From: a virus
Lineage: Duplodnaviria > Heunggongvirae > Uroviricota > Caudoviricetes
IMG/VR virus record: IMGVR_UViG_2695420589_000009
Length of the DNA stretch: 4,466 bases
Reading direction: 5' to 3' (one strand)
Shown: positions 1 to 4,466 of the stretch, one piece after another
Layout of the letters: each line of letters starts with the position of its first letter
Numbering within the stretch: position 1 is the first letter of the stretch
Notes under the pieces: model-generated
The model's input: the letters and a program-made list of their open reading frames with translations, nothing else
The model's database searches: none
Told to the model about the DNA's origin: nothing
Position numbers and translations under genes: made by a program

Positions 1-81
1 GATATTTGCGAGAATGCTACCGAGTATTGAAAACACCACTACAAATACATAAGCAAATCCCAACAAATAACCAACAAATAA

Positions 82-1164
82 TTGAAAAAATTAACAGTGG
101 CAATTTCTGCTGTAGCTGCATCAGTACTGATGGCGATGTCTGCTCAGGCAGCTGAAATTTATAATAAAGACAGTAACAAGCTGGATCTGTACGGGAAAGT
201 TAATGCTAAGCACTACTTCTCCTCTAATGATGCAGATGATGGTGATACTACTTATGCCCGTCTTGGCTTCAAAGGTGAAACCCAAATCAACGATCAACTG
301 ACTGGTTTCGGTCAGTGGGAATATGAATTCAAAGGCAACCGCGCTGAATCTCAAGGTTCCTCCAAAGATAAAACCCGTCTTGCCTTCGCTGGCCTGAAAT
401 TCGGTGACTACGGCTCCATCGATTACGGCCGTAACTACGGTGTAGCATACGACATCGGTGCGTGGACTGACGTCCTGCCAGAATTCGGTGGTGACACTTG
501 GACTCAAACAGATGTGTTCATGACTGGTCGCACCACTGGTGTTGCAACTTATCGTAACAACGACTTCTTTGGTCTGGTTGATGGTCTGAACTTTGCTGCT
601 CAGTATCAGGGTAAAAATGACCGCACTGACGTAACTGAAGCTAATGGTGATGGTTTCGGTTTCTCCACTACTTATGAGTATGAAGGATTCGGTGTAGGTG
701 CAACCTATGCTAAATCTGACCGCACTAATAATCAGGTTATCTACGGTAACAACAGCCTGAATGCATCTGGTCAAAATGCTGAAGTATGGGCAGCTGGTCT
801 GAAATATGATGCGAACAACATCTATCTGGCTACCACCTATTCTGAAACCCAGAACATGACTGTTTTTGGTAATAACCATATTGCCAACAAAGCACAAAAC
901 TTCGAAGTAGTTGCACAATATCAGTTCGACTTCGGTCTGCGTCCGTCCGTTGCTTACCTGCAATCTAAAGGAAAAGACTTGGGTGCGTGGGGTGATCAGG
1001 ACCTGGTTGAATATATTGATGTAGGTGCAACCTATTACTTCAACAAAAATATGTCCACTTTTGTTGATTACAAAATCAACCTGATTGATAAGAGCGATTT
1101 CACGAAAGCATCTGGCGTTGCTACCGATGATATCGTTGCTGTAGGTATGGTTTACCAGTTCTAA
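82..1164 (+). CDS. nmpC: Outer membrane porin, OmpC/OmpF/PhoE family, prophage-encoded NmpC/Lc(OmpD)-like; start codon appears to be TTG
   Basis: 360-aa ORF with a typical signal peptide ([23 protein letters not shown], cleavage after AQA), porin motifs and the beta-barrel C-terminal ...VYQF. The sequence matches my memory of E. coli NmpC almost along its whole length. Codon 82-84 is TTG and no Shine-Dalgarno is visible within 15 nt upstream. Confidence 0.9.
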
Positions 1165-1179
1165 TTTGATTACTAAAAG

Positions 1180-1235
1180 ATATGTTGCGGGAGGCTTTGC
1201 CTCCCCAACATATAAGTGGCTCCCTCAAGCCACTT
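1180..1235 (+). terminator. Two tandem stem-loops just 3' of the porin stop; possible transcript 3' end or stabiliser, with no canonical U-tract
   Basis: Hairpin 1: ATATGTTG-C-GGGAGG / CTTTG loop / CCTCCC-CAACATAT (1180..1213). Hairpin 2: AAGTGGCT / CCCTCA loop / AGCCACTT (1214..1235). Neither is followed by a T-run on either strand. Confidence 0.3.
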
Positions 1236-1300
1236 CCTTTAGGAGCACAACCTTGCTTCTAACTATATAAACCTTCTGTTATATATTACCCTTTATTTTT

Positions 1301-1336
1301 NNNNNNNNNNNNNNNNNNNNNNNNNNNNNNNNNNNN
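1301..1336. other. Run of 36 N (assembly gap or masked bases) in the Q/porin intergenic region
   Basis: Literal n characters at 1301..1336. Confidence 0.99.
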
Positions 1337-1370
1337 GGGGCGTTGCAACGCCCCATTTTTAATAATTTTT
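1337..1370 (+). terminator. Perfect 18-bp palindrome GGGGCGTTGCAACGCCCC followed by ATTTTTAATAATTTTT; intrinsic-terminator-like for + strand transcripts
   Basis: GC-rich stem (GGGGCGT/ACGCCCC, loop TGCA) directly followed by a T-rich tract on the + strand. On the - strand an A-tract precedes it and the downstream side is hidden by the N run, so bidirectionality cannot be judged. Confidence 0.45.
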
Positions 1371-1387
1371 AGTAAACAATTGGCATA

Positions 1388-1771
1388 TTAATTAGAGTTA
1401 TTAACAACGATATCCATCTCTAACCGGATATCTAATGCCATTAACATCCCTTCAATTATGCCCTCAGCCTTCTGTAACCTTTTCCCGATATAACCATCAG
1501 AGCAGCAATGCTTACCTGCCAGTGACATGAATGTCATACCGACTACATAATAATCTACTAATAAATCGTGCAAATCGCTGTTGTTCTTTTTCAGACGGGC
1601 CATGCACCCGCAAATAATCATCGCGTCATCGTCACAACATTGCGGGCGAGATTTTACTTTTGAAGTAATTAATCCCTTAAAACCGGCGGCAATGGACGAC
1701 CAGGTCACATCTTCATGATTATTAGCCGCCCACGCTCCCCAACGCTCAAGAACCATCTGAATATCACGCAT
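1388..1771 (-). CDS. quuD: Late-gene antitermination protein Q (phage 82 / DLP12 QuuD type)
   Basis: Translation [35 protein letters not shown]... with the Cys-rich zinc-binding region, matching my memory of QuuD. I place the start at ATG 1771 (127 aa), which has SD GGAG 7 nt upstream, rather than the TTG at 1786 used by the ORF track. Confidence 0.9.
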
Positions 1772-1856
1772 CAACTTACTCCACAAAAATCAGACCAGAA
1801 CGCCAATTACAAGCAAAAATCAACAAAACAGTATTAGTTGATTGTTATCTCTGACT

Positions 1857-1997
1857 TCATACTCCTGCTCCTGTCAGGGTTTTGGCGTAATTCTTCAGTA
1901 TTCGGTAATCGGTCAAAACAGAACCGGGGAAACGATATAAGCGCAGATGCCCCCAGCGGTGGCGAAGAAGTTCTGCCATATAAAACTCAAACATCAT
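1857..1997 (-). CDS. ylcG: Small protein YlcG-like (46 aa), DLP12-type nin region
   Basis: Not in the ORF track (too short). My translation of the - strand gives [54 protein letters not shown] lies about 5 nt upstream. Its ATG overlaps the rusA stop (ATGA). Position between rusA and Q is as in DLP12. Confidence 0.6.
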
Positions 1998-2356
1998 TCA
2001 TTCCCCATTTCGGTGATGGTCAGTTCCAGCCTCCCACCTTTGGTAACAGGCATCTTCACAACGCGGTAATCAACGACCTGAGCATCATCCAGCCAGAAAC
2101 CTGCTTTGGTGAGTGCGTCAAAAGCGGCTTTTTGCAGATTATCCAGGTCACGGCGACGGCGATCCGGCATGTGGCACTCAATACGGATTTTCACTGGCAT
2201 AGCCAGGCCGATATCCAGCATTGCGTTTTTAATGATTCGGGTGACGTTATCGCGGTATGCCTGCCCTTCTGCGCTGATGTGTGTGCGCCCGCGATTATGG
2301 CGGTAATAGCGGTTATTGCTCGGAGGCCAGGGTAATGTGATGCTGTAGGTATTCAC
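1994..2356 (-). CDS. rusA: Crossover junction endodeoxyribonuclease RusA (Holliday junction resolvase)
   Basis: 120-aa translation [25 protein letters not shown]...LTITEMGNE matches RusA from memory. Start is GTG at 2354-2356, overlapping the ybcO stop (GTGA). Confidence 0.93.
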
Positions 2357-2643
2357 GCCTTAATAACCCCCTCTTTCAGCCAGATAACCTGCGTTCTCGC
2401 CATACCTTCCAGCGCGCATTCTTTTGCATACTCAGCATCGACAAAATATGTGCGGCGGTCGATTTCGTCGTGACAGGCAGAACATGCAATGGTGGCAATC
2501 AGGTCTGGCGGTTTGATACCGGTACCGCACAATCCAGCCAGCCGGATATGTGCCAGTACTGACGTTTCAGGATTGCCATTACATACGCCAGGGATTCTTA
2601 CCTGGCATTCCCGACCACGCGCTGCTTTTCTCAAATCAGCCAT
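2353..2643 (-). CDS. ybcO: YbcO-like (DUF1364) putative nuclease, Cys/His-rich
   Basis: Translation [64 protein letters not shown]... I place the start at ATG 2643 (96 aa), which has a strong SD AAGGAGG, rather than the upstream start at 2682 in the ORF track. Confidence 0.85.
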
Positions 2644-2806
2644 GATTCCTCCTTGCTGCCAGTCGCAACCATTTTTTATCAACCAGGCTAGCGGTATATC
2701 CGAGCAGTGTTGGTATTTCGGATGGCTTCAGCTCAGGCTTACGCTTACGACGATTTGATACTCTGTAGATGTGCCCGTTCATGACACGAATAAGCGGTGT
2801 AGCCAT
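2636..2806 (-). CDS. ninE: NinE-family protein (56 aa)
   Basis: Not in the ORF track. My translation: [56 protein letters not shown]. It is basic and Arg/Lys-rich and resembles lambda NinE (KRKP...WLR..AR). Its ATG overlaps the ybcN stop (TAATG) and its 3' end overlaps the ybcO start by 8 nt. Confidence 0.7.
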   Translation of the reverse strand: MATPLIRVMNGHIYRVSNRRKRKPELKPSEIPTLLGYTASLVDKKWLRLAARRNHG

Positions 2807-3261
2807 TACGCCTCCTGCTTATCGCGCAGCTGCTGGTATTCACAGCTCTGCGGAATTGTCAGGTGGCAGCCGATATTCATCGCCCAGGCTTCGACTTTGC
2901 ACAGGAAGATGTACATCTCGCCGGTTTCCAGCTCTGACGTATGGCGGAGGGATTGGACGGTGGTGACCTCGCCGGACACGACATCTACACGGTCTTTGCT
3001 TTCGTAGCCGAGATAGGTGTGCTTCATCGCGTCTTTGACCCACTCAGGCGTAGCGAAGGTCTTGCCGCGGGCGATGAGATATTCGCTGATCTCCGTGTAC
3101 CACATGTGGCTGAGCGCGTTCTGCGACAGGCTGCGCTTCTCGCGCCACGGCTTAACCTGCAGGCGTAAGCATTGCCCGGCATCCAGCAATGGCTGAATCT
3201 GCTGGCCGATGGCCGCGAAGTTACCGCGATGGAGTTTGATGCCGTCTACTGGCAGAGTCAT
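2806..3261 (-). CDS. ybcN: YbcN-like (DUF1367) nin-region protein
   Basis: 151-aa ORF MTLPVDGIKLHRGNFAAIGQQIQPLLDAGQCLRLQVKPWREKRSLSQNALSHMWYTEI..., with SD GGGAGG upstream of ATG 3261. Position and length match DLP12 ybcN. Confidence 0.85.
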   Translation of the reverse strand: MTLPVDGIKLHRGNFAAIGQQIQPLLDAGQCLRLQVKPWREKRSLSQNALSHMWYTEISEYLIARGKTFATPEWVKDAMKHTYLGYESKDRVDVVSGEVTTVQSLRHTSELETGEMYIFLCKVEAWAMNIGCHLTIPQSCEYQQLRDKQEA

Positions 3262-3353
3262 ACGGCCTCCCTAACGGAAACCGCAGAATGCAGAAAATCG
3301 CAGGTGCATTTCTGCATCTGTGACAAGGTGATGAGTTCAGATTGTGGTCGCAT
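3258..3353 (-). CDS. Small ORF (31 aa), possibly YlcH-like, translationally coupled to ybcN
   Basis: My translation: MRPQSELITLSQMQKCTCDFLHSAVSVREAV. SD AAGGGG lies 6-7 nt upstream of its ATG. Its TGA overlaps the ybcN ATG (ATGA). Too short to call confidently from sequence alone. Confidence 0.4.
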   Translation of the reverse strand: MRPQSELITLSQMQKCTCDFLHSAVSVREAV

Positions 3354-3372
3354 TTAAGTCCCCTTAAATGCG
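3349..3372 (-). promoter_or_regulatory. 10-bp-stem hairpin (CGCATTTAAG / 4-nt loop / CTTAAATGCG) enclosing the SD and start codon of the small ORF
   Basis: Perfect inverted repeat. On the - strand mRNA the loop is GGGA (part of the SD) and the AUG lies in the 3' arm of the stem. Confidence 0.35.
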
Positions 3373-3483
3373 CAGAAGTCACCGGAGTTGTTCAGGCTCC
3401 GATGAGAGGATTATGGCGGATTGATTACGATAAATCAAAACTATCTTGAAGCCAAAACAGTGATCTTCGCTTTAAAAACCTTG

Positions 3484-3489
3484 TATACT
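3484..3489 (+). promoter_or_regulatory. Candidate -10 hexamer (TATACT) for the AT-rich cassette; no convincing -35
   Basis: TATACT lies 36 nt upstream of ATG 3526, preceded by TTG. The best -35-like element (TTGAAG, 3446..3451) is too far away to pair with it. Weak call. Confidence 0.2.
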
Positions 3490-3525
3490 TTCACCTAATC
3501 ACAGCCAGAACTATGGATCTAACCA

Positions 3526-3903
3526 ATGACCAACAAAGAAAACAAAGATAAATATATTAACAAGTTCAAGAAAGAGCTTTCAAAATATATACAACCAACT
3601 GCTGGAGTGGACATTCAATTATTTAACTCTAAGGATGGTGGTGGTGTAATTAAAGCCACTTTGAATAGAAGTGGAAAAAGAAAATCATCTATTGCTGGTA
3701 ATTTTACTAAATTAGGTGAGGCAATTACCTCGAGTGGGCAGAGGGTTTTTGGTGGTGATCTATCAAATGTGAATTTTTACGGAACAAATACGATTTTTGA
3801 TGGAGATACAATATTTTTAATTAAATCACCTGATTCAGAGGAGTGGTCATCACAAAAAGCTTCCAAAGACGTAGAGGGCATCGTATTTGGAGGGAAAAAA
3901 TGA
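3526..3903 (+). CDS. Hypothetical soluble protein, 125 aa, Lys-rich N-terminus and Gly-rich beta-like middle; first gene of the AT-rich cassette
   Basis: ORF in strongly AT-rich DNA with AT-biased codon usage. Only a weak SD (GGA about 8 nt upstream). No signal peptide or TM segment. Stop overlaps the start of the next ORF (ATGA). I recognise no family. Confidence 0.7.
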   Translation: MTNKENKDKYINKFKKELSKYIQPTAGVDIQLFNSKDGGGVIKATLNRSGKRKSSIAGNFTKLGEAITSSGQRVFGGDLSNVNFYGTNTIFDGDTIFLIKSPDSEEWSSQKASKDVEGIVFGGKK

Positions 3904-4328
3904 TTAACATTACTACTAAGGATGGCACTCAAGTCAGTGGTGAAGTAAGAGATCTAGTAATTCTTCTTGAAACTGATGGAAAAACGGTGTCTGATTATTT
4001 GCAGCCAATCCCTCCCAAAAAAGATACACACTGGAGCATGATTTTCATTCCGGTAGCAATTTATATACTACTTAATCTTGTATACATTATTGCTCACCCA
4101 TTATTTCCTGAAAAATATCTAAAAACATCAACATCTATATTTCTATTCATTTCCTTCATATTAAGTGCAATAGTAGCATATTTTGTTTTCCATAAGCATA
4201 AATCTGCCACTCTATCCATATGCAGCTTAGTGTTCTTAGTGTTAATTGTAGGTGCTAACGTAGGGTTTATCAGTTACAGCGACCTAACACAAAAAGCGAC
4301 GCAAAAATTAGATAGTTTGTCTAAATAA
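3900..4328 (+). CDS. Hypothetical small membrane protein, 142 aa, soluble N-terminal ~45 aa then three predicted TM helices; second gene of the AT-rich cassette
   Basis: ATG at 3900 preceded by SD GGAGGG with 5-nt spacing. Hydrophobic segments MIFIPVAIYILLNLVYIIAHPLF, SIFLFISFILSAIVAYFVF and LSICSLVFLVLIVGANVGFISY. The GTG at 3843 in the ORF track is an in-frame upstream extension that I reject. Confidence 0.75.
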   Translation: MINITTKDGTQVSGEVRDLVILLETDGKTVSDYLQPIPPKKDTHWSMIFIPVAIYILLNLVYIIAHPLFPEKYLKTSTSIFLFISFILSAIVAYFVFHKHKSATLSICSLVFLVLIVGANVGFISYSDLTQKATQKLDSLSK

Positions 4329-4335
4329 TTATGTT

Positions 4336-4356
4336 GCCATGCGAAGTATGCATGGC
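4336..4356 (+). terminator. Stem-loop GCCATGC / GAAGTAT / GCATGGC just after the cassette stop, followed by palindrome CCATTTAAAATGG (4371..4383); weak terminator candidate
   Basis: Inverted repeats are seen directly; no clean U-tract follows. Confidence 0.2.
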
Positions 4357-4435
4357 TGCATGTCTGCCTTCCATTTAAAATGGGCTAAGACCTATAACCC
4401 TAAATATTATTCTTTATTATCTTCTTTACCACTTC

Positions 4436-4466
4436 GGTGATGCTGCCAACTTACTGATTTAGTGTA
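4436..4466 (+). mobile_element. Left end (IRL) of insertion sequence IS1, truncated by the window edge
   Basis: GGTGATGCTGCCAACTTACTGATTTAGTGTA matches the IS1 left terminal inverted repeat and the following bases as I remember them. Only 31 bp are in the window. Confidence 0.7.

Follow-up and report, generated by a model that had tools for sequence, protein, structure and literature searches.

Two genes, here called A and B, make up a cassette in the 4,466-nucleotide stretch of viral DNA that was analyzed as a whole (the window). The cassette lies between the replication gene P and ybcN in a defective DLP12-like prophage of E. coli/Shigella, and the corresponding RefSeq coding sequences, WP_000182282.1 (A) and WP_000608370.1 (B), are both annotated as hypothetical protein. 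The features of the locus are as follows.

2806..3261, minus strand: ybcN (YbcN family), identified from the ORF and the annotation of an identical region; first gene of the nin block and left flank of the variable spot
3441..3525, plus strand: cassette-specific upstream region, starting where K-12 DLP12 homology stops
3526-3903, plus strand: gene A, an ATG-start ORF of 125 aa; proposed sensor, regulator, or antitoxin partner
3900-4328, plus strand: gene B, 142-aa form from ATG 3900; proposed membrane effector
4336..4356, plus strand: inverted repeat read from the sequence, a candidate terminator with a 7-bp stem (GCCATGC/GCATGGC) and a 7-nt loop
4382..4400, minus strand: terminator-like hairpin with T-run (GGGTTATAGGTCTTAGCCC ATTTTAAATG) found by the terminator scan, just 3' of gene P at the right border of the cassette
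4407..4435, minus strand: 3' end of gene P (last codons and stop), from alignment to locus L001; right flank of the cassette
4436..4466, strand not assigned: terminal 31 nt of IS1, inserted in gene P; 100% identity over 31 nt to the end of an annotated IS1A copy in locus L002

The longest reading frame of gene B opens at GTG 3843, and the 142-aa form begins at ATG 3900. This start codon (3900-3902) overlaps the TGA stop of gene A (3901-3903) in an ATGA junction, and a GGAGGG Shine-Dalgarno sequence is present at 3889-3894, 5 nt 5' of the ATG, in agreement with the translational coupling and strong ribosome-binding site described in the original prediction. That the cassette contains two real genes was upheld by the ORFs, the RefSeq coding sequences, the full-length homologues, and the low dN/dS values. 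Both genes are under purifying selection, with overall dN/dS of 0.08-0.13 (0.08 for A and 0.08-0.13 for B) against relatives that are 66-76% identical; the low ratios and full-length homologues indicate that the ORFs did not arise by chance.

The neighboring phage genes quuD, rusA, ybcO, ninE, ybcN, and P are all on the minus strand, and the pair, as predicted, is on the plus strand. In L001 the P coding sequence ends at locus position 13028, equivalent to window position 4407, and the alignment runs to 4436. The cassette had been described as prophage cargo embedded in the nin region; it is prophage cargo, but its actual site is the junction of P and the nin genes rather than the interior of the nin block. 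An Rfam search of the window returned no RNA family.

Composition and expression signals of the cassette

Measured in 200-nt segments, the G+C fraction is 0.53-0.59 across positions 2801-3400 versus 0.325-0.365 across 3401-4100, and by gene it is 34.1% for A and 33.6% for B compared to 50.1% for the quuD-ybcN block. The abrupt change proposed near 3420 is thus seen in the data, and homology to K-12 DLP12 ends close by, at window position 3440. Of the G+C content of a quarter to a third that had been estimated by eye, the third is correct and the quarter is not. Lower G+C than the flanks was found for the cassette in the window itself and in 9 of 11 other loci checked.

The region upstream of gene A contains a -10-like hexamer (TATACT, 3484-3489) located 36 nt 5' of the gene A ATG and a weak -35 candidate (GTGATC, 3460-3465) separated from it by an 18-nt spacer. 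A TATA-rich -10-like element is found at an equal distance from the start codon in the diverged relatives L003, L005, L008, and L027. Because a consensus scan of the plus strand 5' of A found no full sigma-70 site, we only infer the promoter of this gene; on these sequence features, the pair may be read from a weak promoter of its own. At the other end, the inverted repeat at 4336..4356 begins 8 nt past the B stop codon and has no T-run. As it was not called by the terminator scan, its role in termination is uncertain. The 4382..4400 hairpin is on the strand of the early operon, in a position that we take to be comparable to that of lambda tR2.

Properties and relatives of the two proteins

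The A protein has no hydrophobic segment and is soluble, presumably cytoplasmic. B is an inner-membrane protein with three transmembrane helices: its hydrophobic segments span approximately residues 43-70, 74-100, and 100-129, and the helices of its AlphaFold2 (AF2) model span 44-68, 71-100, and 103-141. These data bear out the pairing of a soluble protein with a three-pass membrane protein in the original prediction. The AF2 models of both proteins were built from shallow alignments and are poor, with a pLDDT of 67.6 for B and a low-confidence value of 58.5 for A, in which the elements are ordered alpha-beta-beta-alpha-beta-beta-alpha. The plan of B consists of a conserved head of ∼36-40 residues, predicted to be cytoplasmic, followed by the three helices and a short C-terminal tail. 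The loop between the second and third helices is positively charged throughout the B family (mean of +2.0 K/R and 0.1 D/E per sequence), which points to an N-in topology. The head of B is thus predicted to face the cytoplasm, the compartment of A.

Neither protein could be assigned to a known family, as had been stated at the outset. Sequence searches of Pfam, NCBIfam, PADLOC, and PDB with the single sequences and with profiles of 9, 16, and 68 sequences gave no match; for B, the Pfam results comprised only transmembrane-type matches below threshold. The PADLOC-DB v2.0.0 component models did not match A or B even at E<=10, so this check did not place the pair in a defence family. In PHROGs, each protein matched only its own family of unknown function (phrog_18061 for A and phrog_16940 for B), and a literature search using the accession numbers and phrog identifiers retrieved no paper. 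Homology to a characterized non-defence function, named beforehand as an outcome that would count against a defence role, was not found with confidence in Pfam, NCBIfam, or PDB. Rip1 and HepS, taken from the literature, are single-protein systems unrelated to A and B.

Resemblance to lambda RexA/RexB had also been suggested. The two systems are alike in being two-gene prophage pairs of a cytoplasmic protein and a small multi-pass inner-membrane protein; RexA/RexB is expressed in the lysogen, and the same may hold for A/B. RexB (144 aa) and B (142 aa) are similar in size, whereas RexA (279 aa) is much larger than A (125 aa), and RexB has four transmembrane helices compared to the three predicted helices and soluble N-terminal head of B. 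The rexAB genes adjoin cI, whereas A/B is located on the opposite strand at the P/ybcN junction, about 3 kb from the repressor region in an intact relative. When A and B were compared to lambda RexA and RexB with hhalign, the probabilities were below 1%, so that the suggested relationship is undetectable by profile comparison, and the fold matches did not include a Rex protein. Identity with RexAB was rejected for want of homology to RexA (PF15969-type) or RexB (PF15968-type). The membrane-toxin toxin-antitoxin pair YgfY(CptB)/YgfX(CptA) has the same operon order, with the gene for a small soluble protein ahead of that for a small multi-pass protein of the inner membrane. No homology to that pair was found in Pfam or NCBIfam, and YgfX has two transmembrane helices and belongs to a core chromosomal locus, whereas A/B occurs sporadically and on mobile elements.

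Distribution and mobility of the pair

A deep profile search recovered A-like proteins in 111 representative clusters (E<=1e-3) from Pseudomonadota, Bacteroidota, Nitrospira, and Myxococcales, mostly full length at 120-135 aa. A B-like gene on the same strand, encoding a cytoplasmic head of about 35 residues and three transmembrane helices, directly follows A, usually with a 4-nt overlap, at 52 of the 55 loci with A. A and B diverge in step, with a correlation of rho 0.78 between their pairwise identities. The two genes therefore essentially always occur together in other genomes, a point on which the original prediction had staked its case. Of the three unpaired loci, one is at the end of a contig, and the other two are contigs with an identical protein (P0104) that joins the A domain to an HNH nuclease and has no B gene after it. 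This exchange of effector, known from one protein on two short contigs of related samples, fits A being a sensor or regulatory module.

Within lambdoid prophages that are mosaic and differ in their replication, Q, and head modules, the pair is found at this same P/ybcN site, again in the opposite orientation. At the same position K-12 DLP12 contains emrE-ylcJ-ybcK-ybcL-ybcM-ylcH, in line with the expectation that this spot would hold different cargo there, and L008 has a colicin-like/immunity-like pair encoded by separate genes. These occupants, together with two versions of A/B that are only 31% identical, identify a cargo hotspot at the P/ninB junction of lambdoid prophages. The deviant G+C content, the opposite orientation, the absence from the K-12 DLP12 spot, and the presence in mosaic lambdoid prophages support the earlier reading of a moron made of foreign DNA, and we conclude that A/B is a self-contained, horizontally mobile two-gene operon, a moron that a defective DLP12-like prophage carries where its replication and nin genes meet. 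HK97 gp15, lambda bor/lom, and P22 sieA/sieB are likewise extra DNA of deviant composition between conserved phage genes, and lambdoid morons and A/B are alike in their patchy presence among relatives, some of which lack them or have other DNA instead, and in an orientation that suits independent expression. A/B differs from these morons in being a two-gene unit whose family reaches far beyond phages and Enterobacteriaceae, and the PHROGs and Pfam annotation revealed no similarity to gp15, bor/lom, or sieA/sieB.

Other copies occupy a variety of elements. The pair is present between the early and lysis genes of an unrelated phage, in a Chryseobacterium prophage that also has a gene with a BstA_C domain, and directly after rep on a 4.8-kb contig, a small mobilisable plasmid with a plasmid replicase, MobC, and a relaxase. 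At locus L021 it forms a single integron cassette exactly between attC-like repeats (4919-5058 and 5833-5972), in an array that also holds the BrnTA and HigBA toxin-antitoxin pairs. The occurrences seen in Enterobacteriaceae were all in resident prophages: the cassette is carried by 48 of 5426 complete E. coli genomes (about 1%), including UPEC 536, F11, and probiotic strains, and the pair is also found in prophages of Shigella, Klebsiella, Enterobacter, and Citrobacter. No copy was detected when 50,697 GenBank phage genomes and 72,556 plasmid records were searched at the DNA and protein levels. Overall, the distribution is sporadic and rare, with small clusters scattered across many phyla. 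Among 84 chromosomal neighbors in ten environmental genomes, most were housekeeping genes, with a few transposases and a few defence-like matches, and thus gave no clear indication of a defence island; several environmental copies are situated among housekeeping genes with no mobile-element marker close by. Natural variants, namely strain CV839-06, in which A is interrupted by IS1 and B is intact, and loci L046 and L054, in which B is apparently truncated, show that strains can lose the module with no evident ill effect.

Proposed function and alternative explanations

The best explanation, which we hold tentatively and at somewhat short of an even chance, is that A/B is a mobile conflict module for abortive infection or phage exclusion, possibly also for addiction, with B as the effector and A as the sensor or regulator. 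On this model, oligomers of B in the inner membrane would dissipate the membrane potential or integrity. A would bind the cytoplasmic head of B and would either restrain B or switch it on upon sensing a product of the infecting phage, a logic like that of RexA/RexB, where a sensor turns on an effector that depolarises the membrane. In the lysogen, transcription of the pair would start at a weak promoter of its own, and during lytic growth of the prophage the convergent, antiterminated early transcription through P would oppose its expression.

A precedent is provided by Sucellos (SclA/SclB, VCA0367/VCA0368), which is described in a preprint as a two-gene cassette of the V. cholerae superintegron that also occurs in enterobacterial prophages, requires both genes, gives an abortive-infection phenotype, includes one partner predicted to form a membrane pore, and has a predicted structure resembling RexAB (10.1101/2024.07.02.601686). 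Abortive infection by way of a transmembrane pore partner, as presented there, shows that a two-gene membrane-effector logic exists in integrons and prophages. The original claim of novelty accordingly needs qualification: no known family was matched, but the published Sucellos system has the same two-gene logic. That A/B is itself a diverged member of Sucellos or of another RexAB-like pair is very unlikely. The two genes (one encoding a transmembrane protein), the single integron cassette at L021, and the enterobacterial prophages are features in common with Sucellos; A/B is set apart in that Sucellos is described as RexAB-like in structure, whereas A/B shows no such similarity in the hhalign and fold comparisons (A is less than half the length of RexA, and B has three transmembrane helices). 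Moreover, Sucellos is reported to be present in about 98% of S. Enteritidis genomes, and no named Salmonella or Vibrio protein was among the sampled A relatives (clusters of 1-6 members).

The prophage hotspot, small plasmid, and integron cassette contexts fit toxin-antitoxin or addiction as well as defence. A pure addiction system, in which B is a membrane toxin, A is a protein antitoxin, and the pair stabilises its carrier element with no anti-phage role, is nevertheless a rather improbable account. It suits a compact pair with a 4-nt overlap that is found after rep on a small plasmid, beside BrnTA and HigBA cassettes, and in prophages, and whose gene order is like that of YgfY(CptB)/YgfX(CptA), but no known toxin-antitoxin family was matched in Pfam or NCBIfam, the benefit of addiction is not obvious for the many chromosomal copies amid housekeeping genes, and the A-HNH fusion is more easily read as a sensor with an alternative effector than as an antitoxin. 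CV839-06, with its disrupted A and intact B, also speaks against an antitoxin role, although polarity on B could explain the survival of this strain. An accessory membrane function outside genetic conflict, such as ion or stress homeostasis or bacteriocin immunity, is unlikely. The environmental copies lying between housekeeping genes would suit it, as would the L008 hotspot shared with a colicin-like/immunity-like pair, and immunity proteins for pore-forming colicins typically have three transmembrane helices and about 110-180 aa. That L008 pair consists of separate genes, however; no Colicin_im or transporter family was matched at threshold in Pfam, the constant soluble partner has no counterpart in colicin immunity, and the distribution is sporadic, low in G+C, and tied to mobile elements. 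Identity as an immunity protein for a pore-forming colicin was rejected, with no Colicin_im match and no colicin gene in the window.

Superinfection exclusion at entry, with B blocking injection of incoming DNA as SieA, Imm, and HK97 gp15 do and with A as a helper, has a low probability in our estimation. A small inner-membrane protein encoded on the opposite strand at a moron-like site of a lambdoid prophage agrees with such a role, but the Sie proteins known so far are mostly encoded by single genes adapted to individual phage-host combinations, whereas the conservation of A/B extends from Enterobacteriaceae to Bacteroidota, Nitrospira, and Myxococcales, and the pair is found outside prophages as well. 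Sensing inside the cell, indicated by the obligate cytoplasmic partner and by the HNH fusion, also argues against exclusion at entry. A lytic-cycle function, as a holin/antiholin pair or replication accessory, would agree with a small multi-pass membrane protein encoded in a phage genome, but we regard it as scarcely credible: the pair is opposite in strand to the early and late operons and is also found on a plasmid, in an integron, and at non-phage chromosomal sites. A holin/antiholin identity was discarded because no holin Pfam family was matched and the lysis cassette essD-rrrD-rzpD is located elsewhere, past quuD and ompC, on the other strand.

Extending the favored reading of a mobile conflict module, A/B may represent a new multi-phylum family of anti-phage abortive-infection systems in which A is a compact, portable sensor able to drive different effectors, either a three-transmembrane protein acting in trans or, in cis, an HNH nuclease. 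A module of this small size can travel as a prophage moron, with a plasmid, or as one integron cassette. This broader proposal is possible but doubtful. If the pair is a defence or addiction module, the minimal membrane-effector immune systems gain an unannotated family for which Pfam, NCBIfam, and PADLOC have no model. Its carriage by E. coli, Shigella, Klebsiella, Enterobacter, and Citrobacter would then be relevant to host range in phage therapy, and the P/ninB hotspot merits systematic mining. At ∼800 bp, the module offers a tractable model of a soluble partner controlling a small membrane effector.

Anatomy of the cassette and its expression signals

The window shows, in reverse orientation, part of a lambdoid prophage resembling DLP12, as judged from its ORF list, the RefSeq annotation of near-identical regions in Escherichia coli A7 and CV839-06, and BLAST alignments to these two loci. 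The features assigned in this way are as follows.

82-1164, plus strand: porin gene (ompC/nmpC-type), intact, 360 aa
1388-3261, all minus strand: quuD, ylcG, rusA, ybcO, ninE, and ybcN (ORF list, RefSeq, BLAST)
3526-3903, plus strand: gene A, 125-aa ORF
3900-4328, plus strand: gene B, 142-aa form
4407-4435, minus strand: last codons of replication gene P (BLAST and annotation of relatives)
4436-4466: terminal 31 nt of IS1, inserted near the 3' end of P

The original prediction of an exclusion or abortive-infection cassette was right in its anatomy, and the feature is confirmed as real, with small corrections. The start codon of B (ATG) overlaps the stop codon of A (TGA) and is preceded, at 5 nt, by GGAGGG; dN/dS was 0.08-0.13 for A and B against relatives 66-76% identical (dS being saturated); judged from these alignments, both genes are under purifying selection. 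As anticipated, A is soluble and lacks hydrophobic segments, of which B contains three. The G+C content does fall abruptly, from 0.53-0.59 across 2801-3400 to 0.33-0.37 across 3401-4100 (34.1% for A and 33.6% for B versus 50.1% for the nin block), but to a third rather than to the quarter also envisaged; the pair was lower in G+C than its flanks in nine of 11 other loci checked. BLAST homology with K-12 DLP12 stops at 3440, and K-12 does hold other cargo at this position, namely emrE-ylcJ-ybcK-ybcL-ybcM-ylcH. The proposed interval, 3420-4435, encloses both genes and lies between phage genes, but its last 29 nt belong to P and the site is the P/nin junction rather than the nin region itself.

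The porin gene at 82-1164 is intact here, and its K-12 DLP12 counterpart, nmpC, is broken by IS5. The region homologous to ylcH, a small K-12 gene of 33 aa, is kept at 3253-3354 (minus strand), between ybcN and the breakpoint at 3440. The intact relative in E. coli A7 is a full prophage adjoining tRNA-Arg and fimZ. In the genome of the window, IS1 interrupts P close to its 3' end, so that this copy of the prophage may be replication-defective. Candidate defense cargo was also seen in the immunity regions of two related loci: an ImmA/IrrE metallopeptidase and a DUF4411 gene in E. coli A7 (L001, 16484-18132), and a KilA-N/BstA_C protein in L006 (15685-16446).

Upstream of A, no complete sigma-70 promoter was detected in a scan for consensus sites. 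When the upstream regions of diverged relatives were aligned, a TATA-rich, -10-like element was present at a constant distance; it reads TATACT in the window (3484-3489, 36 nt ahead of the ATG of A) and is a perfect TATAAT in locus L008. A 7-bp hairpin lacking a T-run follows B. Just past P, the minus strand has a terminator-like hairpin, and early rightward transcription therefore has to cross the cassette antisense to reach the nin genes; this would silence the cassette.

A and B are a co-inherited pair

Neither protein could be placed in a family from sequence, a point on which the original prediction is upheld: there was no Pfam match at threshold, and NCBIfam, PADLOC-DB 2.0.0, and PDB sequences held nothing matching A or B. 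B gave weak matches to generic transmembrane Pfam models only (best, 21.4 bits versus a cut-off of 29), and PHROGs contains exact families for A (phrog_18061) and B (phrog_16940), both of unknown function. A word-indexed search returned only close enterobacterial relatives (at least 60% identity), and an exhaustive profile search with A recovered 111 representative clusters at E<=1e-3, 30 of them at E<=1e-10. These clusters are small, nearly all of 120-135 aa and matched end to end, and every entry is labeled "hypothetical protein." In a 68-member alignment Lys100 is invariant and Tyr10, Gly39, Phe84, Gly86, Thr87, Trp107, and Asp115 are nearly so; of the 68, just one gave a Pfam match, and a weak one (XPD_arch, E=0.0018). 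Named sources include E. coli, Shigella sonnei, Enterobacter, Klebsiella, Citrobacter, Acinetobacter, Mesorhizobium, Chryseobacterium, Nitrospira, Neptuniibacter, Nitrosomonas, Salinisphaerales, Syntrophaceae, Myxococcales, and Mariniflexile. The exact A and B proteins are abundant among S. sonnei records, which points to an origin in Shigella or E. coli. AlphaFold2 models, built from shallow alignments, were of low confidence: that of A (pLDDT 58.5, pTM 0.61) has the order alpha-beta-beta-(disordered)-alpha-beta-beta-alpha, and that of B (pLDDT 67.6) a beta-hairpin-helix head and three long helices.

The co-occurrence of the two genes was examined by running HMMs of A and B against every ORF in all fetched loci. 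A B match lies directly downstream on the same strand in 52 of the 55 loci with an A match, and B overlaps the A stop codon by 4 nt in eight of ten loci from genome contigs. Of the three exceptions, the L017 contig stops 107 nt past A, and L019 and L020, both short contigs and the only source of this form, carry a fusion of an A domain with an HNH nuclease (P0104; 246-1589, 447 aa), with the A-type domain at residues 7-119, the HNH endonuclease domain at 191-231, and an uncharacterized C-terminal half. All B partners are built alike, with a soluble head of 30-40 residues (MINITTKDGTQVSGEV... in enterobacteria, MKIGPVEGTPEEV..NGL..DYF in environmental sequences), three hydrophobic helices, and a short polar tail. 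The TM2-TM3 loop carries an (R/H)-x-K motif and, over 20 B sequences, averages 2.0 Lys/Arg and 0.1 Asp/Glu, against a neutral TM1-TM2 loop; applied to these loops, the positive-inside rule predicts a cytoplasmic head and a periplasmic tail. Where A is similar between two loci, B tends to be similar too (Spearman 0.78 for the pairwise identities, over 153 non-independent pairs). The two genes are translationally coupled and inherited together, and they encode a presumably cytoplasmic protein and a three-TM protein of predicted N-in topology.

Genomic contexts of the pair

In lambdoid prophages the pair is always on the opposite strand, with the replication genes on one side and the first nin gene (ybcN, NinB, or DUF1367) on the other. 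The host prophages differ in Q type; their replication modules are of lambda O/P, DnaB, or DnaC/IstB type, and their head genes are lambda-like or P22/Mu-F-like. A Citrobacter version, with identities of just 31% for A and 19% for B, occupies the same prophage region, with several small ORFs between the pair and the DUF1367 gene. In L008 (7665-9348, P/ninB hotspot) a colicin-like gene (377 aa, weak Colicin match) and an immunity-like gene (174 aa, weak Colicin_im match) adjoin the pair, so this spot accumulates several cargo modules.

Elsewhere, an unrelated phage carries the pair between its early genes and its lysis cassette, and a Chryseobacterium prophage that also has a Bro-N/BstA_C gene carries it near the integrase. 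On a plasmid-like 4.8-kb contig, A overlaps the stop region of a Replicase/PriCT_1 rep gene, and MobC and relaxase genes follow B. L021 (1694-5972) is an integron-type array in which every cassette is bordered by ∼140-nt repeats whose ends read GCCTAAC...GTTAGGC and which contain inverted repeats; the pair fits exactly into the interval from the copy at 4919-5058 to that at 5833-5972, and its neighbors encode BrnA, a Gp49/HTH (HigBA-type) pair, two related GNAT acetyltransferases, and a Ymh-family protein. The pair has moved as a unit via prophages, plasmid, and integron, and its distribution is sporadic. Among 5426 complete E. coli genomes, 48 carry the cassette, each as a single chromosomal copy; it was not found in PLSDB plasmids or in 50,697 GenBank phage genomes, and IMG/VR holds 18 copies, prophage-derived.

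In a marine metagenome-assembled genome (L011) the pair is chromosomal, downstream of ligA, and is followed at 8875-11879 by four unannotated genes (212, 220, 148, and 323 aa) with no Pfam match and then by an Xre-MbcA/ParS-type antitoxin gene; these may form a small accessory islet. Other environmental chromosomal copies sit among housekeeping genes. The 84 neighbors pooled from ten environmental genomes were mostly of housekeeping families, with two transposases and a handful of defense-model matches (e.g., one SNF2 helicase resembling DrmD, some PDC candidates), which we do not regard as enrichment.

Candidate role and alternatives

The suggested likeness to lambda RexAB extends to the logic of the pair but not to membership (no Pfam match; hhalign probabilities <1%): RexA is more than twice as large as A, RexB has four TM helices to the three of B, and the location differs. 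The closest published analogue, compared by description only, is Sucellos (SclA/SclB), a two-gene cassette of the Vibrio cholerae superintegron that requires both genes, includes a TM partner predicted to form pores, and causes abortive infection (10.1101/2024.07.02.601686). Sucellos is frequent in Salmonella prophages, and no named Salmonella or Vibrio members occurred among the sampled A relatives. It is described as RexAB-like in structure, unlike the A/B pair; that the pair is an already known system is very improbable.

The reading we favor, tentatively and at a little below even confidence, is a conflict module in which A, as a cytoplasmic sensor or regulator, would act via the conserved head of B, the putative membrane effector; its role would lie in abortive infection or exclusion, and perhaps in addiction as well. 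Defense is favored because of the contexts and an effector-swap argument, the A domain being fused in one variant to an HNH nuclease with no B gene following. The defense interpretation, plausible but unproven, gains strength from the constancy of the pairing and from the variety of mobile elements that carry it. A toxin-antitoxin module independent of phage, which the plasmid and integron contexts fit equally well, is unlikely as the sole explanation, and the defense and toxin-antitoxin roles are compatible. A membrane function unrelated to conflict is somewhat less probable still, a block at phage entry is doubtful, and a function in the lytic cycle is scarcely credible. In E. coli CV839-06 (L002, 8147-9726) a different IS1 insertion splits A and leaves B intact, and in L046 and L054 A is intact and B is altered or truncated; these natural single-gene knock-outs could inform the toxin-antitoxin question. 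The kind of module, a small sensor with a membrane effector carried as a moron, is known; as a protein family, A/B is unannotated, and we found no description of it in the literature searched.

Follow-up and report, generated by a model that had tools for sequence, protein, structure and literature searches.

Several small inner-membrane proteins of resident phages are known, among them SieB of lambda and P22, SieA of P22, Imm of T4 and gp15 of HK97, and to our knowledge the known Sie proteins act as single genes. Other small membrane proteins belong to two-gene systems, as in the membrane-toxin toxin-antitoxin (TA) pairs GhoT/GhoS and CptA(YgfX)/CptB(SdhE). PanT toxins that contain transmembrane (TM) segments act by membrane depolarisation, and a cognate protein neutralises them (PMC8832971). 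For lambda RexAB and for gp30/gp31 of mycobacteriophage Sbash, a soluble activator of a membrane ion channel has been proposed (PMC6426596); RexAB-like prophage systems include Sbash gp30/gp31 and gp44/gp43 of Gordonia phage CarolAnn.

The stretch of 4,466 nucleotides analysed here (the window), taken from a Caudoviricetes record, carries two overlapping genes for a soluble protein of 125 aa, termed the partner, and a membrane protein of 142 aa (Table 1). Tentatively, and with somewhat less than even confidence, we read the pair as a self-contained membrane-effector module under the control of the partner, carried as cargo by lambdoid prophages and very small plasmids. Its likeness to Rex and to the membrane-toxin TA pairs would be one of logic rather than of ancestry.

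Table 1. Features of the two-gene cassette and its flanks, in window coordinates unless residues are given.
Feature	Position	Strand	Remarks
Presumed promoter/leader, cassette-specific	3441..3525	+	GC drop; limit of backbone homology
Partner gene	3526..3903	+	125-aa soluble basic protein, pI 9.5
Translational-coupling junction	3888..3903	+	GGAGGG in partner 3' end, then ATGA
Membrane-protein gene	3900..4328	+	ATG 3900, TAA 4326-4328, 142 aa
Acidic N-terminal domain (N-domain)	3900..4034	+	codons 1-45, pI 4.9, predicted cytoplasmic
A6-G-A tract	4017..4024	+	codons 40-42; frameshift site
Variable linker	residues 37-45	+	pN 0.19-0.48
TM1	4035..4097	+	residues ~46-66; hydrophobicity scan, AlphaFold2, alignments
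TM2	4131..4190	+	residues ~78-97; hydrophobicity scan, AlphaFold2, alignments
Loop 2, HKHKSA	4191..4208	+	short, basic; alignments
TM3	4209..4274	+	residues ~104-125; carries GANVG motif
C-terminal tail, YSDLTQKATQKLDSLSK	4275..4325	+	17 residues; predicted periplasmic
Hairpin, GCCATGC-N7-GCATGGC	4336..4356		7 nt after stop codon

Lambda RexA/RexB likewise form a prophage two-gene operon in which a soluble protein is encoded first and a small polytopic membrane protein second, and both RexAB and the pair described here are transcribed opposite to the lytic operons, a likeness of arrangement only. RexB has 144 aa against the 142 aa of our membrane protein, whereas RexA has 279 aa against the 125 aa of the partner. 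RexB and gp31 contain four TM helices (PMC6426596), in contrast to the three helices and N-terminal domain found here. Unlike RexAB, the pair does not lie beside a repressor gene and occurs also on small plasmids. Comparison by hhalign gave a probability of 2.3% with RexB and 0.3% with RexA, and Pfam searches gave no match to RexA, RexB or DUF4747. Membrane-toxin TA pairs share with our locus the order of a small soluble-protein gene followed by a small membrane-protein gene, and the residence on prophages and plasmids. However, the putative toxin here has three helices and exceeds theirs in size, conservation is higher in the partner than in the membrane protein, and a viable partner-disrupted strain exists. 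Neither Pfam nor NCBIfam matched the two proteins to the PanA (DUF4065), GhoS/GhoT or CptA/B families.

In start, stop and length, the membrane-protein gene is exactly the 142-aa frame proposed in a first-pass annotation made from the letters of the window. A Shine-Dalgarno sequence, GGAGGG at 3888-3893, lies ahead of its ATG. A 161-aa version with a GTG start at 3843 was not supported, as homologues begin at the position equivalent to the downstream start, with either ATG or GTG. By arithmetic, the chance probability of a 142-codon open frame in DNA of 34% GC is ~2e-5, and dN/dS was 0.06-0.17 in comparisons with copies that are 66-72% identical, for which dS is saturated. The membrane gene is genuine and under strong purifying selection; for the partner, dN/dS was 0.08-0.13. 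The partner stop codon and the membrane-gene start codon overlap as ATGA in almost every lineage, whereas the overlap in the ColE2-type plasmids is 17 nt. Two small genes joined in one tight operon and carried by mobile elements have the form expected of a TA system.

Both proteins are already catalogued from prophage genomes, the membrane protein as PHROG 16940 (residues 1-142 of 142, E 2.3e-96) and the partner as PHROG 18061 (residues 1-125 of 125, E 9.3e-85). Both entries are labelled 'unknown function' and hold no function or category, and they record neither the pairing nor the plasmid and environmental relatives. Neither protein had a match in Pfam or NCBIfam; the only Pfam hits were below threshold (7TMR-DISM_7TM scored 21 bits, with the cut-off at 29) and were driven by TM composition. 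For neither protein did PADLOC-DB v2.0.0 return a family at E <= 1, their profiles found nothing below E 0.3 among PDB sequences, and fold searches, which were uninformative, gave no link to a defence, TA, Sie or holin family. One relative carries the JGI label 'VIT1/CCC1', which had no Pfam support at E <= 0.1. An HMM search of 1.84 billion proteins yielded as relatives only fragments and two full-length remote homologues, while tblastn gave no match in 50,697 phage records or, with three members of the pair as queries, in PLSDB, and the GTDB representative genomes held none by protein pattern or DNA pattern. A 571-aa protein found by HMM search contains four repeats resembling residues 12-46 of the N-domain (E 2.4e-5); we take this as a motif-level resemblance and not as homology. 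The RefSeq accessions of the two proteins were found neither in the literature full texts searched nor in the supplements of DefensePredictor and of the selection of Vassallo et al., both of them E. coli defence screens. As far as these sequence searches reach, we could relate the pair to no characterised family.

Further loci were searched for with a degenerate DNA pattern. At all 57 loci with either gene both are present, adjacent, on the same strand and with the partner first, so the pairing with an upstream 125-aa gene suggested at first pass holds throughout; linkage to the partner is obligate, as are the gene order and the translational coupling. It spans identical copies down to lineages with 31-36% identity in the partner and ~25-34% in the membrane protein, and plasmid and environmental homologues of the partner (31-49% identity) always stand upstream of the membrane gene. 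The carriers include mosaic lambdoid prophages of Escherichia, Klebsiella and Enterobacter, where replication gene P and ybcN/ninB bound the variable cargo site that the pair occupies. One flank holds NinB/YbcN, DUF1367 or pol III theta and the other a replication gene (P, DnaB- or DnaC-type), and the pair is always antisense to these neighbours. On circular plasmids of ~3.47 kb with a ColE2-type Rep and Rop, the pair lies downstream of rep and overlaps it. The module measures ~0.95 kb, small enough to be the sole cargo of 2.7-kb plasmids. One circular plasmid of 2.72 kb, built on a Col3M backbone, has no other sizeable cargo, and at this position its relatives hold qnrD1, ParA, an Abi-family protein or a RelA/SpoT-domain protein. 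The pair is also found on a Rep/MobC contig and on environmental contigs. Among the neighbours of the distant lineage are DUF4145, a PIN/Phd TA pair and the C-terminus of a restriction-modification enzyme of type IIG, a weak association with defence genes. The pair has moved between at least four kinds of replicon.

This distribution bears on pure addiction, in which a depolarising membrane toxin would be paired with a labile upstream antitoxin and would have no role in phage defence, the pair persisting since cells that lose the plasmid or prophage die. The position as sole sizeable cargo of the 2.7-kb plasmid and within the rep operon of the 3.5-kb plasmids speaks for it, together with the TA-like order (small soluble protein first), the gene overlap and the size, and membrane-acting toxins with protein antitoxins exist (PMC8832971). 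Broken alleles provide evidence on both sides. Three independent frameshift alleles fall in the membrane gene, with the partner intact in each. One of them, an A9 allele at the A6-G-A tract, truncates the membrane protein to 58 aa and occurs at two loci from different samples (L042 and L043). Such frameshifts, falling preferentially in the membrane gene and sparing the partner, would suit a toxin and fit, weakly, the membrane protein as the costly component; the frameshift alleles may in part be sequencing errors. The single partner disruption is an IS1 insertion in one strain whose membrane gene is intact. Its viability argues against an indispensable antitoxin, unless the IS1 is polar, and both genes are intact in 47 of 48 cassette-carrying E. 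coli genomes, which gives no strong sign of a cost. Furthermore, the partner shows the higher conservation of the two, an unusual state for an antitoxin, and Pfam and NCBIfam gave no match to a TA family. Antisense placement at a variable prophage site is also seen more typically in cargo for lysogenic conversion or defence. We consider addiction as the only role of the pair to be unlikely.

A Kyte-Doolittle scan of the membrane protein (19-residue window, threshold 1.6) placed three hydrophobic segments after ~45 hydrophilic residues, and at least three such segments arose in just 4.5% of same-composition shuffles. AlphaFold2 modelled helices at residues 44-68, 71-100 and 103-141 with pLDDT of 85-93, the C-terminal tail appearing as a helical extension, and modelled the N-domain at low confidence (pLDDT ~52) as a beta-hairpin and a helix. 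The plan of about 45 soluble residues, three TM helices and a short tail holds as the first-pass annotation had described it, and the Lys/His motifs it quoted lie at residues 40-46 (KKDTHWS) and 98-104 (HKHKSAT). The three-segment plan is retained in lineages down to ~25-35% identity. Loop 2 is basic in every lineage (HKHK, KKK, KKN, RFK) and is therefore predicted to be cytoplasmic, all 7 lineages from enterobacteria, Proteeae and plasmids have a loop 1 that is neutral or acidic, and the tail is acidic in the distant lineage. Under the positive-inside rule, the sole basis of the assignment, these loop and tail charges favour an N-in protein with loop 1 out, loop 2 in and C-out, in agreement with the cytoplasmic N-domain proposed earlier.

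The predicted topology is among the features that separate the protein from a holin. Class I holins such as lambda S105 have in common with it that they are small phage membrane proteins with three hydrophobic helices, and a holin or lysis-timing protein of the prophage could look like this at first sight. Lambda S, however, has an N-out topology, opposite to the N-in arrangement predicted here, and the N-out/C-in orientation, very short N-terminus and charged cytoplasmic C-tail of class I holins differ from what we find, a 45-residue N-domain and termini placed N-in and C-out by the positive-inside rule. Genomic position, strand, partner and plasmid habitat also differ. In the intact relative L001 the prophage's own lysis cassette, with the essD holin, the rrrD endolysin and Rz/Rz1, already lies ~4.5 kb away on the other strand, and our gene is antisense to both the late and the early-right operons. 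The pair also resides on plasmids that have no lysis genes. Homology to lambda S was not detected by hhalign (probability 1.2%), and no holin family was matched in Pfam or PHROGs. Such a role is effectively refuted, and the separate lysis cassette and missing family match bear out its rejection at first pass.

Within the enterobacterial family, residues 1-36 are the most constrained part of the membrane protein. The pN of codons 1-36 was 0.06-0.10, compared with 0.15-0.24 for the TM region and the higher values of the linker (Table 1), and the N-domain contains the conserved motif G.xxE(V/I)..L......G..(V/L)S(D/E)Y(L/I).(K/Q)P. The tail is also strongly constrained, with a pN of 0.06-0.14. Constraint on the N-domain and the tail beyond that on the helices is as expected of interaction surfaces. 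Within the membrane region, Pro51 of TM1 and Gly122 of TM3 are conserved across all lineages, and Asn59 and Tyr62 of TM1 in the enterobacterial and plasmid lineages only. A channel-lining role for the intramembrane Asn59 and Asn120 was considered and dropped, as the distant lineage retains neither residue.

The partner is a hydrophilic protein rich in lysine (GRAVY -0.62), with no hydrophobic segment in the Kyte-Doolittle scan, and was modelled as an N-terminal amphipathic helix, two beta-hairpins and a C-terminal helix. It is better conserved than the membrane protein (49% vs 34% and 76% vs 66% identity in the two comparisons). The charges of the two proteins are opposite in every lineage, with a pI of 4.5-5.8 for the N-domain and 9.0-9.8 for the partner, and we counted this pairing of an acidic N-domain with a basic partner in favour of control by the partner.

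The properties of the partner also weigh on a bacteriocin-immunity pair, in which the 125-aa protein would be a microcin-like released toxin and the three-helix protein its immunity protein, in the manner of E1-type pore-forming colicins or class II microcins. Immunity proteins of the E1 type are likewise small and cross the membrane with three helices, pairs of this kind classically reside on small plasmids of enterobacteria, the partner has a conserved GG, and at one locus (L008) a colicin-like/immunity-like pair adjoins the cassette. The partner, however, lacks a signal peptide and any hydrophobic segment, and its N-terminus carries no double-glycine leader: its invariant GG is at residues 39-40, inside a predicted beta-turn. 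Its lysine-rich, hydrophilic composition also argues against a released toxin of this kind. In addition, no exporter or lysis gene is linked to the pair at any locus, Pfam gave no Colicin_im match, and the conserved cytoplasmic N-domain would be left with no role. We regard this explanation as very improbable.

The cassette is an antisense, low-GC insert in a variable prophage cargo site. Backbone homology, comprising ybcN and the ylcH-like region, ends at ~3440 in 2778 E. coli genomes and continues past that point in only 50. From there to the partner gene the GC content drops from ~0.50-0.58 to ~0.35, and the cassette has a GC content of 0.34 vs 0.50 for the nin genes. We infer a promoter function for the cassette-specific segment ahead of the partner. 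A -10-like TATACT lies at 3484-3489, 36 nt before the partner ATG, and copies of the Klebsiella/Enterobacter type have in common a TGATATAGTAT(A/G)A motif at the equivalent upstream place. A -35 element was not recognised in this segment, a consensus scan gave no sigma-70 site upstream of 3526, and the unrecognised promoter was counted against the reading as a module. The stem of the hairpin that follows the membrane gene is invariant in the window and in L001, L003, L008 and L009, while its loop and flanks vary, and it is likely a transcript end or terminator conserved with the cassette. The longer hairpins of L003 and L009 score as minus-strand terminators, in the direction of the phage early-right transcript, and the window copy was not flagged by the terminator scan; the plasmid copies have a classical stem and T-run terminator instead. 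An Rfam scan of the window and the plasmids gave no match.

At the same junction, DLP12 of K-12 carries emrE-ylcJ-ybcK-ybcL-ybcM-ylcH. The presence of emrE, ybcL and ybcM at this site lends some weight to a non-toxic accessory function, in which the membrane protein would be a membrane-anchored regulator or adaptor, or a stress or transport factor, that alters host physiology through lysogenic conversion. The near-complete integrity of the E. coli copies is consistent with this, as is the result that no toxic or defence domain was detected with Pfam or PADLOC. However, a three-helix protein of 142 aa falls into no recognisable transporter or sensor family, and cargo that minimal plasmids and phages take up again and again is more typically selfish or defensive. 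A harmless accessory role appears to us rather unlikely.

The reading favoured at first pass was exclusion of the Sie/Imm type, in which a constitutive membrane protein blocks genome entry, with the partner as an accessory and no cell death. Such a role suits a small protein of the inner membrane whose prophage gene lies on the other strand from the lytic operons. In contrast to the single-gene Sie systems, however, our protein has an obligate cytoplasmic partner that is invariably linked to it across deep divergence, and this pairing, together with the plasmid habitat, argues against a single-protein Sie mechanism. Occurrence on non-conjugative plasmids of 2.7-3.5 kb and on environmental contigs further shows that the module is not tied to the entry route of one phage group, which also counts against this explanation. 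Comparison with lambda SieB by hhalign showed no similarity (probability 0.1%), and no Sie/Imm family was matched in Pfam or PHROGs. The claim that the architecture is typical of Sie, Imm and Abi proteins did not stand, as PADLOC, Pfam and NCBIfam gave no match and the hhalign comparisons with SieB and RexB were negative. Taken together, exclusion by the membrane protein as the main actor is decidedly unlikely.

In the partner-controlled effector module that we prefer, for which the channel control by a soluble factor proposed for RexAB-like systems serves as working model, the 142-aa protein would insert into the inner membrane in the N-in/C-out orientation. Its three helices, probably as an oligomer, would compromise the membrane by an ion leak, depolarisation or a pore. 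The acidic N-domain would be the handle through which the co-translated basic partner exerts control, and the partner may act either as a sensor or activator during infection, following the logic of RexA-RexB, or as a restraining antitoxin, following that of TA systems. The carrier may gain abortive-infection-type exclusion of other phages, post-segregational retention or both. We infer all four elements of this scheme: the topology, the contact between partner and N-domain, the damage to the membrane and the biological payoff. Several observations weigh against it: the intact E. coli copies, the viable strain with IS1 in the partner, the lack of family matches, and, in the distant lineage, the missing Asn59 and Asn120 and the thin association with defence genes. 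Antisense insertion of a low-GC segment into a variable cargo site and mobility across unrelated elements provide the context for defence, and from this context an exclusion or defence role is plausible. The obligate deep pairing and the plasmid habitat make a TA or addiction role as viable as one in defence.

It is possible, though we hold this with rather less than even confidence, that the pair founds an unrecognised family of two-component membrane-acting conflict modules that serve in abortive infection, addiction or both, with a small basic cytoplasmic protein gating a three-helix effector that bears a mini-domain. Were it inert, the membrane protein would be one more prophage-borne membrane protein of unknown function. 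Because cassette carriers include uropathogenic E. coli 536 and F11 as well as commercial probiotic strains, these possibilities are testable at once. If a role in defence or addiction is true, the family would be very compact, with no homology to known ones, and of an easily dissected design comprising a 36-residue cytoplasmic handle, three helices and a 125-aa controller, and the same cargo would be trafficked between prophage cargo sites and minimal plasmids.

The reading frame follows a GGAGGG ribosome-binding site and is joined to the upstream gene by an ATGA overlap. The first-pass annotation had described a soluble N-terminal stretch and three helices, and ORF scan, hydropathy and AlphaFold2 confirmed this: three hydrophobic segments (residues ~46-66, 78-97 and 104-125) lie behind a hydrophilic stretch, and the model built from the family alignment has three long high-confidence helices and an N-domain that is resolved only poorly, as a beta-hairpin and a helix (pLDDT ~52). 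The gene, of 142 codons, is real, since dN/dS is 0.06-0.17 against copies 66-72% identical, with synonymous sites saturated. The strongest constraint falls on residues 1-36 and the C-terminal tail, not on the helices. A loop 2 that is basic throughout the lineages, a neutral or acidic loop 1 and, in the most distant lineage, an acidic tail favour, by the positive-inside rule, a predicted N-in/C-out topology. Residues ~290-440 of P0036 (571 aa) hold four tandem repeats (NVRDLVKKFENEGLTVEDYLHKACLKQ) resembling N-domain residues 12-46 (summed E 2.4e-5), probably a common short helix-turn motif rather than homology, and P0009, a relative of the membrane protein, bears the JGI label 'VIT1/CCC1 family Fe2+/Mn2+ transporter' without Pfam support.

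The upstream partner is a soluble, basic protein of 125 aa (pI 9.5) with no hydrophobic segment. Loci were gathered by exact-protein look-ups, a scan of viral contigs and annotated E. coli genomes, and further ones by an exhaustive HMM search of 1.84 billion representatives, a partner profile search and a degenerate DNA pattern run on metagenomes. The suggested pairing was upheld: all 57 loci holding either gene hold both, adjacent, on the same strand and partner first, and in nearly all of them the stop and start codons overlap. Enterobacterial prophage copies are 66-100% identical; in three plasmid-borne lineages identity is 33-34% for the membrane protein and 36-49% for the partner. An environmental lineage has a partner of ~31% identity and a membrane protein of 125-127 aa that retains the plan (N-domain of ~35 residues, three helices, short tail), matches the family profile over 108 columns (26% identity, E 0.003) and shares the N-domain motif G..E(V/I)..L...G..(L/V)S(D/E)Y(L/I).KP. 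In every lineage the N-domain is acidic (pI 4.5-5.8) and the partner basic (pI 9.0-9.8). Judged from these sequences, the linkage survives deep divergence. One 127-aa protein on a 1.1-kb contig (P0030) matches the first 38% of the partner at 100% identity before continuing into pentapeptide-repeat domains; it is possibly a chimera.

The window derives from a DLP12-like lambdoid prophage of Escherichia coli and ends in IS1, which interrupts the 3' end of replication gene P and leaves ~10 codons, so this prophage copy is probably replication-defective. In the intact relative from E. coli A7 (L001) the pair lies between ybcN and P, on the opposite strand to all neighbours, and the lysis genes essD-rrrD-Rz lie ~4.5 kb away, past Q and the porin. 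Between the porin gene and quuD, 36 consecutive N form an insertion when compared with L001, which is otherwise near-identical and has nothing additional at that point; they represent masked sequence or a gap in the assembly. The initial view that the protein is not a holin was borne out; a holin is ruled out for practical purposes by position and strand, by the prophage's own separate lysis cassette, by the topology predicted, and by the absence of homology and the occurrence on plasmids, and we give it a negligible probability.

Features of the window and of collected loci (L-numbers); positions without an L-number are those of the window
Feature	Position	Strand	Remark
OmpC/NmpC-type porin	82-1164	+	
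Run of 36 N	1301-1336		
quuD	1388-1786	-	
ylcG	1857-1997	-	
rusA	1994-2356	-	
ybcO	2353-2682	-	
ninE	2636-2806	-	
ybcN (NinB-like)	2806-3261	-	
Left end of insert	~3440		
Partner ORF	3526-3903	+	
Ribosome-binding site	3888-3893		
Membrane-protein ORF	3900-4328	+	
Frameshift allele 1	4017-4024; L042/L043 3116-3125		A6GA -> A9; 58-aa product; two or three samples
Other frameshift alleles	L025 ~8000; L029 ~8161		G deleted in codon 9; C deleted near codon 53
Hairpin	4336-4356; L003 8430-8465; L009 8435-8459		
Remnant of P	4407-4436	-	
IS1 end, terminal inverted repeat GGTGATGCTGCCAACTTACTGATTTAGTGTA	4437-4466		last 30 bases; junction 4436/4437; identical to annotated IS1A end in L002
IS1 within partner gene	L002 6247-6944		E. 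coli CV839-06
renD to ybcN, K-12 DLP12	L039 4316-8470		
Colicin-like gene region	L008 5297-6980		Enterobacteriaceae prophage

The left end of the insert was placed where the ybcN-side homology common to 2778 E. coli genomes ends. At the same junction, from renD to ybcN, K-12 DLP12 carries emrE, ylcJ, ybcK, ybcL, ybcM and ylcH, on the strand of ybcN; lambda has ren there, oriented like P. On this comparison of loci the junction between renD and ybcN is a variable cargo slot. The insert has 34% GC, against 50% in the nin genes. Neighbours vary by locus, with NinB/YbcN, DUF1367 or a pol III theta homologue on one side and P, DnaB-type or DnaC-type replication modules, Ead/Ea22 or DndB on the other; the pair is antisense to the flanking prophage genes at every locus. 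Among 5426 complete E. coli genomes 48 are carriers (46 at >=99% identity, 2 at 72%), including uropathogenic 536 and F11 and probiotic strains, and 47 of the carriers have both genes annotated. That the P-to-ninB interval gathers accessory cargo is further supported by one Enterobacteriaceae prophage (L008), where the cassette is adjoined by a colicin-like gene (377 aa, weak PF01024 match) together with a Colicin_im-like gene in the opposite orientation (174 aa, weak match). A hairpin associated with the cassette, in a position comparable to lambda tR2, was scored in the Klebsiella and Enterobacter copies (L003, L009) as an intrinsic terminator acting on the opposite strand, that of the phage early-right transcript, and may protect the cassette against read-through in the antisense direction. 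No promoter was recognised upstream of the cassette.

Terminal direct overlaps of 38-127 nt establish four pair-bearing contigs as complete circular plasmids. Three of ~3.47 kb (L031-L033; overlaps of 127, 127 and 38 nt) carry the pair with ColE2-type Rep and Rop on a backbone that is common, with other cargo, among plasmids of Klebsiella, Escherichia and Enterobacter; rep ends inside the partner gene, and a classical terminator closes the pair. The fourth, of 2.72 kb (L035), is built on the Col3M (qnrD-plasmid) backbone of Proteus, Providencia and Morganella, with no sizeable coding content besides the pair; the cargo of its relatives is qnrD1, ParA, an Abi-family protein or a RelA/SpoT-domain protein. 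The pair keeps ~35% GC on these plasmids even beside a rep gene of 50% GC, and none of the four was found in PLSDB. On one further contig it is linked to Rep and a MobC/NikA gene. Within a few kb on the distant-lineage environmental contigs lie the C-terminus of a type IIG restriction-modification enzyme, a PIN/Phd pair, DUF4145 and unknown proteins, which weakly suggests a variable or defence region. Spread over prophages, three plasmid backbones and environmental contigs, the pair is mobile cargo.

Neither protein matches Pfam above threshold, NCBIfam, PADLOC or PDB sequences. Both are already catalogued, uncharacterised, as RefSeq 'hypothetical protein' and in PHROGs 16940 and 18061, of unknown function, and their accessions were not found in the literature searched or in supplementary data from two large E. 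coli defence screens. The folds retrieved by structure searches were all generic: helical bundles for the membrane protein and, from a low-confidence model, alpha/beta sandwiches for the partner. Profile comparisons with lambda RexB, RexA, S holin and SieB were negative (probabilities 0.1-2.3%); a Sie-type entry block we consider improbable.

The simplest model is a regulated membrane effector, in which the three-helix protein, probably oligomeric, would damage the membrane barrier and the partner would control it through the N-domain. Pointing to this model are the invariable association of a cytoplasmic protein with a small polytopic one in the membrane, their translational coupling, the strongest constraint on the latter's cytoplasmic mini-domain and tail, the charge complementarity of N-domain and partner, and repeated capture by phages and minimal plasmids. 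With phage exclusion as the pay-off, its activity inferred and its expression in the lysogen putative, we hold it tentatively; a non-conflict function keeps a modest share of the probability. A bacteriocin/immunity pair is unlikely, indeed barely probable: the partner is hydrophilic and lysine-rich and has no export signal, no locus links an exporter or lysis gene, and the conserved cytoplasmic N-domain would be left without a role.

Under the regulated-effector model the partner could be a sensor/activator, as proposed for RexA-RexB and Sbash gp30-gp31 (PMC6426596), or an antitoxin restraining the effector, as with PanT toxins, which depolarise the membrane unless a cognate antitoxin neutralises them (PMC8832971). 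Three independent single-base frameshifts strike the membrane gene and leave the partner intact, which suggests that the membrane protein is the costly half, although some could be sequencing errors. The sole disrupted partner among the 57 loci, interrupted by IS1 beside an intact membrane gene (L002), and the partner's higher conservation are easier to reconcile with a sensor than with a labile antitoxin, though the former could be due to IS1 polarity. The comparative data thus tilt slightly both ways on the sign of control. A pure addiction module is rather doubtful.

RexAB-type exclusion and membrane-toxin TA pairs are nearest in logic and layout, with no detectable shared ancestry, and both differ from the architecture here of three helices with an N-terminal handle and a 125-aa partner. 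The inferred defence or exclusion role is plausible, and a TA/addiction reading stands equally beside it. New here are a pairing that is obligate and conserved over deep divergence, the limits of the cassette, its spread over replicons and the negative membership tests. Small membrane proteins encoded by prophages are common, as are new candidates for defence or TA pairs, and these results run against no expectation; the pair is a clean, compact candidate that is testable at once.

Follow-up and report, generated by a model that had tools for sequence, protein, structure and literature searches.

What does a pair of low-GC genes, set against the direction of a lambdoid early operon, do for the prophage that carries it? 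We addressed this question in a stretch of viral DNA of 4,466 nucleotides, hereafter the window, in which the first gene of the pair, orfA, occupies positions 3526–3903 on the plus strand (ATG to TGA; 125 aa, a predicted soluble basic protein), and the second, orfB, occupies positions 3900–4328 on the same strand (a 142-aa predicted inner-membrane protein with three transmembrane (TM) segments). The original prediction had described the orfA product as a protein of no recognisable family, with a Lys-rich N-terminus and a Gly-rich, repeat-like core suggestive of a small beta-rich fold, and had proposed it as the sensor or regulatory partner of the membrane protein. The partnership with the membrane protein was strongly supported by our analysis; the description of the fold was not. 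Together, the two genes form a new prophage-borne module of a soluble and a membrane protein, each from an unannotated family, and the predicted fold of the soluble one is unmatched in the PDB.

The flanking genes established the setting. Pfam assigned them to the nin/Q region of a lambdoid phage, read on the minus strand (NinB-like ybcN, NinE, YbcO, RusA and Q), and the same gene arrangement was found in the DLP12-like prophage of annotated E. coli genomes. There, the left side runs from the portal and terminase genes to essD, rrrD, an ompC-like porin gene, quuD, ylcG, rusA, ybcO, ninE and ybcN, and to the right of ybcN follow two opposite-strand hypotheticals, then P, O, a ydaT-like gene and cro/cI-like genes. 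The two hypotheticals are orfA (WP_000182282.1) and orfB (WP_000608370.1). The orfA–orfB pair has thus been inserted into a DLP12-like lambdoid prophage between the replication gene P and ybcN/ninB, and it is low in GC, at 33–36% for the cassette versus 52–59% for the nin genes. Since the pair points against the early-right operon (P to nin to Q), early-right transcription crosses the cassette in antisense.

Both ends of the insert could be located. On the left, similarity to the lambdoid backbone (HK639, phi80, HK225 and phage 82) ends at about position 3440. The non-coding backbone segment upstream of ybcN/ninB (3278–3440, minus strand), which lies outside the cassette and marks its left boundary, shares 79–95% identity with these phages, and to the right of 3440 we observed no match to any isolated phage. 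Terminator-like hairpins on the minus strand at 3316–3299 and 3293–3281 are plausibly a tR2-type element; the phage 82 record annotates a putative promoter and a possible regulator-binding site in the same segment, and that of phi80 annotates it as 'IR4'. On the right, the backbone resumes with the last codons of P (4407–4435, minus strand; stop codon at 4407), whose coordinates were transferred from strain A7, in which the annotated P adjoins the cassette. P is interrupted there by an IS1 terminal inverted repeat (4436–4466), the final 31-mer of the window matching the end of IS1A as annotated in strain CV839-06. As the IS1 end cuts P and leaves its last ~10 codons, this prophage copy is probably replication-defective. 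Flanked by backbone, patchy in its presence and deviant in base composition, the cassette resembles a phage moron in these three respects.

We then examined whether orfA has the properties ascribed to it. The open reading frame was confirmed at exactly 3526–3903 on the plus strand, and all four peptides quoted with it are present in the translation. The Lys-rich N-terminus was also confirmed (seven Lys within residues 4–20, with a net charge of +4 over residues 1–25 and of +6 for the whole protein), the Gly content proved to be modestly raised (15 of 125 residues, 12%), and the Shine–Dalgarno (SD) sequence is as weak as had been noted, with only GGA at 3515–3517, 8 nt before the ATG. The repeat-like character of the core was not supported: the two halves of orfA lack similarity to one another, and an internal repeat was rejected, as the best match between them covered 8 residues at E = 0.47. 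Six enterobacterial cassette variants with 67–92% protein identity to the query retain intact orfA and orfB frames, all of them full-length and without internal stops. Pairwise dN/dS among the six variants was 0.05–0.17 for orfA, with synonymous sites near saturation, and 0.06–0.17 for orfB. Judged from these substitution patterns, orfA and orfB are shown to be real genes under purifying selection.

The junction of the two genes revealed close coupling. The orfB start overlaps the orfA stop by 4 bases (ATGA), and the orfB ribosome-binding site, GGAGGG (3889–3894, plus strand), lies within the last orfA codons (Gly-Gly-Lys-Lys). The orfA C-terminal codons GGA GGG AAA AAA (in the region 3889–3903) are therefore dual-coding, providing at once the ribosome-binding site and the A-rich spacer of orfB. 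Residues G122, G123 and K124 of orfA are invariant among the enterobacterial variants, and the C-terminus of orfA is not conserved family-wide; the 'GGKK' ending owes its invariance, which is limited to the enterobacterial variants, to the role of its codons as the GGAGGG site and spacer of orfB. The conserved orfB start is the ATG at 3900, with a strong SD, giving 142 aa. A mechanical list of open reading frames gave instead a 161-aa, GTG-started orfB (3843–4328) overlapping orfA, and a database cluster from Enterobacter hormaechei (P0015) likewise annotates orfB at 161 aa.

The enterobacterial cassette is accompanied by two non-coding elements. One lies in the AT-rich 5' leader (3441–3525, plus strand; GC ~33%) that also carries the weak SD, and is a −10-like hexamer, TATACT, at 3484–3489, 36 nt before the orfA ATG. 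Among the six diverged variants, upstream conservation is confined to this −10-like block, which is of the TGATATAGTATAAT type in four of the five others; no convincing −35 element was found upstream of orfA, and a consensus promoter scan made no call. The second is a hairpin, GCCATGC-N7-GCATGGC (4336–4356, plus strand), which begins 7 nt after the orfB stop and marks the 3' end of the mobile unit. All 42 cells of its stem pair in the six variants, including one GC-to-AU compensatory change and one G-U wobble, and its loop and flanks diverge. The hairpin has a folding energy of −16.6 kcal/mol (z = −2.8) and no U-tract on either strand; it may be a terminator, an mRNA-stabilising stem or a recombination boundary.

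The orfB product is predicted to consist of a cytoplasmic N-domain (residues 1–44) followed by TM1 (45–66), TM2 (79–97) and TM3 (105–125), with a TM2–TM3 loop, HKHK, on the cytoplasmic side and a short C-terminus outside. This N-in, C-out topology was predicted from hydropathy and the positive-inside rule, with basic residues before TM1 and in the HKHK loop. The protein is a member of PHROG 16940 (E = 2.3e-96, residues 1–142 of 142), a family of uncharacterised function. In Pfam, it gave only sub-threshold matches to generic TM families, which differed from member to member, and it had no match in the PDB; its similarity to 7TMR-DISM membrane modules was weak and below the cut-off (E = 2.6e-4). 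A label from one source, which made orfB a VIT1/CCC1 family Fe2+/Mn2+ transporter, was rejected, as Pfam returned no VIT1 match at E ≤ 1. Across the B family, we observed an N-terminal motif, EGTPEEI(K/R)DFF..nGL...DY.E.P, whose version in the window is SGEVRDLVILLETDGKTVSDYLQP, together with invariant G14 and G27, with P51 lying in TM1 and K101 in a basic Q.RFK loop.

The claim that orfA has no recognisable family held for curated libraries, with zero matches in Pfam, NCBIfam and PADLOC and no sequence match in the PDB, and failed beyond them. The protein is a member of PHROG 18061 (E = 9.3e-85, residues 1–125 of 125; function uncharacterised) and belongs to a wide, unannotated family. A word-indexed homologue search reached close enterobacterial relatives only. 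When 1.84 billion cluster representatives were searched exhaustively with an HMMER profile, 111 relatives were returned at E ≤ 1e-3, 30 of them at E ≤ 1e-10, and most were full-length proteins of 120–135 aa. In an alignment of 82 sequences, identity to the query was 20–42% outside Enterobacteriaceae, and the family signature comprised Y10, G39, F84-x-G86-T87-(N88), I99-K100, W107 and D115, with Y(I/V)NNFRR near the N-terminus in most members. None of the 82 members had a Pfam match. PHROG 18061 and PHROG 16940 are both small families, and omit the multi-phylum spread and the pairing described below.

AlphaFold2 with nine close sequences gave an unconvincing model (pLDDT 58), whereas the 82-sequence alignment yielded a confident one, with a mean pLDDT of 93.3, a pTM of 0.87 and all five models at 89.5 or above. 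The predicted structure comprises a helix (residues 4–19), three strands (27–35, 40–47 and 52–60), a second helix (63–70), a long conserved loop (71–86), two further strands (87–92 and 95–100) and helices at 104–107 and 109–124. The small beta-rich, repeat-like fold that had been expected is replaced in the model by a mixed alpha/beta arrangement of three to four helices and five strands, with no repeat. The features that had prompted the expectation each find a place in it: the Lys-rich N-terminus corresponds to helix 1, 'DGGGV' to the turn joining strands 1 and 2 around the family-wide G39, and 'FGGDL...GTN' to the conserved loop running into strand 4. The check by structure prediction and Foldseek that had been proposed for this protein thus gave a confident fold, and a search of 350,542 PDB chains gave no structural relative (best E 0.049, at a TM of 0.31). 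Against BFVD, a single match was obtained, to an uncharacterised siphovirus protein (E = 2e-3, TMq 0.63). Compared with PDB and BFVD, we provisionally regard the predicted orfA fold as new. A Roadblock/LC7/MglB-like fold, guessed from the order of helices and strands in the shallow first model, was rejected because Foldseek returned no significant structural match. The original prediction had also allowed that orfA might have no fold, no conservation or no translation; all three doubts fell away, and orfA therefore stands as a gene.

We investigated the gene order around orfA relatives with a 13-sequence orfA sub-alignment. The metagenome set comprised 61 loci, 48 with a readable downstream open reading frame, and a B-family gene followed orfA in 45 of these 48 (HMM E from 1e-11 to 4e-53), the B start overlapping the orfA stop by 4 or 1 bases in 34 of the 45 paired loci. 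In genomes, the pairing was found at most loci and in at least seven phyla, an orfB-like gene following orfA in Deltaproteobacteria, Acidobacteriota, Verrucomicrobiota, Betaproteobacteria, another proteobacterium, Saganbacteria and two viral contigs; at one representative locus, the contig ends before the downstream gene. Relatives of orfA with 32–35% identity, from a marine metagenome and a phage-like contig, show the same layout, with a next gene of 125–128 aa and a 4-base overlap, and the distant partner is homologous to orfB (hhalign probability 77%, E = 2e-5, 105 collinear columns). A locus apparently without orfB (L033) was found to be a gap in the gene table only, its DNA being identical to that of L034. 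On this comparative evidence, the orfA–orfB pairing is ancient and conserved across bacterial phyla. The proposed partnership of orfA with the downstream membrane protein is strongly supported by the ATGA overlap, the internal GGAGGG and a pairing kept across phyla.

Within E. coli, the 960-bp cassette was present in 46 of 5,426 complete genomes, once in each, always chromosomal and at ≥99.6% identity, and the carriers include UPEC 536 and F11. No interruption occurs in 45 of these genomes; in the remaining one, CV839-06 (L002, 6265–7415), IS1A splits orfA after ~50 codons and leaves orfB intact. The exact orfA and orfB protein sequences occur on at least 1,000 contigs, many of them from Shigella sonnei. 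Many of the orfA copies in the databases come from Shigella sonnei contigs as partial proteins, in keeping with IS-rich genomes. No copy of the module was found by tblastn in isolated phage genomes or plasmids, and no recurrent third gene emerged among 132 neighbouring proteins compared all against all by BLAST. The unit is mobile and autonomous, and consists of two genes only. Searching the literature by RefSeq, UniProt and PHROG identifiers, with an E. coli prophage defence screen lying outside the coverage, returned no mention of either gene.

Departures from the standard pair were also observed. In a Planctomycetota lineage (L025, 6382–6762; L079), the gene after the orfA homologue encodes an unrelated protein of 126 aa that has two TM segments. 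In another protein of 447 aa (P0104), an orfA domain (residues 7–119) is fused to an HNH endonuclease domain (191–231, Pfam E = 1.3e-12), followed by an uncharacterised C-terminal region of ~200 aa; the HNH part also matches PADLOC nuclease-effector models. We count this fusion as weak support, since it is a singleton on two short Logan contigs. Taken with the Planctomycetota partner, it would fit a scheme in which the sensing or adaptor domain stays constant and the effectors are exchanged. In a betaproteobacterial MAG (L026, 6001–6846), the orfA homologue appears to be frameshifted after about residue 85 and orfB has a C-terminal extension; this copy may be decaying, or may reflect an assembly error.

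The genomic neighbourhoods differ between Enterobacteriaceae and other lineages. In Enterobacteriaceae, the pair always occupies the same lambdoid slot, in antisense, and the modules around it vary (O/P, DnaB or DnaC-type replication; NinB or DUF1367; three Q types). A viral contig (L030) carries a distant allele in the equivalent lambdoid DUF1367/Q slot, its orfA belonging to a subgroup ~30% identical to that of the window. Elsewhere, the pair lies directly after a type I hsdM–hsdS (L027), adjoins a Fic gene (L028), sits within an integrase/Rep element (L023), has an Xre–MbcA neighbour (L010), or is found near AbiTii (twice), BrxA/BrxB, AAA_15, RhuM and transposases; at several loci, it stands amid housekeeping genes (plsX/yceD, ValRS, accA and cobD). 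Counted as raw occurrences, the neighbour genes are suggestive of defence islands.

What, then, might the module do? RexAB-type prophage systems combine a soluble trigger with a membrane effector, and the resulting membrane damage aborts infection; examples are lambda RexA/RexB, P. putida RexABpp, Sbash gp30/31 and CarolAnn gp44/43 (PMC12894663). The likeness of orfA–orfB to these systems is one of architecture only, namely adjacent prophage-borne genes for a soluble protein and then a small polytopic membrane protein of ~140 aa. By profile comparison, the hhalign probability was 0.03% for orfA against RexA and 0.1% for orfB against RexB, and with both values below 1% we excluded the pair as RexAB homologues. 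Furthermore, orfA has 125 aa against 279 aa for RexA, with no DNA-binding fold detected, and orfB has three predicted TM segments and a conserved cytoplasmic N-domain, in contrast to the four TM segments of RexB. The location differs too, as the cassette lies in the P–ninB slot in antisense to pR, whereas Rex is found next to cI, within the immunity region.

Drawing on architecture, context and the RexAB-type precedent, we tentatively favour, with a confidence a little short of even, the reading that orfA–orfB may be a two-component abortive-infection-type phage-exclusion module that works like RexAB and is unrelated to it. orfA would be the cytoplasmic half of an autonomous orfA–orfB module, acquired horizontally here as a moron. 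The antisense placement relative to the early-right operon would imply expression from its own promoter in the lysogen and antisense reading once the prophage turns lytic. Protein A would detect an infection cue in the cytoplasm and act, presumably by physical contact, on the cytoplasmic N-terminal domain of B or on its basic TM2–TM3 loop; B would then compromise the inner membrane, as RexB does when triggered by RexA. Lying in antisense within the pR operon, the module would be damped while its own prophage grows lytically, a placement that suggests a self-immunity switch by transcriptional interference. The proposal that orfA specifically is the sensor or regulator remains, in this scheme, an inference. 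Defence-type neighbours at some loci argue for phage exclusion, as does the apparent swapping of effectors, seen in the HNH fusion and the two-TM partner of Planctomycetota; the tight pairing, the mobility with no third gene and the moron features also count in its favour. The lack of homology to known defence proteins, the housekeeping contexts, the −10-like element with no convincing −35, the hairpin with no U-tract, the singleton status of the HNH fusion and the lack of an isolated-phage or plasmid copy argue against it. A bolder version, which we hold slightly more cautiously still, would make the module a new phylum-spanning two-gene anti-phage system with a PDB-unmatched sensor fold (signature Y10, G39, FxGTN, IK, W and D) and interchangeable effectors, these being the three-TM protein in most lineages, the two-TM protein in Planctomycetota and the fused HNH nuclease in one lineage; in enterobacterial lambdoid prophages, its P–ninB position in antisense to pR would silence it during the prophage's lytic growth.

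Several other functions deserve weighing. The one that survives best, unlikely as we consider it, is a toxin–antitoxin or addiction pair, in which orfB would be a membrane-damaging toxin and orfA its antitoxin, the pair stabilising the prophage or island and any phage exclusion being secondary. GhoS/GhoT, a type V toxin–antitoxin system with a membrane toxin, resembles the present pair in having the soluble protein first and the membrane protein second in a compact two-gene operon. The antitoxin-first gene order is matched here, the two small genes are closely coupled and mobile and occur in widely differing contexts, and toxin–antitoxin or Abi-type neighbours occur at some loci (Xre–MbcA, Fic and AbiTii, as above). 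However, at 142 aa orfB far exceeds the usual size of membrane toxins and includes a conserved cytoplasmic domain of 44 residues, and no recognisable DNA-binding or RNase domain was found in orfA. The fusion of the A domain to an HNH nuclease without B is also easier to reconcile with a sensor or adaptor than with a dedicated antitoxin. The split orfA and intact orfB of CV839-06 speak mildly and ambiguously in the same direction; they are weak evidence, because IS1 insertions are usually polar on downstream genes.

Still less probable is a membrane function outside defence, carried as prophage cargo and regulated from the cytoplasm by orfA; examples would be envelope stress, signalling, or the handling of ions or metals. 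The many loci amid housekeeping genes, the VIT1/CCC1 label and the weak 7TMR-DISM similarity of orfB (E = 2.6e-4, below the cut-off) point that way; yet the label found no support in the Pfam scan, the matches to TM families all fell below gathering scores and differed for each member, and the pair, mobile, low in GC and patchily distributed (46 of 5,426 E. coli genomes), does not show the distribution of a physiological housekeeping function.

We regard a reversal of roles as improbable. Here orfA would be the antiviral or toxic effector, and orfB would tether and sequester it at the membrane until infection frees it, an arrangement documented for mycobacteriophage Butters gp30/gp31, according to the summary in PMC12894663. 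Conserved polar residues of orfA (Y10, T87, N88, K100 and D115), which could form an active or binding site, are consistent with such a role. We give equally little credence to superinfection exclusion, in which orfB would block phage DNA entry at the inner membrane with orfA as an accessory. HK97 gp15, P22 SieA and T4 Imm block phage DNA entry, and the prophage location, the orientation for lysogenic expression and a small polytopic inner-membrane protein would agree with this role; but the pair also occurs outside prophages in many phyla, which is unusual for proteins tuned to an injection route, and neither an obligate cytoplasmic partner nor a nuclease-fused relative is expected of an entry block. 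Finally, that orfA is a chance open frame or a dead, untranslated remnant, as its weak SD (GGA only, 8 nt upstream) might suggest, can be dismissed almost entirely in view of its dN/dS of 0.05–0.17, its 111 diverged full-length relatives, a confident structure model (pLDDT 93) and uninterrupted alignments with both frames annotated in 45 of the 46 cassette-bearing E. coli genomes.

The module was also compared with two further known systems. Lambda Ren is likewise small accessory cargo in the P–ninB slot, but it is a single gene co-oriented with P and unrelated in sequence, and homology to it was rejected (hhalign probability 0.2%). Kiwa (the membrane protein KwaA with KwaB) is likewise a two-gene defence system with a membrane and a soluble protein; it differs from orfA–orfB in gene order and protein sizes, and PADLOC-DB v2 models, Kiwa included, gave zero matches for orfA and orfB of the window or for distant A and B members.

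Candidate defence modules of uncharacterised function are now common. If this one acts in defence, it would add a compact (~0.9 kb), widespread soluble-plus-membrane pair with an unrecognised sensor fold to the few RexAB-like systems, the trigger mechanism of which is still unresolved. The module is easy to test because it is present in well-studied strains (UPEC 536, F11 and Shigella sonnei). Whatever their function, the analysis defines two protein families without Pfam coverage, a soluble one of ~125 aa and its three-TM partner of ~125–145 aa, both with clear signature motifs and strict genomic linkage, for which annotation pipelines give only 'hypothetical protein'.

No Rfam family was found in the window, and a run of 36 N at 1301–1336, masked or unresolved, lies between the porin gene and the Q gene. 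Other cargo was observed both near the cassette and in this part of the window. In one enterobacterial prophage (L003, 5665–7348), the slot of the orfA–orfB cassette also harbours, beside the cassette, two genes with weak Pfam matches to Colicin and Colicin_im, as well as DndB and HNH genes; this extra cargo suggests that the P–ninB region is a general cargo hotspot. The window itself carries a second cargo item, an OmpC/NmpC-like porin gene (82–1164, plus strand; Porin_1, E = 3e-153), read in the opposite direction to Q and located between that gene and the lysis genes.

Follow-up and report, generated by a model that had tools for sequence, protein, structure and literature searches.

IS1 is a 768-bp element with an InsAB' transposase, and its insertions usually produce target-site duplications (TSDs) of 8-9 bp. 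In Tn9, two direct IS1 copies flank a segment and together form a composite transposon. Prophage DLP12 of Escherichia coli K-12 carries IS5 in nmpC and IS3 in renD, and rusA there can be activated by upstream IS2/IS10. According to Hawkey et al. 2020 (PMC7373316), Shigella reference chromosomes hold 229-348 IS insertions, of which 46-73% belong to IS1, the commonest element, and IS cause deletions and rearrangements in Shigella. A second study (PMC11251922) describes Shigella cscK and cscB as usually interrupted by IS1, IS3 or IS4.

The stretch of prophage DNA analysed here (4,466 nucleotides, hereafter the window) resembles both DLP12 and the degraded Shigella chromosomes. With DLP12 of K-12 it shares the argU/intD site (as seen in IS-free relatives), the nin-Q-porin-lysis backbone and crippling by IS; unlike DLP12, the window prophage has a different cassette between ybcN and P, its crippling element is an IS1 in replication gene P, and its porin coding sequence is intact. 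With IS-driven genome degradation in Shigella it shares the host, S. sonnei, the dominance of IS1, a cscK gene disrupted by IS1, and an IS copy at an inversion or translocation breakpoint. Our data suggest that the IS1 left end was very probably joined to the 3' end of P at a recombinant rearrangement breakpoint in a DLP12-site prophage of S. sonnei. The junction is one more instance of a well-described IS1 rearrangement and is already known in kind; the specific P::IS1::cscK joint is not described in the accessible text of PMC7373316 or PMC11251922. The features at the right-hand end of the window are as follows.

3526..4328, plus strand: AT-rich two-gene cassette (125 aa and 142 aa) in the ybcN-P slot, on the opposite strand, seen as open reading frames and as two hypothetical proteins in the relative L001
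4329..4435: spacer of 107 bp from the stop of cassette gene 2 to IS1
4382..4400, minus strand: terminator-like hairpin just downstream of the P stop (consensus scan, pattern match only)
4407..4435, minus strand: 3' remnant of the gene for replication protein P
4435..4436: breakpoint between prophage and IS1, from the empty site in L001 and L002 compared with the window
4436..4458: 23-bp terminal inverted repeat of IS1
4436..4466, plus strand: outer 31 nt of the IS1 left end (IRL, insA-proximal), matching annotated IS1A nt 1-31 at 31/31 positions

The initial annotation had read the last 31 bp of the window as the left end of an IS1 lying about 107 bp past the cassette, and both the identity and the distance hold, the latter counted from the cassette gene 2 stop at 4328. 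The terminal sequence, GGTGATGCTGCCAACTTACTGATTTAGTGTA, equals bases 1..31 of the annotated 768-bp IS1A of E. coli CV839-06 (L002 6372..7139), a reference copy whose IRL and IRR agree at 18/23 positions. Phage P1 records annotate a 100% identical sequence as 'terminal IR of IS1'. The window's 31-mer has the IRL characteristic of the IS1 family (GGTGATGCTGCCAACTTACTGAT...), reads rightwards out of the window and occurs there once; no IS1 right end was found within the window. Because none of 200 dinucleotide-preserving shuffles of the window matched the 31-mer, even with up to 3 mismatches tolerated, the match is not expected by chance. Sequence identity thus confirms 4436..4466 as the left terminal inverted repeat of an ordinary IS1.

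In IS-free relatives a minus-strand gene annotated as replication protein P comes immediately after the two-gene cassette, and comparison with them identified P as the gene that IS1 interrupts. The empty site in L001 and L002 reads CTTTACCACTTCG|CACCATCCCG where the window reads CTTTACCACTTC|GGTGATGC; the breakpoint is ambiguous by 1 nt, as G4436 could belong either to the empty site or to IS1, of which it would be the first base. The remnant, which aligns base for base with the annotated end of P in both relatives, retains the stop codon TAA (4407..4409), 8 full codons (SGKEDNKE, 4410..4433) and 2 nt of the preceding Arg codon. Its translation, SGKEDNKE followed by the stop, is identical to the C-terminal end of P in L014, a 237-aa protein that matches PF06992 (Phage_lambda_P) at E = 1.3e-48, and this continuity with an annotated, Pfam-supported gene identifies the interrupted target as a lambdoid P. 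On this alignment, IS1 cuts P 8 codons before its stop. Besides the P remnant, the 107-bp spacer contains an imperfect hairpin (4331..4361) and the terminator-like hairpin downstream of P. An open minus-strand frame within 4380..4466 runs from the IS1 left end in frame into the P remnant (ending …YTKSVSWQHHRSGKEDNKE and a stop) and is probably coincidental.

A megablast search with window positions 3300..4466 found most of the query covered in 46 of 5,426 complete E. coli genomes (RefSeq); the matches among those listed all end at window 4436, and the window junction, or any IS1 at the P site, was found in none of the 5,426. Exact scans for the junction gave no match in species-representative genomes and none in JGI metagenomes. 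Relatives were instead recovered by exact-protein look-up of the window proteins: the exact porin protein is indexed in 17,488 blocks, among them L004, which carries the junction. The identical junction is present in five other assemblies, comprising four chromosomes and one IMG/VR provirus contig.

CP049179.1 (L004/L015): junction-bearing chromosome
CP104423.1 (L013): junction-bearing chromosome
CP029794.1 and GCA_002073875.2 (L018): junction-bearing chromosome of Shigella sonnei 4303
JBEAAE010000002.1 (L022): junction-bearing chromosome
L024: junction-bearing IMG/VR provirus contig

S. sonnei 4303 is 100% identical to the window across all 4,431 aligned bases; judged by this identity, the window is therefore of the S. 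sonnei lineage. The assembly GCA_002073875.2 of this strain is an Ion Torrent/SPAdes draft scaffolded with MeDuSa (PMC6201595). Everything past position 4466 is read from these relatives, one of them the strain identical to the window. Three complete IS1 copies are found in this neighbourhood, called IS1#1, IS1#2 (the junction copy) and IS1#3 below. The elements that lie outside the window or in other strains are listed here.

L004 8843..9610: IS1#1, complete, in the same orientation as the junction copy, between essD and the porin gene
L004 14550..16680: IS21 (istA/istB), splitting the junction copy at nt 231 in each of the five other assemblies that carry the junction
L002 6372..7139 (E. coli CV839-06): independent IS1A in cassette gene 1, at about window 3671, with the 9-bp TSD TGAATAGAA

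In the relatives the left end belongs to a full element, as the initial annotation had anticipated. Rather than diverging from IS1 within 20-50 bp past 4466, the sequence follows it to nt 231, about 200 bp beyond the window end, in 5/5 other junction-bearing assemblies. At that point IS1 is split by an IS21 of 2,131 bp, 99.9% identical to annotated istA/istB and flanked by the 4-bp TSD ATAT, after which IS1 resumes at nt 228..768 and ends in its IRR. With the IS21 insert and the 4-bp duplication subtracted, the junction copy in the relatives is complete at 768 bp, with inverted repeats agreeing at 18/23 positions and a terminal 31 nt identical to those of E. coli IS1A and the phage P1 IS1. Its sister copies have the 8-9-bp TSDs of the family and its InsA zinc-ribbon, HTH_Tnp_IS1 and DDE_Tnp_IS1 domains; in L013, IS1#1 and IS1#3 encode a 232-aa product in which Pfam recognizes all three. 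Unlike typical IS1, the junction copy is interrupted in the relatives by the IS21 at nt 231, which splits its transposase genes, and this nesting inactivates it.

The far flank of the junction copy is not prophage DNA. Its right flank, CGCTTGCAGTAACGG, lies inside a gene annotated 'aminoimidazole riboside kinase' (cscK), just upstream of the oligosaccharide MFS transporter gene cscB, in the chromosomal sucrose locus. An 8-9-bp TSD had been expected around this IS1, but the flanks read ...TACCACTTC on the left and CGCTTGCAG... on the right, without a matching duplication, and the P-side flank TACCACTTC has no partner; the right-hand 9-mer pairs instead with IS1#3. The earlier proposal that IS1 had truncated the adjacent prophage DNA is borne out, in that P is cut and the rest of P, O, the immunity region and int do not lie across the IS in any of the five assemblies with the junction. 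Within 10 kb of the junction, none of the junction-bearing loci contains P-5' or O DNA. Because the TSD is absent and the far flank is cscK, the joint is therefore best read as a recombinant breakpoint and not as a simple insertion.

The right-hand flank could be traced to its origin. IS1#3 is a third complete copy, inverted and 3.6 kb beyond the junction copy; its IRL flank, CTGCAAGCG, is the exact reverse complement of CGCTTGCAG, and its far side carries the 5' part of cscK. The 9-mer CGCTTGCAG is single-copy in the intact kinase gene (9001..9009 of L023, the csc locus of E. coli E2865), and in L015 the two cscK flanks next to IS1, which face opposite ways, share these 9 bp and no more. Between IS1#2 and IS1#3 lie cscK-3', cscB, torI and two hypothetical genes, which is the native csc neighbourhood (torI prophage). 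The two repeats of the 9-bp TSD from one cscK insertion thus lie beside two different IS1 copies in inverted orientation, as is characteristic of an IS1-mediated inversion. Being a recombinant of two insertions, the junction copy is without the matching TSD of IS1 generally, though it is still an IS1. In L015, genes of IS1, IS3-family and IS4 elements stand beside the cscK fragments, in agreement with PMC11251922.

IS-free prophages of this type occupy the classical DLP12 site, at tRNA-Arg (argU)/intD beside fimZ, and the csc locus lies far from it on the chromosome, at argW. The P-IS1-cscK joint therefore brings together two regions that are normally well separated. A local adjacent deletion was rejected on the same ground, the IS-free prophage being at argU/intD and the csc locus elsewhere. 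A single replicative inversion giving rise to both IS1#2 and IS1#3 was also rejected, since reverse-complementing the inner (IRR) flank of IS1#3 (…CTGTCTTTT) does not give TACCACTTC.

Several steps may have led to the present arrangement. An IS1 would have inserted into cscK, and a local IS1-mediated inversion would then have flipped the segment holding cscK-3', cscB and torI. An IS1 may next have inserted into P, or an existing copy may have attacked P intramolecularly, and IS1-by-IS1 (homologous) recombination or replicative inversion could finally have joined the P-3' flank to the cscK-3' flank. Because the three IS1 copies differ by no more than 1 nt, the crossover is untraceable and we infer the order of these events. 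The rearrangement would have separated the late/nin/porin part of the prophage from P, O, the immunity region, pR and int, potentially leaving a remnant that could neither replicate nor excise, in which the ybcN-ninE-ybcO-rusA-ylcG-quuD operon would be without its native upstream promoter.

Alternatively, the window's own genome might hold a simple IS1 insertion, that is, a complete IS1 followed by a 9-bp TSD and then by the rest of P, O and the immunity region, as the ancestral state before recombination. This is compatible with the window by itself, the first event one would expect is a fresh insertion into P, and IS1 does insert simply nearby, as IS1#1 with its 8-bp TSD and the L002 IS1A with its 9-bp TSD attest. 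A simple insertion would, however, put TACCACTTCGCACC past the IS1 and not the cscK sequence, whereas cscK is on the far side in 5/5 other assemblies, including S. sonnei 4303 with its full identity to the window, and 0/5,426 complete E. coli genomes have an IS1 at the P site. Nor was a reciprocal junction found. It was defined as the IS1 IRR (...GGAGTCATTACC) followed by an 8- or 9-bp TSD (ACCACTTC or TACCACTTC, i.e. (T)ACCACTTC) and the rest of P (GCACCATCCCG), and this pattern occurred 0 times in IMG/VR and 0 times in the fetched loci; after a reciprocal inversion, the other flank of the partner IS1 would read AAAAGACAG (torI-prophage side). Six predicted truncated-P/IS1 fusion proteins, two for each of three P alleles (one with an 8-bp and one with a 9-bp TSD), were likewise absent from a collection of 15 billion proteins, an absence of little weight, as the allele or the called start may differ. 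On balance, a simple insertion in the window's genome appears unlikely, and we favor the recombinant breakpoint.

The second IS1 beside the window invites a comparison with Tn9. In the relatives IS1#1 ends 30 bp left of the window start; it is present in every junction-bearing assembly, as two fragments in the gapped draft L018 and complete in the others, and carries its own 8-bp TSD, CCAATTTT. IS1#1 and IS1#2 (L004, from 14319) are in direct orientation, 4,708 bp apart, and bracket the whole window. As in Tn9, then, two direct IS1 copies flank a segment (4.7 kb), and the window could lie inside a Tn9-like composite transposon that is mobile as a unit, with the 31-mer as the inner end of the right-hand IS1. 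Against this architecture stand the TSD of IS1#1, which indicates that it inserted separately, and the mismatch of the outer flanks, CCAATTTT and CGCTTGCAG. The segment was met only in its native prophage context, and the cassette is unmatched in 72,556 plasmid records. The bracketing pair is thus present, but unlike in Tn9 there is no shared outer TSD, no second location and no evidence of movement as a unit, which makes the composite reading extremely unlikely. That the 4.7-kb block (porin, Q, RusA and cassette) is a functional Tn9-like transposon able to reach plasmids or other Shigella chromosomal sites is, for its part, very unlikely. Counting the L002 IS1A, IS1#1 and IS1#2, three separate IS1 copies fall in this AT-rich neighbourhood of about 5 kb, across lineages.

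An assembly artefact (a repeat k-mer misattached at the contig end) or a solo dead IS1 fragment would suit a draft-like window that has 36 N at 1301..1336, shows a 278-bp gap near 83 not shared by any relative and ends only 31 nt into a repeat, but it is almost certainly wrong, as independent assemblies, some of them chromosome-scale, show the identical junction followed by the remaining IS1.

The two-gene cassette beside the junction is distinct in composition, with a GC content of 34% compared with 54% in the nin genes. Its proteins have no Pfam match above cut-off and no PADLOC match; the 125-aa protein is without a family, and the 142-aa protein is a predicted membrane protein with only a sub-threshold 7TM match. 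An Rfam search found nothing in the window. The exact allele of cassette protein 1 is widespread, being indexed in 12,488 blocks, and in 6,298/12,488 blocks the longest contig is 2-5 kb, a size that would fit short-read assemblies broken at IS1. At about window 3925 (a GG run), L004, L013, L015 and L024 lack 1 bp, which puts cassette gene 2 out of frame; the gene may truly be decaying there, or the homopolymer may have been misread in sequencing. Cassette gene 2 is intact in the window and in L018.

The initial annotation had suggested that IS1 may explain the absence of the expected DLP12-type neighbours on this side, and here the IS-free prophages speak against it. Between ybcN and P, K-12-type genes (ylcH-ybcM-ybcL-ybcK-ylcJ-emrE-ren) fill the slot in L003, L006, L010 and L011, whereas the cassette occupies the same slot, with P intact and no IS1, in L001, L008, L014, L016, L017 and L019-L021. 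Since IS-free prophages at argU/intD carry this very cassette between ybcN and P, the missing neighbours reflect module replacement and not the action of IS1.

Nor does the sequence favor the idea that an outward-reading IS end alters expression of the flanking genes. A consensus scan found no promoter-like site reading outward across the junction, and the known IRL promoter reads into IS1. An outward minus-strand transcript would meet the terminator-like hairpin at 4400..4382 (a pattern match only) and would then run antisense through the 0.8-kb cassette before reaching ybcN. We found no evidence that the window's IS1 end activates rusA or Q, the expression effects considered here being deduced from sequence.

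The recombinant breakpoint explains why the prophage segment ends abruptly, with IS1 cutting P and the remaining prophage not adjacent. It would also account for the tendency of short-read assemblies to yield this segment as a contig of about 4.7 kb. As a marker of the lineage, or of a large chromosomal rearrangement, the P::IS1::cscK joint could be useful. Some caution is needed in annotation, as the context of the cassette is not attributable to IS1, given that the same slot is used in IS-free prophages. Beyond correct annotation, the junction matters little.

Two further features of the window are a gap and a run of N. At 82/83 it is without 278 very AT-rich bp that lie directly upstream of the porin gene in every relative (L004 9724..10001). 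The resulting joint, AATAATT|GAAAAAATT, leaves the gene without promoter and 5'UTR and changes the ATG start to TTG. Only the window has this gap, which may have arisen in assembly or may be a deletion particular to the strain, silencing the porin. Window 1301..1336, between the porin gene and quuD, consists of 36 N, and all relatives, including L018, have a single G at that position (ATTACCCTTTATTTTT-G-GGGGCGTTG). The 36-N run is an assembly-gap placeholder and not real sequence.
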